Source: Acidobacteriota bacterium (GTDB lineage Bacteria; Acidobacteriota; UBA890; WLXD01). Taken from it: a stretch of DNA of 64,000 nt. Position numbers and translations under genes: made by a program. Location of the stretch: contig CAXWPL010000003.1 in the NCBI GenBank assembly GCA_963666215.2, positions 320,001-384,000 on the forward strand, in the 5' to 3' direction. Below the pieces are notes generated by a model that was given only the letters and a program-made list of their open reading frames with translations, did no database searches and was not told where the DNA came from. Below are positions 1 through 64,000 of this stretch, piece after piece. The number at the start of each line of letters is the position of its first letter. Position 1 is the first letter of the stretch.

Positions 1-1
1 C

Positions 2-841
2 GTCAACGGGTACGCGATGCGGCGAGCGATGTGGAGGTTGGATGCGGGCCCACCGATCCGCGAATGGATCCTGGCTGCAGAGCACTACAACCGTATGGTG
101 CGCATCCTGGCGAAGGGAATCCCGGTGGAGATGGAAGTGGAGATCAGAGTCGCCTTCGCCGGTGATGAGACGCACGACGGCACCGACTTCAACGTCATCG
201 CCGAGATCCCCGGCACCGACCTCGCCGACGAGCTCGTGCTGCTCGGAGGCCACCTGCAGTCGGAGCCCATCGGCACCGGCGCCACCGACGACGCCGCCGG
301 TGTGGTGATCTCGATGGAGGCCGTGCGCATCTTCCAGGCGCTGGGCATCAAGCCGCGCCGGACCATTCGCATCGGTCTGTGGGGCGGCCACGAGATGGGC
401 CTGTTCGGCAACCGCAGCCACGTCGCGGCGAACTTCGCCGACCTCGAGAATCGCGAGTACAGAGCCGACTACGACAAGCTGTCGGCCTACTACAACGTCG
501 ACAACGGCGCCCGCTGGATCAAGGGTGTTTCGGTGCTAGGAAGCGGGCCGGTCCACGCGATCTTCTCGGAATGGATCAAGCCGTTGCAGAGCCTGGGTAT
601 GAGCCACCTGTTCGCCGACGATATGGCGCACGAAGCGTACGAGGAGGTTGGCCTGCCGGGCTACTATTTCCGCCAGGACCGCACCGACGACCGCCGATAC
701 CACTCCAACATGGACGTCTACGATCGCTTGGTGCCGGAAGATCTGATGGCCAACGCGGTGATCCTGGCGACGTTCGTTTACCACACCGCGATGCGTGACG
801 AGATGTTGCCGCGCGTTGCTGCGCGCCCCTGGATCCCGTGA
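2..841 (+). CDS. M28-family (carboxypeptidase Q-like) metallopeptidase, C-terminal part; 5' end outside the window
   Basis: Frame is open from the window start. Motifs NVIAEIPGTD..DELVLLGGH, GTGATDDAAG, RRTIRIGLW, YYNVDNG, YHSNMDVYD. Some metal/catalytic positions are atypical (HLQS, GGHE). Confidence 0.8.
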   Translation, partial: VNGYAMRRAMWRLDAGPPIREWILAAEHYNRMVRILAKGIPVEMEVEIRVAFAGDETHDGTDFNVIAEIPGTDLADELVLLGGHLQSEPIGTGATDDAAGVVISMEAVRIFQALGIKPRRTIRIGLWGGHEMGLFGNRSHVAANFADLENREYRADYDKLSAYYNVDNGARWIKGVSVLGSGPVHAIFSEWIKPLQSLGMSHLFADDMAHEAYEEVGLPGYYFRQDRTDDRRYHSNMDVYDRLVPEDLMANAVILATFVYHTAMRDEMLPRVAARPWIP

Positions 842-870
842 TCTGCCCCTACGAGAAATCGGCCTGATCC

Positions 871-1659
871 ATGTGGCACGAGAAGGTGGTCTGGATCACC
901 GGCGCGTCGTCGGGCATTGGCGAGGCGGTGGCGCGCGAGCTCGACCGGCGCGGGGCTCGATTGGTTCTGTCGGCTCGGTGTGTAGAGCGCCAGCAGGCGC
1001 TGCGACGAGAGTGTACCGAGCCCGAACGGCACGCGGTGGTGCCGCTCGACCTATCCGATAGCGCGTCGATCATGACCGCCGTACAGACAACCCTCGAGCA
1101 TGCGGGTCGTGTCGACGTGATGGTCCACAACGCCGGCATCAGCCAGCGGTCGCTGGTGATCGAGACCGATCTCGAGGTCGACCGTCGCCTGCTCGAGGTC
1201 AACTTCTTCGGCACCGTGGCGCTCACCAAGGCGCTGCTGCCATCGATGCTCGAGGCCGGTGGCGGCCGTTTCGTCGTGGTCAGCAGCCTGGTGGGCAAGT
1301 TCGGGAGCCCGCTGCGCTCGGCCTACGCGGCCTCGAAGCACGCGCTCCACGGCTTCTTCGACTCGCTGCGAGCGGAGCTCTGGGACAAGGGCGTTCGCGT
1401 GACCCTGGTGTGCCCGGGGTTCATCAATCCCGACGTGTCGCGCCACGCGCTCACGGGCGACGGCTCGCCCCAGGGCACGATGGATCGGGGCCAGCTCACG
1501 GGCTATGCCGCCGGACGTTGCGCGGAGAAGATCGTGCGCGCCATCGAACGCGACCGCGAGGAGGTGTTGATCGGCGGCAAGGAACGGTACGGCGTCTACA
1601 TCAAGCGGTTCCTGCCTGGCCTGTTCAGCCGCCTGATCCGGCGGGTGCGGGTCACCTAG
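871..1659 (+). CDS. SDR-family oxidoreductase (DHRS7-like)
   Basis: TGASSGIG Rossmann motif, HNAGISQRS, catalytic YAASK. Confidence 0.9.
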   Translation: MWHEKVVWITGASSGIGEAVARELDRRGARLVLSARCVERQQALRRECTEPERHAVVPLDLSDSASIMTAVQTTLEHAGRVDVMVHNAGISQRSLVIETDLEVDRRLLEVNFFGTVALTKALLPSMLEAGGGRFVVVSSLVGKFGSPLRSAYAASKHALHGFFDSLRAELWDKGVRVTLVCPGFINPDVSRHALTGDGSPQGTMDRGQLTGYAAGRCAEKIVRAIERDREEVLIGGKERYGVYIKRFLPGLFSRLIRRVRVT

Positions 1660-1743
1660 TAGCCTCGCATGGGGCCTCGCTCGCGACGCGCAGCCCACGA
1701 GCAAGCAGGCCGCAGGCGAATTCGTGCGCCTGCTCGCCGACGC

Positions 1744-3156
1744 CTACTGGCCGGCGTCGGGTGCTGCCGCCAGATCCAGGACCACGTCGAGGTTGAAGCG
1801 CACGAAACGGTGGAGCTCGTCGACGAGGATGCGCTCCTGATCGCTATGGGCGCCGTAGCCCAGCGGGCCATCTTCGAGGTCGACTGCCGGGCCGATGCCG
1901 TAGCACTGGATGCCGCGATTTCGCAGGTACGCCATGTCGGTAGCGCCCGTCTGCATCATCGGCAGTGTCACGGTGTCGTAGTGCTTCGTGATGTTCGCCT
2001 CGAGGACCTCGAAGGCTTCCGTGTCGAGCCGGGCCTCTCCAGGCGGACGTGTATTGCGCTCGCCGAGGGAGACCTCCACTGACGGATCGTCGACAACTTC
2101 GCGGATGCGGTCGAGGAACTCGGGGATGCTCTCATCGGGCAGCGCACGCAGATCAACTGAACCTCTGGCCTCGGACGGGATGACGTTGATGCGATAGCCG
2201 GCGTCGACGATCGTCGGCGACAGCGACGAACGCAACATCGACGCGTGTCGCGGCTCGTTCTCCAGGAAGTACTCGTCGGCCTCGTGAATCGTGGCGGGAT
2301 CGAGCACCTTCTGGTAGATGGCGGCTTTGGCCGGGGGTGAGATCGCGGCAAGACGCCCGAAGTATGCGTTGGTGGTCTCGTTGAGGCGGACTGGCGAGCG
2401 CCAATCGGCGATCTTCGCTACCGCTTTGGCGAGATGCACCACGGCATTGGTCTTGAGCGGCACCGAGCCGTGCCCGGCCACACCCGTGGCCACCAGCTCC
2501 ACTCGATACGGGATCTTTTCAGCCGTCTCGATGGACGCGTAGGCCACTTCGCCACCCACGCGCGTCACGCTGCCGGCTTCGGCCAGGTAGTACTCGGCCT
2601 CGATGACATCGAGGTGTTCGTTGACCATGAACTCGATGCCGTACTGAACGTTACCCTCTTCGCCCGACTCCGCCAGGAAGATCACGTCGCGATCCAGCGG
2701 GATGTCACGGCGCTTGAGCTCGAGCATCACCATGAGCGCGGCAACGACGTTGTCCTTGTCGTCGACGGTGCCACGGCCGTAAACGTAGCCGTCCGCCACC
2801 GTGCCGCTGAACGGCGGGTAGGTCCACTTGTCGGGGTCGACGTTGACAGTGTCGGTGTGACCCATGATGAGCAGAGGCGGCTTGGCGCCAGAGCCGGCCA
2901 GCCGAGCGACAACGTTGGGTCGATTCTCGTCGTTCCAGTACATCTCCACCGCAATGCCTTCGGCTTCGAGGACCTCGCGCAGGTACTCGGCGGCGGGTCG
3001 TTCGACTCCGGGAGGGTCTCCCGTGTCGAATCGCAGTAGAGCCTGGAAATGGCGCAGCGTCTCGGCTTCGAGCGCGGCGCGCGCAGAATCGTCCGTCTGG
3101 CCAAAGACGAACGTGGGGCACAGGAGAAGCAGGCTAGCAACCGTGAGTTTTTTCAT
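1744..3156 (-). CDS. Secreted M20/M25/M40-family metallo-hydrolase
   Basis: Signal peptide; GHTDTV, YGRGTVDDK, ESGEE and GAHSDQE metal-binding motifs. Confidence 0.9.
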   Translation of the reverse strand: MKKLTVASLLLLCPTFVFGQTDDSARAALEAETLRHFQALLRFDTGDPPGVERPAAEYLREVLEAEGIAVEMYWNDENRPNVVARLAGSGAKPPLLIMGHTDTVNVDPDKWTYPPFSGTVADGYVYGRGTVDDKDNVVAALMVMLELKRRDIPLDRDVIFLAESGEEGNVQYGIEFMVNEHLDVIEAEYYLAEAGSVTRVGGEVAYASIETAEKIPYRVELVATGVAGHGSVPLKTNAVVHLAKAVAKIADWRSPVRLNETTNAYFGRLAAISPPAKAAIYQKVLDPATIHEADEYFLENEPRHASMLRSSLSPTIVDAGYRINVIPSEARGSVDLRALPDESIPEFLDRIREVVDDPSVEVSLGERNTRPPGEARLDTEAFEVLEANITKHYDTVTLPMMQTGATDMAYLRNRGIQCYGIGPAVDLEDGPLGYGAHSDQERILVDELHRFVRFNLDVVLDLAAAPDAGQ

Positions 3157-3248
3157 GCCGCGAGCCTATCAATCATGACGCTCACGTGTGGCGGCGAGGC
3201 CCAGCGCCTCCAGCTGGCGCCAGCGACGTTCAAGCTGCAGCGGCCTAG

Positions 3249-4293
3249 TTGTGAGTTCTAGGTAGGTTGTTCACGAACTCACCCCTGAGAGCCGAGCGAT
3301 CGGCGGTGTCATGCCGATGCCGGCGTGGGGACGGTGACGATTGTAGTGGTTGAGCCAGGGCCGTAGAGCTCGAGTACGTCGAGCTGAGGTCTGGTAGCAG
3401 GTGCCGTAGGCCCACTGCTCCTTGAGTGTGCGGATGAAGCGTTCGGCTTTGCCGTTGGTTCTGGGGGTGTAGGGCCGGGTGTAAATGTGCCGGATCTCGA
3501 GTTGATGGCATAGGCGATTGAAGCGCTTCGAGACGTAGCCAGGCCCGTTGTCTGTCATCACTCGGCGCACCGCTACTCCCATCGAAGCGAAGTGCTCGAC
3601 GGCTCGCTGCAGGAACGCTGTGCAGGTGTGTTGGTCTTCGGCGGGCAGCACTTCGACGTACGCCACCCGAGAGTGATCGTCGATAGCGACGTGGGCGTTC
3701 TCCCAGCCGACGCCGTAGGCCCGCTTGGAGCGGTCGCCGTGGATGCGGTGTCCAGGTCGCCGGATACGGGCCAGTTTCTTCGTATCCAGGTGCAGTAGGT
3801 CACCGGGGTGCTCGTACTCGTAGCGAACGATCTCGGGCTTGGGCTCGAGCGCATCAAGCTTGGCGAGTCCGAGCCGCTTCAGCCACGCCGAGACGGTCGA
3901 GCGCGGCACAGCCAACCTTCGGCTGATCTGCCAGGCCGTCAGTCGCCGCCGACGTAGCTTGTCGATCTGCCTCACAACTCCAGCGCTTGTTGCGTGCGGA
4001 CAGCACGTCGGCCGGCTTGATCGATCGAGCAGCCCGGCCTCACCTTCTCGCTCGTATCTATCCAGCCACTTGTAAACCGTTCGAGCCGACACGCCGAGCG
4101 CCGCCGCCGTTTCCGTCACGGGCTCCGCCCGCTCCCGGACTCGGCGGACCATCTCTCGGCGTATATACGGCGTCGTGCGGGCGTTACCATGCAGCTGCAT
4201 CGGGCGCTCCTTCTGAGGTCGTGGAGTCTTTTGAACAACCCCATTGATCTCAGAAGTGAGCCCCGATGTGAACAACCTACTTAGAAAACACAA
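3249..4293 (-). mobile_element. IS481-family insertion sequence, apparently complete (about 1.04 kb)
   Basis: Imperfect terminal inverted repeats TTGTGAGTTCTAGGTAGGTTGTTCAC (3249-3274) and GTGAACAACCTACTTAGAAAACACAA (4268-4293). CTAG flanks both ends (3245-3248, 4294-4297), matching the IS481 NCTAGN target. Confidence 0.93.
3271..4200 (-). CDS. IS481-family transposase
   Basis: AAGGAG RBS before ATG at 4200. N-terminus HGNARTT plus HTH; rve DDE core LHLDTKKL, MTDNG, TNGKAERF. Confidence 0.95.
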   Translation of the reverse strand: MQLHGNARTTPYIRREMVRRVRERAEPVTETAAALGVSARTVYKWLDRYEREGEAGLLDRSSRPTCCPHATSAGVVRQIDKLRRRRLTAWQISRRLAVPRSTVSAWLKRLGLAKLDALEPKPEIVRYEYEHPGDLLHLDTKKLARIRRPGHRIHGDRSKRAYGVGWENAHVAIDDHSRVAYVEVLPAEDQHTCTAFLQRAVEHFASMGVAVRRVMTDNGPGYVSKRFNRLCHQLEIRHIYTRPYTPRTNGKAERFIRTLKEQWAYGTCYQTSARRTRALRPWLNHYNRHRPHAGIGMTPPIARLSGVSS

Positions 4294-4501
4294 CTAGCCC
4301 TCGGCTGTCCGCGCGAGCAGTTTGCGGGCGATTCGGTCGATTCGGGCGAGGATTCAGCCGCAGACGGAGCGAATTGTCAACTTTCGCTCGACTGGCGCGC
4401 CGGCGGCGCAGCGGCTTCGGAGCGACCTGGAGCTTGCGACCCCGACCGGCGTGGTTGGAAGGACACTCTCCGTCGGGACAAGAAGCTGGCTGTAAGGACC
4501 C

Positions 4502-5473
4502 CTACCGGTTGTACTGAGGTACCGGTCCCCTCAGCCTCTGCCAAACGCGATCACACGCTTCGCAGTGAGCCGAGCTCAGAGCCGGCGTGTGGAGCGCCAG
4601 CAGGTTCTGCTCGAGCTGATCGAGCCGCGACGCTCCCAAGATGATGCAGTGAGCCTGTTGTCGCTGCAGCAGCCACGCGAAGGCGAGCTGAATGGGTGTG
4701 ATGCCCCCAGCGTGGGCGATCTCCTCGAGCTCCGCGACGGCATCGAAGTAGCTATCGTGCCAGTACCGGCCGAGGTACAGCTCGTTGCCGTCGAAGCGGG
4801 TGCCTGGCAGCGGCGCGGCGTCCTTACTGTGCTTGCCGGTCAGCAGGCCGCCCGCCAGTGGGTTGTAGACCATGTTGCTGACGCCGACCCTCGCGGTGAA
4901 GGCCAGGTACTCCTGCTCGATTCCACGCGCCACTAGATTGTACATGGGCTGTGAGATCCACGGCTTGGCGTAGCCTCTCTGGCCGCAGATCGAGTGCATC
5001 TCGAGGATTTGCCAGGCGCTGTAGTTCGACGTGGCGAGGTAGCGGATCTTGCCAGCCTCGCGAAGCTCCTCCATGGTCTCCAGCGTCTCTTCGATCGGCG
5101 TCTCGTGATCGGGCTGATGGAGGTAGTAGATGTCCAAGTAGTCGGTGTTGAGCCTTCTGAGAGAGTCGTCAAGGGCCCGGCGAATGGCCGCCCGCGAGAG
5201 GCCGGCGTACTCGACGGGATCTCCCATCGCACCCCACACCTTGCTGGCCAGGACGATGTCCTTGCGCTTGGTGCCCAGGACGCTCCCGAGGATCTCTTCC
5301 GATTTTCCCTGGTTGTAGGCGTTGGCGGTGTCGAAGAAGTTGATCCCTTCATCCAGGCAGCGGTCGACAATCCTCGCGGCTTCGCTCCGATCGCTCTGCG
5401 ATCCGAACGTCATCGTTCCTAAGCAAGCGCGCGAAACCTCGAGATCGGTATGGGCGAGCTGCCTCTTCTGCAC
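4502..5473 (-). CDS. Aldo/keto reductase
   Basis: CLGTMTFG, FFDTANAY, SLRRLNTDYLDIYYLH, YNPLAGGLLTGK. Confidence 0.92.
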   Translation of the reverse strand: MQKRQLAHTDLEVSRACLGTMTFGSQSDRSEAARIVDRCLDEGINFFDTANAYNQGKSEEILGSVLGTKRKDIVLASKVWGAMGDPVEYAGLSRAAIRRALDDSLRRLNTDYLDIYYLHQPDHETPIEETLETMEELREAGKIRYLATSNYSAWQILEMHSICGQRGYAKPWISQPMYNLVARGIEQEYLAFTARVGVSNMVYNPLAGGLLTGKHSKDAAPLPGTRFDGNELYLGRYWHDSYFDAVAELEEIAHAGGITPIQLAFAWLLQRQQAHCIILGASRLDQLEQNLLALHTPALSSAHCEACDRVWQRLRGPVPQYNR

Positions 5474-5653
5474 CGCGATGCGCTCCTTTGGTTGTTGGCC
5501 GTCCGCGAGTATAGTGCGCCGCCCGAAGACCTCGCTCGATGGGGGCGGTCACCGACACGGGTCGGCCGGGCGAGCCGCGACGACTTCGGCAACACCCGCT
5601 CACGTGTCTTGAGAATTTATTGACATCTTCTTGAAGCGGACCGTGGTGGCCCG

Positions 5654-7326
5654 CTACCACAGCCTCTCGATCTCATCCGTGAGCCCCGTCATTTCCCAGC
5701 GGATGAGCGACATCGGCATCAGCCCCGCATCCAAGAACGCGTCCATGAAGCTACCCATCCTGAAGCTGTCGCCGAGCTGGTGGGCTCGATCGGCGAGCAG
5801 CTTGTTGAACTGCACCTTGCCGATCGAATAGGCGAGCTCCACTCCGGGCGCCCACATCGTGTCCCTGGCGCCGTCGTGGTCCCACAGGGCGAAGGTGTCT
5901 CTGGCGGCCCAGCCGTAGGGGGTCGCCTGGACTCCGAAGCGGACCGAGGCGGCATAGTCGAGCTCGTTGGCGTGGAAGCTCAGGTCGGCCAGCGCGCGCA
6001 CCGCACGGTAGAGGCAACGAGGTAGACGACCTCTCGTGCCCGGGGTCGGTCGTCGAGGATGCCGGCGTGCATCAGCATCTCTTCGAGCCCGCAGCCGAGC
6101 CCCTCGTTGCGGGCGTAAGTCATCTCGTAGAGCCGCTGGCTGGCTCGTATCGGAGACAGATGGTCCTTCGATCGCACGCGATCGAGGGCGTGCCCGGTGG
6201 CGCCGTAGTGGATGGCGCGTTGCAACGGGTTGCGCAGGATCATGTGGTCGAACAGATCCAGCGGCTCTTCTGGCGTCGCCGAATCCGTCAACCAGACCGG
6301 CGACGGCGTTTCCAAGACTGGCCGCGTCAGGTTGTCGGGAAGAGTCATGAGCTGCCCCTCTCGGACGAAGCGGAAGAGGTACTCCTCCGCTTCGTTCCAT
6401 TGCCGGATCCACGCGGCCTCGCTTGGGGCAGCCTCGAGCTTCGGCAGGTCGCGGTTGCGAAGCTCCTCCAGCTTCAGCGCGGCAACCACGCGGCCGTACT
6501 CGCTGTGCGCGATCGCCCGAGCCTCCTGCCAGGTGTACGGAAGCAGCCACACGTTCTTCAGCCACCAGTCGTAGTTCTCGACTCCAACGCCTGTCGGCGC
6601 CGTCATCGCGTCGAGGTTGTCCTCGATCCAGGCTCGGTAGTCGCCCACCGCGGTCGCGGCCGTCACGACGTCGGCGGCCAGATGCGGATGATGCTCGCGA
6701 ACCAGCGCCAACGACTCGCGCAGCAGCAGCCCGCCCTTCTCCATCGAGCGGATCCCGAGCAGCGCCGCGTCGCGCTTCGCCTCTGTGAGCACGATGTTGC
6801 CCCTGGCCTGCGCGAGGATCCCCGGCAGCGCCCGGAGCTTCTGGCCGTAGGCCTCGAGCTCCTCCTCGCCCAACGGCACCTCGGGCGGCGCCGCGACTCC
6901 GTAGAAGGGCATGCTGGTCGAGCTCGCCGAGCCCCAGTAGAAGTCGGGGCTGGTCGCCCATGGCCTCAGCACCCGATGGTAGAAGTCCAGGCCGTTCATC
7001 TCGGCGCGCACCAGGTGATAGTCGACCTGCTGCGAGATTGGCCACTCGTCGATAACGAAGGTGGCCAGACGGCGTTGGTGTTGGCGCTATCCGCGATACT
7101 GGCGGTCCATGGCCGCGGCGGTGTAGTCGGGCACTCCGTCGTTGACCGTCGGCTCACGGAGCTCGCGAAAACTCTCGAACAGAACCACGAGGTCGTCATA
7201 GCCGCTGGCGGCCTGGCTCACACGGGCGGCGGCCGCCGAGGCTGCAGGGATGAGCCCCGCCGCGCCAGCGAGAGCGAGCACTGGCAGCACGACCGCGGCT
7301 GCCGTCGAAAACCGTGCTGTGCTCAT
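5654..7326 (-). pseudogene. DUF885-like secreted protein, paralog 1 (interrupted)
   Basis: Signal peptide, then GVPDYT..AM, an in-frame TAG at 7087-7089, then VDYHLVRAEMNGLDF. A frameshift near 6010 precedes the C-terminal LIRWEMTG. Colinear with the adjacent paralog. Confidence 0.8.
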
Positions 7327-7416
7327 CAGTCGCCTTCTGTCGGCGCGCGAGATCGCTGGCAAGCGGATCGGCTGGCCGAACCCGATGTGTTCGGCCTCAG
7401 ACGCGATCCGGGCGGG

Positions 7417-9123
7417 CTACCACAGCTTGTCCACCTCGTCGGTGAGCCCCGTGAGCTCCCAGTGGACGAGCGCAAACGGGATGAGCCCGGCATCCAGGAT
7501 CTCGTCGATCAGGTCGGGCATGTTGAAGTCGTCGCCGAGCTGGTGGGCACGCTCGGCGACGATCTTCTCGAACTGGGATCTCCCCACGGGGTAAGCCACT
7601 TGATACCCGGGAGCGCGGACGGCGTCGCGCTTGTGGTTCCACATCGAGCTGCTGTCGGCAATCGCCCAGCCGCGCGGCGTGTTGTCGGCCTCGAACTGGT
7701 TCCAACCGGCGTAGTCGACCTGGTTGGCGATGAACTTCAGCTCGCCCATCGCGCGTGCGGCCTCGTAGGTGAACTCGAGGACCTGGAGCTCGCGCGCCCG
7801 GCGGCCCGGGCTCTCGTCGTACACGCCCGCATACATGAGCATCTCCTCGATGCCGCCGCCGAACCCCTCCCATCGGGGGTGGGTCGACTCGTAGAGACGC
7901 CGTGCCGAACGTATCGGCGACAGATGGTCCATCGGCCGGACGGAATCGAGCCCGTGGCCGATGTCCTCGTGGATGATGTTCATCTTGGGGTTGCGCGCGA
8001 TCAGATTCGTGAAGAACGGCATCGGCCGGCCGATCCAGCTCGTTGACGCCGGTATCCGGACGTCGCCGAGCGTCTCGTAGCCGTCGGCCAGGCTGTCGAA
8101 GCCGCGTTCCCGAAGGAACCGCAACAACTCGTCCTCGGCGTCGGTATACGCCTGCAGGTACTCCATCGGATCTGTCATGGGAACCAGCGGCGGCAGGTCG
8201 AGGTTGCCGTTTTCCTCGAGTCTCAACGTCGCCATGTTGCGGTCCCACTCGCGGCGCGCCAGCGCCCAGGCCTCGTCCCAGGTGTAGGGCATCAACCAGA
8301 CGTTCTTCGCCCACCAGTTGAAGTTCTCGACTCCAACGCCCGTCGGCGCGGTCATCAAGTGCAGGTTGTCCTTGATCCAGTCTCGATAGTCCTGCACCGC
8401 CGCGAACGCCGCTTCGGCGTCGGCGACCAGCTCCGGGTGATGCTCCTGAAAGCGCGGTACCAACTCTCCCACCAGCATGCCCTCGCGCTCCATCGACCGG
8501 ATGCCCAGGAGAGCCATGTCGCGCTTGGCCTCGGCCAGGACGATGTTGGCTTTACCCTGTGCAAGGATCTTCGGCAAGGCACGCAACCTCACGCGGTAGG
8601 CGTCGATCTGTTCGGCGTCCAAGGGCAGGTCCGGGCGTGCCGACAGCCAGAAGTAGAAGCCGGGCTCGACCTTGGAGCTCGAGAAGCCGTAGAACGGTGA
8701 GCCCTTGGAGCTCGGCGAGCCCTAGTAGAAGTCGGGGCTGGTCGACCACGGCTTCATCACCCGGTGATAGAACTCGAGGCCGTTCATCTCGGCCCTGGCC
8801 AGGTGATAGTCGACCTGTTGCGGAATTGGCCACGCGCTGATGTCGAACGCCGCGAGACGACGCTGGTACTCGCCGAGCTCCCGATACTGCCGTGCCATGG
8901 CTGCTGGCGTGTAGTCCGGCACTCCGTCGGTGACCACTGGCTCGTGAAATACCCGGAATCTCTGGAAGAGCGCGACCAGGTCTTCGAAGCTACCGCCACG
9001 CTGGATCGCGGCCGAGGCCTCGGTCTCGGCGGCCGCCACCAGCGGCATTGCCTCGTGAGGCGAAGCCCCTGCCATGGACAGCATCATCATCAAACCGCTT
9101 GCGGCAACGGATCTCACGTACAC
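7417..9123 (-). pseudogene. DUF885-like secreted protein, paralog 2 (single in-frame TAG)
   Basis: ORFs 8722-9411 and 7417-8622 are in the same frame, separated only by TAG at 8722-8724 (PDFY*GSP versus PDFYWGS in paralog 1). GAGGAGG precedes GTG at 9123; the start is uncertain. Confidence 0.78.
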
Positions 9124-9487
9124 GACGGGCCTCCTCACGGTGATTGGACGCGCGATCACTATACCGCCGCTACAACGCAATCTCGCGGCTCGGTCGCAGT
9201 CTGCTGGCCGTCGAACGCATGTGCGAATGGGCGGCACCCTACGTCGAACGCTAGCGGCCCGAATCGCGCCACGTTCGGGTTGGGGTATCGCCCCACTGTT
9301 CGAGCCGAGAAGCGGAGCGTCGAAGCTGTGAGTCGACCTAGCGAGCCCCCGGACCCGCGGGCCGTCGGTGACGCCCCCGCGCGGCGATGGACGCTCGACT
9401 CGAGCGGACAAATCTCGACTTGTGTGCGGTAGCCCATAAGATGGCGTGGTGTCGCCACTCGAACCAGAACCTCACTCGGGTACCGAG

Positions 9488-10768
9488 ATGTCGAACCGTT
9501 GCCACACCACCGGCGTCGGGCTGCTGGCTCTGGTCGCCGCTCTGGCGCTGGCGGGCAGCGCCCAGGGCCAAGACCCGGGCCAGGCCGCGAGAATCGTCTT
9601 CCGCTCGGAGCGCGACGGCAACAGCGAAATCTACGTGATCGACGCCGATGGCTCCGATCTGAACAACCTCACGAGGCATCGCGGACGGGACGCCTGGCCC
9701 TCCTCGTCGCATGACGGCTCGCGCATCGCCTTCGTGTCGGATCGCGGCGGCGGCGCCGAGCTGTGGGTAATGGCACGCGACGGATCAGCCCCTCGCCAGC
9801 TGACCTCTTTGACGGTCCGTGACGGCTTCGTCGCCTGGTCGCCCGACGACACCCGCATCGTGTTGGTGGCCGAGGGAGACGGCAATCGGGAGCTGTACTC
9901 GGTTCGAGCCGACGGTTCGGGCCTGCAGCGCCTGACGTCGCATCCGGCAGCGGACGAGCGGCCTTCTTGGTCGCCCGACGGCAAGTGGATCGCCCTTCAG
10001 TCCGAGCGCCACGGCAACTCCGAGATCTATGTCATGAGCGCCGATGGCTCCGGCAAGCGCCGCCTCTCGCACACGTCAGCGAGCGAGGCGGTCCCGTCCT
10101 TTTCGCCCGACGGTCGTCGGATCCTGTTCGAGTCGGACCGCGACGGCAACCTCGATATCTGGATCACCGACGCCGGCCGGTGGGAACCGCGGCGCCTGAC
10201 CGACCGGCTCGCCCCCGACGGCTACCCGAAGTGGTCGCCCGACGGCACGCAGGTCATCCACGACACCGACTTCGGCCTCCACGGCGACGGACGCTACAAG
10301 CTTTTTCTCGTGAGCCTCGACGGCGCCGACCCCGTGCGGCTGACCGACAACGAGGCCGACGATGGCTATGTCTCCTGGTCACCGGACGGCGACCGGCTGG
10401 CGTTCATGTCGGACCGCGATGGCAATAGCGAGATCTACACGATGCGCCTCGACGGCAGCGACCCGCGGCGGCTGACTCACCACGAGGCGGTTGATAGCGA
10501 GCCTTCCTTCTCGCCGCCGTCCCCGCAGCAGCCGGCGGCCCGATCCGCTGCGTTGGTGTCGGTGGCAGAGCTGCTCGCCGAAGCGAGTGATGCGGCGCGG
10601 CGGGCGGCGATCGTTTTTCACTCCGAGCGCGACGGCAATCGCGAGATCTACGTCATGGGCGCCGACGGTAGCGCGCAGACGCGCCTGACCTATCATCCAG
10701 CCACCGACGGCTCGCCCGTCTGGTCGCCCGACGGTTCCAGCACGCTGCACGCCCCTCGCATCATCTGA
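9488..10768 (+). CDS. TolB-like PD40 beta-propeller protein; second propeller module appears truncated
   Basis: Signal peptide and repeated WSPDG..IAF.S.RDGN.EIY.M..DGS units. A new repeat series starts after a linker and ends abruptly at WSPDGS. Confidence 0.8.
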   Translation: MSNRCHTTGVGLLALVAALALAGSAQGQDPGQAARIVFRSERDGNSEIYVIDADGSDLNNLTRHRGRDAWPSSSHDGSRIAFVSDRGGGAELWVMARDGSAPRQLTSLTVRDGFVAWSPDDTRIVLVAEGDGNRELYSVRADGSGLQRLTSHPAADERPSWSPDGKWIALQSERHGNSEIYVMSADGSGKRRLSHTSASEAVPSFSPDGRRILFESDRDGNLDIWITDAGRWEPRRLTDRLAPDGYPKWSPDGTQVIHDTDFGLHGDGRYKLFLVSLDGADPVRLTDNEADDGYVSWSPDGDRLAFMSDRDGNSEIYTMRLDGSDPRRLTHHEAVDSEPSFSPPSPQQPAARSAALVSVAELLAEASDAARRAAIVFHSERDGNREIYVMGADGSAQTRLTYHPATDGSPVWSPDGSSTLHAPRII

Positions 10769-10777
10769 GGTAGGAAC

Positions 10778-12463
10778 ATGACCCGGAAGCTCAACCGCCA
10801 TAGTGCACGGATCACCCAGCCGGCTTCACAAGGGGCGTCGCAGGCGATGCTCTACGGAACCGGCCTCAGCGCCGCCGACATGGATCGGCCGCAGGTCGGC
10901 ATCGCCAGCGTTTGGTACGAAGGCAACACCTGCAACATGCATCTGCTCGAGCTCGCCGAGGAGGTCAAGAACGGGGTTGGCAAGGCAGGGCTTATCGGGC
11001 TTCGGTTCAACACCATCGGCGTTAGCGACGGCATCTCGATGGGCACCGACGGGATGAGCTACTCGCTGCAATCACGTGACTTGATCGCCGACTCGGTCGA
11101 AACGGTGATGGCGGCGCAGTGGTATGACGCCAACATCTCGATTCCAGGCTGCGACAAGAACATGCCCGGCGTCGTGATGGCGATGGGCCGCCTCGACCGA
11201 CCGTCGCTGATGGTTTACGGAGGCACCATTCAGCCCGGCATCGATCCGCAGACCGGTGAGGCAATCGACGTAGCCTCGGCGTTCCAGAGCTATGGCCAGC
11301 TGGTCGGCGGTGAGATCGACGACGAGCGCCGGCGCGGCATCGTGGCGGCCGCCTGCCCCGGAGCCGGAGCCTGCGGTGGCATGTACACCGCCAACACCAT
11401 GGCGAGCGCAATCGAGGCTCTCGGCATGACGCTGTCGTACAGCGCCTCGACGCCGGCCACCGATCCTGCCAAGCGCGCCGAGTGCCGCGCCGCGGGCACC
11501 GCGATCCGTCGCCTGCTCGAGCTCGATCTCAAACCGAGCGACATCATGACGCGGGCGGCATTCGAGAACGCCATGGTGGTCGTGACCGTGCTCGGCGGCT
11601 CAACCAACGCCGTGCTCCATCTGATCGCCATGGCGCGGTCGGTCAGCATCGACCTCACGCTCGACGACTTCCAGTCGGTGAGCGATAGGATCCCCTACCT
11701 CGCCGACCTGAAGCCTTCGGGGCGCTACGTCATGGCAGATCTTCATCGTGTGGGCGGAACTCCCGGCGTGATGAAATATTTGCTCGCCAACGGCCTGCTC
11801 GACGGTAGCTGCATGACGGTCTCGGGCACGACGCTGGCCGAAGTTCTCGCTCCTTTGCCAGAGCTCGACGCCGACCAGGACGTGATTCATCGCCTCGAGA
11901 GTCCAATCAAGGCCACCGGCCATCTGCAGATGCTACGTGGGAACCTGGCCCCCGAAGGGGCGGTGGCCAAGATCACCGGCAAGGAGGGCCTGCGCTTCGA
12001 CGGGCCGGCGCGTGTCTACGACTCCGAAGAGGCGATGCTCGCTGCGGTCGAGCGTCATGAGATCAACAAGCGCGACGTCGTGGTGATCCGCTACGAGGGC
12101 CCCAAGGGCGGCCCGGGGATGCCCGAGATGCTGACGCCCACGTCGGCGCTCGTGGGCGCCGGGCTGGCCAGTGACGTGGCGTTGATCACCGACGGCCGCT
12201 TCTCCGGTGCGTCCCACGGCTTCATCATCGGGCACGTCGTCCCCGAGGCTCAAGACGGCGGACCGATCGCGTTGCTGCGCGACGGTGATCGCATCAACAT
12301 CGACGCCGAGGCGCGCACCATCGACGTCGACATCGAGCCGGCGGAGCTGCAGCGTCGCCGCGACGCCTGGTCGCCACCGCCGCTCAAGGCCGAGCGCGGC
12401 ACGCTGTTCAAGTACATCCGATCGGTCCAGAGCGCCACACGAGGCTGCGTCACCGACGAGTGA
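10778..12463 (+). CDS. ilvD: Dihydroxy-acid dehydratase
   Basis: [47 protein letters not shown]. Confidence 0.96.
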
Positions 12464-12523
12464 AGCCGACGCTCGACGGTCGTTCGGGAGCCGGAGGAAG
12501 CAGGTCGAGCGAGGAAGAAGGGC

Positions 12524-12568
12524 TTGACACGGATTTCCACGACTCGTTAACCTACCGATCGGTCGGTA
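12524..12568 (+). promoter_or_regulatory. Sigma70-type promoter with an overlapping palindromic operator upstream of ilvC
   Basis: TTGACA at 12524-12529, 18-bp spacer, TAACCT at 12548-12553. Imperfect palindrome TACCGATCGGTCGGTA at 12553-12568. Confidence 0.6.
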
Positions 12569-12609
12569 ACCCATGCGCTGGCCGCCTCGAATTTCGATCT
12601 TGACGACCG

Positions 12610-12649
12610 AGCTGCGGCCTTCGGCAACTCCGAGGGGGCAGCTTTTGTT
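12610..12649 (+). terminator. Intrinsic-terminator-like hairpin in the ilvC leader (ilvD terminator or attenuator)
   Basis: AGCTGC-GGCCTTCGG-caact-CCGAGGGG-GCAGCT followed by TTTGTT. Confidence 0.6.
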
Positions 12650-12675
12650 CCATCGCACTAGCGGAGCACAGCGAA

Positions 12676-13737
12676 ATGGCACGGATCTACTACGACGACG
12701 ATGCTGATCTGAGCGTCCTGGCAGGCAAGCGCGTTGCCGTCCTCGGCTACGGCAGTCAGGGACACGCCCATGCCCTCAACCTGCAGGACAGCGGTATCGA
12801 GGTTCGGGTGGGGCTACCGGAGTCGAGTCGGAGTCGTGCCCGCGCCCTCGCCCACGGCGTCACGGTTGACACACCGGCCGCAGCCACCGAGTGGGCCGAC
12901 ATTGTTATGGTCCTCGCCCCCGACACCACGCAGCCGGAGCTTTATCGCGACGAGATCGCTCCAGGATTGCGCGTCGGCGACACGCTGATGTTCGCGCACG
13001 GCTTCAACATCCGCTACGGAACCATCGAGGCTCCCGAGGGTGTCGACGTTTCGATGATCGCCCCCAAGGCGCCCGGCCACCGGGTGCGCGAGATCTTCCG
13101 CGAAGGGCAGGGTACACCCGCCCTGCTCGCCATCCACGCCGACGCCACCGGTAACGCCAGGGAGACGGCGTTGGCCTACGCCAAGGCGATCGGCTGCACG
13201 CGCGCCGGGGTTATCGAAACGACCTTCTCGGAGGAAACCGAGACCGATCTGTTCGGCGAACAGGCCGTGCTCTGTGGCGGCGTTTCGGCGCTGGTGCAGG
13301 CGGGCTTCGACACGCTGGTCGACGCGGGCTACCAGCCCGAGATCGCCTATTTCGAGTGCCTCCACGAGCTCAAGCTGATCGTCGACCTGATGTACCAGGG
13401 CGGCATCACCTACATGCGTCACTCGGTTTCGGACACTGCCGAGCACGGCGATTACACCGGTGGACCCCGCATTGTCACCCAGGAAACGCGCCAGGAGATG
13501 GCGCGAATGCTCCAGGAGATCCAAGAGGGCGTTTACGCCGACAAGTGGGTTTCGGAGCACAAGGCCGGGCGTCCCTGGTTCAACGAGCAGCGTCGCAGCG
13601 GCCGGGCGCACCCCATCGAAGAGGTCGGCGAGCGTTTGCGCTCGATGATGCCTTTCCTCGATGCGGTTCGTGTTACCTCCGACGGCGACTCCGACGAGGT
13701 CGAGAGCTCCGTCCCCGAGCTGACCGCGACGGTCTGA
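12676..13737 (+). CDS. ilvC: Ketol-acid reductoisomerase
   Basis: [37 protein letters not shown]. Confidence 0.97.
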
Positions 13738-13745
13738 GCACTCCG

Positions 13746-15518
13746 ATGCCCACTACGAGCGCGATAGCAAACGAGCCTGAGATGTCGCCCGGGGTCCGCG
13801 ACCCCGGCACCGCAACACGGACAGGCGGCGAAGCCGTCGTCCGTTGCCTCGAACGCGAGGGAGTGGAGTACGTCTTCGGACTCAACGGCGGCGCCGCGCT
13901 GCCCATCTTCGACGCTCTCGTCGACTCGGATATCGAGCTCGTTCATGTGCGACACGAGCAGGGCGCCATGCACATGGCCGACGGCTACGCACGTGCCACC
14001 GGGCGGCCGGGAGTGGTACTGGTGACCTCGGGCCCAGGAGCCACGAATACGGTTACCGGCCTGCTGACGGCGCAAATGGACTCGATTCCGCTCGTGGTGC
14101 TCACCGGCCAAACCATCACCTCGATGCTCGGCAAGGACGCCTTCCAGGAGGCCGACGTCACCGGCATCACCTACCCCGTGGTGAAGTACAGCTACCTGGT
14201 CAAGGACGCGGCCGACATCCCACACGTGATGCGCGAGGCGTTCCACCTGGCGACGACGGGTCGCCCCGGCCCGGTGCTGATCGACCTTCCAAAGAACGTG
14301 ACCGCCGGGCCCTGCTCGGCGCCGTTCGTCGACGAGGTCGAGCTGCCCGGCTATGAGGTGCCGAGCCGGCCCGATCCCGCGGCGCTGGCGCGCGCCGCGA
14401 CGCTGCTCAACCGCAGCCGCCGCGCGCTGCTGCTGGTGGGTCACGGTGCGGTGCTGTCGGATGCCGGCGCCGCGATCTACGAGCTCGCCGAGAGGCGGGG
14501 GGCCTGCATCGTCAACACGCTGCTCGGTAAGGGAGCAGTCGCCGAGGACTTGCCACTGCATCTCGGGATGCTCGGGATGCATGGCACGGCCTACGCCAAC
14601 AAGGCAGTGGCCAACTGCGACCTCATCATGGCGATTGGCTCGCGCTGGGACGATCGCATTACCGGCAAGCTCAGCGAGTTCTGTGCCGATGCCGTCAAGA
14701 TCCATGTCGACATCGATGTCGCGGAGTTCGGCAAGGTGCTGCAGCCCGATGTCTGCCTGGCCGGCGATGCGCGCCGCGTTGTCGAGGAGCTTCTGCCCCT
14801 CGTGAGCACGAACGACAGCGACGAGTGGCTCGAGGAGACCATGGTATGGCGAGCCGAGTACCCGCTCGCTTACCCACGCGACGGGCGTCTGAGGGCGCAG
14901 CACATACTCGACCGTCTCGACCAGCTCGGCGGTCGCGACTCGATTCTGACCACCGACGTCGGGCAGCACCAAATGTGGGCGGCGCAGTTCTGCCGTACGA
15001 CTCGCCGGCGGCACTGGCTCTCGAGCGGCGGCGCCGGGACGATGGGTTTCGGCTTCCCCGCCGCCATCGGCGCGCAGCTCGGATGTCCTGACAAGCCGGT
15101 GTGGGCAATCGTCGGCGACGGCGGATTTCAGATGACCCTCGCCGAGTTGGCCACGGCGGCTCTCCAACGAGTGCCCGTAAAAATCCTGATCATCAACAAC
15201 GGCTGTCTGGGGATGATCCGTCAGTGGCAGGACCTGTTCTTCAACAACCGACGCAGCGGCGCCGACCTCGCCGGCAATCCCGACTTCGTCAAGCTGGCCG
15301 AGGCCTACGGCATCAAGGCGTGGCGACTCGATGATCCCGAAGACGTGGATCGAGTGCTGCTGCAGGCGCACGCCTATAACGATGGCCCATGCGTGATCGA
15401 GGCCCAGGTGGTGAAGGACGACAACGTCTTCCCGATGATTCCAGCCGGCGCCGCCGTGCACGAGATGATCACCGAACCGCCCGCCGGCCCCCTCGCCAAG
15501 CCAACTGGATCGACCTGA
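13746..15518 (+). CDS. ilvB: Acetolactate synthase large subunit
   Basis: RHEQGA.HMADGYAR, TSGPGATN, TDVGQHQMWAAQ, ThDP motif GDGGFQM..NNG. Start is 13746 or 13782. Confidence 0.95.
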   Translation: MPTTSAIANEPEMSPGVRDPGTATRTGGEAVVRCLEREGVEYVFGLNGGAALPIFDALVDSDIELVHVRHEQGAMHMADGYARATGRPGVVLVTSGPGATNTVTGLLTAQMDSIPLVVLTGQTITSMLGKDAFQEADVTGITYPVVKYSYLVKDAADIPHVMREAFHLATTGRPGPVLIDLPKNVTAGPCSAPFVDEVELPGYEVPSRPDPAALARAATLLNRSRRALLLVGHGAVLSDAGAAIYELAERRGACIVNTLLGKGAVAEDLPLHLGMLGMHGTAYANKAVANCDLIMAIGSRWDDRITGKLSEFCADAVKIHVDIDVAEFGKVLQPDVCLAGDARRVVEELLPLVSTNDSDEWLEETMVWRAEYPLAYPRDGRLRAQHILDRLDQLGGRDSILTTDVGQHQMWAAQFCRTTRRRHWLSSGGAGTMGFGFPAAIGAQLGCPDKPVWAIVGDGGFQMTLAELATAALQRVPVKILIINNGCLGMIRQWQDLFFNNRRSGADLAGNPDFVKLAEAYGIKAWRLDDPEDVDRVLLQAHAYNDGPCVIEAQVVKDDNVFPMIPAGAAVHEMITEPPAGPLAKPTGST

Positions 15519-15619
15519 CGCGCGGGACCGGCCGAGGAGCGCCATGGCGCTCCTCAAACCCGCTCACTGCCGGAACCAGATCACCAGAACGACCAGCAGA
15601 AAGACCTTCGAGACAGACC

Positions 15620-16207
15620 ATGAGTCAGACCGTGAGCGTCGCAGCTGTGGACGCCGTACCCGAGATCGACGCCTCCGGCGGGGACGTGCAGCAGGTAACG
15701 CGACGAAGTGCCGCCAGGCGCGTCCACACGATCTCGATCCTGGTGCGCGATCGGCCCGGCGTGCTGGTTCGGGTGGCGCTGGTCTTCGCGCGCCGCGGCT
15801 ACAACATCGAGGGCATGGTGGTCAGCCCGGGCATCGACCAGGGTGAGCTGTCGCGCATGACCATCTCGTGCAGCGGCGACGACGCTACGCTCGAGCAGAT
15901 CCGCAAGCAGCTCGCCAAGCTCGTCGATGTCGTCCACGCCATCGATCACACCGGTGAGGACGTTCTGGAGACGGAGATCGCCCTGATCAAGATCCGCTGC
16001 CCGCTCGAGGAGCGCACGGGCATCCTGCAGATCGCCGACCAATACCGCGCCAAGGTCGTCGACTACGATGCCAGCGCGCTCGTTCTCCGTGTCTACGGCA
16101 GCCCCGCCAAGCTCAACGCCGTGATCGGTCTGCTCGAGGGGTACGCGGTGGTCGAGTTGGTGCGCTCCGGCAAGTTGCTGATGGCGCGCGGCCTGCACAC
16201 GACCTGA
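15620..16207 (+). CDS. ilvN: Acetolactate synthase small regulatory subunit
   Basis: ACT domain HTISILVRDRPGVLVRV..FARRGYNI, EQIRKQLAKLVDV, ELVRSG; follows ilvB. Confidence 0.93.
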   Translation: MSQTVSVAAVDAVPEIDASGGDVQQVTRRSAARRVHTISILVRDRPGVLVRVALVFARRGYNIEGMVVSPGIDQGELSRMTISCSGDDATLEQIRKQLAKLVDVVHAIDHTGEDVLETEIALIKIRCPLEERTGILQIADQYRAKVVDYDASALVLRVYGSPAKLNAVIGLLEGYAVVELVRSGKLLMARGLHTT

Positions 16208-16431
16208 GCTCCAGAAGGTCGACCACGGGGCGTGCCGGTGGTCGGGGCCAGCGACGAGCTGTGGGCTGTCTGAGCAAACTTGCGTGAAATCGGCAGTTCG
16301 TCACGCGTGGCGGACTCGGCGGACTCGGCGGTTTCCGTTGCCTAGTCTCGCTGGCGGGACTATCGTGGGCCGAGTCGGAGCCGCGGGGCCGCGCCGTTGC
16401 CACCGCCCGAAACCGCATCGGAGGAGCGGGC

Positions 16432-19400
16432 ATGAGGAACCTTCACTGCCGCCTCATTGCGCTCGGGATGGTGGCCTTTCTTTCGGCGCCCGGCGTTCAG
16501 GCGGGTGCGAGCGTGCAGCAGATCGACGCGGCTATCTACAGCGAGCTTCGCTACCGCCATATCGGCCCTGAGGGCAACCGTGTCATCGCAGTCGCGGGCC
16601 TGCCCGGCAATCCCGACGTCATCTATGTAGGCGCCGCCTCGGGCGGAATCTGGAAAAGCACCGACGCGGGTCTCAACTGGGAGCCCGTGTTCGACGACGT
16701 CGACGTCGCCTCGGTGGGCTCACTAGCCATCGCGCCGTCCGACCCCAACGTCGTCTGGGCGGGCACCGGCGAGACCAACATCCGCAGCATGATCTCGATC
16801 GGCAACGGCATCTACAAATCGACCGATGCCGGGCGGACCTGGCAGCACATGGGGCTCGAGAAGACCGGCCGCATCGGACGATTGGCGATCCATCCGACGA
16901 ACCCCGACATCGTCTACGCGGCGGCAATGGGCACGTCGTACGGGCCGCAGGAGGAGCGTGGCGTCTTCCGCACGGTTGACGGTGGCGCGAGCTGGGGACG
17001 CGTCCTGTTCGTCGGCGACGATACGGGTGCCTCCGACGTCGTCATGGACCCGAGCAACCCGCGCAACCTGGTGGCGGGGATGTGGCCGCTCGACATCAAG
17101 ACGTGGCAGCGCAACAGCGGCGGGCCGAACGGAGGCGTGTTCGTCTCGAGAGACGGCGGCGACACCTGGCAGAAGGCCACACGAGGCCTGCCCGAGCCGC
17201 CGACCGGAAAGATCGCGCTGGCCTACGCGCCGAGCACTCCGCAGCGGATCTATGCGCTGATCGAGACCGACCAGCACGAGTTTGCCGGCGTGCTGTGGAG
17301 GTCCGACAACGGCGGTGATAGCTGGAATCTGATCAGCCGAGACCAGCAATACAGCACGCGGCCGCACTACTACAGCCGGTTGATCGTGGCGCCCGACAAC
17401 GACAACGAGGTCTACTTCCTCGCCACGCGGCTCACACGCACTCTCGACGGCGGCGAGACCGGGACGATCTTGCAGAACGCTGGCGGCGACCACCACGACA
17501 TGTGGATCGATCCGCTCGATCCCGATCGCATCCTGATTGCCAACGACGGCGGCATCCAGATCAGCACCAACCGGACTCGGTCCTGGTTCAGGCCCGACCT
17601 GCCAGTCGCGCAGATGTACCACGTCGCAGTGGACGATCAGATTCCGTACTTCGTCTACGGCAACCGCCAGGATGGCCCCACTCGGCGCGGCCCGAGCACG
17701 AGTCGGGCGGGCGGCAACTGGCACTCGGTGGGCGGCGGTGAGGCCGGCTGGGCGATCCCCGACCCATTCGACAACAACATCGTCTGGTCCTCCAACGAGC
17801 AGGGCGTGCTGACTCGGTACGACCTGCGCAGCGGCCACGTGACGAACGTGCAGGTGTGGCCCGAGACGCCGGTCGGCAAGTCGCCACGCGATATCAAGTA
17901 CCGCTGGGTGTGGAGCTATCCGGTGCTGGTCTCCAAGCACCGCTCGGGAACGCTGTACGTGGGCAGTCAGTACGTTCACAAAACGACCGGCGGCGGCCAA
18001 ACGTGGAGCGTGATCAGCCCCGATCTGACCACCGACGACGAGACCAAGCAGGTCAACTCGGGCGGCCTCACCTACGACAATGTCGGCGTCGACTACGGGA
18101 CAACGTTGTACGCCCTTGCCGAATCCCCACTCGACCAGAACGTCCTTTGGGCGGGGAGCAACGACGGACTGGTGCACGTCAGCCGCGATGGCGGACAGAG
18201 TTGGACCAACGTCACTGACGGGCTCGAAGGACTGCCGCCCTGGGGAACGATGAGCAACATCGAAGCGTCGCGCTACGACGTCGGCGCCGCCTACCTGACA
18301 GTGGACCTCCATCAGGTCGATGATCGTGACCCGTATGTCTACCGCACCAAGGACTTCGGAGGGTCGTGGACGCGGATCACCAGCGGCATTCCGCCGAGCA
18401 TGCTGAGCTATGCCCACGTCGTCCGCGAAGATCCCGTGCGTCGCGGCATGCTCTATGTGGGAACCGAGAACGGCGTCTATCTGAGCCTCGACGACGGCGA
18501 CTCGTGGCTGCAGCTGCGCAACAACCTGCCGCCGGCGCCAGTCCACTGGCTGACGGTCCAGGAACGCTATGGCGACCTCGTTCTCGGCACCTACGGGCGC
18601 GGCTTCTGGATCATGGACGACCTGTCGCCGCTACGGCAGCTGAGCACCGAGGTGATCGCGAGCGAGGCTCATCTGTTCCAGCCACGTGCGAGCTACCGAC
18701 TGCAGCGCCGAAATCTTCCCGGCGAGCCGCAGCGGCGGCGGCCGCAGGGGTACACCGAGGATCCACCGTACGGGGCGCCGATCAACTACTACCTGCGTGA
18801 CGGCGTTGATGGCGACGTCAGCCTGACGATCCGCGACGCTGGCGGCGAGGTCGTCAAGCAGTTCTCGGGGCCGTCGGAAGCGGGGATCAACCGAGCGACC
18901 TGGGATCTACGACACGAGGAATCGCCGCCCATCAAGCTACGGACGCCGCCGCTGGGCCACCCGGGCCTTGCCTACGGGCCCGAGAGCATCCGCTACAACA
19001 CCGAGGGCTGGCGCGAGCTCGATGTCGAGGGCAGCGGGGCCAACGGGCCGATCGTGCCGCCCGGCACCTACACCGTTGAGTTAAGTCTCGGCGAAGGCGC
19101 GTCGTCAACAACGCTCGCGACGACCGTCGAAGTCCTCAAGGACCCGACGTCGGCGGCGACCGAGGAGGATATCGCCGAGCAGATCGACCTGGCGCTGCGA
19201 ATCCGCGACCAGGTCACCGTGCTCACGCGCATGGGGAACGACATCGAGTGGGTCCGCAAGCAGATCGACGACCTCGAAGAGCTCGTTGACGGCTCGGCGG
19301 ATGCACCCGTCATCAAGGAAGCCGCCGCCGAGCTCGACCAGAAGCTGATCGATCTGGAGCAGCAATTCTACATCCTGCAGACGACGGGGGCGTCGGAGAA

Positions 19401-19635
19401 CCTGCTGCGGTATCCCGCGGGCCTGTTCTCTCATCTCAAGATGCTCGGCCGCTACGTGACGACGGGAGACGCGCGACCCACGCGGTCGAAGTACGAGGTC
19501 TTCGACGAGCTCTCGGGTCGTTTGAAGGAGCATGAGGCGGTTTTCGAGAGCTTGATGTCGACGGAGCTCGACAACTTCAACACACTGGTTCGCGGCCGCG
19601 GCTTGGCGGGCATTTCACGGCCGCCAACCGAGTAG
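16432..19635 (+). CDS. VPS10/sortilin-like BNR-repeat beta-propeller protein (glycosyl hydrolase-like)
   Basis: Signal peptide; RHIGP.GNRV; many S.D.G.(T/S)W Asp-box repeats; GDHHDMWIDP; GTYGRGFWIMD. Confidence 0.88.
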   Translation: MRNLHCRLIALGMVAFLSAPGVQAGASVQQIDAAIYSELRYRHIGPEGNRVIAVAGLPGNPDVIYVGAASGGIWKSTDAGLNWEPVFDDVDVASVGSLAIAPSDPNVVWAGTGETNIRSMISIGNGIYKSTDAGRTWQHMGLEKTGRIGRLAIHPTNPDIVYAAAMGTSYGPQEERGVFRTVDGGASWGRVLFVGDDTGASDVVMDPSNPRNLVAGMWPLDIKTWQRNSGGPNGGVFVSRDGGDTWQKATRGLPEPPTGKIALAYAPSTPQRIYALIETDQHEFAGVLWRSDNGGDSWNLISRDQQYSTRPHYYSRLIVAPDNDNEVYFLATRLTRTLDGGETGTILQNAGGDHHDMWIDPLDPDRILIANDGGIQISTNRTRSWFRPDLPVAQMYHVAVDDQIPYFVYGNRQDGPTRRGPSTSRAGGNWHSVGGGEAGWAIPDPFDNNIVWSSNEQGVLTRYDLRSGHVTNVQVWPETPVGKSPRDIKYRWVWSYPVLVSKHRSGTLYVGSQYVHKTTGGGQTWSVISPDLTTDDETKQVNSGGLTYDNVGVDYGTTLYALAESPLDQNVLWAGSNDGLVHVSRDGGQSWTNVTDGLEGLPPWGTMSNIEASRYDVGAAYLTVDLHQVDDRDPYVYRTKDFGGSWTRITSGIPPSMLSYAHVVREDPVRRGMLYVGTENGVYLSLDDGDSWLQLRNNLPPAPVHWLTVQERYGDLVLGTYGRGFWIMDDLSPLRQLSTEVIASEAHLFQPRASYRLQRRNLPGEPQRRRPQGYTEDPPYGAPINYYLRDGVDGDVSLTIRDAGGEVVKQFSGPSEAGINRATWDLRHEESPPIKLRTPPLGHPGLAYGPESIRYNTEGWRELDVEGSGANGPIVPPGTYTVELSLGEGASSTTLATTVEVLKDPTSAATEEDIAEQIDLALRIRDQVTVLTRMGNDIEWVRKQIDDLEELVDGSADAPVIKEAAAELDQKLIDLEQQFYILQTTGASENLLRYPAGLFSHLKMLGRYVTTGDARPTRSKYEVFDELSGRLKEHEAVFESLMSTELDNFNTLVRGRGLAGISRPPTE

Positions 19636-19647
19636 GGCCGAGCGCCC

Positions 19648-20618
19648 GTGAACGACACCATTCGTGCGAGGCAGACCGTGACCCAGATTTTCGATCTCGA
19701 CCAGATCAACTCGGTGCTCGACTCAATCGACATCGTCGGCTCGATGGAGGAAGGCTTCGCGGCCTACTCGCGCGGCGAAGTGGTCGTTCCACCCGTCGGC
19801 GAGATGATCTTCGAGGAGCCACCCGGCGAAGCCCACATCAAGTACGGCTTCATCGAGAAAGACGAGCACTTCGTCATCAAGATCGCCAGCGGCTCGTACG
19901 AGAACTACAAGCTCGGCCTGCCGACGAACTCCGGGCTGATGCTGCTGTTCAGCCAGAAAACCGGCCAGTTGCTGGCGATCCTCCTCGACGAAGGACAGCT
20001 CACCGGTGCCCGTACCGCCGCCGCCGGAGCGGTTGCCGCCAAGCACCTGGCGCCGTCGGTGGTGAATCGCATCGGCGTGATCGGGGCCGGCGACCAGGGC
20101 CGGCGCCAGCTCCGCCAGCTCGGCGGCATCGTTGACTGCCGCGACGTCATGGTTTGGGGCCTGAGCGCGGAGGAAGTCGCCTCCTACAAGCGCGACATCG
20201 AACCGCACGACTACCGCGTCGAGACGACCCTCGACGCGGCGCAGATCGGCCGCAGCTGCAACCTGATCGTCACGGTGACGCCGTCGCAGCAGCCTCTGCT
20301 GCAGGCAGCCGACATCCAGCCGGGCACGCACATCACGACACCGCCGAGAAGCAGGAGCTCGACGCGGCGATCCTCGGTGCTGCCGACGTGGTGGTGGCCG
20401 ACAGCCTCGAGCAATCGCGCTCGCGCGGTGAGATCTACAGAGCCACGGAGGCGGGTGCGCTCGATCGCGCCAGCGTTGTCGAGCTCGGCACCCTGATCGC
20501 TCGACCCGAGCTGGGGCGCTCGAACGACCGGCAGCTGACCGTGGCCGACCTGACGGGGGTGGCCATCCAGGATATCCAGATCACCAAAGCAGTCTACGCT
20601 GCTCTCAACCAGCAGTAA
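19648..20618 (+). pseudogene. Ornithine cyclodeaminase/mu-crystallin family protein, frameshifted
   Basis: GEAHIKYG, LTGARTAAAG, GAGDQG. After GTHIT (about 20335) the homologous DTAEKQELD..ADLTGVAIQD continues in another frame; the usual A(M/I)G(S/A) residues are missing. Confidence 0.82.
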
Positions 20619-20791
20619 CGGTAGCGACTCACCCTCGGCTTTGCTCGAGCCGGCCTCGTATCGCCGCGAGAGCGTTCGGCTCTTCGACGGCATGCGCATG
20701 GCTGCTGGTCACGCTCGCGTGTTCGGGTCGAAGCTCGACTCCACCAGACACGCTCACCGAGAGCGCTCCAGACGCAACGTCCATTTCTGTC

Positions 20792-22747
20792 GTGGACAGA
20801 GTCTCCGCACACGCGATCTCGGTGCGAGCCAACGAATTGGGCTACAAACAGGCGGACCTCGGAGACGGTCACGTGCTCGTTCACATTCCGGCGGGCACCT
20901 CCGCGATGGGGTCGGAGCGCGGGCTCGACGACGAGCGGCCGGTGCACGATGTCGAGCTCGACGACTATTGGATCGGCGTCTATCCGGTGACAGTCGGGCA
21001 GCTCGCGGCGTCTGTCGACGACACCGGTTACGAAACCGACGCCGAGCGCGGCCAAGGGTCGTGGCAGTGGACGGGCGAGGTGCCTGGGCCCGACGACGAG
21101 GGCGACCCATGGCGCCCGATGCAGGACGGAGCCTGGAACAACATCTACTTCGACCAAGGCGACGATCATCCTGTCGGCAGCGTCAGCTGGAACGACGCGC
21201 AGGCCTTCTGTGCCTGGCTCTCGGCAAGGCTCGAGCTGCCCGTCGTACTCCCCACCGAAGCGCAGTGGGAAAAGGCCGCCCACGGCGTGGACGGCCGCAT
21301 TTATCCCTGGGGTAAAGAGCCTCCTTCGGAGCGTGAGATCCAAGCCAATCTCGCTGACCGCAGCTTCGTCTCCAAATACGGCCCGAACACGCGCCGTCCC
21401 GACGACTCGATCGATGACGGCTTCGTGGAGACGTCACCGGTCGACGCCTTCCCCTCCGGCCGGTCACCCTACGGCGTGTACGACCTGGCGGGGAACCTCG
21501 GCGAGTGGGTGTACGACATCCACGACCGGGACTACTACGAGGGCTCCCCGGCACGGAACCCGACAGGTCCCGAGCGCCCGGCGGGCGTGCCGGACGGCGA
21601 CATCGACCGCGTCAACCGCGGTGGCTCCTGGATCGACTGGGCCGGTGTCGACAGCAGCGGCGTCGTGCGGCCCGAGGGCGGCCACAGCATCCGCGCCGCG
21701 GCGCGCACCGGAGACGAGCAGAACTCGAGCGACGACCACATGGGTCTCCGGGTGGCGATCGACGGCCTCAGGGAAGCCGAGGCGGGACCGGTGGTCTCGG
21801 CCTCGATCTTCGCCGCACCTTCGGCGGCCTCGCAGAAACCCGACCTCAGCGGTGTCGAGATCCTCACGCAGCACGTCGCCGGCAACGTCTACATGCTCGA
21901 AGCAACGGGCGATGTGGCCGGCAACATCGGCGTCTCGGTGGGTCCCGACGGCATCCTGATCGTCGACGACCAGTGGGCCGAGCTCGCCGACCAGGTGGCC
22001 GCGGCGCTCGCTGCGCTTCCCGTGTCCGAATCACCAGCGGAACGGCCAAACCGGGGACTGCGGTTCATCGTCAACACGCATCACCACGACGATCACTCCG
22101 ACGGCAACGCTGCCCTCAGCCACGGCCACGGGGTCCATGCGACCGAGACGGCGCCAGAAGCCGACGAGGCCGATCAGGCCGAGCGGGCAGTCGCGTTGAT
22201 CCCGATCATCGCGCACGACAACGCCCGCCCGCGCATGCTCCACAAGGCACCCGAACACTGGCCGGTGATCACCTTCAACGCCCGCCTGTCGCTGTACTTC
22301 AACGGCGAGGAGATCCGCGCGCTGGCGATGCCCGGCGGCCACACAGACAACGACGTCGTGGTGTTCTTCACCGGCTCCAACGTCGTCCACCTCGGCGACC
22401 TGCTCGATTCGGGTATCTCGAGCTTCCCCGTGACCGACCTCGATGCCGGCGGCAGCGCCCTGCGCATCCTGAGCAACATCGAGACGCTGCTACCGCTCAT
22501 CCCGGACGACGCCAAGCTCATCGCCGGACACGGCCCGCTCGCCGACAAGGCCGAGCTCCACCGCCTGCGCGACAAGCTCGACGAGACGATCACGACCGTT
22601 CGTGACGCGCGCGACAAGGGCACCAGCCTCGAGGAGATCCAGGAAGCCGGCCTACCGGCGAAGTACGACGACTGGGGCTACGGCTACATGTCGGCTGAGG
22701 GTTGGATCGAGATGATCTATCGCAGCCTCGGGGCGGGCGACGCCTGA
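20792..22747 (+). CDS. FGE/SUMF1-like domain fused to an MBL-fold metallo-hydrolase (probable lipoprotein; true 5' end upstream)
   Basis: HPVGSVSWNDA, LPTEAQWEKAA, YDLAGNLGEWV, RGGSW; then THHHDDH, GGHT, HLGD, GHG. The frame stays open upstream through a lipobox-like LLVTLAC near 20700-20722. Confidence 0.8.
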   Translation: MDRVSAHAISVRANELGYKQADLGDGHVLVHIPAGTSAMGSERGLDDERPVHDVELDDYWIGVYPVTVGQLAASVDDTGYETDAERGQGSWQWTGEVPGPDDEGDPWRPMQDGAWNNIYFDQGDDHPVGSVSWNDAQAFCAWLSARLELPVVLPTEAQWEKAAHGVDGRIYPWGKEPPSEREIQANLADRSFVSKYGPNTRRPDDSIDDGFVETSPVDAFPSGRSPYGVYDLAGNLGEWVYDIHDRDYYEGSPARNPTGPERPAGVPDGDIDRVNRGGSWIDWAGVDSSGVVRPEGGHSIRAAARTGDEQNSSDDHMGLRVAIDGLREAEAGPVVSASIFAAPSAASQKPDLSGVEILTQHVAGNVYMLEATGDVAGNIGVSVGPDGILIVDDQWAELADQVAAALAALPVSESPAERPNRGLRFIVNTHHHDDHSDGNAALSHGHGVHATETAPEADEADQAERAVALIPIIAHDNARPRMLHKAPEHWPVITFNARLSLYFNGEEIRALAMPGGHTDNDVVVFFTGSNVVHLGDLLDSGISSFPVTDLDAGGSALRILSNIETLLPLIPDDAKLIAGHGPLADKAELHRLRDKLDETITTVRDARDKGTSLEEIQEAGLPAKYDDWGYGYMSAEGWIEMIYRSLGAGDA

Positions 22748-23042
22748 GACACCCGCGAGGCACCATTGGCCCGGATGCGCATGGCAGCCTGCCGTGAGAC
22801 GACCGCGAGCAATCGCCGGAGAAGGACTTCATCGTCTTGTCGCCGATGACAGTCTCGCCCCGCTCCTGGAGAGCCTCACCGAACACCGCTCCGGCTGCCC
22901 CCGCCTTCTTCCAGACGGCCGTCCCGGATGTGAAGAAGGAACACGTACCATGCGATCACGCTCATCGCTAGCATCTCGCCCCCGTCCTCCAACACGCCCA
23001 CCAAGCTGACGATTACTTCTCTATGTCCCACGACCACACCTC

Positions 23043-23474
23043 GTGCTCTTCATCGGCATGTCGTCGCGCGGCTGGGGGAGCCTCGGCCCCGATCCCTACG
23101 GCCTCCAACGCCTGGTTTGGACTGGCCAGATGCCCTTCGAGGTGCACGAGATGCGGGCTCGGTCCGACGGCTTCGAGCTGACGTTCACCCAGCCTGTCGA
23201 CGCCGCCACGGCCGCCGACCCCGCGTCGTACTTCATGGAGAGCTACACCTACAAGCTCAGCGAAGAGTACGGCGGCCCCGAGGACGACAAGCTGCAGCTG
23301 CGGATCACCAGCGCCGAAGTGGCCGACGACGGTATGAGCGTTCGCCTTTCCATTGATCCGCTCCGCGCCGGCTACGTGCACGAGCTGCACCTCACCGGTG
23401 TTCGCGACGAAAGCGGCTCGGCGCTGCTGCACGACAAGGCCTACTACACCCTGGTCGAGCTCCCGGCGCGTTAG
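23043..23474 (+). pseudogene. C-terminal remnant of a large secreted beta-propeller (sugar-dehydrogenase-like) protein
   Basis: LFIGMSSRGWGS..GLQRLVWTG.MPFE..DGFELTFT.PVD is a C-terminal module. A possible 5' remnant (RBS, ATG near 22949, ADDYF) lies just upstream. Confidence 0.55.
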
Positions 23475-23712
23475 TGCCTGGAAGTCTTCTAGGCGCTGAA
23501 GATCCGCGACGGAGAATCAGTCGAGCCGGCGCGGGACCACGACGAGGAGTCAGTCGAGCGGGGGCGCGCGGCCCAGGAGACCACCGCGAGCACTTTGCCG
23601 AAGCCCGCGCTCACGATAGCCTCTGCGGCTCTACCGTCCTCCGAATCGGCGCCGTCGGTCTCCACCACGCAGCACCAGCCGGTTGCCGCCGGCAAAGGTA
23701 CCGGCCCTCACA

Positions 23713-26043
23713 ATGACCTTTCAGATAGCCACGCTCTTCGCTCTGCTGGTGGTGATGGTCTATCTGTTTCTGACGGAAAAGCTGCCCGTTGACCTGACGG
23801 CGTTCCTCGGGCTGATTGTCCTCATCTTTGCGGGCTACGTGACGCCGTCGGAGGCCTTCCAGGGGTTCTCGTCGCCGGCGGTCATCACCATGCTGTCGGT
23901 GTTCATTCTCGGGGCAGCGCTGCTCGAGACGGGCGTGGCCGACATCATCGGCGGCGGCATTCACCGCGTCGTTGGCAGCAGCGAGATCGGGCTGATCGTC
24001 ACCCTGATGCTGGTGGCCGGCGTCCTGTCGGCGTTCATGAATAACATCGCTGCAACCGCCGTTCTGATGCCCGCTGTGTCGACGCTGGGCCCGCGGGCTG
24101 GGGTGTCTCCGTCGCGGCTCTTCATGCCGCTGGCGTTCGGGGCAATTCTCGGCGGCACCATGACGCTCGTAGGTACGCCGCCGAACATCCTGGCGGCACA
24201 GATACTCAGCGATCGTGGGCTCGAGCCGTTTCAGCTCTTCGATTTCGCGCCCGTCGGCGCGGCGATCATGCTGGTGGGCACTCTCTTCATGCTGACAGTG
24301 GGCCGCAGGCTCTTGCCGGCCGGCGAAGCGCGAGGACCGTCGACGACCAGCGCGACCGACCTGTGCCAGGTCTACCAGCTCGAGGATCGACTCTTCTCGC
24401 TGCGGCTTCCCGAGCACTCGTCGCTCAACGGCAGGACGCTCGCGGAGACCCGCCTCGGGAACACGCTGGGAGTGAAGGTGGTGTCGATTCAGCGCGGCAG
24501 CCAGCACCTGGCGCCAGCCGCCGACACTCGCCTCGAGGGCGGCGACATGCTCGTTGTCGACGGCGAGCCGGAACGCGTCAAGGGGTTCCTCGAGATGGAG
24601 AGCCTCGAGGTCGAGGCGATGCCGGTGGATCTCCTGCCTTCCGTGTCGCCGGGCGCCGGCGGCATCCGTGTGTCGGTCGAGGCCGGAGGCACGGTGGCGG
24701 GGCAGACCCTCCGTGACCTGTCTTTCCGAGCACGCTTTGGGGTGGTGGTGTTGGCGATCCGCCACCGCGACCAGATGTTCATGGATCACCTGGCCGAGCA
24801 GACGCTGCGGATCGGCGACGAAGTGCTGGCTATTGGAAGGCGTGAGGACCTGGAGCGATTCTCCGAGGAGCCGGGGTTCTCGGTTTCGGCCATCGGCCTC
24901 TCTGCGATCGAAGACCTGCAGGAACGCCTGCACGTCATCCAAGTGCCCGAAGGATCGCAGCTGGCGGGCGTGACGATCGCCGCCAGCCGCCTCGGTGAGC
25001 TCGCCGGAATCACGGTGGGCGGCGTGATTCGCGATCGGCAGACGCGGCTGGCGATCACGCCCGACGATCCGATCCTCGCCGGCGACCGCCTGCTCTTGGT
25101 GGCTGATCGCAGGGCCATCGACAGTCTCGCCGCCGCGGGAGAGGTCGAGCTCGGCCCGGCGGGCGGCCAGGAGCTGCTCGAGACCGAAGAGATAGCGATG
25201 GTCGAGGCCGCGGTGGCCCCCCGATCGGCGGCAGAGGGTCGCAGCATGGAGGAGCTCGATTTTCAGCGCCGCTACGGGCTGCTCGCGCTGGCGCTGTGGC
25301 GAGGCGGTCGCCCGGTCCACGCCGACCTGGCTCATGTGCCCCTACGCTTCGGCGACGCGTTGCTGCTGCGCGGACCACGCGACAAGATGAAACGCCTCGC
25401 CTCCGAGGCCGACTTCGTCGTCCTTTCGCAGGCGGCCCAGGCGGTGCGTCGCAAGCGCAAGGCGCCGTTCGCGCTGGGTGGCCTGGTTCTGATGATCGCG
25501 CTGGTGGCGACCGGCACGCAGCCCATCCACGTGGCAGCGTTCACCGCGGCAAGCCTGGTGATCCTGGCCGGCGCCTTGACCATGCAGGAGACCTACAAGG
25601 TCATCGAATGGCGGGCGATCTTCCTGGTGGCGGCAGTGCTGCCCGTGGGCTTCGCCATGGAACGCACCGGTGCCGCCAGATTCCTGGCCGACAGCGTGAC
25701 TGCCACCGCCGGCCCGCTCGGCCCGTACGCCGTGCTCGCCGCCCTCGTGGTGCTCGCCAGCGTCCTCAGCCAGGGCCTCGACGGCGCGCCGGCTGTCGTG
25801 CTGCTGGCCCCGGTGGTGCTCGAGATGGCCGAGCGTCTACAGCTCAGCCCGTACCCGCTCATGATGGGAGTCAGCCTGGCGGCGTCGGCGGCCTTCATGA
25901 CGCCGTTCAGCCACAAGGCCAACCTTCTCGTCATGGGTGCAGGAGGCTATCGCTCCTCCGACTACTTGAAGGTCGGCACGCCCCTGACGGTGATCCTGCT
26001 CATTCTGCTCGTTGTACTCGTACCGGTCTTCTTTCCGTTCTAG
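23713..26043 (+). CDS. SLC13-family permease with four TrkA-C domains
   Basis: SAFMNNIA, GGTMTLVGTPPN, four S.L.G.TL-type TrkA-C repeats, FMTPFSHKANLLVMGAGGY. Confidence 0.9.
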   Translation: MTFQIATLFALLVVMVYLFLTEKLPVDLTAFLGLIVLIFAGYVTPSEAFQGFSSPAVITMLSVFILGAALLETGVADIIGGGIHRVVGSSEIGLIVTLMLVAGVLSAFMNNIAATAVLMPAVSTLGPRAGVSPSRLFMPLAFGAILGGTMTLVGTPPNILAAQILSDRGLEPFQLFDFAPVGAAIMLVGTLFMLTVGRRLLPAGEARGPSTTSATDLCQVYQLEDRLFSLRLPEHSSLNGRTLAETRLGNTLGVKVVSIQRGSQHLAPAADTRLEGGDMLVVDGEPERVKGFLEMESLEVEAMPVDLLPSVSPGAGGIRVSVEAGGTVAGQTLRDLSFRARFGVVVLAIRHRDQMFMDHLAEQTLRIGDEVLAIGRREDLERFSEEPGFSVSAIGLSAIEDLQERLHVIQVPEGSQLAGVTIAASRLGELAGITVGGVIRDRQTRLAITPDDPILAGDRLLLVADRRAIDSLAAAGEVELGPAGGQELLETEEIAMVEAAVAPRSAAEGRSMEELDFQRRYGLLALALWRGGRPVHADLAHVPLRFGDALLLRGPRDKMKRLASEADFVVLSQAAQAVRRKRKAPFALGGLVLMIALVATGTQPIHVAAFTAASLVILAGALTMQETYKVIEWRAIFLVAAVLPVGFAMERTGAARFLADSVTATAGPLGPYAVLAALVVLASVLSQGLDGAPAVVLLAPVVLEMAERLQLSPYPLMMGVSLAASAAFMTPFSHKANLLVMGAGGYRSSDYLKVGTPLTVILLILLVVLVPVFFPF

Positions 26044-26246
26044 CAAACGCATCGGGCCTCGACGCTGAACACCGTAAATCTCCAGGGCTCCGTATGACAG
26101 TGGCTCGGGGCCCAGTTGGCCGCCTCGAGCATCCGGGTCACCAGATCGAGATCGATCGGGTCGGAAGAAAGACCGGCAAGGCCGACGCTCCAGCGGGTGC
26201 GAATCGCGTTGAAGATCCGCTCTGGATTACGGTCACTCGGTTCCAC
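26040..26246 (-). pseudogene. Nitroreductase N-terminal remnant
   Basis: AIRTRWS..MLEAANWAPSHCHTEPWRF, then ends after 68 aa against the SLC13 stop codon. Confidence 0.7.
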
Positions 26247-26377
26247 TTCGCGTGCACCTCGTCAGGAATTCGTCGCGGATGTCTGAGGCCGAAGGACTCG
26301 CGCTGCCGCTGGTGAGTCGACGTCCCGCGCCTTATCCTACGGCCACATTGGAATCCCGCACCAGAAAGGAACCCCCG

Positions 26378-28933
26378 ATGCTCGCAGCGCTTCGCCTCGT
26401 TACCCGGAAACACCGCGGCTCGTACACCCTCCCCCACCATTCCGCCACGACGATTGCAGCGGCAACGCTGGTCATCTCGCTCCTGGCTTCGCCGAGCGTA
26501 TTCGCCACGAGCCCACAAAGAGGCCAGATGTCGACCGATGCTGTGTATCAGGTGCCCGGGCCGGAGCTCACTGCGCTGGTCGACGCGCCCACCACGCCGG
26601 CCGTCGCCGTGAGTCCCGACCACGAGCACCTGCTCTTGATGGAAGTCCCCGGCTTGAACTCGATTGCCGACCTGGCGCAGCCGGAGCTGCGTATCGCCGG
26701 GCTTCGGATCAGTCCCCGCACCAACGGCCCGAGCAGAGCGCGCTACTTCGTTGGCATGACGATCAAGAGGCTGGCAGACGGCGCCGAATCGATCATCAAC
26801 GGCCTACCTGAGTCGCCGCGAATCGGCAACGTGGCCTGGTCGCCCGACGGCGCGCGTCTGGCCTTTACGATCACTCGCGACCAGGGCATCGAGCTTTGGA
26901 CCGCCGACGTCGCCACCGCCACCGCGCAGCGCCTGACCGGCGCTCGTGTGAACGCAGCCTACGGACGCGCCTTCAGCTGGAAGAACGACAGTCGCACGCT
27001 GGTGACCCGCCTCGTGCCGAGCGAGCGCGGCGCGATGCCACAGGCGTCGATGGTGCCAACCGGCCCGGTGATCCAGCAAACCACGGGTAAAAACGCCGCC
27101 GCCCGGACCTATCAGGACCTGCTCAAGAACGCCGACGATGAGGCCCTCTTCGAGCACTTCATGACGTCGCAGGCAGCGCTCGTTACCGTCGACGGCCACG
27201 TCACGGAGATCGGTCCCGAGGCGCTGATCGCCAGCGCCGTGCCCTCCCCTGATGGGCTCTTTCTGCTCGTCACACGCATCGAGCGGCCCTTCTCGTACAT
27301 CGTGCCGGTGTCTCGTTTCCCGAGACGCATCGACGTGTGGGACAACGACGGCGTTGGCGTGAAATCGATCGCCGCGCTACCGCTGCAAGAAGAGCTGCCG
27401 CTGGGCTTCGACTCGGTGGCCACCGGACACCGCTCGGTCGGTTGGCGCACGGGCACCGACGCAACCCTGTACTGGGTGGAAGCACAGGACGGTGGCGACG
27501 GAAGGGCACCCGCCGAGGTGCGCGACCGTATGTTCACGCTCGCGGCACCTTTCGAGGGTGAGCCTACGGCGGTCGCCGACCTCGGCCTTCGTTTTGCCGG
27601 CGTTCGATGGAGCGGGGGGGAAAGCGGAAGCGACGGCAACCTCGCTCTGGTGAGCACACGCTGGCGGCGCTCGCGGCAAACACGAACCTGGGTCGTTCGG
27701 CCCGACTCGCCCGGCTCTGCGCCGACGCTTCTTTGGGACCGCTCGCAGGAAGATCGTTACGGCGACCCCGGACGGCCGATCAATCAATCGGGCGCGCTCG
27801 GCAGCGTGTTGAAGGTGGCCGACGACGGCTCGCTCTTCCTGCTCGGGCAGGGCGCTTCTCCCGCAGGCAACCGGCCGTTCATCGACCGGCTCGATTTGAA
27901 CACTCAGGAAACAACGCGGCTGTGGCGGTCGGAGGCCCCGTACTACGAGAGCACCGTCGCGCTGCTCGACGAAACGGGCAACCGCGTGCTGACGCGGCGC
28001 GAATCGGTTGAGGAGCCTCCGAACTACTTCGTGCGCGATCTGACGAGCGGAAACCTGCAACAGATCACGGAGTTCACCCACCCGACGCCGCAGCTGGCGA
28101 ACGTTTCCAAGGAGCTCACCCGTTACGAGCGCGCCGACGGCGTCAAGCTCACCGGCGTGCTCTACCTGCCGTCCGGCCACGAAGAGGGCGACGGTCCCCT
28201 ACCCGTTCTGATGTGGGCCTACCCACGTGAGTACAAAGACGCCTCCCTGGCCGGCCAGCTCACCGATTCGCCGTACCGCTTCGTGCGCGTGAGCACCGGC
28301 GGCGCGCTGCCCATGCTGACGCAGGGCTGGGCCGTGTTCGACAACCCCTCGTTGCCGATCATTGGCGAGGGCGACGAGGAGCCCAACGACAGCTACGTCG
28401 ATCAGCTGGTGGCGGGCGCTCGCGCCGCGATCGATGTTCTGGTTGAGCGCGGCATCGCCGACCCCGAGCGCGTTGCGATTGGTGGTCACTCCTACGGCGC
28501 CTTCATGACCGCGAATCTGTTGGCGCACTCCGACCTGTTCCGTGCCGGCATCGCACGTTCGGGCGCCTACAACCGCACGCTCACACCGTTCGGCTTCCAG
28601 TCGGAGGAACGCACCTTCTGGCAGGCGCCCGAGATCTACTTCGCCATGTCGCCGTTCATGCATGCCGACAAGGTCAACGAGCCGATCCTGATGATCCACG
28701 GCGAGGCCGACGACAACTCCGGCACCTTCCCACTGCAGAGCCGGCGCTTCTACTCCGCGCTCAAGGGCCACGGCGCCCTGGCCCGTCTGGTGATGCTGCC
28801 GCACGAGAGCCACGGCTACCGCGCGCGCGAATCGATCCTGCACATGCTGTGGGAGCAGAGCGAGTTCTTGAAGCGCAGCGTGGAGTTTGCCCCCGGGCGC
28901 AACGAGATGACCGGCGATGGCCAAGAGCGCTGA
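26378..28933 (+). CDS. S9-family (glutamyl-endopeptidase-like) serine peptidase
   Basis: Catalytic GGHSYG, HGEADDNSGT, LPHESHGY; N-terminal propeller; AAAGGA RBS. Confidence 0.92.
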   Translation: MLAALRLVTRKHRGSYTLPHHSATTIAAATLVISLLASPSVFATSPQRGQMSTDAVYQVPGPELTALVDAPTTPAVAVSPDHEHLLLMEVPGLNSIADLAQPELRIAGLRISPRTNGPSRARYFVGMTIKRLADGAESIINGLPESPRIGNVAWSPDGARLAFTITRDQGIELWTADVATATAQRLTGARVNAAYGRAFSWKNDSRTLVTRLVPSERGAMPQASMVPTGPVIQQTTGKNAAARTYQDLLKNADDEALFEHFMTSQAALVTVDGHVTEIGPEALIASAVPSPDGLFLLVTRIERPFSYIVPVSRFPRRIDVWDNDGVGVKSIAALPLQEELPLGFDSVATGHRSVGWRTGTDATLYWVEAQDGGDGRAPAEVRDRMFTLAAPFEGEPTAVADLGLRFAGVRWSGGESGSDGNLALVSTRWRRSRQTRTWVVRPDSPGSAPTLLWDRSQEDRYGDPGRPINQSGALGSVLKVADDGSLFLLGQGASPAGNRPFIDRLDLNTQETTRLWRSEAPYYESTVALLDETGNRVLTRRESVEEPPNYFVRDLTSGNLQQITEFTHPTPQLANVSKELTRYERADGVKLTGVLYLPSGHEEGDGPLPVLMWAYPREYKDASLAGQLTDSPYRFVRVSTGGALPMLTQGWAVFDNPSLPIIGEGDEEPNDSYVDQLVAGARAAIDVLVERGIADPERVAIGGHSYGAFMTANLLAHSDLFRAGIARSGAYNRTLTPFGFQSEERTFWQAPEIYFAMSPFMHADKVNEPILMIHGEADDNSGTFPLQSRRFYSALKGHGALARLVMLPHESHGYRARESILHMLWEQSEFLKRSVEFAPGRNEMTGDGQER

Positions 28934-28979
28934 GTCAAGATCTGACGTCATGCGAGCGCGAGCTCGTGAAGGAGCCACT

Positions 28980-30296
28980 GTGAGATTCCGAATTCTGGTC
29001 GTCGCGCTGCTCGTACTACTCGCCACACCGGTGTCATACGCGCAGAACGTAGCGCACACCGCGAAGGCGCGAGCCGAGATCCTCCACCTGATCCGCAGGG
29101 AGAAGCTCGACCTCATCCTGCCGATCGCGATGCGCGAGAACGGCATCGACATGTGGATTCACGTCATCCGCGCCGGCAATCCCGACCCCATGTCGGTGCA
29201 CTTCGGTGGCGCCAGCGGCTACCTGATCTTCACCGACCGCGGCGGCGACCGGATTGAGCGCGCGGTGCTCGGAGGTGGCGGCCATCCAGAACTGTTCGAC
29301 ATCTTCGGCTCCGACGACCTGGCGCGGGCCGTGGAGGGCTACAACCGCGGCAGTGTCGACGAGTCGGTGTACGACGAGATCCGCGATTTCGTCGGCGATC
29401 GCGACCCCGCCACGATCGCGGTCAACACCTCGGAGTGGCTGACGATCTCAGACGGCATCTCGCACTCCGACTACATGAAACTGGAGAGCATCCTCGAGCG
29501 CGCGCTCTCCAGGGAGGTCATCACACCGGGTGTGACCACGCTCGATGACGTCGGGTGGTGGGTACGCGAGGAGATGTTTAAGCAGGGCCTCTCGAGTGGG
29601 CCGAGCCTCGGCGTCAGCATCCCGCGGATCCTCTACTCGGCGGTCTCCGAGGCCATCGATCCTCCTGATGTCCGCTGGTGGATCCACCACGGCAGCTACG
29701 TCATCCAGCGCGGCGATTTCATGACCTTCGACATCGGCGTGCGTTACCTCGACTACTTCGTCACCGACTACAAGCGCAACGCCTACGTCATGCGCGAGGG
29801 TGAGGTCTCTGTACCCGAGCCCATCCAACTGGCCTACGACCGCGCGATCGGCGCGCAGCCGATCATCCGCAAGCAGATCAAGGTCGGGCAGACGGCGAAG
29901 GAAACGCTCGACAAGATCGTTGCGGCGCTCGAGACGGCCGGCTACATCTACACACCGTTCATCGACATCGGCACCCAAGACTACGAGATGGTCCAGGAGG
30001 CGATGATCGGCGCCGGCACAGAGCGCTCCGGCTTCTCGATCGACCTCCACAGCCAGGGCAACAACGGCGGCAGCCTGGTCACGGTCGGCCCGTCGGTAGC
30101 GCCGTTCCGCTCCGATCGCAACGACATCGTCATCAAGGAGAACCACATCTTCTCGTTCGAGTACATGGTTCACACCAACCTCCCGGACCGGCCAAACTTC
30201 CCGGCCTCGCTCAACATCGAGGGCAACCACGTCGTCACGAGTCAGGGCGTGGAGTTCCTGTATCCGCCGAACGAGCGCATTCTGATCATCCGTTGA
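28980..30296 (+). CDS. M24 (Xaa-Pro aminopeptidase-like) family protein, probably with an in-frame internal deletion
   Basis: REKLDLILP.AMRENGIDMWI, ERALSREVITPGVTT, VIQRGD, TDYKRNAY. YMKLESIL is joined directly to ERALS (about 29496), so an intervening segment appears missing. Confidence 0.7.
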   Translation: MRFRILVVALLVLLATPVSYAQNVAHTAKARAEILHLIRREKLDLILPIAMRENGIDMWIHVIRAGNPDPMSVHFGGASGYLIFTDRGGDRIERAVLGGGGHPELFDIFGSDDLARAVEGYNRGSVDESVYDEIRDFVGDRDPATIAVNTSEWLTISDGISHSDYMKLESILERALSREVITPGVTTLDDVGWWVREEMFKQGLSSGPSLGVSIPRILYSAVSEAIDPPDVRWWIHHGSYVIQRGDFMTFDIGVRYLDYFVTDYKRNAYVMREGEVSVPEPIQLAYDRAIGAQPIIRKQIKVGQTAKETLDKIVAALETAGYIYTPFIDIGTQDYEMVQEAMIGAGTERSGFSIDLHSQGNNGGSLVTVGPSVAPFRSDRNDIVIKENHIFSFEYMVHTNLPDRPNFPASLNIEGNHVVTSQGVEFLYPPNERILIIR

Positions 30297-30348
30297 GGTT
30301 GGCTGCCAAGAGCATGCTCGCGTCGCCCCAGGTGACGCTGCAGCCACT

Positions 30349-31821
30349 ATGTTGGAGCCCGACTGCATGAGAGTCCGCACGAGTTGCCGTGTCGCCACCA
30401 CGCCTCGACCAGCACCAACGCTCGCACGAGCCGCTGTCACATGCGCGCTGATTGCCGCAACTGCTGGAATCGCGCCTACTGCGGCCGCGGCCTCACAGCA
30501 ACCGGCTAGTCCGCTCGCCGTGGAGATTTTCCGCGAGCTCATCGAGATCCGTTCGAGCGAGAACTACCCGGAAAACACGCGCCGACTCCTTGAGGGTGTG
30601 GTGCAACGGCTCAAAGCGGCAGGCTTCGCCGACAACGAGATCGAGCTAATTGAAGCGGGCCGTCTCAATCTCGTCGTGCGCTACCGAGGGACCGGTAGTC
30701 GCAAGCCCCTGCTCGCCATGGCGCACGTCGATGTGGTCGACGCCGACCCTGACTCGTGGCGGGCCGATCCGTTCACCTTCGTCGAGGCCGACGGCTACTA
30801 CTGGGGCCGCGGTACCACCGACAACAAGGCCGGCGCGGCGAGCCTCATCGCCAACTTCATCCGCCTGCGCCAGGAGGGATACGAGCCCGACCGCGACCTG
30901 ATCATGGTGCTCACCGGCAACGAAGAGACCACCATGGACGGCATCGCGCACCTGGCCGCCGAGCGCCTCGACCTGATCGGCGCCGAGCTGGCATTCAACA
31001 CCGATTCCGGCGGTGGGGTGCTCGACCCGAACGGCGAGCCGTCCACCTTCATGGTTCAGATGGCCGAGAAGCGCTATCAGACGTTCGAGTTGATGACGTC
31101 GAACGCAGGGGGCCACAGCTCGTTGCCGCGCCCCGACAACGCCATCTACGAGCTCGCCCAGGCACTTGTCCGACTGCAGCGGTACGGCTTCCAGACGGAC
31201 GTCAGCGATATTGCCCGAGAGGGCTTCCGGGTGGCGGGAGAACGCACGCCCGGCGAGGAGGGGGAGCTTCTTCGCGAGGCCGGCAGGGAGAACGCCGATC
31301 CCGAAGCCCTACGGCGGCTGGCGGCGAGCGACCCGTGGGCCAACTCGACCATGAGAACCACCTGTGTCGCAACCATGCTGGAGTCGGGCGTGGCCGAGAA
31401 CGCCCTGCCGCGCGCCGCCAAAGCAACCGTGAACTGCCGCATCGTCCCGGGTGTGGAGCCGACGCGTGTGCTCGCGACCCTTCGCGAAGTGATCGCCGAC
31501 GACAGCGTCGAAGTCAGCATGGTCGCCGGCGGCGGCGACGCAGCCAGTCCACCTTCTCCCCTGCGTGCCGACGTCGTCGAGCCCATCCGCGAGCTCATCG
31601 AAGAGCTCTGGCCTGGCACGGCCGTGGCCCCTGAGCAATCGACCTACGCCACCGACGGCCTCTGGGTTCGCAACGCTGGCATCCCGGTTTACGGTGTGTC
31701 GGGCCTGTTCAGCGAGCCCGACGACGTCCGCGCCCACGGCCTCGACGAGCGTGTCGGCGTCGAATCGTTCCACGACTCGGTCGAGTTCTGGTATCGGCTA
31801 CTCAAGCGCTTCAGCAGCTGA
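30349..31821 (+). CDS. M20/M25/M40-family metallo-hydrolase
   Basis: AHVDVV, WGRGTTDNK, GNEET, GGHSS.P, AHGLDER. Start uncertain. Confidence 0.9.
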   Translation: MLEPDCMRVRTSCRVATTPRPAPTLARAAVTCALIAATAGIAPTAAAASQQPASPLAVEIFRELIEIRSSENYPENTRRLLEGVVQRLKAAGFADNEIELIEAGRLNLVVRYRGTGSRKPLLAMAHVDVVDADPDSWRADPFTFVEADGYYWGRGTTDNKAGAASLIANFIRLRQEGYEPDRDLIMVLTGNEETTMDGIAHLAAERLDLIGAELAFNTDSGGGVLDPNGEPSTFMVQMAEKRYQTFELMTSNAGGHSSLPRPDNAIYELAQALVRLQRYGFQTDVSDIAREGFRVAGERTPGEEGELLREAGRENADPEALRRLAASDPWANSTMRTTCVATMLESGVAENALPRAAKATVNCRIVPGVEPTRVLATLREVIADDSVEVSMVAGGGDAASPPSPLRADVVEPIRELIEELWPGTAVAPEQSTYATDGLWVRNAGIPVYGVSGLFSEPDDVRAHGLDERVGVESFHDSVEFWYRLLKRFSS

Positions 31822-31825
31822 CCGC

Positions 31826-32488
31826 CCGCGTGGACGGTGGGGGCGTGGTGGCGACCTGTTGTATCGCTGGGGCAATCCACAGGTCTACGGACGAGGCGAC
31901 GAAGAAGATCAGCAACTCGGCTATCAACACGACCCGCGCTGGATCCCCGCGGGCCATCCGGGCGCCGGCAACCTGCTGATCTTCAGCAACCGCAATGGCG
32001 ACGACGACAACACCTACTCCGCCGTAGTCGAGATCGCACCGCCCACCGACGCCGACGGGCGCTACGTCGTTCCGGAGAGCGAAGCCTTCGGTCCAGCGGA
32101 ACCGGCCTGGCGTTACACCGCCCCTGAGCCAACCGATTTCTTCGCGCCGTTCATCTCGGGCGCGCAAAGGCTCGCGAACGGCAACACGCTGATCAACTCG
32201 GGGCCGCAGGGTCGCTTCTTCGAGGTGACTCCCGGGGGAAAGATCGTCTGGGAGTATCGCGACCCCTACTCGGGGCAGGTGCGCATGGCCGACGGGTCCA
32301 CACCGCATCCGGTAGCTGACTTCACCCACGCTGTCTTCCGCGCCACCAAGATCACGCCCGATCACCCTGCGTTACAGGCCAGACAGCTTGGTCCGCTCGA
32401 CCCACAGCCCCCGATCCCGGAATCGACGGCGCCCCCCGAACCCGCAGAGGAAGACGTAAGCGAAGAAGAGGACGTATCTGAAGAATGA
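31826..32488 (+). pseudogene. Aryl-sulfate sulfotransferase (ASST)-like C-terminal fragment
   Basis: GGDLLYRWGNP, QHDPRWI, FISGAQRLANGNTLI..GRFFEVT..G.IVWEY begin immediately after the M20 stop codon with no start codon or N-terminal half. Confidence 0.75.
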
Positions 32489-32754
32489 GCGATCTCACCG
32501 CGCTGCTGGTACTTGTTGGCGCGGCGATCGCCCTGCTCTACGGCATCGGCCGCGCGCTGAAGAAACGGGAGGAGCGCTGGGAGAGCGACGACTGGCGGCG
32601 GAAGACGCCCACCATCAAGGTCGGCAACGCTCTGCTCGAGATCCAGTCTCTTGTCGATCCGGGGGCCCGCGCGGCACTCGAAGAAAGGCAGCGCGAGCGC
32701 AAGGAAGAAGAGGGCGAAGGCGACCCGCCAACCGCGGGCGACAGCGCGGTCTGA
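32485..32754 (+). CDS. Small membrane-anchored hypothetical protein
   Basis: N-terminal TM helix; GNALLEIQSLVDPG and an acidic tail; ATGA overlap with the upstream stop. Confidence 0.65.
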   Translation: MSDLTALLVLVGAAIALLYGIGRALKKREERWESDDWRRKTPTIKVGNALLEIQSLVDPGARAALEERQRERKEEEGEGDPPTAGDSAV

Positions 32755-32769
32755 ATCAGCGGTCGGCCG

Positions 32770-33093
32770 CTAGCCGATGCCCATGCGACCGACGACAACC
32801 GTGATGTTGTCGGTGCCGCCGTTCGCGATTGCTGAAACATGCTCGCCCAGCACCTCAACCGCGGTGCGGCTGGCGAGCTGACCCCCGTCGGAGCCTTTCA
32901 CGCCATCCGCCACGACGAACAGCAGGGCGTGCGAATCCTCGAGTCCCGGAAGTCCACTCACGTCGAGGCTGGTATAGAGAGGCTCGGCGGACTTGTGGAG
33001 CTGCACGATCAAGAACGCGTCTTCGTTCGAGTCCCGTCTCTTGCCTTCGTCAGTAATCCCGAAGAGATCGTGCTCCACCTTGTCTTCAGTCAT
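32770..33093 (-). pseudogene. PP2C-family Ser/Thr phosphatase with a large internal deletion
   Basis: TDEGKRRDSNEDAF and LFVVADG are joined almost directly to the C-terminal GGTDNITVVV; the central motifs are absent (107 aa in total). Confidence 0.8.
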
Positions 33094-33592
33094 CGCTCTG
33101 GCTCAACGTTGCGGTGGCAAGCCGGTGAAAGGCTTCCTCAACGTGATCCCCGGTTTTGGCGCTGGTCAGAAAAAAGGGCAACCTCGCCGACTCCAGGCGA
33201 CTGTAGGCGTCGCTGCCCAGCTGCCAGTCGCTCTCGAGGTCGCTCTTGTTGAGCGCAACAATCGACGGCACGTCGCCGACCGCTTCGACCACACGATCTC
33301 GCAACTCGAAGGCGCCGTCGAGCGTGTCGGGACGCGTGCCGTCGACCACATAGAGAATCGCGGCCGCGCCGCGGAGATAACTGACTCGCAGATCGCCACC
33401 GTTGCCCCGGCCCTCGAGGTCCCAGAGCAACAGGTTGACGTCGGTGCCACCGAGATCGACCGGCTTACGATCGATTTTCACCCCAACGGTGGATAGATAT
33501 CTCTCTGAGAAAATCGAGTCGACGAACTGTCGCACCAGGCTGGTCTTGCCTGTGGCGTGAAACCCAACCATGCAGATTTTCTTCTGGATCAA
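33086..33592 (-). CDS. Rab-like small GTPase
   Basis: KKICMVG; G1 GFHATGKTS; G2 YLSTVG; G3 WDLEG; G4 NKSD; G5 SAKTG; TTG start with GGAG RBS. Confidence 0.9.
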   Translation of the reverse strand: MIQKKICMVGFHATGKTSLVRQFVDSIFSERYLSTVGVKIDRKPVDLGGTDVNLLLWDLEGRGNGGDLRVSYLRGAAAILYVVDGTRPDTLDGAFELRDRVVEAVGDVPSIVALNKSDLESDWQLGSDAYSRLESARLPFFLTSAKTGDHVEEAFHRLATATLSQSDD

Positions 33593-33750
33593 GGCTCCGC
33601 TTCCTCGGCGGCGAGCGTGAGGATGAACGATACGCTGCGATTCAGCGCTCCCGGCTCTGCACCGGCGGGCGCAGTGAGCGGCTCGGGTGGTCACCCGGCT
33701 CCGACGGTCAGATGCGGCCCAAAGCGGACAGCAGCGAGTTTCCCTGCCAT
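33589..33750 (-). pseudogene. OmpA-like domain C-terminal remnant
   Basis: Minus-strand reading EPL..ALNRSVSFIL..EP* resembles the OmpA C-terminal NR.V.F motif; its TGA overlaps the GTPase TTG. Upstream part is frameshifted and the 5' limit is approximate. Confidence 0.45.
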
Positions 33751-33767
33751 CCCTCGAGTGCCCACGG

Positions 33768-34064
33768 CTACCCGTAGAACACTGCCAGCCAAACAGTTTC
33801 CTCGTCGGGGTCGGTCCATTCAATCCGGTGCCGCACGCGCGCCGGGATGTCGACATGGTCGCCTGGCCCGAGATCGAGGCACTCGGCGTCGCCCTCGAAG
33901 CGCAGCCGCGCTCGCCCGGACAGCAGCGTTACCCACTCCGCCTCGGCCTGGTCGTACCAGAAGTCGGGGGGAGAACAATGGCCGCGAGAGACAATGCGCT
34001 CGATGCGGACGTGCTCTCGCTCCAACAGCGACTCGACGATCTCCTCGCCTTTCCCGTTCACCAT
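33768..34064 (-). CDS. Cupin-domain protein
   Basis: RIERIVSRGH.SP..FWYDQ..EWV.LLSG..IPARVRHRIEWT..TVWLAVFY. The N-terminus may be shortened. Confidence 0.8.
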   Translation of the reverse strand: MVNGKGEEIVESLLEREHVRIERIVSRGHCSPPDFWYDQAEAEWVTLLSGRARLRFEGDAECLDLGPGDHVDIPARVRHRIEWTDPDEETVWLAVFYG

Positions 34065-34327
34065 CGACGCATTGTGCCGCCGGATGCACGCTCGCTCAAT
34101 CGGCACGCCGCAGACCTCCGAAAAGCAACCGGCAGCCAGCGTGATCGAACCGCATCGCTCGGGTAGAATGCGGCTGGATCCCATCGGGATTCCGCCTGAC
34201 GGCACCGAACTGGCCTGAGCCCTGAGTGCTGCCGCGATCCGATCTTGGATGTCGCCGGCCGGCCGACAACCGCGCGTTCTCCGCGCGCGCGCCCGCTCGG
34301 CTTCGTCCTCCGCAAGAGAGAGCGACA

Positions 34328-35329
34328 ATGAGCAATCGATGGGCAGACTTCGGCAAGGTCGCCGTCCGCCAGATGGCCAACGTGAAGCCAGGCGAGACCT
34401 TCCTCGTGCTTGCCGACACCGCCACCGACAGAGACTTGGCGGCGGCCTCGCAGCAGGCCGGAATCGACGTGGGCGCACGTGCCGCGCTGTTGACCATCCC
34501 GTCTATGGACACCAGCGACGCCAGCGATCTTGATCCGGCGACGATTGCCGCGATCGCCACGGCCGACGTGATTCTGGGCCTGTGCGCCTCGACGTTCGTC
34601 GAGAAGGAGTCGACGATGAGGGCTCTCGAAGGCAAGCTGCGCATCACGTCGACCAATATCGAGGGGATGGAGGACTTCGTGACCGAGGGCATCCGCGACG
34701 TCGACTACCCACTCATGATCGAGATCGGCAACAAGATCGGCGAGCTGTGGATGAAGACCGAGCTGTGCCGCGTGACCTCGCCTTTTGGCACCGACATCAG
34801 CTTCGATATGCGCGATCGGCCCATCGACGTCGGCCACGGCATCGTGAAGAACCCGGGCGAGGCCGACTACTTCCCTGGCGTCTCGGTTGCGAACGCTCCC
34901 ATCGAGTCGACGATTCAGGGGACGATCGTCGTCGATGGCAACGTCCCGCCGGGGCGCTTGGTCGAAGAACCGGTGACGCTACGGGTTAAGGACGGGATCA
35001 TCGTGGCCTTCGAGGGTGGCGCCGACGCCGATGCCGTGCGCGAGTTCTTCGAGGCCAGCGGCGACCCCATCGCCACGCATATCTGCCACTTCACGCTCGG
35101 GCTCAATCCGCGTGCGCGCACCTCGGGCAGCATCCACCAGGACGAGCACGTGCTCGGTGCCATCACCTTCGGCTTCGGCGCGCAGAACGCCATCTTCGGT
35201 GGCAACGTCCCGCCCTGTGGCGTGCACTGCGATGTGGTGTTGACGACGGGCAAGATCGAGATCGACGGCAAGGTGATGCTCGACAACAACGTGCTCAGCG
35301 AAGAGATGGGACTCGGCGGGATCGCTTGA
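34328..35329 (+). CDS. M29/thermophilic-metalloprotease-like protein (leucyl aminopeptidase or NicX-like)
   Basis: NVKPGETFLV, VTSPFGTDISF, PGEADYFP, GTIVVDG, HICHFTLGLNP, DEH, HCDVV. Confidence 0.75.
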   Translation: MSNRWADFGKVAVRQMANVKPGETFLVLADTATDRDLAAASQQAGIDVGARAALLTIPSMDTSDASDLDPATIAAIATADVILGLCASTFVEKESTMRALEGKLRITSTNIEGMEDFVTEGIRDVDYPLMIEIGNKIGELWMKTELCRVTSPFGTDISFDMRDRPIDVGHGIVKNPGEADYFPGVSVANAPIESTIQGTIVVDGNVPPGRLVEEPVTLRVKDGIIVAFEGGADADAVREFFEASGDPIATHICHFTLGLNPRARTSGSIHQDEHVLGAITFGFGAQNAIFGGNVPPCGVHCDVVLTTGKIEIDGKVMLDNNVLSEEMGLGGIA

Positions 35330-35393
35330 TCGGAGCTGGTTGGATTCGAGCCAGCGCGAGTCGGGGTCGTGACGTGAACGGCCCCGGCGGCTG

Positions 35394-36218
35394 ATGTCGT
35401 CGGTCTCGGAGCTGCTGCGATCGTTCCGCCACCCCGGCTTCGGGCTGGTGTGGTCGTCGATCTGTCTGAACGGCTGGTCGTCACACGTTTCCACCATCGC
35501 GATCAGCTGGCTGGCGCTCGAGTTCACCGGCTCGCCGGTGGGTGTGGGGATTGCCCTGGCTACAAGGGTTCTCCCCAGGCTCTTCCTGGCGATCCCGTTC
35601 GGCAGCCTGTCGGATCGTCGTGACCGCCGGGTCTTGCTACAGGCAACCAACACGATCGGCGCCGGCATGGCGGCCTTGGCCGCCATCGCCAGCCTCCAAG
35701 GCTGGTTCGGCTTCGGGAGCGTGATCCTGGTGGCGACGTTTGTCGGGGTGTTCGACGTTGCCGAAACGACGCTTGCCAAGTCGTTCGTCTACGACGTCGT
35801 CGGACCCGACGACGCCGTGAACGGTATGGCTCTCGAGCAGCTCGCCAACAAGCTGTTCGGCGTCATCGGAGGGGTCACAACCGGCATTGTGATGTCGCTC
35901 TGGGGCGGCGTCGGCGCCTTCGTGATGATGTCGATCGCCTACGGCTGCAGCGCCTTCCTGTTGATGCTGATGCCGCGCGTAGCTCCCACCGCCGGCTCGT
36001 TTCGCGAAGTGGCTTCGTTGGCCGACGGGGAAGCCGACGACGAGCAGCCAGCGATCTGGGAATCGATGCTGCAGCTCCTGCAAACACCGTCCGTGCTCGT
36101 GTTCGCTGTCATCGCGCTTGCCGGCGAAGTGTTCGCCTACTCGCACGAGGCGCTCGCCCCCTCCTTTGCGCGCGACATCCTCAACGTCGGCGAGCGTGGT
36201 CTCGGCCCAGCTGGCTGA
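35394..36218 (+). pseudogene. MFS transporter, C-terminally truncated
   Basis: MFS motif A (GSLSDRRDRR) and about 7 TM segments; ends at a junction near 36200 with an ABC permease fragment. Confidence 0.72.
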
Positions 36219-37923
36219 ACAGTATCCAATCGACAACGAGGGCCGCAGGCTGACGCTGGTGCCCACGCTGCAGGCGCGGGTGAATCCGAACGTGCGCGAC
36301 GGCTTCGTGCAGGCAATCGGGCTCATGGTCGTCATCGTTGGCTTGGTACTGCTCATTGCCTGTGCCAACGTCGCCAACTTGCTGCTGTCGAAGGCAACCG
36401 GGCGCCGCCAGGAAGTGGCGATGAAGCTGGCGCTCGGGGCGCGCAGCGGCCGCCTGCTACGGCAGTTGCTGACCGAGAGTGTGCTGCTGGCGCTCGTCGG
36501 CGCGGCGGTCGGGCTGCTTGTTGCCCAGTGGACAACAGGGCTCTTGATCAGAGCGATTCCACCAACGCCGTTCCCCATCGCGTTCTCCTTCGATCTCAAC
36601 GGCTCGGTGCTAATGGCGACGCTCGGCATTGCCGTCGGCACCGGGCTGATCTTCGGCTTGGCGCCGGCGCTGCAGGCGTCGCGCGCCGACGTTGCGTCGG
36701 TGCTCAAGAACGAGTCGGCAGCGTCCATGGGAGTCGACCGCCGTTTTGGCCTGCGCAACCTCCTGGTTATCGGGCAGGTCGCGATCTCGCTGATACTGCT
36801 CGTTGGCGCCGGACTGTTTATCCGCAGCATGCGCTCCGCACAGGCGATCGATCCAAGGTTCGTGATCGACGGCGGCCTGGTGGTGACAATGAACCTCGAT
36901 CTCGAGGGGTACACGCCGGAGAACGGCCGTGCGTTCCTGCGCGAGCTCACCGAGCGGGTGGGAGCCACGCCTGGGGTGGAATCGGCAGCCGTCGCTCAGT
37001 CGCTCCCCCTGAGCCTGTTCGGAGCCGGTCTGTCGCGGACAGTCTTCATCGAGGGAGCACCAGCAGCCAACGAAGAAGATGGTGTTCTGGTTGGCGTCAA
37101 CAGCGTCGGCCTCGGGTTCTTCCGAACGATTGGCATTCCGATCGTCCAGGGCCGTACCTTCGACGTCACCGACAACGTCGACAGCGCGCGCGCGGCGATC
37201 GTCAATGAAGTCATGGCGGAGACGTTCTGGCGCGGAGAAAATCCGGTCGGCCGCCGCTTCATGTACCACGGCCAGCTCGACCGCCCGCTCACCGTGGTGG
37301 GAGTCGCCGCCTACGCCAAGGTGGGCACGCTTGGAGAAGACCCGACGCCTCTCATCTACATGCCGCTGGAACAAGAGTACAGCGGCGGCATCTTCCTGCA
37401 GGCGCGAGTCGAAGGTGAGCCTCTGGCGCGCGCCGACGACGTCCGGCGCTCTATCCGCGAGCTCGATCCGGAGATGCCGGTGTTCGGCATCACCACGCTG
37501 CGCGATCAGCTCGACGCCTCGCTCTTCCCCTCCCGCGTGGGCGCCGGCATGCTGGGCGTATTCGGCCTGCTCGGTCTGACCCTCGCGGCGATCGGCCTGT
37601 ACGGCGTGATGAACTATTCGGTGGCACGACGAACCCGCGAGATCGGCATTCGCATGGCGCTCGGCGCCAATCCCGCCGGCGTCCTGTCGCTCGTGCTCCG
37701 ACAGGCCCTTCTTCTGGTGGGCGTGGGTTTGCTGGTCGGCGTAGTCCTGGCAGCGCTGATGGGCCGTCAGATGGCCAGCTTGCTCTACGGTGTCAGTGGC
37801 ACCGATTTGCTCGCGTTCGGAGGGACTTCTCTGGTACTTCTGCTTGTGGCCGCTGTAGCCAGCCTGGTTCCGGCACTGCGCGCGACCCGCGTCGATCCGG
37901 TACGGGCGCTGAAATTCGAGTAG
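36196..37923 (+). pseudogene. ADOP/MacB-FtsX ABC permease, N-terminal part missing
   Basis: VLLIACANVANLLL, RQLLTES, QVAISLILLVGAGLF, RRTREIGIRMALGA, VDPVRALKFE. No N-terminal domain or plausible start. Confidence 0.8.
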
Positions 37924-38006
37924 CCGCTGCAGGGACTTGTTCCAAACTGCGAGCACTGGCGACCGCAGCGCGTGGAGGTTCCTCTTTCGTGATCGAGCAG
38001 GGTGTC

Positions 38007-38882
38007 ATGAACGACCCCGGCGCCGCACCGTTGCCGTTCTCCAAACGGTTACACAAGCGACGGCTGTTGTGGTGGGGACGCCCTCGCACCTGGCGGCGGC
38101 TTGGCGACTTCACAGGGCCCCTGAGGGGGCTGCCGCTACGTTTCACGTCGCACAGCCGAGACACGCCTGACGAGATCTGGCGGCGTGGTCCGCACTGGCA
38201 GAGAAGACTGAACAACAAGTGGAACTCGCGCGAGTTCGCACAACTACACGGCTGCCAGGTGGCGCGGCTGTACTGGCACGGTCGACGGCTCTCGAAGCTA
38301 CCGCAGCCACTCCCCGAGCACTTCGTAGTCCGACTCGCGTGGGGCGAAGCCAAGAAACAGGTCTACATTTTCTGGGGCGAGCGGGAGATTCTGCGCGACG
38401 TCGTCGTCGAGCGAACGCGATTGCGCCGGTTCCTACGGCAAGCATTCGGACACTTCTCGCCTGACCTGATCCTCGTGGAGGAATTCCTTCGTCACGAAAG
38501 CGGGCGACTCGAGAGACCCGTGGAAGTCAGGTGCTACATGTTCGGCAGCACGGTCGCGGCGATCCAATGTCTGGGGCGTGAAGAAGGCGTTGAGACTCGC
38601 TTCTACGGGTTGCCTTGGAAAGCTTTCGAGTCGCCGCTGGTGCGGATCGACCATCCGCGGCGGCAGTTCAGCCCTCCAGCCTGCCTCGATGAGCTCCTCG
38701 CCAGTTCCCGACGCATGGGTGCCGAATACCAGACGTTTGTCAGGATCGACTACTACGTTACCGATCACGGCTGTGTGTTCGGCGAGTTCTCCACCGTCCC
38801 TGGACGTGGCAACATCTTCACTCCCTGCGGCAACGAGTACTTCGGCAGGGTTTGGGAAGAAACTATCCCGGACGAGATCTGA
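38007..38882 (+). CDS. TupA-like ATP-grasp fold protein, paralog A
   Basis: NKWNSREF, LPEHFVVR, ILVEEFL, EVRCYMF, PPACLDEL, FVRIDYY, FGEFS.P. Confidence 0.7.
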   Translation: MNDPGAAPLPFSKRLHKRRLLWWGRPRTWRRLGDFTGPLRGLPLRFTSHSRDTPDEIWRRGPHWQRRLNNKWNSREFAQLHGCQVARLYWHGRRLSKLPQPLPEHFVVRLAWGEAKKQVYIFWGEREILRDVVVERTRLRRFLRQAFGHFSPDLILVEEFLRHESGRLERPVEVRCYMFGSTVAAIQCLGREEGVETRFYGLPWKAFESPLVRIDHPRRQFSPPACLDELLASSRRMGAEYQTFVRIDYYVTDHGCVFGEFSTVPGRGNIFTPCGNEYFGRVWEETIPDEI

Positions 38883-38965
38883 GCGCTGAGCACGATCTCG
38901 TCGTCCCTCGAGGCGAACACTGAAGCCACAGGAGATCCCGGGGTCGGCACTCGAGCGATGTTGCG

Positions 38966-39853
38966 ATGAACGAGGAATCTGACCACCGAGCTTCTTTCTC
39001 CGACAGGCTCGAGAAGCGACGGCGCCTGTGGTGGGGACGCCCTCGCACCTGGCGGCGGCTTGGCGACTTCACCGGGCCGATCGGGCGGCTCCCGATGCGC
39101 TTGGTGCTGCACAATCGCCACACCCCAGACAATGTGTGGCGGCGAGGCAAATACTGGCAGCGCAAGCTCAACAACAAGTGGAACTCGCGCGAGTTTGCAC
39201 TGCGCCACGGGTGTCGTGTGCCGGAGCTGTATTGGCACGGTCGACGCGTGCGAGACCTGCCGCTCCACGCCATGCCCGAACAGTTCGTCGTACGGCGAAC
39301 GTGGGGCAGCGCACAGAGAGCTGTGTGCGTTTTCGCGGGCGGGCGTGAGCTACTCCGAAACATCGAGCTGCCGCTCTCCCGCGTGCACGATTATCTTGCC
39401 GACGAGCTCGGCACGTTCTCGTTCGATCTGATTCTCGCCGAGGAGTTCGTCGGGATCGAGTCGGGACGGTTCAGCCTGCCCTGGGAATACAAGTGCTACA
39501 TGTTCGGTGAGCACATCGCTGCGATCGCGCTCTTGCGCCGCTCGGCCGAGAACCCGAAGAAATACTCATGCGATCACTACACGCCGTCCTGGGACCCTAT
39601 CGAAGAGGACTTCTTGACCGTCGAGCGCAGTAACCTGGTGGAGTCACCGGCGTGCCTCGATGAAATGATCGCGAGCAGCAGGAGGCTCAGCGCCTCCTAC
39701 GGCTGCCCTGTGAGGATCGACTTCTACGCCACTGACAGCGGCTGCCTTTTCAGCGAGTTCTCTACGGTTCCGGCATTGGACCCCTACATTACGCCCTTCG
39801 CCGACGAGCTACTCGGCCGAGCCTGGCAAGAGAGATTCCCCGGCGAGGTCTGA
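38966..39853 (+). CDS. TupA-like ATP-grasp fold protein, paralog B
   Basis: Same motifs as paralog A: ILAEEF, EYKCYMFG, VRIDFY, FSEFS.P. Confidence 0.72.
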   Translation: MNEESDHRASFSDRLEKRRRLWWGRPRTWRRLGDFTGPIGRLPMRLVLHNRHTPDNVWRRGKYWQRKLNNKWNSREFALRHGCRVPELYWHGRRVRDLPLHAMPEQFVVRRTWGSAQRAVCVFAGGRELLRNIELPLSRVHDYLADELGTFSFDLILAEEFVGIESGRFSLPWEYKCYMFGEHIAAIALLRRSAENPKKYSCDHYTPSWDPIEEDFLTVERSNLVESPACLDEMIASSRRLSASYGCPVRIDFYATDSGCLFSEFSTVPALDPYITPFADELLGRAWQERFPGEV

Positions 39854-40074
39854 GCCATCGGCGAGTAGAGCCTTCGGACCAGGCTCTAGCCGCCACTCGA
39901 CGCCCAGCGGTCGGCCAGCGAGAGCCCGCTCATCGTCGGCGTGAACAGCGCCTGGCGGCGCCGGCGGTCGCCCGCGCATACAATTCCGGCGCAAAGCTGA
40001 CGGTCGGCGCAGAACTCGGCGCAGCCGGCGAGAGCGCACACCGCTCGACCGGCGTGAAGGGACGGCACAAAGGC

Positions 40075-41208
40075 ATGAAAATCGAAACGTTCGAGCTCGA
40101 ACGAATCCAGTCACTGTGGGAAAACCTCGTCGAGATCAACCTGACCGAGAGCGGTATTCATCCGTACAGGCTCGACGAGATTCTCAGCACCGATGAGATC
40201 GCCGAGCTCGGTCGCATGCGGATTGGCTACGGGCAGACCAACGGCTCGATCGAGCTGCGCGAGGCGATCGCGGCGCTCTATCGCGACGCCGATCTCGACA
40301 ACGTTCTCGTGACCACGGGCTCCGCTGAAGCCAACTTCGTCGCCATGTGGAACCTGCTCGAGGCGGGCGACGAGCTCGTTCTGATGCTGCCCAACTATCT
40401 TCAGATCCAGGGCATTGCCAAGTCGTTCGGCGTCGAGGTCAAGCCGTTCCGTCTGCGCGAAGAGCTCGATTGGGCGCCGGACCTCGATGAGCTCCGCGCA
40501 GCTGTCTCGCCACGCACCAAGGTCATTGTGCTGTGCAATCCGAACAACCCCACCGGATCACTCCTCAGCGCGGCGTCGATGCGGGAGATCACCTCTCTGG
40601 CCACCGAGAACGACGCATGGATCTACGTCGACGAGGTCTACCGCGGCGCCGAGCTCAACCTGCCGCCCGAGGAGTCTTCGCCGAGCTTCTGGGATTTCGC
40701 CAGCCACCACGACAAGGTAATCGTCACGGGTGGTCTGTCGAAGGCCTATGCCCTGCCCGGTTTGCGCGTTGGCTGGCTGGTGGGCCCACACGGAACCATC
40801 GCCGACATGTGGGCGCGGCGCGACTACACCACCATCGCCACCAACATCATCAGCAACCGCGTCGGAGCTCGCGTGCTACAGGCCGACAAGCGACCGGTCA
40901 TCTTCGAGCGCAACCGCGCCATGCTGCGGCAAAACCTGGTGACGACGCAAGCCTGGGTTGAAAGCCACGGTGGACTCCTTCATTTCGTTCCGCCCAAGGC
41001 CGGCGGCATGGCGTTCATTCGCTACAATTTCGACATCAACTCCACGGACCTCAGCCTGCGGCTCCGCGAGAGCAAGGGGACCTTTGTCATCGCCGGCGAC
41101 TGCTTCGGGATGGACGGGTACCTGCGCATTGGTATGGGCGGCGAGCCGGACCAGCTGGTAGAGGGCCTCCAGCGAGTCGACGAGGTCATCGCCGACCTCG
41201 CGCGCTAG
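40075..41208 (+). CDS. Class I/II PLP-dependent aminotransferase
   Basis: CNPNNPTG, DEVYRG, PLP lysine motif GLSKAYALPGLRVGW. Confidence 0.9.
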   Translation: MKIETFELERIQSLWENLVEINLTESGIHPYRLDEILSTDEIAELGRMRIGYGQTNGSIELREAIAALYRDADLDNVLVTTGSAEANFVAMWNLLEAGDELVLMLPNYLQIQGIAKSFGVEVKPFRLREELDWAPDLDELRAAVSPRTKVIVLCNPNNPTGSLLSAASMREITSLATENDAWIYVDEVYRGAELNLPPEESSPSFWDFASHHDKVIVTGGLSKAYALPGLRVGWLVGPHGTIADMWARRDYTTIATNIISNRVGARVLQADKRPVIFERNRAMLRQNLVTTQAWVESHGGLLHFVPPKAGGMAFIRYNFDINSTDLSLRLRESKGTFVIAGDCFGMDGYLRIGMGGEPDQLVEGLQRVDEVIADLAR

Positions 41209-41212
41209 CGAT

Positions 41213-41242
41213 CGCGCCAGCCGCGCCAGCCGCGCTAGCCGC
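41213..41242. repeat. Short 9-bp tandem repeat, about 3 copies of CGCGC(C/T)AGC
   Basis: cgcgccagc-cgcgccagc-cgcgctagc-cgc just after the aminotransferase stop, which itself sits in cgcgctagc. Confidence 0.6.
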
Positions 41243-41346
41243 ACGATCCGGGCCGTTATCTCACACGCGACGGCTCGCCGCGGCGTTGTTGGGATCCAGG
41301 GGTCGACGGGGCTAACGGATTTGCTCGATCTCGTCGGCGAGTCCCG

Positions 41347-41901
41347 TCATTTCCCAACCACCGGCACCGCGCGCAGCTTGTTACCGGCATCGGCCACGCC
41401 GTCGGCACTGAGCGTGAGCGGCAGCTCACTGATTCGCAGCCTGCCTTGGCGCGTCGGGCCGGCTCCCGCCTGGGTTTGCAGATAGAAGCCCGGATCGCGG
41501 GACCAGGGCCGCATGACGCGGTGGTAAAAGTCGAGGCCGTTCATCTCAGCACGCACGAGCAGCAAGTCGGCCTGCTGCTCGACCGGCCATGTGGAGGCGC
41601 TCGACGCCCCTTCGATGGCCGCGAGGCGTTGCTGCAACGCCCCCAGGTGTCCATGCTGCGCGGCCATGGCTGCCGCGGAATAGTCCGGCGTGCCGTCGGG
41701 TGCGACCACTTCCTGCAGCTCGCGGAACTCAGTGAAGACACCGAGCAGATCTTCGTAGGTTGTCGCCTCGGCCCCTGCCGTATCGCGGCCGCTCCTTGCC
41801 GGGTCGCCTTCACCTGATTCAGCGCATGCCAAGACGCCAAGCAGCAGAGGCACTACACAGGCCAACGGCAACACCGGCGACAGGCGGATCCTGGCTCTCA
41901 T
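41347..41901 (-). pseudogene. DUF885-like lipoprotein, paralog 3, N-terminal third only
   Basis: Lipobox VLAC; GTPDYSAAAM and LVRAEMNGLDFYHRVMRPW match paralogs 1 and 2; ends after 184 aa. Confidence 0.78.
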
Positions 41902-41928
41902 GGCCTTGCTCTCCGATTTGCGGGCACG

Positions 41929-41962
41929 AAAAAGCGGAGGGGGATTCGCCTCCCCCCTCCGC
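41929..41962 (-). terminator. Rho-independent terminator of the TonB-dependent receptor gene
   Basis: Minus strand GCGGAGGGGG-loop-CCCCCTCCGC followed by TTTTT. Confidence 0.8.
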
Positions 41963-41988
41963 CAGATCGATACCAGCTGGTGACCTAC

Positions 41989-44813
41989 CTAGAAGATGAT
42001 CCGGAACCCGAGACGGATGTTCCGCGGGAAGCGGAGCCGCCTGATTCTCTCGAAGTCGAGCTCGCCGCTGAACGGATCGTCTTCCCTGACCACGCGCGTT
42101 GGAGTGGCCGCGTTGAACAGGTTGAAGACATCGATGCCGGCGGCGATGCTGAAATCGTTGACCCGGAAGATCTTCTCGGCGCGCAAATCAACGTTGCTCT
42201 GGTTGGGCAACCGTCGCGAACCACGCGGCTCGCCGAAGACCGTGATGCTACGACCGTTCGAACGCACGCCGCGGAAGTTCACCTCACGCGTGTAGACCTG
42301 ACCCGACTGGAACCAGTAGAAGAACCCGGCGTCGATGTCGAGCGGCAGTCTGAACGAGCCGATCACCTTGATGTTGTGGGGATGATCGTCCTCGAGAGGC
42401 CCGAAGGCGTTAATGTGCTGGTTCGGGTTCGTCCACAGGTTCGATGGTCCGAGTGCCGAGCCACGACCGTTCTCGAATGCGGTGTCGTCGGTGCCCTCCG
42501 TCTTGCTGTAGAAGTACGAGCCGGTGAGCTGCCAGTTGTTCGAGAAGCGCTTCTCGACCGTCAGGCCAACACCCCAGTACTTGCGCGACTGCTCGAATGT
42601 GTCGAACGGAAAGCCCAAGTTGAGGTTGCTCGGGGTGGTGATCAGGATCTCTGACTCGTTGGCATTGAGCTGATCGAAGAAGTTGTACGTCGTACCGGTG
42701 ACCGGATCCGTCGCCTCCACCCTTCCGAACACGCCGTTCGTCAGGATCTTGTCGAGGAACCCCTCGTTTCGACGCACGATCCCGGTGAGCTCGACCGACA
42801 CGTCGTCGGCCACCTGATGCTCGACGGCGACACTGAACTCGCGGAAGTACGGCATCTCGATGTCGGGATCGATCGGGTCGCCAGGCAATCTGAACTCGGT
42901 CTCGACGATCTCGAAGTCCCCGATGTCAGGATTCCACTCCGAGAACTGGAAGAGCCGCTCACCAGGCGCCAGGTACATGCTGGTGATCAGCTGTGAGTAG
43001 TACTTGCCGTAGTGCACCTTGAAGGCCGTCGTGCCATCACCGGTGATGTCGTAGGTCAGACCGAACCGTGGGGCCAAGCCCATCTTGGGCTCGAACAGGC
43101 AGCCGTGGTCGACGGTGAGCGCCGGGAAGCCGGTGACGGCGTCCTGGACCGACTGGCCACACCCCTGCCACCAATTGATGCGCACACCCGGATTGATCGT
43201 CACGCGATTGCCGGCGAACGTCCAGGCGTTCTGCAAGAAGCCGGAAACCTGGCGGTTCTCAGGCTGGTCGTCCTGCGCCGGGGTCTCGTAGCGATACAGC
43301 GGCTCGCCGCCGTAGTCCACGTAGTAGGCACCCATGATGTAGCCGGTGAACGTGCGCGTCGGCGACACGTCAACCTGAACGCCAGTCTTGAAGTCGTGCG
43401 ACCCGTTCAGGAACTCATCGGCGTAGTGGCTCAGAGCCACGTTGACCTGATAGCGGTTCCTGGTGCGGTCGAAGAAGAAGCCCGGGCTCTCCGATAGGAC
43501 TCCCGTGACCAGGTCGAAATGCCCTGCCGGCAGAAGATTGCTCGGGTCGGTGTCGGGGTGGATGTCTTTGGCGCCCGGGCCATCGGCGCGGTCGGCGTCG
43601 ACGAACGCGGAGTGCACCTCAACCAGCGTCGTGTCGGAGAACACCTTCAGGTAATCGAGCATGAAGATGCGCCACAACCCGTACGGCGCCAGCGTGGCTT
43701 CCGGGGTGATGAATGCATCGGCCGGATCGAGAGCGTCTTCCTTCTCCCACGAGATCTGGCCCGTCACGCGATCGGTCGTCGACGCCTGCCAGGTGAGCTT
43801 GGCGAGGAGCTGATTGCGGTGGGCAAAGCCTTTCGTGCCGCCAGAAAGCTCGGTGGCGAAGTTCCGCACACTTCGCCGGAACGAGCCGTAGCCCCACAGC
43901 TTGTCCTTGGCGAGCGGGCCACCCACGTCGAGATGCCACTGGTGCTCGTTGTCGAGGTCGCGCCTGAACTCGGGGTCGTCAGAGTTCTGCGTGGTGAAGC
44001 TGTCGAGACGGAAGAAAATGTTTCCCTGACCGTGGAGCTCGTTGCTGCCCGACTTGGTGACCAGGTTCATCACCAGGCCGTTGTAGCCGCCGACCTCGGC
44101 CGGAGCGCCGATGCCGCCGAAGTTGACCTCGGCGACGTTGTCGAAGTCCATCTGGAGCTCGACTTCACCACCCTCGGAGCTGTTGACATTCACGCCGTCG
44201 AAGGAGAACTGAGCGCCATTCTTGGTGCCGCCGAACTGGGATCCGCCGCGGCCGGTGACGCCGCCCGCTCTATCCGAGCTCCCGACGGTGGCGCCAGGGG
44301 CCATCCCCAGCAGGTCTGTGGCACCAGCGTTCGTGCGCGCCGACGGCAGACCCTGGAAGTAGTCCGCGGCCATGGTGGTCTGTACCGCAGACGAGCCCTT
44401 GACGTCAATGAGCGGTGCCTCGCCCATGACGGTAACGGTCTCTTGAACGCCGAGCCGCATCTGGAAGTTGGCGGCCATCCTCGAGCCGATGGACACCCGA
44501 ATGCCCCCGAGGGCCTGCGAGATGAACCCGTTAAGCGAGGCCTCGACGCTGTAGCTGCCGAGCGGCGTAGCCGGGAAGCGGTACCTGCCATCGGCACCGG
44601 TGACCGCAGTGCGAGTGTCGCCAATCAAGGCTGGCGAGGCGAGAGTTATCGTCACTCCAGGAAGAGCGACGCCGTCGACGTCGGTCACGGTGCCCTCGAT
44701 CGTGCCGTACCGGCCCGTAGCCTGCCCGTAGCCTGCCCGTAGGCGGCGAACGGGAGTGCGGCTACGAGAACGAGAGCGAGCATCGAAAAAGCTCGTGCTC
44801 AGGTTGTTCGCAT
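41989..44813 (-). pseudogene. Oar-like TonB-dependent receptor with a disrupted signal-peptide region
   Basis: Carboxypeptidase-regulatory-like domain (GVALPGVTITL..GRYRF), plug (NLVTKSGSN) and C-terminal RLGFRIIF. After the AAAGGAG RBS the sequence reads ATG CGA ACA ACC TGA, and an 11-bp duplication at 44713-44742 shifts the frame. Confidence 0.8.
44713..44742. repeat. 11-bp tandem repeat GCCCGTAGCCT, 2.7 copies
   Basis: gcccgtagcct-gcccgtagcct-gcccgtag read directly from the sequence. Confidence 0.85.
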
Positions 44814-44814
44814 A

Positions 44815-45546
44815 TCAGTTCCTCTCCTTTGAGGGTGCGACCATGACATGTGCGGTTCCATCTCTATTGGGGATGTTGGCCCAGGGTGCGTCCAGTACTT
44901 CCCGGTACGTCGTCGAGCGGTTGATTTCCAGAATCTCGAGCGCGCTGTCGAAATCACCCTCTTCAATGGCATCGAGGATTTCACTGTGCTCACGGATTGA
45001 GTCTTCCCACTCCGCGATGTTCGAGAAGGCCCAGATTTCGAGGCGATTCACCAGGCTGCGCATCTCGTCGAGCATCCGCCGCAGCCGTCGATTGCTGCTT
45101 CCCGCCGAGAGCAGGTGGTGGAAGTGATTGTTGCACTCGATGCCAGCGGGCATGTCGGCGCTTTCGAACGCCTGCGAGTAGCGCGCGTTGGCGTCGCGCA
45201 GCTCCATCAGCGCGGCGGCATCGAGATGCGGTAGCGATTCCTTGCCGGCAAGAACCTCGAGAGCGCACAAGATCGGGTAGAACTCCACCAAATCGGCGAC
45301 GGAGTCCTCGGGAACTCTGAACCCACGATGCGGAATGCGTTCGAGGAAACCCTCCGTCGCGAGTCTCCCGAGAGCCTCGCGAACCGGGGTGCGGCTCACG
45401 CTGAGCTTGTCGCTGACATCCTGCTCTCGAATGAACTCACCGGCGTCGACTTCGCGCGACAGTATGCGGTCTCGCAGCACCGTGTACACCTGGTCGGTGA
45501 GGGTTGAGCTCGTTACCGAAGGCCAGCTTCCACTCATGTTGGGCAT
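44815..45546 (-). CDS. GntR-family (FCD) transcriptional regulator
   Basis: LTDQVY..LRDRI, wHTH LSVSRTPVREALGRL, FH..L..S.N, EHSEILDAI. Confidence 0.9.
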   Translation of the reverse strand: MPNMSGSWPSVTSSTLTDQVYTVLRDRILSREVDAGEFIREQDVSDKLSVSRTPVREALGRLATEGFLERIPHRGFRVPEDSVADLVEFYPILCALEVLAGKESLPHLDAAALMELRDANARYSQAFESADMPAGIECNNHFHHLLSAGSSNRRLRRMLDEMRSLVNRLEIWAFSNIAEWEDSIREHSEILDAIEEGDFDSALEILEINRSTTYREVLDAPWANIPNRDGTAHVMVAPSKERN

Positions 45547-45553
45547 TTCATAC

Positions 45554-45568
45554 TGTATTCTGCATACA
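45554..45568. promoter_or_regulatory. Putative GntR operator
   Basis: AT-rich inverted repeat TGTAT-tctgc-ATACA immediately upstream of the GntR start. Confidence 0.5.
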
Positions 45569-45655
45569 AAAGCAATGGCTGGCCTCCAATCAGCGCGTAC
45601 TGGGCGATCATGGGCAGACGCGGCTCGGGGGGCAAAAGTGGGGCAAAGCTTGGCT

Positions 45656-47995
45656 ATGAGGGCGTGGGCGAACAGGCCGTGGGTCCGTTTTGCTGGGCTT
45701 CTTTCGCTAGCTGCAGTCGCGGCCGTGGTCTCGCTGCTGTGGCTCGGCGAAGGCAACAGCGACTTCGTTTCACTGCGTGGTGATACGCGCCTCAACGTAC
45801 TGGTCATCACCATCGATACGCTGCGGGCCGACCGGCTCCCGGCGTACGGCTTCACCGGTGTGCAGACACCCACGATGAACGCTCTGGCGTCTCGGGGCGT
45901 CCTGTTTCGTCGCGCCTCCTCCACCACGCCGCTGACCTTGCCGGCGCACACGACGATCTTCTCGGGCACCTATCCACCACACCACGGCGTGCGCGACAAC
46001 GGCGGCTTCATCGTCCCGGAAAGCCTCACGACGCTGGCCGAGCTGCTGCACGATCGCGACTACGCCACCGCCGGTTTTGTCGCCGCCTACGTGCTCGACG
46101 CGCGATGGGGTCTCGACCAGGGCTTCGATACGTACGTCGACGATTTCGACGTGGGAGGCGAGCGCATCATTGCGATGGGCGGTGTTCAGCGGCCCGCCAA
46201 CGAAGTCGTCGACAGCGCCCTCGAATGGCTCGACACCGAGGCCACAGGCAACGCGCCGTTCTTCTTGTGGACCCATCTGTACGATCCGCACGCTCCATAC
46301 GAGCCGCCCGAGCCGTACCGTTCGCTCTACCCGGGGCAGCCGTACCTGGGCGAGATCGCCTTCACCGATTCACAGATCGACCGACTGCTCGACGGCCTTC
46401 GCGCCCGCGGCGATCTGAACAACACGATTGTCGTGCTGGCCGCCGATCATGGCGAGAGCCTGGGCGAGCACGGCGAGACCCAGCACGGCTTCTTCATCTA
46501 CGAGGAGGCGACACACGTGCCGCTGATCTTCTCGGTTCCGTACGCCCAGCTCCATGGCATCGAGAGAAGCGAAGTGGTTTCGCTGGCCGACATCATGCCG
46601 ACGGTGCTCGAGATGATCGGGGTCGAAGCTCCTGCCGAGATCCAGGGCAAGAGCCTCCTTCCCCTGTTTGCCAGAGACGGAGCCCAAGCCGGTGGCGTAC
46701 CCGAGCCGCGCTATGTCTACTCCGAGAGCTACTACGCGCGCTACCACTTCGGCTGGAGCGAGCTCGCGGCGATTCAGGACGGGCGCCACAAGCTCATCAT
46801 CTCGCCGGAACCGGAGCTCTACGACCTCGTGGTCGATCCGGACGAGGCCAACAACCTGCTGGATGGCAGCGCCAGCAACGCGCTGTACGCCCGTATGAGT
46901 GCCGACGCCGATCGCCTGATTGCCGAGCTCGGAGTCGGCGCAGCGGGCGCGGCTCCGAGCCAGCTCGACGGCGACACACGCGCGAAGCTGGCGAGCCTCG
47001 GTTATCTGGGCAGCTTCCAGGCCGACGACGACGGTACCGAGCTCGAGAGCCCGCGGGCGAAGATCGGTATTTACAACCGCTCGATCGAAGCTCGACAGCT
47101 CATGCAGCGTGAGCGCTACGACGAAGCCGAGGCGCTTCTACACGAGATCATCAACGAGGATCCGCGGGTGATCGACGCGTACACGAGCCTGGGTGAGCTG
47201 TACACCCAGCAGCAGAGCTACGAGCAGGCTGCCGCCGCCTCCCGCGCTGCCATCGCGCTGAAGCCGACCGATCCCTACGCGCACACCTTTCTGGCGGAGT
47301 CAGAGATCGCCCTCGGGCGCCTCGACGACGCGGAGCGGACGGCGCTGGGGGCACTCGAGTTCATCGAAGACGCGCCGCAGATCTACCACCTGCTCGGTGA
47401 GATCAAGATGCGCCAGCAGAACTACCCGCGCTCAGTCGAGTACTTCAACCAATGCCTGTCGCTCAACCCTGACTCGTCTCCCGCGTTCGCCGGACTCGCC
47501 GCCGTCAAGCTGCTAATGGGCGATCCGGCCAGCGCCGAGCAGCACGCCCGGCGCGCGCTCGACATCAACGCCACCGCCCCCGGAGTCCACTTCACACTGG
47601 CGCAGGCGCTGGCGCGGAATGGTCGGCCCGAGGAAGCGATGGTGGAGTATCAACGCCAGCTCGAGGACAAACCCCAGCACATCGGCGCTCTCTTCAACCT
47701 GGCGATGTACCACCGCGAGAACGAGCGGGAGAGTGAAGAGGAGCAGTATCTGGCGCGCGTTCTGGAAGTCGATTCCGAGCACGCTCTCGCCAACCTCTTC
47801 ATGGCGCGCATCCTCATGCGCCGGGGCCAGGAGCTCGGGCGAGCGCTGCAGATGGTCAAGGCAGCTGTCGCCCAGTCACTCGAGCGTCGCGATCTGACGC
47901 TGGGCCACTTCCTCCTGGCCGACTTGTACAACCGCCTGGGGCAGCCCGAGCTTTCGCTCGAGCACGCTCGACGAGCGGAGGCGCTGCGACGCTGA
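45656..47995 (+). CDS. Sulfatase-like domain plus C-terminal TPR repeats
   Basis: NVLVITIDTLRAD, PLTLPAH, HLYDPHAPY, ADHGESLGEH, ELYDL..DP.E, LASLGY, then TPRs. Confidence 0.88.
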   Translation: MRAWANRPWVRFAGLLSLAAVAAVVSLLWLGEGNSDFVSLRGDTRLNVLVITIDTLRADRLPAYGFTGVQTPTMNALASRGVLFRRASSTTPLTLPAHTTIFSGTYPPHHGVRDNGGFIVPESLTTLAELLHDRDYATAGFVAAYVLDARWGLDQGFDTYVDDFDVGGERIIAMGGVQRPANEVVDSALEWLDTEATGNAPFFLWTHLYDPHAPYEPPEPYRSLYPGQPYLGEIAFTDSQIDRLLDGLRARGDLNNTIVVLAADHGESLGEHGETQHGFFIYEEATHVPLIFSVPYAQLHGIERSEVVSLADIMPTVLEMIGVEAPAEIQGKSLLPLFARDGAQAGGVPEPRYVYSESYYARYHFGWSELAAIQDGRHKLIISPEPELYDLVVDPDEANNLLDGSASNALYARMSADADRLIAELGVGAAGAAPSQLDGDTRAKLASLGYLGSFQADDDGTELESPRAKIGIYNRSIEARQLMQRERYDEAEALLHEIINEDPRVIDAYTSLGELYTQQQSYEQAAAASRAAIALKPTDPYAHTFLAESEIALGRLDDAERTALGALEFIEDAPQIYHLLGEIKMRQQNYPRSVEYFNQCLSLNPDSSPAFAGLAAVKLLMGDPASAEQHARRALDINATAPGVHFTLAQALARNGRPEEAMVEYQRQLEDKPQHIGALFNLAMYHRENERESEEEQYLARVLEVDSEHALANLFMARILMRRGQELGRALQMVKAAVAQSLERRDLTLGHFLLADLYNRLGQPELSLEHARRAEALRR

Positions 47996-48073
47996 CAGCG
48001 AGTGGTGCCCGTGCGGCGGCCTGGCGAACCAGGCGTGCGGCGCGCGCGTGACCCCGTCGGCGAAACACCGGCG

Positions 48074-49966
48074 CTATTGCGCGGCGACCGCCCGCCGCGC
48101 AATCACACCCCGCCGCTCGTCGACCACGAGCCAGCCGCCGCTGCCGATCTGGACGGCATCGAGCACGGTGGAGCTGCCGCTGGGCCAGCGGATCTCGACG
48201 CGATCGGCGCGACCACCTGGCAAAAACACCGACAACCGTGGATCGTTGCTGCCCAGGTAACCGTCGCTGTGGCGCAGCTCGAACAACTGCTTGGTGTCGC
48301 CTGCTTCGACGATCACCTGTGCCCCGTAGGCGTCGCGGCTGCCGTCGCGCGCGACCAAACTGAGGCGCAACGCGGGCCACACCATCTCGCCGTCGTTGAC
48401 CAGCAGGTCGGGCGAGTCGTTGAGGTTGGTGACGATCAAATCGACGTCACCGTCGTTGTCGTAGTCGGCGAGGGCGGCGCTCCGCGACACGGCAGCAAGG
48501 TCGAGCCCGTTCGCGGCTCTGTCGACCCGTTCGACGTCGGCAACACCCCCCTCTCCCGCGACCTCGCCCGGCTCGACCCACTCGACGAAAGCCGCCGTAC
48601 CCGACTCCGCCAGCTGATTGAGGAACAGCAAATTGCGCTGCCGGTAGGTGTCGAGCTCGACGGGGTCCACGCCAGGCTGGAAGGGCGACTCCATCGAAGA
48701 CGCGGCGCCGAGGTTGGCAGCATCGAGCCGGTCGACTTGAGGATAGATGTGGCCGTTGGCAACGAAGATGTCCTGATCGCCGTCGCCATCAATGTCGACA
48801 AACAACGTGCTCCAGCCCATGTACGGGATGGTTGCCGCGCCGATTCCGAGCGGCTCGCTGACGTCTTCGAAGCTACAGCCCCCGACGTTGCGATAGAGCG
48901 TGTTGTGATCGTGCTGGAAGTTCGACACCACCAGGTCGAAGTCCATGTCGCCATCGAAGTCGGCGGCAGAGACACCCATCCCTGCCTGCGCAACCCCGCC
49001 CCCACTGAGGCCCGCACCACTCAAGAAAGACCAGTCGTCAAGCACGACATCGGCGTCGTAGCGGTACAACAGATTGATCGTGGAGTCGCTGGCAACATAG
49101 ATGTCGGGCCGGTGGTCGCCATCGCAATCAGACGCCAACAGCGCGAACCCGAAGGTCTCCTCGGGATCCACATCCGCCCCCGGCCAGCGCTCAAAGCTGC
49201 CATCACCTCGATTGCGGTACAGAATATCGCGCTCGCCGCGAAGTCCGCGCGGACCACAGAACACCTCGATCCCGCCGAGGTAGTGGCACGGCCCCAGCGC
49301 CTCCGGATCCTTCAGGTTGGAGCCTTCGACATCGACATAGTTGACCAGGTAGAGATCGAGGTTGCCGTCGGAGTCCCAGTCGGTGAAGACGGCGCTGGCA
49401 CCCCAGCCCGGGTCTTCGACGCCTGCCGGCCAGGGCACGAACGTGCCGTCGCCGTTGTTGCGGTAGAGCCGATTCTCGCCAATCGCGGTGACGTACAAAT
49501 CGACGAACCCGTCGTTGTCGACGTCGGCTGCCGCAACACCGTTGCCCCAGGCACGATCGGCGGCGCCGGCGACGCTGGCGACGTTCGTGAAACGTCCGCG
49601 GTGGTTCCTCTGGAGCCGATGCCCGCCCGGATGTAGCCCCTGGGAGCTGTCTGCAAGCGCCGCCGCCGTCGCCTCTACCGGCTCGTTGGCTGGCCCTTCG
49701 ATCCCGTTCACGAGGAACAGGTCAACCCAACCGTCGCGGTCATAGTCGAGCCAGGCCGCACCAGAGCCGCCCATCTCGGTGATCAGACGCTTGTCCGGGC
49801 CGCCATAAACGTTGACGAACTCGATTCCCACCGCCACGGTAGCCGCGCGCAGACGGACGGGCCGCCGCGTGGACTGTGCGTCGGCGGCCGGCGACACACA
49901 CGCCACAGCCAACGTCAACGCACCGTGGACAACGACGCGCCGCGACCAGGAGAAGGAGGCAAGCAT
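48074..49966 (-). CDS. CRTAC1/ASPIC-UnbV family FG-GAP repeat protein
   Basis: D.D.DG..DL repeats, AGMGV..ADFDGD, SRSAALADYDNDGD, VEIRWPSG. Confidence 0.88.
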   Translation of the reverse strand: MLASFSWSRRVVVHGALTLAVACVSPAADAQSTRRPVRLRAATVAVGIEFVNVYGGPDKRLITEMGGSGAAWLDYDRDGWVDLFLVNGIEGPANEPVEATAAALADSSQGLHPGGHRLQRNHRGRFTNVASVAGAADRAWGNGVAAADVDNDGFVDLYVTAIGENRLYRNNGDGTFVPWPAGVEDPGWGASAVFTDWDSDGNLDLYLVNYVDVEGSNLKDPEALGPCHYLGGIEVFCGPRGLRGERDILYRNRGDGSFERWPGADVDPEETFGFALLASDCDGDHRPDIYVASDSTINLLYRYDADVVLDDWSFLSGAGLSGGGVAQAGMGVSAADFDGDMDFDLVVSNFQHDHNTLYRNVGGCSFEDVSEPLGIGAATIPYMGWSTLFVDIDGDGDQDIFVANGHIYPQVDRLDAANLGAASSMESPFQPGVDPVELDTYRQRNLLFLNQLAESGTAAFVEWVEPGEVAGEGGVADVERVDRAANGLDLAAVSRSAALADYDNDGDVDLIVTNLNDSPDLLVNDGEMVWPALRLSLVARDGSRDAYGAQVIVEAGDTKQLFELRHSDGYLGSNDPRLSVFLPGGRADRVEIRWPSGSSTVLDAVQIGSGGWLVVDERRGVIARRAVAAQ

Positions 49967-50045
49967 GCGAGGGTATTCTTCTCGAAACCGATTTCATGAA
50001 CTGGGCTTGCAGAGAGATCGAACCCCGATCTTATAAGGAGGCTGT

Positions 50046-51014
50046 TTGGTAGCGACGGTCCGGATCGGCGTGGTCGGCTGGGGCGACATCGCCCGCGACC
50101 ACGCATCGCACTTCGCGGCTGCCGGCGCCGAGCTCGCCGGTGTTGTCTCGCGTCGGGACGCCCACCACCTGAGGGTGGGCGCTGACGTCGCGGTCTACCG
50201 TCGACTCGCCGACATGCTGCCGCACGTCGACGCCATCACCGTCGCCGTCCCGAACCATCTACATGGGCCCTGCTGCCTCGAGGCCGTGCGCGCCGGCAAG
50301 CCGGTGCTGGTCGAGAAACCGATCGCCATCGACGTCGCTCAGCTCGACGAGCTCGAATCAGCATTCGAGTCGCTGCGAGCGCCGGTGCACGTAGGCTACA
50401 GGCTGCGCTGGAACCCCAGCATGATCGAGCTTCGCGAGCGCATCCGCGCGGCCGGCAACGTGCGGCGTATCCGCTGCGTCTATCGACTCGGCATCGATCA
50501 GCTCGCCGACGGCAAAGACTGGACCCGACGGCTCGAGACCACGGGGGGTGCTTTCTTCGCGCTCGGTGTTCACACGCTGGACTTGGCACGCTGGCTCGCC
50601 GACGCGGGAAACTCGGCGCTGGCCGACCTCAGCGCGACCGCCCGTCATCGCGATGACACCGCCGACTTCCCGCTCGACGTGCGGCTCTCAGGACGGCTGC
50701 CGAACGGAATCGAAATCACCGCCGGTACCGACTTACGCGGCGATGCCGATTCGACCATCGAGCTCGAAGTCGACGGCGGCAACAAGGACAGCCCGATCTC
50801 GATCTATCCCAATCCCACGCTGGCACAACCCGTGCCCTCTGATGAGCCGGTGGAATATGCTGGCCTCATCTCGAACTTCGTCGCAGCCACGCGCAACCAG
50901 AGCGTGAACCTGGAAGACGTGAAGGCCACCGTGCAGACGCATCGCGAGCTGCTGGCCGCCCGCGAGCTCGCCGATTCTACCGAGCCCGCTCAGCGGGCAG
51001 CGACATGCACATGA
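50046..51014 (+). CDS. Gfo/Idh/MocA-family oxidoreductase
   Basis: RIGVVGWG.IA, AVPNHLH, VLVEKP, GVHTLD; TAAGGAGG RBS. Confidence 0.85.
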   Translation: MVATVRIGVVGWGDIARDHASHFAAAGAELAGVVSRRDAHHLRVGADVAVYRRLADMLPHVDAITVAVPNHLHGPCCLEAVRAGKPVLVEKPIAIDVAQLDELESAFESLRAPVHVGYRLRWNPSMIELRERIRAAGNVRRIRCVYRLGIDQLADGKDWTRRLETTGGAFFALGVHTLDLARWLADAGNSALADLSATARHRDDTADFPLDVRLSGRLPNGIEITAGTDLRGDADSTIELEVDGGNKDSPISIYPNPTLAQPVPSDEPVEYAGLISNFVAATRNQSVNLEDVKATVQTHRELLAARELADSTEPAQRAATCT

Positions 51015-52486
51015 CCCGGACGATCTCGATCGCCGTTTGTTGCCTCATGGGTGCCCTGGGAGGCCCACCACCGGGCTACGGGCTGGCGGCGCCCACCACC
51101 GCGACCCAGCAGGTGGCCGGACTGCCGGACGCGCGCCGGGCACTCGCCGAGGGTCGGGTCGAAGAAGCCACCGCTTCGCTGCGCCGGCTCGCCGACGAGC
51201 ACCCGAGCTCGGCGCTGGTTGCGCTGTGGCTCGGCCACACGCTTCGGCGAGGCGGCGCCCGTCCGGGCGCCTCTCGTGAGTACCTGCGCGCGTTGGAGAT
51301 CCGCCCCGACACCACCGGCGCGCTCATCGCGCTCGGCGATCTGCAGCAGGACGCCAGCGATCTCGCCGGCGCGCTGGGCTACTACGAACACGCCGTCGAG
51401 CTCGCGCCCGAGCTGCCGGTCGTACACCGCAAGGCCGCCGCCGTGGAGGTTCGCCGCGAGAATCACGGCCCCGCGGCGCGCCACCTGGAACGCTACGTGG
51501 AACTGCTACCGAACGACGGTGAGGCACTTACGGTCCTCGGCATCGAGCGCTACCTCAACGAAGAGCTGGATGCGGCGCTCGAGTCGCTGGAGCGCGCGCT
51601 CGCGATCGACCCCGACAACGCGCAGGCCCACTTCGGCGTCGGACTCGTGCTCGCCGACCGGCCCGCGGAGCACGTACGCTCTCTCGAGCATCTGCGCCGC
51701 GCCGCAGCGGCCGACCCCGACAACCCCACAGCGCACTACCTGATAGGACGCGTGCTCGCAGCCCAGGGCGAGCTCGACCCGGCCCTGGCGGCTCTGCAAC
51801 GCGCCCTCGAGCTGGCGCCCGAGCTGCCCGACGCTCACTACAGAATCGCGCTGGTGTACGCCCGATTGGGAGATCGCGAAGCGGGCCGCCGGCACCAGGA
51901 TCTATTCAACGAGCTGGAGCAGCAGCAGGATGCAGCGGCAGAGCGTGACCGCCGCGTTGGCCTGCTGCAGCAAGCGCTCTCTCTGGCCGCCGCCGAGGCG
52001 GATATGCAAGCGGTGCGCGACGCGGCCGCAGCGCTCATCGCTGCCGACCCCGACGACCCCGACGTGCTGGCGGTGCTGGCGCGCGTAGCGCTCGCCGAAG
52101 GCGACATCGAAGGTGGCCTGCGCGCCACCACACGAGCGCTCGAAGCCCAGCCCGACCACTGGGAAGTGCTGTACCTCCACGGCCTTCTGCAGCACAGCTC
52201 GGGTCGATCGGCGGAGGCTCGGGCGAATCTGGAGCGCTCGCGCCAGATCAGCCCGCTCTACGCCCCAACACACGCCGCTCTCGGCAATGTGCTCATGCAC
52301 ATCGGTCAACCGAGAGACGCGCTACCCGCCTACGAGACGGCGGTCCGGCTCGCGCCCGACAACGCGGCCTACCATCTGAACCTCGCCACCGCGTACGGCC
52401 GACTCGGCATGGCCGAGCAGGAGGCGGCCGCGATGGCCACGCACAAGCGCCTGCTCCGCGAGCCTCGCTCGAGCGAACCGCGCTGA
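51011..52486 (+). CDS. Secreted TPR-repeat protein
   Basis: Signal peptide and many 34-aa TPR units (ALE..PD...AH..LG). Confidence 0.85.
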   Translation: MTRTISIAVCCLMGALGGPPPGYGLAAPTTATQQVAGLPDARRALAEGRVEEATASLRRLADEHPSSALVALWLGHTLRRGGARPGASREYLRALEIRPDTTGALIALGDLQQDASDLAGALGYYEHAVELAPELPVVHRKAAAVEVRRENHGPAARHLERYVELLPNDGEALTVLGIERYLNEELDAALESLERALAIDPDNAQAHFGVGLVLADRPAEHVRSLEHLRRAAAADPDNPTAHYLIGRVLAAQGELDPALAALQRALELAPELPDAHYRIALVYARLGDREAGRRHQDLFNELEQQQDAAAERDRRVGLLQQALSLAAAEADMQAVRDAAAALIAADPDDPDVLAVLARVALAEGDIEGGLRATTRALEAQPDHWEVLYLHGLLQHSSGRSAEARANLERSRQISPLYAPTHAALGNVLMHIGQPRDALPAYETAVRLAPDNAAYHLNLATAYGRLGMAEQEAAAMATHKRLLREPRSSEPR

Positions 52487-52591
52487 TCGCGCTGTCGCCT
52501 CTCTCTCGCCGGCGCACCTCGTCGGCGCACTCCCGCCGGCGTAGGCCGCCGACCTCGCATGTAACGAGCGCCGCCGTCAGCTCGTCGCGGC

Positions 52592-53940
52592 TTAGCTCGC
52601 TGGCTGCTGCTGGCTGGCGCAATGCATGCCGCCACCGTAGTAGTTGATCCCCAGCGTATGGAGCTGGACGATCTCGCGGTCGGGGAACAGCTCAGCGAAG
52701 ATCTCGCGTGCCCGCTCGTCCTTCTGCCTTTGCGACTCGGGCATACCCTCCTGCCAGTATTTCGGGATCAGCACGAGCCCGTTGGTGACCAGGTAGTTGA
52801 GGTAGCTGGCGGCAGCCACCTGGTACATCGTATCGCCCGGCTTCAGGCCAGCGGCGTCGAACTCGCTCTTGCCGCGCTCGTAGCGCTCCTCGGTCAGCGT
52901 GTATTCGCGCCGCAACGGATCGACCTCGGGTAACGCGATACGAATGATCTCGAAGAGGTTGCCATCTTGGTCGGTCTGCTGCCGCAGCGCGAGCAGGTTG
53001 TTCTCCAGCACGTCGTAGTTGAGCTCGTTGACCGGGTTGTCGTGGCGTTCCGCCTCCGGCACTTCGGCAAGCAAGATCGTCGACGAACCCACAAAGCGGG
53101 CGTACTCATCGAGATGACCATTGGCTCCACCGCCCGTGTAGTTGGCCGCAATCGGGCCAGGAAGCCAGAGGTCCTCGACAAGCGGCTCGGGCACCCAGAC
53201 GATCTTGCGCTGCCCCATGACTCGCAGATATTCGGTTTCGATCTCCTCGAGCGAGTGATCCGGGTTGCGCTGCAGAGTGGTCCAGCGGGTCACCATCAAG
53301 GTGCCGCGGCCGTTGACCGTCATGCCGCCACCCTCCCGGTCGAGATCACCTCGAGGCCGAGCATGTCGGCGACGTAGCGGTCGGTGTCACCGGTCAAGCG
53401 CCGACGGCGGGCACGCTCCGAATCTTCATCATCGTCGGTCTGGCTCGCCCGGCCGTAGCTCGTCCAGCGGAAGTCGACGACCTTCGTGTCTCCGGCGCTG
53501 TTGCGCACGAACAGCGGGCCAGGGTCGCGCATCCAGAAGTAGGGCAACTCGTGGACGTGGAGCGAGACGCGACTGCCCCAGGCGCCTTCGGCGCGTAGAC
53601 GCTCCTCGGCCTCGACCGCTGCATCCTCGGACTCCACGAAGACCTCCACATCAACATGGTCGCGGAGCACACGCACCATCTCGACGGTCATCGCGTTCAT
53701 CGTTACCTTGCGCTCCGAGCTCCTGCCGCCGAGCCCCTCCCCTACCCAGGCCACCCAAACCGCATCGTGAGGCTCCCACTCCGCTGGAAAGCTATAGTGC
53801 TCGGGATCGACGACAGCCTCGGGCTCGGCGGGCGGGATTCCTTCAGAGGAGCCCGCCGGGGCGGCGCAGCCGACCGAAGCCGTCGCGGTGAGAACCACAA
53901 CCGCCAGGCCAACCGCCATCGATCGCCGACTCGCGCCCAT
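52592..53940 (-). pseudogene. Agmatine deiminase/PPAD-family lipoprotein, frameshifted
   Basis: FPAEWEPH, WMRDPGP, EGGG.TVNG.GT, GHLDE, SYLNY, GGGMHC. The frame changes near 53335. Confidence 0.85.
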
Positions 53941-54168
53941 TGCCGTCTCCATCGCCCGAGCACATCCAGAACCGCCCCAGCGCCTCAGCCCATCGGACAT
54001 CTTGTATCCCCTCGTCAAGTCTCCAGGTCGTGCTTCAACTACATCGGCCGCACACTACACAAGATCCCCAATCACTCCAACGGGGGCCTCCCGCGCGCCG
54101 GGCTCGGCCAATCGATCGTGGCGACTCGCAAGGCCGGCGAGGCCCGCGGACGGCCTCGCGGCCACAGA

Positions 54169-54891
54169 CTAGAAGCGGGGCTCTCGCGTGAAGAGATAGC
54201 CGGCGCCGCGCACGGTGTGAAAGTGTTGCGGCCGATGCGGATCCGTCTCGAAGCGGCGCCGCAGTCTCAGGACGAAGTTGTCGATCGTGCGATCGGTGGG
54301 ATAGAAGCCCGCACCCCACACGCGGTCCAGGATCTCGTTCCGCGACACCACCTCGCCCTCACGGTCGGTCAGGAGTCGCAAGATCGCGGCTTCCTTGCTG
54401 GTGAGAAAGTGCTTGGCGCCGTCGGGACCGCGGCCGACGTAGCGCACCAAATCGACCTCGCTTTCGCCAAACGTCAGCGGCGGTGGCGGATCGGAGTCAG
54501 ACGGTCGGCTGCGCCGCAGAATCGCCGCCACGCGCAAGAGCAGCTCCTCGAGTCGGAAGGGCTTCGGCAGGTAGTCATCGCCACCCGCGGCAAGTCCCCG
54601 GATGCGATCGTCGGGATCGCTCCGGGCGGTCAGAAAAAGAACCGGCACCTCGTTGCCCGCCTGCCGCAATCTCTCGCACACCGAGAAGCCGTCGAGCCCC
54701 GGAAGCATGACGTCGAGGACGATGAGATCGAAGCGCTCGCCGGCACGCGCCAGTGCATCGATACCGTCGTGCTCCACCGCCACCGCATAGCCTTCAGCCT
54801 CGAGGTTGCTGCGGATCTCATCCGCTAGGCCGGGCTGATCCTCGACGACGAGCAGCCGGCTGGCAACGCTCTCGCCTGCGGACCGACTCAC
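54169..54891 (-). CDS. OmpR-family response regulator
   Basis: LLVVED, LIVLDVMLPG, FLTAR, DDYLPKPF, wHTH RTIDNF..TVRGAGY; GTGA overlap with the kinase stop. Confidence 0.93.
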   Translation of the reverse strand: MSRSAGESVASRLLVVEDQPGLADEIRSNLEAEGYAVAVEHDGIDALARAGERFDLIVLDVMLPGLDGFSVCERLRQAGNEVPVLFLTARSDPDDRIRGLAAGGDDYLPKPFRLEELLLRVAAILRRSRPSDSDPPPPLTFGESEVDLVRYVGRGPDGAKHFLTSKEAAILRLLTDREGEVVSRNEILDRVWGAGFYPTDRTIDNFVLRLRRRFETDPHRPQHFHTVRGAGYLFTREPRF

Positions 54892-55979
54892 GACGGTGGT
54901 GCCGCGAGCGGCCAACGAACCTCGAACGTGGCACCGTGTCCGTGACCCGGTGACGTTGCCGTGATGCCACCATCGGACAGAACGACAACTTCCCGAGCGA
55001 TGTGCAAGCCCAGGCCAGCACCGCTGCCGCCGCGGCGCAGCTCGTCCCCGGGTCGGTAGAACTTCTCGAACAGCAGATCGACATCGTCGGGATCGAAGCC
55101 GCAGCCGTTGTCGCGAACGACAACAGAGACGTCGTGCGCGCCGCGTGTCGCGTCAACCGACAAGCGGGGCTGCTCGGTCTCCAGCAGGGCCTCCAGCGCG
55201 TTGTCGAGCAGGTTGCGCATGACAGCTCGCAGCGCTTCGTCGTCGGCCATGACCCAGAGGTCGCCAGGAAGGTCGACGGAGAGATCGACTCCGGCCTCGC
55301 CGCAGTTGTCCTCCAGGTTGCGCATGACCGGTGCCAGAGCCTCCTGGAGGTGGAGCGCGGCCGGACGCAGAACGAAGCGTCCCTCGCCTAGACGGACCGT
55401 GTCGAGCAGGTTGCTGATCATCGACTCGAGCCGCAACAGGTTGCGCACGATCCGCGACGTCTTGACGCCGCGTTCTTCGGGGGCAAGGTCGTGTCGTTGT
55501 AGGCCCTCGGCCGCGAGCAGCGCCGTTGCCAATGGGCTCTTGAGCTCGTGGCTGGCCGCTGCCAAGAAGTTCTCTTGTCGCCGTCGCAGCACGGCATCCT
55601 GTTGGACCGCCCGCGCCACGACACTCACCGCGCCGAGCAGGACGAGCAGAAAGAAGCCCCCCTCCCAGCCGTATTGGTTCAATCGGTGCCAACGCTCATC
55701 TGCCTGTGCGGTGTCGCGCTGTGGATCAACAATCACGCGGCGACCGTCAACTCGAATCGCCGGCAGCACCCTCTCGACCGCCGAGGGTGTCTCTCCGAGC
55801 TCGAGAAGCCGCTCGGCGGCTCTCACCTGTTCCTGGTCCGAGCGGTCTGCGCGCTCCTCCACCAGGGCGATGAACCGCCACTGATCGAGCATCCACCAGG
55901 CTACCTGTGCCGCGCTGATGATCAGCAGCACACCGAGCCCGATGCTCAGAAAGCGAGTCGTACGGCGTTTTGTCGGCAA
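54888..55979 (-). CDS. Two-TM sensor histidine kinase
   Basis: H-box SHELKSPL, N-box NLLDNA, DNGCG, FEKFYR, GAGLGL. Confidence 0.93.
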   Translation of the reverse strand: MPTKRRTTRFLSIGLGVLLIISAAQVAWWMLDQWRFIALVEERADRSDQEQVRAAERLLELGETPSAVERVLPAIRVDGRRVIVDPQRDTAQADERWHRLNQYGWEGGFFLLVLLGAVSVVARAVQQDAVLRRRQENFLAAASHELKSPLATALLAAEGLQRHDLAPEERGVKTSRIVRNLLRLESMISNLLDTVRLGEGRFVLRPAALHLQEALAPVMRNLEDNCGEAGVDLSVDLPGDLWVMADDEALRAVMRNLLDNALEALLETEQPRLSVDATRGAHDVSVVVRDNGCGFDPDDVDLLFEKFYRPGDELRRGGSGAGLGLHIAREVVVLSDGGITATSPGHGHGATFEVRWPLAAPPS

Positions 55980-56071
55980 GGAGGACCTCGAACAGTTGGC
56001 CAGAGCAAGCTCTCAACGATCGCCACGATTCTAGCGGCGTCGCCTGCTCCGGCCTCGCTGCCCGCCGCCTT

Positions 56072-59065
56072 CTAGAAGCGCACCGTGGTACCCAAGCGAA
56101 TATCGCGCCCAATGCCCGGCGTCCCGAAGCGCGCATTCTCGTAGCTGCGATCGGCCAGGTTACTGATCGCCAGGTGCAGCTCCAACGGCTGCCCGGCGAC
56201 CCCAGTGGCCCAGGTTGCCTGGAAATCGTGGAGCACGTAACCCGCCGTCGCCTCGACGCCCGTCGGCACGCGATCACGATCGCCGTAGATGCGGGTGAAC
56301 CAATTGGCGCGCAGGCCGAGCTCCGGCCGGCGCCACTCGGCTCCGAGAACGAGCTTGTCGTTGGGAATCTGCAGCAACGGCTCTCCAGTGGCGTTGTCCT
56401 CGCCACGAGTCCGCGAGAACGATCCCCGCAGAACGATGTCGCGCTGCGGACTCAGGTCAACGGAGGCTTCGAATCCCGTCATCTGGGCGTCGAGGCGATT
56501 GGTCGCCTGCCACAGCTGGATCTGAGTGCCTCCGGTCACAGGAAACTCCGAAGTGAATACCGGCAGCAGCTCGATGAAGTTCTCGACGTCCGCACGCCAC
56601 AGCGAGGCACGCGCCGAAACGCGCCCACGACGGAACCTCAGGCCGCCGTCGAAGTTACGGCTGGTTTCGGCGACAAGATCCTCGTTGGGCAGAAACAGCG
56701 CCAGAAAAAAAACGTCTTGCGTCAAGGGAAAGGCGAAGTGGGTGCCCGTCAGGAAGAGCTCCTGGAAGAAGGGCGCACGGAACCCACCGCCGTAGCTGGC
56801 CGAGGCGAAGAGACCCTCACTGAGCTGGTAACTCGCCCCCAACTTGGGCGAAAGGCGATCGACCTTCTGGGAGCTGAGCTCGACAAGGTCCGGCTTGCTG
56901 TTCCAGCGGTCGTAGCGCAGGCCAGGAACCACCGACAGTCGTCCGTCGAACAGCGACAGCTCGTCTTGCACGAAGGTGCCGAGCTGCGTGCGGCTGCCCG
57001 ACGGGAAGAATGCGTGGGCATCGCCGTTGCGAACGGCGTCCTGGCGCTCCTGCACGAGCTCGAAGCCGTAGGTGACGGCGTGCGAGCCGCCCACGAGCGC
57101 CGTGTTGCGCGCATCGATGCCCCAGGTGCGGTAGCCGATGTCGTCAACGCGACCGTCGGCGATCCGGGACTCGTCGATCTTGGTCTCGTTGACGTAGACG
57201 GTGGCGTTGAGGCTGTTGTCCCACCAGTTCTCCCCTGTGCGGGTGTAGCGCGCGTTGACGCCCGCCGAGCGAGTGGCGCGGTCGATCAACTCGGCAGCGC
57301 CGACATCCATCAACGCGAGGTTCGTTGACGATCTGCCTTTCTGGCGAAAGTAGTTGCCCGAAAGGCGCAGCAGGCCGGAGCTACCGAGCGGCGTGTGCAG
57401 GCGGGCGTTGAAGTCGTTGATGTCCTCCTCGGCCTGTTCCAGATTGGACTGGACGCCGGCAATCTGAATCGAGCCGTCGTTGCGCCTGCCGGTGTAGGAG
57501 GCCATCCAGCTGAGGCCCGAGTCGGACCTACCGTAGAGACGAGGAGCGACGGTCCACTCGCCGTAGGCCGACGAGTAGGTCGAGCGCACCTGAGCGCCCA
57601 GGGTCTGGCGCGGATCGAGCAGGTCGCCCGGCGCGCGGGTGGTGATCGAGATGACGCCACCGATCGCCCCCGAGCCATACAGCGCTGAGGCCGGACCCTT
57701 GACGATCTCCACCTTCTCGATGTCATCGGTGTCGAAGAAATACGTGCCCCGGTGACCCGAGTTGAACTGCGCCACACGAGCTCCGTCGCGGAGCGTGAGG
57801 ATTCGCTGGTCGTCGAAGCCACGGATGTTGGGCGTTTGCCCGAGGCGTCGAGGCGACTCGCTCATCTCGACACCCGGCTCATAGCGCAGCACGTCATCGA
57901 GCCCACGCGCCTGCGTGCGGTCGAGATCATCGCGATCAATCACCGTCACCTCGCCAGGCACCCCGAGCGTGTCGCGCTCCGTGTGCGTTGCCGCCACCGT
58001 GATGCGCTTGGAGTAGGGCGCCAGCTGCAGCTCCACGTCGAGGTTCAACGAAGATCCAGAGGAGATCTCCACGGCCTGAGCCCAACGCCGGAAGCTGTCG
58101 ACATCGACCACCACGAGGTACGTGCCTGGACCGACCTGTTCGAAGCGAGCCAGGCCCTCCTGGTTGGTCGTACGTGAGATCACCTCGTCTCCCAATCTCA
58201 GCGAGACGGGTATCGATGGCGCCAACCGACCGTTGGGTGAGTAGACGGTCACCTCGACGATGGCTGACTGTTGCGCCTGCGCGACGGGAGCCACCGACGC
58301 CACCAGCATCACAGCGCCCACGACGGTCGCGGCTGTTCTGACCGCGGGTCGGGCCGGCGACGGCGACCGTCGTCGAACGTTGAGCCAGTAACCGGTCCAG
58401 ATCAGGAGGATTCCGATGATTTCCATGACGTACAAGACCTCCGTGCGCCCCATGCGACTGGCCGCACCGCCGATGCCCGGCAGAATTGCGCCGGATGCGA
58501 TGAACACGTTGCCGACGAACCGATCGCGGGCAACAACAGCACCGCTGCCGTCCCCCCGGGACGCGCGGTAGAAACGCCAAGCGGAGTAGATGGCTCCGCC
58601 GATCAGAAAGATCACGGCGTAGGTGTTGATGAAGGGGCTGAACGCCCGTACCCATTGCCAGGCGAACGCGCGTCCACTCGGCAGGTGGGGGTCCACCACC
58701 GCCATGTTGATGGGGCTGGCGATCACGCACGCGGCGGCGACTGTGACCACCGACACCAGAGCGATCGTCAGGCGCCGCGCTACCCGCGGTCGAAGCAGCA
58801 GCCAGACCGTTCCCTGCGCCAGCGGCGCACCCCCGAGGAGAGCCCCGACCACGTACCAGAACTTGAACATCACCGGGCTCCAGCCGAAGAGCGTGAACCA
58901 GCTCTCCGCAAAGGTCCCGAGCCCGTAGACGAGAATGCCAGCGCTCCACCAGAGCAGGTGGTTACCGCCACCCCGGTACAGGTAGCGGCGATACACCACG
59001 ACGGCAAACACGAACGAGATCACGGTCGTGGCGATCGGTAGGTAGTGAACAGCGGTGGGTTGCAT
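56072..59065 (-). CDS. Fusion of a 7-TM membrane domain, an internal signal peptide and a heme-type TonB-dependent receptor
   Basis: Residues 1-230 contain seven hydrophobic helices; residues about 245-264 are signal-like and end AQA|QQ. Then a carboxypeptidase-regulatory-like domain, plug (NIRGF, SGH, EIVKGPASALYGSGAIGG), FRAP..H..NEDL and a C-terminal F. Confidence 0.8.
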   Translation of the reverse strand: MQPTAVHYLPIATTVISFVFAVVVYRRYLYRGGGNHLLWWSAGILVYGLGTFAESWFTLFGWSPVMFKFWYVVGALLGGAPLAQGTVWLLLRPRVARRLTIALVSVVTVAAACVIASPINMAVVDPHLPSGRAFAWQWVRAFSPFINTYAVIFLIGGAIYSAWRFYRASRGDGSGAVVARDRFVGNVFIASGAILPGIGGAASRMGRTEVLYVMEIIGILLIWTGYWLNVRRRSPSPARPAVRTAATVVGAVMLVASVAPVAQAQQSAIVEVTVYSPNGRLAPSIPVSLRLGDEVISRTTNQEGLARFEQVGPGTYLVVVDVDSFRRWAQAVEISSGSSLNLDVELQLAPYSKRITVAATHTERDTLGVPGEVTVIDRDDLDRTQARGLDDVLRYEPGVEMSESPRRLGQTPNIRGFDDQRILTLRDGARVAQFNSGHRGTYFFDTDDIEKVEIVKGPASALYGSGAIGGVISITTRAPGDLLDPRQTLGAQVRSTYSSAYGEWTVAPRLYGRSDSGLSWMASYTGRRNDGSIQIAGVQSNLEQAEEDINDFNARLHTPLGSSGLLRLSGNYFRQKGRSSTNLALMDVGAAELIDRATRSAGVNARYTRTGENWWDNSLNATVYVNETKIDESRIADGRVDDIGYRTWGIDARNTALVGGSHAVTYGFELVQERQDAVRNGDAHAFFPSGSRTQLGTFVQDELSLFDGRLSVVPGLRYDRWNSKPDLVELSSQKVDRLSPKLGASYQLSEGLFASASYGGGFRAPFFQELFLTGTHFAFPLTQDVFFLALFLPNEDLVAETSRNFDGGLRFRRGRVSARASLWRADVENFIELLPVFTSEFPVTGGTQIQLWQATNRLDAQMTGFEASVDLSPQRDIVLRGSFSRTRGEDNATGEPLLQIPNDKLVLGAEWRRPELGLRANWFTRIYGDRDRVPTGVEATAGYVLHDFQATWATGVAGQPLELHLAISNLADRSYENARFGTPGIGRDIRLGTTVRF

Positions 59066-59153
59066 CGAGAGCTCCCTAGAACGGCGTCGTACGACGACTT
59101 CGGTTCTTTACGAGCTCTGATTGAACCAACGCGGCGGGGCCGCTATGTCATCC

Positions 59154-59624
59154 CTACGTCACGAGATCGGAATCTCGATCAACGCCGTCTTTCGCCGCCT
59201 CGCTGGCGTCGGTAGCGATCGTCAGCTGCGCCTCGGTGGGAGCATCGAACTCCAGCCTGATCGAGTCGCGCTGCAGCAGGAAACGGGTCCACAGCCCTAG
59301 GATCGTGCCGAAGGGAACAAACAGGCACAGGAGAACCACGGCGATACGGCAGAACCGATAACGCTGGCGACGCTGGATGAAGAAGCTGGCGCGCAGAATC
59401 GTCACCGACCACCAGATCACGAGTATCGCGAAAATCGTCGTCAGCGAAGTCGCGACCAGATCGATGAGCGCCACCAGCAGGCTCTCGGAGCCGAGAGTGC
59501 TCAGCGCGCCCAGCATCGGGCCGCACATCAGCAGGCCCATGAAGATGAAGAAGGCCCCGATCACCCGCATGACAAAGACCATGTTGCGCAGGTGACCGTG
59601 CAGACTGCTCGGTCGCAGGTTCAT
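59154..59624 (-). CDS. Small membrane protein
   Basis: Three to four hydrophobic segments, CLFVPFGTILGLW motif, AAGGAG RBS. Confidence 0.6.
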   Translation of the reverse strand: MNLRPSSLHGHLRNMVFVMRVIGAFFIFMGLLMCGPMLGALSTLGSESLLVALIDLVATSLTTIFAILVIWWSVTILRASFFIQRRQRYRFCRIAVVLLCLFVPFGTILGLWTRFLLQRDSIRLEFDAPTEAQLTIATDASEAAKDGVDRDSDLVT

Positions 59625-59698
59625 ATGAAGAGCTCCTTGGCGGTCGAGGAGACTAGACTGGCGCTTCCCGAAACCATCGAGCAACTGGCGATCTGTCC

Positions 59699-60098
59699 GT
59701 GCAACGAAACACCCTTAACCGGAAGCTAGCCGCTGCGGCAACCGTCGGCAACGCTCTCGCCCTCCTCGCCACGGCTTGTATACCCAGCGCCGACCCGGGC
59801 TCCCCGGCCGACCATTGGCCCGGATTCCTCGGGCCCACGGGGATCGCGGTAGGCCATCATCCGGACCTGCCGGAATCCTGGTCGGCGTCGCAGAACATCG
59901 AGTGGAGCGCGGAGATCCCGGGCAGGGGCTGGTCCTCGCCGGTCGTCTGGGGCGATCGAGTCTTCCTGACCGCCGAGACCAGCGAGCAGACGCTGAAGGA
60001 GCCGGGGTTCGGTGTGGACTTCGGCAACGAGTACATCGCCGAGCTCCTCGCCGAGGGGCGCAGCGAGGCCGAAGCCTCCGATATGGCCGACGCCCGCC
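59699..60098 (+). pseudogene. PQQ/BamB-like beta-propeller lipoprotein, N-terminal fragment
   Basis: Lipobox ATAC; HWPGFLGP, LPESWS..NIEW..EIPGRGWSSPVVWGDRVFLT; homology stops near 60095. Confidence 0.75.
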
Positions 60099-60533
60099 GG
60101 CACGCTGTCGCTGCTGATGGCCGATCTCGACGGCGACCATCGCCTCGACGCTGTCCACGGGCAGGGCGAGAATCCCGCGGCTATCGAGGAGAAGATCTTC
60201 CTCGGCAGCGGGCTGGATCCCGATACAGCGCCGCCTGTCGTGGCGCGAGTCGAGGCCGAGCTGAAGCCGGTCGATGGGCGCCAGGCGCTCCGGATCCGAG
60301 CCCGTGTCCATGATCGTAAGAGCCCGACGATGCCCCACGACTGGCAATCGGTGACCCTGCGCTGGGCTCAGGAGGGCAGCGAGGAGGAGATCCCGATGAC
60401 CTGGTATGGCGAATACCTGTGGTTCGCCGAGATCCGTTCCGAAAACCTTTCCGGGATCACCTACCGTGTCTGCGCCATCGACGCGGCCGGCAACCAGTCG
60501 TGCTCGAGCCCCCACTCCGCGGAAGGGACATAG
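60096..60533 (+). pseudogene. C-terminal fragment of an FG-GAP repeat protein
   Basis: ADLDGDHRLD..GQGE, DTAPP, IRARVHDRKSP, PMTWYGEYLW, CAIDAAGN; no start codon of its own. Confidence 0.6.
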
Positions 60534-60614
60534 CACAGCTCACCTGGCCCATACCGCCCGCACCGAGGGGCTCGAGCAGACGGTAGGGCCCGAGGGTTTC
60601 GCGATGCATGGGCG

Positions 60615-61190
60615 TTAGCTCTGGGTTCTTTGCGAGAAGAACAGCGTTTCGGTGACGCGAATGTCGTCCGCAGGACGCTCGGCGCTGACGCTCTCGAGCG
60701 TCTCACCGGTTTGCGGATCTTCGAAGAGGATCGTCCAGCTGCCGGGATGCGGGTTGAAGACACACTCAGGGAAGACGATGTGGTGGTGCCAGTGTCGGTC
60801 GTGAGCACTGAGCTCCGCAGCCCGTCGCATCATCGCAATGACATTCGGTGAACAGATCTCGAGCTCGAGATCCTCATCCGTTGAGGGATTCGTCGATCGG
60901 TCCGCCGGCCGGTGCCGTGACGCGAGCGGATCCACGCCGTGCACCAGAGTCGCCAGCCGGCGCCCCACCTCCATCATCGGCTCGTCGGAATAGACGACGT
61001 AGACCTCGCCGCGATCGGACGCCTCGACGACAAGCGCACACTGCGGACGGTCGTTGAGCCTGCAGTCGGTCGACAGCACATGGTTGTGCCAACGCTCACC
61101 GCTTGCCGCCAGCTCGTCACCGAGCTCGAGCAGCCGATCCACACTCACCTCGATCACGTCAAAGTCGCTGAGGGTCTTCACAAAGAGCAC
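60615..61190 (-). CDS. Hypothetical protein with two internal repeats carrying WHxH-x5-C-x2-N
   Basis: WHNHVLSTDCRLN and WHHHIVFPECVFN lie in two alignable halves of about 70 aa. Confidence 0.7.
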   Translation of the reverse strand: MLFVKTLSDFDVIEVSVDRLLELGDELAASGERWHNHVLSTDCRLNDRPQCALVVEASDRGEVYVVYSDEPMMEVGRRLATLVHGVDPLASRHRPADRSTNPSTDEDLELEICSPNVIAMMRRAAELSAHDRHWHHHIVFPECVFNPHPGSWTILFEDPQTGETLESVSAERPADDIRVTETLFFSQRTQS

Positions 61191-61274
61191 TCCTGGCGAT
61201 TCTTCATAGAGAGCGGTCCACGCAATCGAGCCTCCCGAGTACGCGATAGCCCATCAGCCGCTGGTTGCGAGTTA

Positions 61275-62033
61275 CTACATGAATTGTCCACCGTTGACGC
61301 TGAAGCACGCTCTGGTGCTGAATTTGGCGCCCACGACACCGTCAACCATCCGCAGCAGGTCATCGAGCTCGCCAAGCCGGTTCATCGGGATACGGCCGAG
61401 CTCGACCTCCAGGCCCGATTCGGACTCCAAGTTGTACCGCTCCATGACCTCGCGCGTCTTGATCGACCCGGGAATCACGCAATTGACGCGAATGCGCGGC
61501 GCCAGCTCGAGCGCCATGCATTTGGTGAGCGCCAGGATGCCGCCCTTGGCACTGCAGAAGTTGGCGCCGTTCTCGCGACCTTCGATGCCGCAGGGAGCGG
61601 CAAAGTTGATGATCAGGCCTTCGTTGTCGGGACTATGGAAGACAAACTCCTGCGAGCAAACGAAATGGCCGCGCAAGTGGGAGGCGATAACGCTGTCCCA
61701 GTGCTCGTCGGTGAGCTCGAGGAACGGAGCGTCGCGGTTCCTACCGGCGGAGTTGATGAGCATGTCGACGCGGCCGAATTTCTCGATGACCGCATCGAAC
61801 ATCGCCCGCACCTGATTGCGATCGGCGACATCAGCCTTGCACTTGATGACCGCCGAAGATCCCGCCGGAGCGACCGCGAGCAGCTCACTCTCAGCACGCT
61901 CGCCGCGGGACTCGGAAATGTAATTGACGCACACACCGAGACCCTTGCCGGCGAAGTGCGCGGCGAGCGCGGCGCCCAGACCGCTGGAGCCGCCGGTGAT
62001 GACCACCACCTTCTCGTTGAATGTGTCGGACAC
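61275..62033 (-). CDS. SDR-family (FabG-like) oxidoreductase with an atypical active site
   Basis: TGGSSGLG, INSAG, RVNCVIPG; the YxxxK motif reads FCSAK; GAGGAG RBS before GTG at 62033. Confidence 0.85.
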   Translation of the reverse strand: MSDTFNEKVVVITGGSSGLGAALAAHFAGKGLGVCVNYISESRGERAESELLAVAPAGSSAVIKCKADVADRNQVRAMFDAVIEKFGRVDMLINSAGRNRDAPFLELTDEHWDSVIASHLRGHFVCSQEFVFHSPDNEGLIINFAAPCGIEGRENGANFCSAKGGILALTKCMALELAPRIRVNCVIPGSIKTREVMERYNLESESGLEVELGRIPMNRLGELDDLLRMVDGVVGAKFSTRACFSVNGGQFM

Positions 62034-62139
62034 GTGCTGGCTCCTCGCGTCTGCGCGCTCACTTTTCCCAGGACGGGTCAAGCGGAGAGCCTCGAAGGGG
62101 TAGCATGCCCGGCGATACCTCTCAAGCAATCAACGCTGG

Positions 62140-63111
62140 GTGCCTGTATTTTGGGCGGTTCCTGGCGGTACACATGCGTTTGGTAGAGAAGAAGTAGTGC
62201 TAGTTCCCGCGCTCGTCGGCGATTGGTGGCAGGTTGCAGGCATTCCCAACTTGGGGGCCTTCAACAGCAACGGACAGCAGACCGCTGCGTTCGGCCTGTG
62301 GCAGGCGGCCGACGGCACCTGGCAGCTTTGGGGCTGTATCCGCAAGACGAACGTCGGGGGCCAGTCCCGGCTGTTCTACCGCTGGGAGGGCGCCAAGATC
62401 ACCGATACCGAGTGGGAGCCGAACGGTATCGCCATGGTCGCGGAACCCGACTACGGCGAGGCGCCGGGCGGACTGCAAGCGCCTCACGCATCGCGGATCG
62501 GCGACGAGTATCTGATGGTCTACGGCGACTGGGAGAGCGTCTGCCTGGCACGGAGCGACGACGGCAAAAGCTTCGAACGCCGAGTCGTGACCTCCGAGAA
62601 TCCGGAAAATGCGGCTAACCCGGGGAACACCGGCAAGACCGGGATGTTCAACGAGGGACTCGGAAACGCCACTCGCGACCCCATGATCACCAAGATCGGC
62701 GATCTATACCACGTGTACTACACAGCCAGCCCGGGCGGCGTGGGCTCGGTGTACTGCCGGACGTCGCCCGACCTGCGAGCCTGGAGTGAATCCGTGATCG
62801 TCTCGGCCGGGGGCAGCGCCGGCAGCGACTGGAGCGACGGCGAGGAACCCTACGTTCTCTTTCACGACGAGGAAGCGGCCTTCTACCTCTTCCGCACGCA
62901 CACACAGCCCGACACCGAACACATGCTCACGTCGGTCTACCGGTCGACCGATCCGCTCGACTTCGGAGTCGACCACGACGAGAAGCTGGTAACGACTCTG
63001 CCGGCCGAGGCGTCGTGGATCGTCCGCGAGGACAACAACTACTACATCGGCTCGGTGCTGCCGAACCTACAGGGGTACCGCATCGCGCGGCTCGAGTGGG
63101 TCCTTCGATGA
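62140..63111 (+). CDS. Five-bladed beta-propeller glycoside-hydrolase-like protein
   Basis: WQAADGTWQLW.CIR, GLQAPH, TRDPM, RTSPDL..WS, EEPYV. 5' end uncertain. Confidence 0.6.
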   Translation: MPVFWAVPGGTHAFGREEVVLVPALVGDWWQVAGIPNLGAFNSNGQQTAAFGLWQAADGTWQLWGCIRKTNVGGQSRLFYRWEGAKITDTEWEPNGIAMVAEPDYGEAPGGLQAPHASRIGDEYLMVYGDWESVCLARSDDGKSFERRVVTSENPENAANPGNTGKTGMFNEGLGNATRDPMITKIGDLYHVYYTASPGGVGSVYCRTSPDLRAWSESVIVSAGGSAGSDWSDGEEPYVLFHDEEAAFYLFRTHTQPDTEHMLTSVYRSTDPLDFGVDHDEKLVTTLPAEASWIVREDNNYYIGSVLPNLQGYRIARLEWVLR

Positions 63112-63163
63112 TGACGACCGTGGGCTGAGCCGAGCGCCACTCCTGGAGCATAGCGGCGACGAC

Positions 63164-64000
63164 TCAGCGAATGATGTGGAACTCGGTCTGCCTGTTGAGG
63201 TACTCGAAACCGTCCTCCGTAAACGCGACAATCTGGCCGTGGCCGAGCTCGAGACCCTGGTCGCCCCATCCCGGGATGTGCACGTCGATGTGGGGCTCGA
63301 AGGCGTAGAGCGTGTTGGTGTGCAGCTCGTGGTCGTTGGTGACGATCGAGGTCGGAGCATAGCCAGGCCCGGAAGTCATGCCAACGACGGCTGTCTTGGT
63401 CGACAGCATCCAGCCGTCGCGGAGGAAGCGGTAGAAGTACTTCGGCGGCGGGTGGAAGTCATTGGTCGCGCCGACGACGTTTGCGGGGAAGGTCAGCGCC
63501 TCCGACGCCGCAACGATCTCCTTGCCGGTGCGCCCTACATTGAACTCCGCCGCGAAGCGGTCCTCGATGTGGTTGGCCAGATGGAGGGCCGCCCTGAGCT
63601 CTGCGGGCACCTCGGTTTCCCCCGTGCGCAGCACGTAGGCGTACTGATGTGTGTCGGTAACAAGCCCGAACATGAAGATGTCGGTGTCGACGCGGAGAAC
63701 GTCGCCGCGTCGGATCACGACGTCGATGTCGTTGCGCGTCCGCGCTCCAGTGACGTGCTCCAGCGGGTCGTCGTACTTGGCGATGTCGGCGAGACTGCGC
63801 TGGATCGAGATGCTGGGGTGGTTCTCGTGCTCGATGCCGAGATCGGCGGTGCGCTGGCGAAACCACCAGTTGAGGTCGTCGGTCGTCGTGACGTTGGGAA
63901 GTATCACCTGGTTCGAGTAGGCCTCGGCGATGAGGTCATCGGCGATGCCTACCATGTGGCGATAGATATCGATCATGTGAGGGCCGACGGTCTCGTACCA
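63164..64000 (-). CDS. M24-family peptidase, C-terminal part; 5' end outside the window
   Basis: EAYSNQVILPNVTTTDDL.WW, VIRRGD, GLVTDTHQYAYVLR; paralog of 28980-30296. Confidence 0.75.
   Translation of the reverse strand, partial: WYETVGPHMIDIYRHMVGIADDLIAEAYSNQVILPNVTTTDDLNWWFRQRTADLGIEHENHPSISIQRSLADIAKYDDPLEHVTGARTRNDIDVVIRRGDVLRVDTDIFMFGLVTDTHQYAYVLRTGETEVPAELRAALHLANHIEDRFAAEFNVGRTGKEIVAASEALTFPANVVGATNDFHPPPKYFYRFLRDGWMLSTKTAVVGMTSGPGYAPTSIVTNDHELHTNTLYAFEPHIDVHIPGWGDQGLELGHGQIVAFTEDGFEYLNRQTEFHIIR

What the first reader, a model, noticed from the sequence alone, without database searches (positions are those of the whole stretch)
56072..59065. Candidate bacterial polyprotein: 7-TM inner-membrane domain fused through an internal signal peptide to a heme-type TonB-dependent receptor
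Seen in sequence: one uninterrupted 997-aa ORF. Residues 1-230 form seven hydrophobic helices. Arg clusters follow TM1, TM3, TM5 and TM7 (RRYLYR, RPRVARR, RFYRASR, RRR), which by the positive-inside rule gives N-out/C-in topology. Next comes a complete n/h/c signal-like segment (RPAVRT-AATVVGAVMLVASV-APVAQA|QQ) with an AxA site at about residue 264, then a full TonB-dependent receptor. Established knowledge: the plug SGH, the FRAP..His..NxxL loop and a terminal Phe are hallmarks of HemR/HmuR/ShuA-type heme receptors, and an outer-membrane barrel is not expected to stay tethered to a polytopic inner-membrane domain. Inference: signal peptidase I could split one translation product into an inner-membrane protein and an outer-membrane heme receptor at 1:1 stoichiometry. 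I recall the 7-TM family as a stand-alone uncharacterised protein of about 220 aa, but have not verified this. Caveat: the window is rich in deletions, so the fusion could be a recent accident.
Basis: partly seen in the sequence, partly recalled or inferred. Interest (0 to 1): 0.82.

Follow-up and report, generated by a model that had tools for sequence, protein, structure and literature searches.

The report
Inner-membrane protein fused to haem receptor
One gene encodes an uncharacterised seven-helix inner-membrane protein joined through an internal export signal to an outer-membrane haem-type receptor, an arrangement that recurs in many uncultured bacteria and probably yields two proteins from one chain.

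Summary
Window 56072..59065 (-) is one 997-aa ORF. It holds a confidently folded 7-helix membrane domain with no Pfam family, then a basic linker and a hydrophobic stretch ending AQA|QQ. After that come a CarboxypepD_reg domain, a Plug and a TonB-dependent barrel that score above NCBIfam's haem-receptor cut-off.

It is not an accident or an assembly error. Contigs from four studies carry the junction without a difference. A relative of another genus has the same fusion at 63% identity. About 66 protein clusters share the architecture, in three separate clades of the 7TM tree.

The same 7TM domain is also fused to HmuY, with an intact lipobox, and to FecCD permeases. As a stand-alone gene it follows a homologous receptor gene in 46 of 66 loci.

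In 45 of 64 fusions the internal hydrophobic stretch ends in Ala followed by Q, D or E. Control helices do so in 12 of 322 cases.

The best reading is a signal-peptidase-processed polyprotein that pairs a new inner-membrane partner with a haem-type receptor. Cleavage and function are inferred, not shown.

The parts
58372..59065 (-). Residues 1-231: seven-helix inner-membrane domain of an uncharacterised family without a Pfam model. Predicted topology is N-terminus outside, C-terminus in the cytoplasm.
   Evidence: AF2 mean pLDDT 93.3 with 7 helices. No Pfam hit up to E=10. 977 cluster representatives at E<=1e-3. Inside loops hold 11 K+R and outside loops 4. FecCD is fused directly to its C-terminus and a PilX_N periplasmic part to its N-terminus in other proteins.
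58336..58371 (-). Residues 232-243: basic cytoplasmic linker (RSPSPARPAVR). It serves as the n-region of the internal signal peptide.
   Evidence: Sequence. 5 K+R and 0 D+E in the segment before the uncharged stretch.
58274..58335 (-). Residues 244-264: hydrophobic h-region plus c-region (TAATVVGAVMLVASVAPVAQA), with the predicted signal peptidase I site A262-Q-A264 | Q265.
   Evidence: Sequence. AF2 gives pLDDT <50 for 242-246 and 248-261, predicts no helix there and does not pack the segment against the bundle. The equivalent stretch ends in Ala in 50 of 64 fusions and in Ala followed by Q/D/E in 45 of 64.
58025..58258 (-). Residues 270-347: CarboxypepD_reg beta-sandwich, the N-terminal extension of the receptor.
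   Evidence: Pfam PF13620, 34.0 bits against a cut-off of 32.3. AF2 strands 268-345 at pLDDT >95.
57986..58006 (-). Residues 354-360 (RITVAAT): TonB-box-like motif just before the plug.
   Evidence: Sequence position. 53 of 64 fusions have T[VI]T[AG][TKR] at the equivalent place. The identification as a TonB box rests on recalled consensus.
57653..57964 (-). Residues 368-471: plug domain, including SGH at 436-438.
   Evidence: Pfam PF07715, E 2.3e-31, profile positions 4-107 of 107. Motif position.
56075..57370 (-). Residues 566-997: 22-strand-type TonB-dependent barrel with FRAP 762-765, His776, NEDL 794-797 and a C-terminal Phe.
   Evidence: Pfam PF00593, E 1.5e-46, residues 566-970. TIGR01785 covers 354-997. 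Motifs.
54888..55979 (-). Downstream histidine kinase. It has two TM segments, a periplasmic loop of about 75 aa, HisKA and HATPase_c.
   Evidence: Pfam. Sequence. ORFs of the same sizes follow the fusion in G003. HK and RR genes recur beside stand-alone 7TM/receptor pairs.
54169..54915 (-). Downstream OmpR-type response regulator.
   Evidence: Pfam Response_reg plus Trans_reg_C.

Best explanation
The gene encodes a precursor ('polyprotein') of two envelope proteins.

Proposed mechanism:
1. The N-terminal 7-helix domain inserts into the inner membrane with its C-terminus in the cytoplasm.
2. The following basic linker and hydrophobic stretch act as an internal Sec-type signal peptide and thread the rest of the chain into the periplasm.
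3. Signal peptidase I cuts after A262-Q-A264.
4. The products are an inner-membrane protein of about 264 residues (7 helices plus the retained signal anchor) and a mature TonB-dependent receptor of 733 residues (CarboxypepD_reg extension, TonB box, plug, barrel), which goes on to the outer membrane.

The 7-helix protein belongs to a large unnamed family that is the conserved genomic partner of this haem/haemoglobin-like receptor subfamily. It most likely handles what the receptor imports at the inner membrane. That could mean moving haem or a related tetrapyrrole inward, or sensing it for the adjacent two-component system.

What is shown: the architecture, its conservation, its recurrence, the linkage to receptor, HmuY and FecCD, and the signal-peptide-like conservation of the junction. 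What is inferred: the cleavage, the topology, the substrate and the role of the 7TM part.
For: (1) The ORF and its domains are real.

(2) It is not an artefact. 57900-59150 is identical in contigs of 4 runs from 4 studies, one of which may be the source.

(3) It is conserved.
- G003, of another genus, has a 1004-aa orthologue, 63% identical over 1000 columns, followed by ORFs of kinase and regulator size.
- The 'longer' search gave 83 hits. About 66 of them are 7TM+Plug+barrel proteins of about 980-1150 aa from NCBI, JGI, ENA and Logan, on contigs up to 3.3 Mb.

(4) It is recurrent.
- On the 7TM tree the fusions form three separate clades.
- An AU test rejects uniting the 22 sampled fusions in one clade (lnL difference 135, p 6.8e-6).

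(5) The junction is under signal-peptide-like constraint across 46-100% identity.
- The linker has a median of 3 K+R against 1 D+E, and the uncharged stretch has a median length of 19.
- The stretch ends in Ala in 50 of 64 fusions and in Ala then Q/D/E in 45 of 64.
- Other hydrophobic stretches of the same proteins do so in 16 of 322 and 12 of 322 cases.
- True N-terminal signals of stand-alone neighbour receptors do so in 24 of 43 and 19 of 43 cases.

(6) The HmuY fusion P0220 keeps a lipobox (LSAC) after its internal hydrophobic stretch. A lipobox is useful only if the chain is processed there (the lipobox consensus is recalled).

(7) Topology. FecCD is fused straight onto the 7TM C-terminus in P0005 and P0168, and a PilX_N periplasmic part precedes the 7TM in P0194. 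The positive-inside count agrees.

(8) Geometry (inference). Only about 90 residues, 78 of them a folded sandwich, separate A264 from the TonB box. In the large clade the spacer has a median of 36 residues. That is too short to bridge a periplasm of E. coli-like width (recalled, about 20 nm) if uncleaved.

(9) No usable internal start. The only in-frame ATG/GTG codons near the junction lie inside the h-region, so export of the receptor depends on the upstream part.

(10) The genome has two signal peptidase I genes.

(11) Functional linkage.
- 46 of 66 stand-alone loci with enough upstream DNA have a homologous receptor on the same strand ending <3 kb upstream. In 36 the gap is <=300 nt.
- A neighbour family found in 8 loci, mostly between receptor and 7TM, is HmuY-like in the one representative scanned (PF14064, E 1.9e-8).
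- TIGR01785 is the best NCBIfam hit for 9 of 10 partner receptors tested.
Against: - No experiment and no dedicated predictor (SignalP, DeepTMHMM) was available. My own (-3,-1) rule proved non-discriminating: 226 of 322 control stretches pass it. Only the 'ends in Ala, then Q/D/E' measure separates the sets.
- 14 of 64 fusions do not end the stretch in Ala.
- The common stand-alone gene order is receptor then 7TM, the reverse of the fusion. The fusion is therefore not a simple stop-codon loss from that arrangement.
- The nearest stand-alone relatives (G010, G006) keep the 7TM gene without an adjacent receptor. Atlas look-alike clusters are commonest in Actinomycetota and Chloroflexota. The family's role therefore cannot depend strictly on an outer-membrane receptor.
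- Only this clade's receptors exceed the haem-family cut-off (P0001 383 bits, P0156 381.5 bits). The 8 other partner receptors tested score 161-238 bits, below the cut-off of 316.85.
- The 7TM fold matches nothing informative. Foldseek returns only GPCR-like bundles at E >= 7e-3. No conserved His or Cys suggests a haem ligand.
- In a sample of the phylum only 2 of 19 genomes that have the family carry the fused form.
Confidence: 0.68

Rival explanations
1. The chain stays in one piece. The hydrophobic stretch is an eighth transmembrane helix, and the receptor remains tethered to the inner-membrane domain. This gives a single polypeptide that spans the envelope, or a receptor domain that never reaches the outer membrane.
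For: There is no direct evidence of cleavage. The uncharged stretch (median 19 residues) is long enough to span a membrane. Many fusions have an acidic low-complexity spacer after it, which could act as a tether.
Against: Ala at the end of the stretch followed by Q/D/E is conserved in 45 of 64 fusions against 12 of 322 control helices. A plain anchor does not need that. The HmuY fusion keeps a lipobox. In this protein the stretch from A264 to the TonB box is about 90 residues, mostly a compact sandwich. In the large clade the spacer has a median of 36 residues. That is too short for an E. coli-like periplasm (recalled width; inference). AF2 does not pack 242-261 onto the bundle and gives it pLDDT <50. 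The C-terminal Phe and a complete barrel and plug fit a normally assembled outer-membrane protein.
Confidence: 0.1
2. A recent accidental fusion, pseudogene or assembly error: two genes joined by a deletion or indel, with no function as a fusion.
For: A neighbouring PAD_porph gene in the window is split into two ORFs, so frame disruptions occur nearby. P0004 looks like a deletion derivative, with the 7TM, the signal and only the last ~45 residues of the barrel. Close relatives G010 and G006 have a stand-alone 7TM gene.
Against: The junction is identical in four independent contig sets. The fusion is kept in frame over 63% full-length identity in another genus and in about 66 protein clusters. 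The junction's signal-peptide character is conserved while its sequence diverges. In G010 and G006 no receptor gene follows the 7TM gene.
Confidence: 0.02
3. The fusion ORF is real, but the receptor is mainly made on its own from an internal translation start. The read-through fusion would be a minor or regulatory product, and the two parts need not be made 1:1.
For: 20 of 64 fusions keep a Met within 12 residues before the hydrophobic stretch. Examples are P0008 (...KMIKQLTV...) and P0009 (...NMKTTT...). This looks like the relic start codon of a once separate receptor gene and might still be used.
Against: This window's gene and its six closest relatives have no Met there. The only in-frame ATG/GTG codons lie inside the h-region, so a product started there would lack the n-region and part of the h-region. 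44 of 64 fusions have no such Met.
Confidence: 0.08
4. The 7TM part is not a transporter partner but a receptor-like sensor. It would report periplasmic haem, or receptor occupancy, to the adjacent histidine kinase. The fusion would simply co-express sensor and receptor.
For: Histidine kinase and response regulator genes flank the fusion here and ORFs of the same sizes flank it in G003. They also recur beside stand-alone 7TM genes, directly upstream in five Fidelibacterota loci. There are weak sub-threshold Pfam hits to HisKA_7TM: 4 of 31 family members with best E 0.017, and P0050 with E 3.5e-4. The fold resembles GPCR-type 7TM bundles, with TM-score 0.5-0.6. The kinase here has only a periplasmic loop of about 75 residues.
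Against: The HisKA_7TM hits are below the gathering score, and the Foldseek E-values (>=7e-3) are not significant. Fusions to FecCD permease and to an RND/MMPL transporter fit a transport role at least as well. Many loci have a receptor and a 7TM gene but no kinase within 5 kb. This rival concerns only the role of the 7TM part and is compatible with the polyprotein mechanism.
Confidence: 0.3

Closest known systems
Bradyrhizobium japonicum FbcH, the cytochrome b-c1 precursor split at an internal signal peptide (Thony-Meyer and colleagues, about 1989-1991). Recalled, not seen: searches did not retrieve these papers.
   Same: One bacterial ORF with a polytopic inner-membrane protein first. An internal Sec-type signal sequence follows, then an exported protein. 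Two functionally coupled proteins are proposed or known to be released by signal peptidase.
   Different: In FbcH both products stay at the inner membrane in one complex. Here the second product is an outer-membrane beta-barrel and the first is a family of unknown function. The fusion arose several times. Cleavage is not demonstrated here.
HemR/HmuR/ShuA-type TonB-dependent haem receptors (NCBIfam TIGR01785)
   Same: Full-length match above the curated cut-off (383.2 against 316.85 bits). Plug and barrel are present. FRAP, a following His, an N-x-x-L box and a terminal Phe are present.
   Different: A 264-residue membrane-protein-plus-signal prefix stands where an ordinary N-terminal signal peptide would be. 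A CarboxypepD_reg extension is present. The second box reads NEDL, not the recalled NPNL. The substrate is untested.
HmuY-HmuR haem uptake loci of Porphyromonas and Bacteroidota
   Same: HmuY-like genes lie between the receptor and the 7TM gene in 8 sampled loci. One protein (P0220) fuses the 7TM domain to HmuY.
   Different: No 7TM partner of this family is described for hmu loci as far as I recall, and two searches found none. The phyla here are Fidelibacterota, Gemmatimonadota, Acidobacteriota, Rhodothermota and Calditrichota.
Pfam HisKA_7TM (PF16927), the N-terminal 7TM region of histidine kinases
   Same: Seven helices, N-terminus out. Weak sequence hits for a few family members and an Atlas lead at 0.82.
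   Different: All hits are below the gathering score. The window's own domain gives no hit up to E=10. No kinase domain is attached.
Stenotrophomonas maltophilia HemU, a 155-aa non-ABC haemin permease (PMC11002078; passages read)
   Same: A small inner-membrane protein with no similarity to the HemU/PhuU ABC permeases, genetically required for haemin use. This is a precedent that unrecognised small inner-membrane haem importers exist.
   Different: It differs in size (155 against about 240 aa). No relatedness was tested here. It is not fused to a receptor.
Flavivirus and hepacivirus polyproteins cut by host signal peptidase at internal signal sequences (PMC7601889, PMC5402940; abstracts in the listing only)
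   Same: Multi-pass membrane precursors in which internal hydrophobic signals direct translocation of the next part and signal peptidase separates the products.
   Different: Those are eukaryotic ER and viral proteins. This is a cellular bacterial gene whose second product must cross the periplasm and enter the outer membrane.

Membership tests
TonB-dependent receptor (Pfam Plug + TonB_dep_Rec_b-barrel) | Plug domain above the gathering score | tested here: met
   PF07715, 108.9 bits against a cut-off of 23.9, residues 368-471, profile 4-107 of 107
TonB-dependent receptor (Pfam Plug + TonB_dep_Rec_b-barrel) | Beta-barrel domain above the gathering score and a C-terminal aromatic residue | tested here: met
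   PF00593, 160.6 bits against a cut-off of 27, residues 566-970. The protein ends in Phe.
TonB-dependent receptor (Pfam Plug + TonB_dep_Rec_b-barrel) | TonB box before the plug | tested here: inconclusive
   RITVAAT at 354-360, and T[VI]T[AG][TKR] in 53 of 64 fusions. The consensus is recalled and binding to TonB is not testable here.
TonB-dependent haem/haemoglobin receptor (NCBIfam TIGR01785) | Whole-protein score above the curated cut-off | tested here: met
   383.2 bits against 316.85, profile 3-677 of 677. TIGR01786 scores 310.5, below its cut-off of 323.75.
TonB-dependent haem/haemoglobin receptor (NCBIfam TIGR01785) | FRAP box, conserved His and NPNL box in an extracellular loop (recalled definition) | tested here: inconclusive
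   FRAP 762-765 and His776 are present. The second box reads NEDL at 794-797.
TonB-dependent haem/haemoglobin receptor (NCBIfam TIGR01785) | Binds and imports haem | not testable with these tools
   No assay was possible. Indirect support comes from HmuY-like neighbours and an HmuY fusion in the 7TM family.
Sec-type (signal peptidase I) signal peptide | Positively charged n-region, hydrophobic h-region and small residues at -3 and -1 | tested here: met
   RRRSPSPARPAVR / TAATVVGAVMLVASVA / PVAQA|QQ. Across the fusions 45 of 64 end in Ala then Q/D/E, against 12 of 322 control stretches.
Sec-type (signal peptidase I) signal peptide | Located at the N-terminus of the precursor | tested here: not met
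   It starts at about residue 232, after seven helices. It can therefore only be called an internal signal peptide.
Sec-type (signal peptidase I) signal peptide | Cleaved by signal peptidase I | not testable with these tools
   The genome encodes two TIGR02227 signal peptidases. No cleavage data and no SignalP were available.
Signal-peptidase-processed bacterial polyprotein (FbcH type) | The upstream polytopic part ends with its C-terminus in the cytoplasm, so the next hydrophobic segment can act as an export signal | tested here: met
   The positive-inside count is 11 against 4. FecCD is fused directly to the C-terminus and PilX_N to the N-terminus in relatives. This is prediction, not an experimental topology.
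Signal-peptidase-processed bacterial polyprotein (FbcH type) | Two separate mature proteins detected | not testable with these tools
   No proteomic or expression data. No RNA holder was listed.
HisKA_7TM (PF16927) | Score above the Pfam gathering cut-off (28.6 bits) | tested here: not met
   The window's domain gives no hit up to E=10. Relatives reach at best 20.9 bits. 4 of 31 members match, with best E 0.017.

The most novel reading that the evidence does not exclude
A recurrently evolved class of bacterial envelope polyproteins. A Sec/SRP-inserted seven-helix inner-membrane protein and an outer-membrane TonB-dependent barrel (or, in one relative, the lipoprotein HmuY) are made as one chain and separated by signal peptidase at a retained internal signal peptide. 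The seven-helix part would be a previously unrecognised inner-membrane component of HmuR/HmuY-type haem acquisition, either a non-ABC haem permease or its sensor. It is found across Acidobacteriota, Gemmatimonadota, Fidelibacterota, Rhodothermota and Calditrichota.
Probability: 0.5. Interest if true: 0.8.

Novelty: new variant of a known kind. Interest (0 to 1): 0.72.

Why it matters
Outer-membrane beta-barrels are normally made as separate precursors with N-terminal signal peptides. A conserved, repeatedly evolved gene in which the barrel hangs behind a polytopic inner-membrane protein would be a rare natural case of a signal-peptidase-processed polyprotein in bacteria. As far as my two literature searches and my recall go, it would be the first to pair an inner-membrane with an outer-membrane product.

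It offers a simple experimental system for asking how internal signal peptides are recognised, and whether co-translational targeting by the upstream membrane domain helps barrel export.

Independently of cleavage, the fusions act as Rosetta stones. They tie a large unnamed membrane-protein family, with no Pfam model, to TonB-dependent haem-type receptors, HmuY and FecCD permeases. The family has more than 6,000 clusters at 90% identity with E<=1e-10. This gives a testable function to a 'hypothetical protein' common in abundant uncultured marine and soil phyla, where haem and iron acquisition is ecologically important.

Tried and rejected
- **Pfam on the 7TM part:** no hit up to E=10.
- **Pfam on 31 family members:** only scattered sub-threshold hits.
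- **PDB sequence profile search:** one chance hit, a histone at E 0.068.
- **ESM Atlas:** it does not hold the window's sequence. With the homologue P0006 it returned only 'hypothetical protein' clusters.
- **My own (-3,-1) cleavage-site rule:** abandoned as non-discriminating, since 226 of 322 control stretches pass it.
- **Promoter and terminator scan of 55800-59800:** nothing found.
- **Expression:** no RNA holder was listed for the junction stretch, so nothing can be said about expression.
- **Complex prediction:** not used, because my report does not rest on a claimed protein-protein contact.
- **Literature:**
  - Searches found no description of a 7TM-receptor fusion or of this family.
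  - Searches did not retrieve the FbcH papers, which are cited from recall only.
They could hold domain-architecture tables of TonB-dependent receptors that list this fusion.
- **Considered and rejected:**
  - A frameshift or assembly artefact.
  - Loss of a stop codon between two adjacent genes relative to the closest relatives.
  - A single origin of all fusions. One caveat applies: I named the group by architecture, but only after I had seen the first tree.

Full report
**Observation**

The minus strand of the window carries one uninterrupted ORF, 59065 down to 56072, of 997 codons with an ATG start. A GGGAG lies six bases upstream of the ATG.

Pfam finds nothing in residues 1-240 even at E=10. 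In the rest it finds three domains:
- CarboxypepD_reg at 270-347
- Plug at 368-471
- TonB-dependent barrel at 566-970

NCBIfam's haem/haemoglobin receptor model TIGR01785 matches residues 354-997 end to end. It scores 383.2 bits against a curated cut-off of 316.85.

- SGH at 436-438
- FRAP at 762-765
- His776
- NEDL at 794-797
- a terminal Phe

That these motifs are haem-receptor hallmarks is recalled knowledge.

An AlphaFold2 model of residues 1-240, built on 31 stand-alone homologues, has mean pLDDT 93.3. It shows seven membrane helices, the third kinked at the conserved LGGAPLAQGT motif.

The Arg clusters after helices 1, 3, 5 and 7 are in the sequence. Counting K+R within four residues of the model's loops gives 11 on the predicted inside and 4 outside.

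After helix 7 come:
- the basic linker RRRSPSPARPAVR
- an uncharged stretch TAATVVGAVMLVASVAPVA
- then QA|QQ

The one omission is the CarboxypepD_reg domain between the putative cleavage site and the plug.

**Not an artefact**

The genome is a 5-contig assembly, 91.7% complete. A neighbouring PAD_porph gene is split into two ORFs, so I tested the junction.

- A 701-base stretch across the junction is held with all sampled words in 10 public runs from 4 studies, and partly in others.
- Contigs of four runs from four studies cover 57900-59150 in one piece each, with no differing letter and no gap. One of these runs may be the source of the window.

**Conservation**

Among 60 relatives, the 7TM part was found in five other genomes.

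- G003, of another genus in the same family, has it in a 1004-aa ORF. This ORF is 63% identical to the window's protein along the whole length, junction included. ORFs of kinase and regulator size follow it, as in the window.
- G010 and G006 are 77-79% identical in the 7TM part. They have a stand-alone gene of 239-254 codons that ends just after helix 7.
  - What follows is an unrelated gene beginning with a permease-prefix-like sequence, not a receptor.
  - G010's closest receptor is 46% identical and lies on another contig. G006 has none closer than 33% over the N-terminal part.

That scenario is therefore not what is seen.

**The family at large**

An exhaustive HMMER search of 1.84 billion cluster representatives found 977 relatives of the 7TM part at E<=1e-3. 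Most are 220-260 aa.

The word-indexed search among proteins of similar length found 6,267 clusters at E<=1e-10 among the 8,000 candidates scored. All are 'hypothetical protein' where named, and all lack Pfam domains.

Among longer proteins (421-2000 aa), 83 relatives came back:
- About 66 are proteins of 980-1150 aa with Plug and barrel.
  - They come from NCBI, JGI, ENA and Logan, some on contigs of megabase size.
  - Where named, they are called TonB-dependent receptors of Thermoanaerobaculia.
  - The seven closest (71-100% identical) also carry CarboxypepD_reg.
- The other partners are:
  - FecCD permeases (P0005, P0168)
  - HmuY (P0220, Gemmatimonadota)
  - a GDPD phosphodiesterase (P0185)
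  - an RND/MMPL transporter (P0222)
  - a PilX_N protein with the 7TM at the C-terminus (P0194)
  - at E 1e-12 to 3e-7, twelve proteins of about 1053-1075 aa, eleven of which are COX1-like, with the 7TM at the C-terminus in the two whose sequence I read (P0223, P0230)

In a sample of 301 genomes of the phylum, 19 have the family at E<=1e-10. Only G000 and G003 have it in a frame of 1000 codons or more. In this phylum sample the fused form is therefore the minority.

**The junction behaves like a signal peptide**

I cut the 81 residues around the end of helix 7 from 64 full-length receptor fusions.

- The linker before the uncharged stretch has a median of 3 K+R against 1 D+E.
- The uncharged stretch has a median of 19 residues.
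- It ends in Ala in 50 of 64 fusions.
- It ends in Ala followed by Q, D or E in 45 of 64.
- Most of the rest read x-R-A just after.
- A TonB-box-like T[VI]T[AG][TKR] motif follows in 53 of 64, a median of 36 residues later (range 18-97). An acidic low-complexity spacer usually lies between.

Controls:

| Set | Ends in Ala | Ends in Ala then Q/D/E |
|---|---|---|
| Internal stretch of receptor fusions | 50 of 64 | 45 of 64 |
| Other hydrophobic stretches of the same 7TM domains | 16 of 322 | 12 of 322 |
| True N-terminal signals of stand-alone neighbour receptors | 24 of 43 | 19 of 43 |

A looser (-3,-1) rule that I tried first passes 226 of 322 controls, so I dropped it.

Further points:
- 20 of 64 fusions keep a Met within 12 residues before the stretch, a likely relic of the receptor's own start codon. 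The window's clade does not.
- The HmuY fusion has, after its internal hydrophobic stretch, the sequence LSAC followed by a Ser/Thr/Pro-rich segment. This matches a lipoprotein lipobox (recalled consensus), which is useful only if the chain is cut there.
- The GDPD fusion also has a signal-like stretch before its periplasmic enzyme domain.
- The FecCD fusions run straight from helix 7 into the permease's first helix. This fits a cytoplasmic C-terminus of the 7TM part.
- The PilX_N fusion places a periplasmic domain before helix 1, which fits an outside N-terminus.
- A second AlphaFold2 model, of residues 1-352 with 40 rows, is confident for the bundle and for the beta-sandwich at 268-345. It gives pLDDT below 50 for 242-246 and 248-261, predicts no helix there and does not pack that segment against the bundle. 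This is weak evidence, but consistent with a signal peptide rather than an integral eighth helix.

**Independent origins**

A FastTree of 152 7TM domains puts the receptor fusions in three separate places:
1. The window's clade of eight, nested among Fidelibacterota-type stand-alone genes, with the stand-alone G010 and G006 inside it.
2. P0189 and P0221, next to the GDPD fusion.
3. A clade of 54 fusions plus 2 fragments, sister to the HmuY fusion.

On a 56-row IQ-TREE, the AU test rejects holding the 22 sampled fusions together (lnL difference 135, p 6.8e-6). One caveat applies: I defined the group by architecture, but only after I had seen the first tree.

Gain and loss cannot be told apart without a root. 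Even so, three placements with different receptor architectures argue for repeated fusion.

**Genomic linkage**

A scan of one genome per species found 559 relatives. The best 80 loci come from these groups:
- Fidelibacterota (Marinimicrobia)
- Gemmatimonadota
- Acidobacteriota, including Vicinamibacterales and Thermoanaerobaculaceae
- Rhodothermota
- Calditrichota
- KSB1
- Latescibacterota

All 80 are stand-alone genes.

- Of the 66 loci with at least 2.5 kb upstream, 46 have a receptor homologous to the window's (BLASTP E<1e-8) on the same strand ending less than 3 kb upstream. In 36 the gap is at most 300 nt. The other 14 loci were skipped for lack of upstream DNA.
- These genomes are related to one another, so the count is descriptive and not a statistical test.
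- The usual order is receptor then 7TM, the reverse of the fusion.
- A neighbour family found in eight loci, mostly between receptor and 7TM, is HmuY-like in the representative scanned (PF14064, E 1.9e-8).
- Kinases and regulators recur upstream. One kind is HisKA/HAMP. The other, GAF-HisKA_3, occurs in 19 loci.
- TIGR01785 is the best NCBIfam hit for 9 of 10 partner receptors tested. Only the window's clade exceeds the cut-off.

**Mechanism**

The most economical reading is as follows:
1. The 7TM part inserts N-out/C-in.
2. The next segment acts as an internal Sec signal.
3. Signal peptidase I cuts after AQA264. The genome has two such genes.
4. The mature receptor proceeds to the outer membrane.
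5. The signal stays on the 7TM protein as an eighth helix.

Three arguments besides the conservation support cleavage.
- **Length.** Only about 90 residues, 78 of them a compact sandwich, lie between A264 and the TonB box. An uncleaved chain could not reach an outer membrane across a periplasm of E. coli-like width. This is inference, and the width is recalled.
- **No internal start.** The only in-frame start codons near the junction lie inside the h-region. The receptor cannot be exported on its own.
- **A complete receptor.** The barrel, the plug and the C-terminal Phe are those of a normally assembled receptor.

What the 7TM protein does is less clear. Its fusions and neighbours (receptor, HmuY, FecCD) place it in haem or tetrapyrrole acquisition.
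- A permease role would fit the loci that hold only a receptor and this gene.
- A sensor role would fit the neighbouring two-component systems and the faint HisKA_7TM and GPCR-like resemblance.

Evidence against a narrow haem role:
- No conserved His or Cys stands out.
- G010 and G006 keep the gene without a nearby receptor.
- Atlas look-alikes are commonest in Actinomycetota and Chloroflexota.
- The genome has a FecCD permease elsewhere.

**Comparison and novelty**

The closest precedent I know is the Bradyrhizobium FbcH cytochrome b-c1 precursor, split at an internal signal peptide. I cite it from recall, because searches did not retrieve the papers.

Viral polyproteins cut by host signal peptidase are the mechanistic analogue in eukaryotes. 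For these I saw only the abstracts in the listing.

Two full-text searches found no description of a membrane-protein-receptor fusion or of this 7TM family.

I therefore rate the finding as a new variant of a known kind. The signal-peptidase polyprotein principle is known. The pairing of an inner-membrane protein with an outer-membrane barrel, its recurrence, and the implied function of an unnamed family are new as far as I could check.

**Verdict**

| Item | Assessment |
|---|---|
| Observation | confirmed |
| Polyprotein mechanism with a functional 7TM-receptor partnership | about 0.68 |
| Tethered, uncleaved form | about 0.1 |
| Internal initiation as the main route | about 0.08 |
| Accident or artefact | about 0.02 |
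| Interest | 0.72 |

Noticed in passing
window 52592-54018 (-): A Porphyromonas-type peptidyl-arginine/agmatine deiminase (PAD_porph) is split into two ORFs. ORF 53320-54018 matches profile positions 2-113 and ORF 52592-53323 matches 136-321. They overlap by 4 nt in different frames. This is either a frameshifted pseudogene or a local sequence error.
   Followed up: no
protein P0004 (315 aa, Logan contig of 2020 bases): A relative 69-71% identical has the 7TM part and the internal signal (…APAVGAQE…), then only the last ~45 residues of the barrel. It is an internal-deletion derivative of the fusion or a misassembly.
   Followed up: no
proteins P0223-P0234 (1053-1075 aa): Twelve distant relatives of the 7TM domain (E 1e-12 to 3e-7, 27-32% identity). 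Eleven carry a Pfam COX1 (haem-copper oxidase subunit I-like) domain and one (P0226) has none on record. In the two whose sequence I read (P0223, P0230) the 7TM-like part is at the C-terminus, after a region of about 250 residues. This is another link between the fold and haem proteins, and I did not explore it.
   Followed up: no
L002 = G000:C4:610094-613318 (match at C4:611594-611818): The window's own genome has a second, weak relative of the 7TM domain. It is 44% identical over residues 145-227 and lies in a 199-codon open frame.
   Followed up: no
window 59154-59684 (-): The ORF directly upstream on the same strand (176 aa) is a hydrophobic protein with several membrane-like segments and no Pfam hit. 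An 88-nt gap separates it from the fusion gene. Whether it belongs to the same operon is unknown.
   Followed up: no
L018 (JACZSS010000417.1) and L011 (JADFQJ010000057.1): Two records, labelled Heimdallarchaeota and Bacteroidetes, carry 7TM genes that pair on short branches with Marinimicrobia/Fidelibacterota sequences (L016 and L010) on the tree. These are probably mis-binned contigs.
   Followed up: no
L019 and L020 (CP070656.1, Fidelibacterota chromosome): One chromosome holds two copies of the stand-alone 7TM gene about 1 Mb apart. Each lies 282 nt downstream of a 446-aa histidine kinase, with no receptor in between.
   Followed up: no
G303:C35:17189-17878 and G094:C59:5301-5978: Two phylum members have the 7TM homologue with one in-frame TAG inside the match. 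These could be pseudogenes, sequencing errors or recoding. I did not examine them.
   Followed up: no
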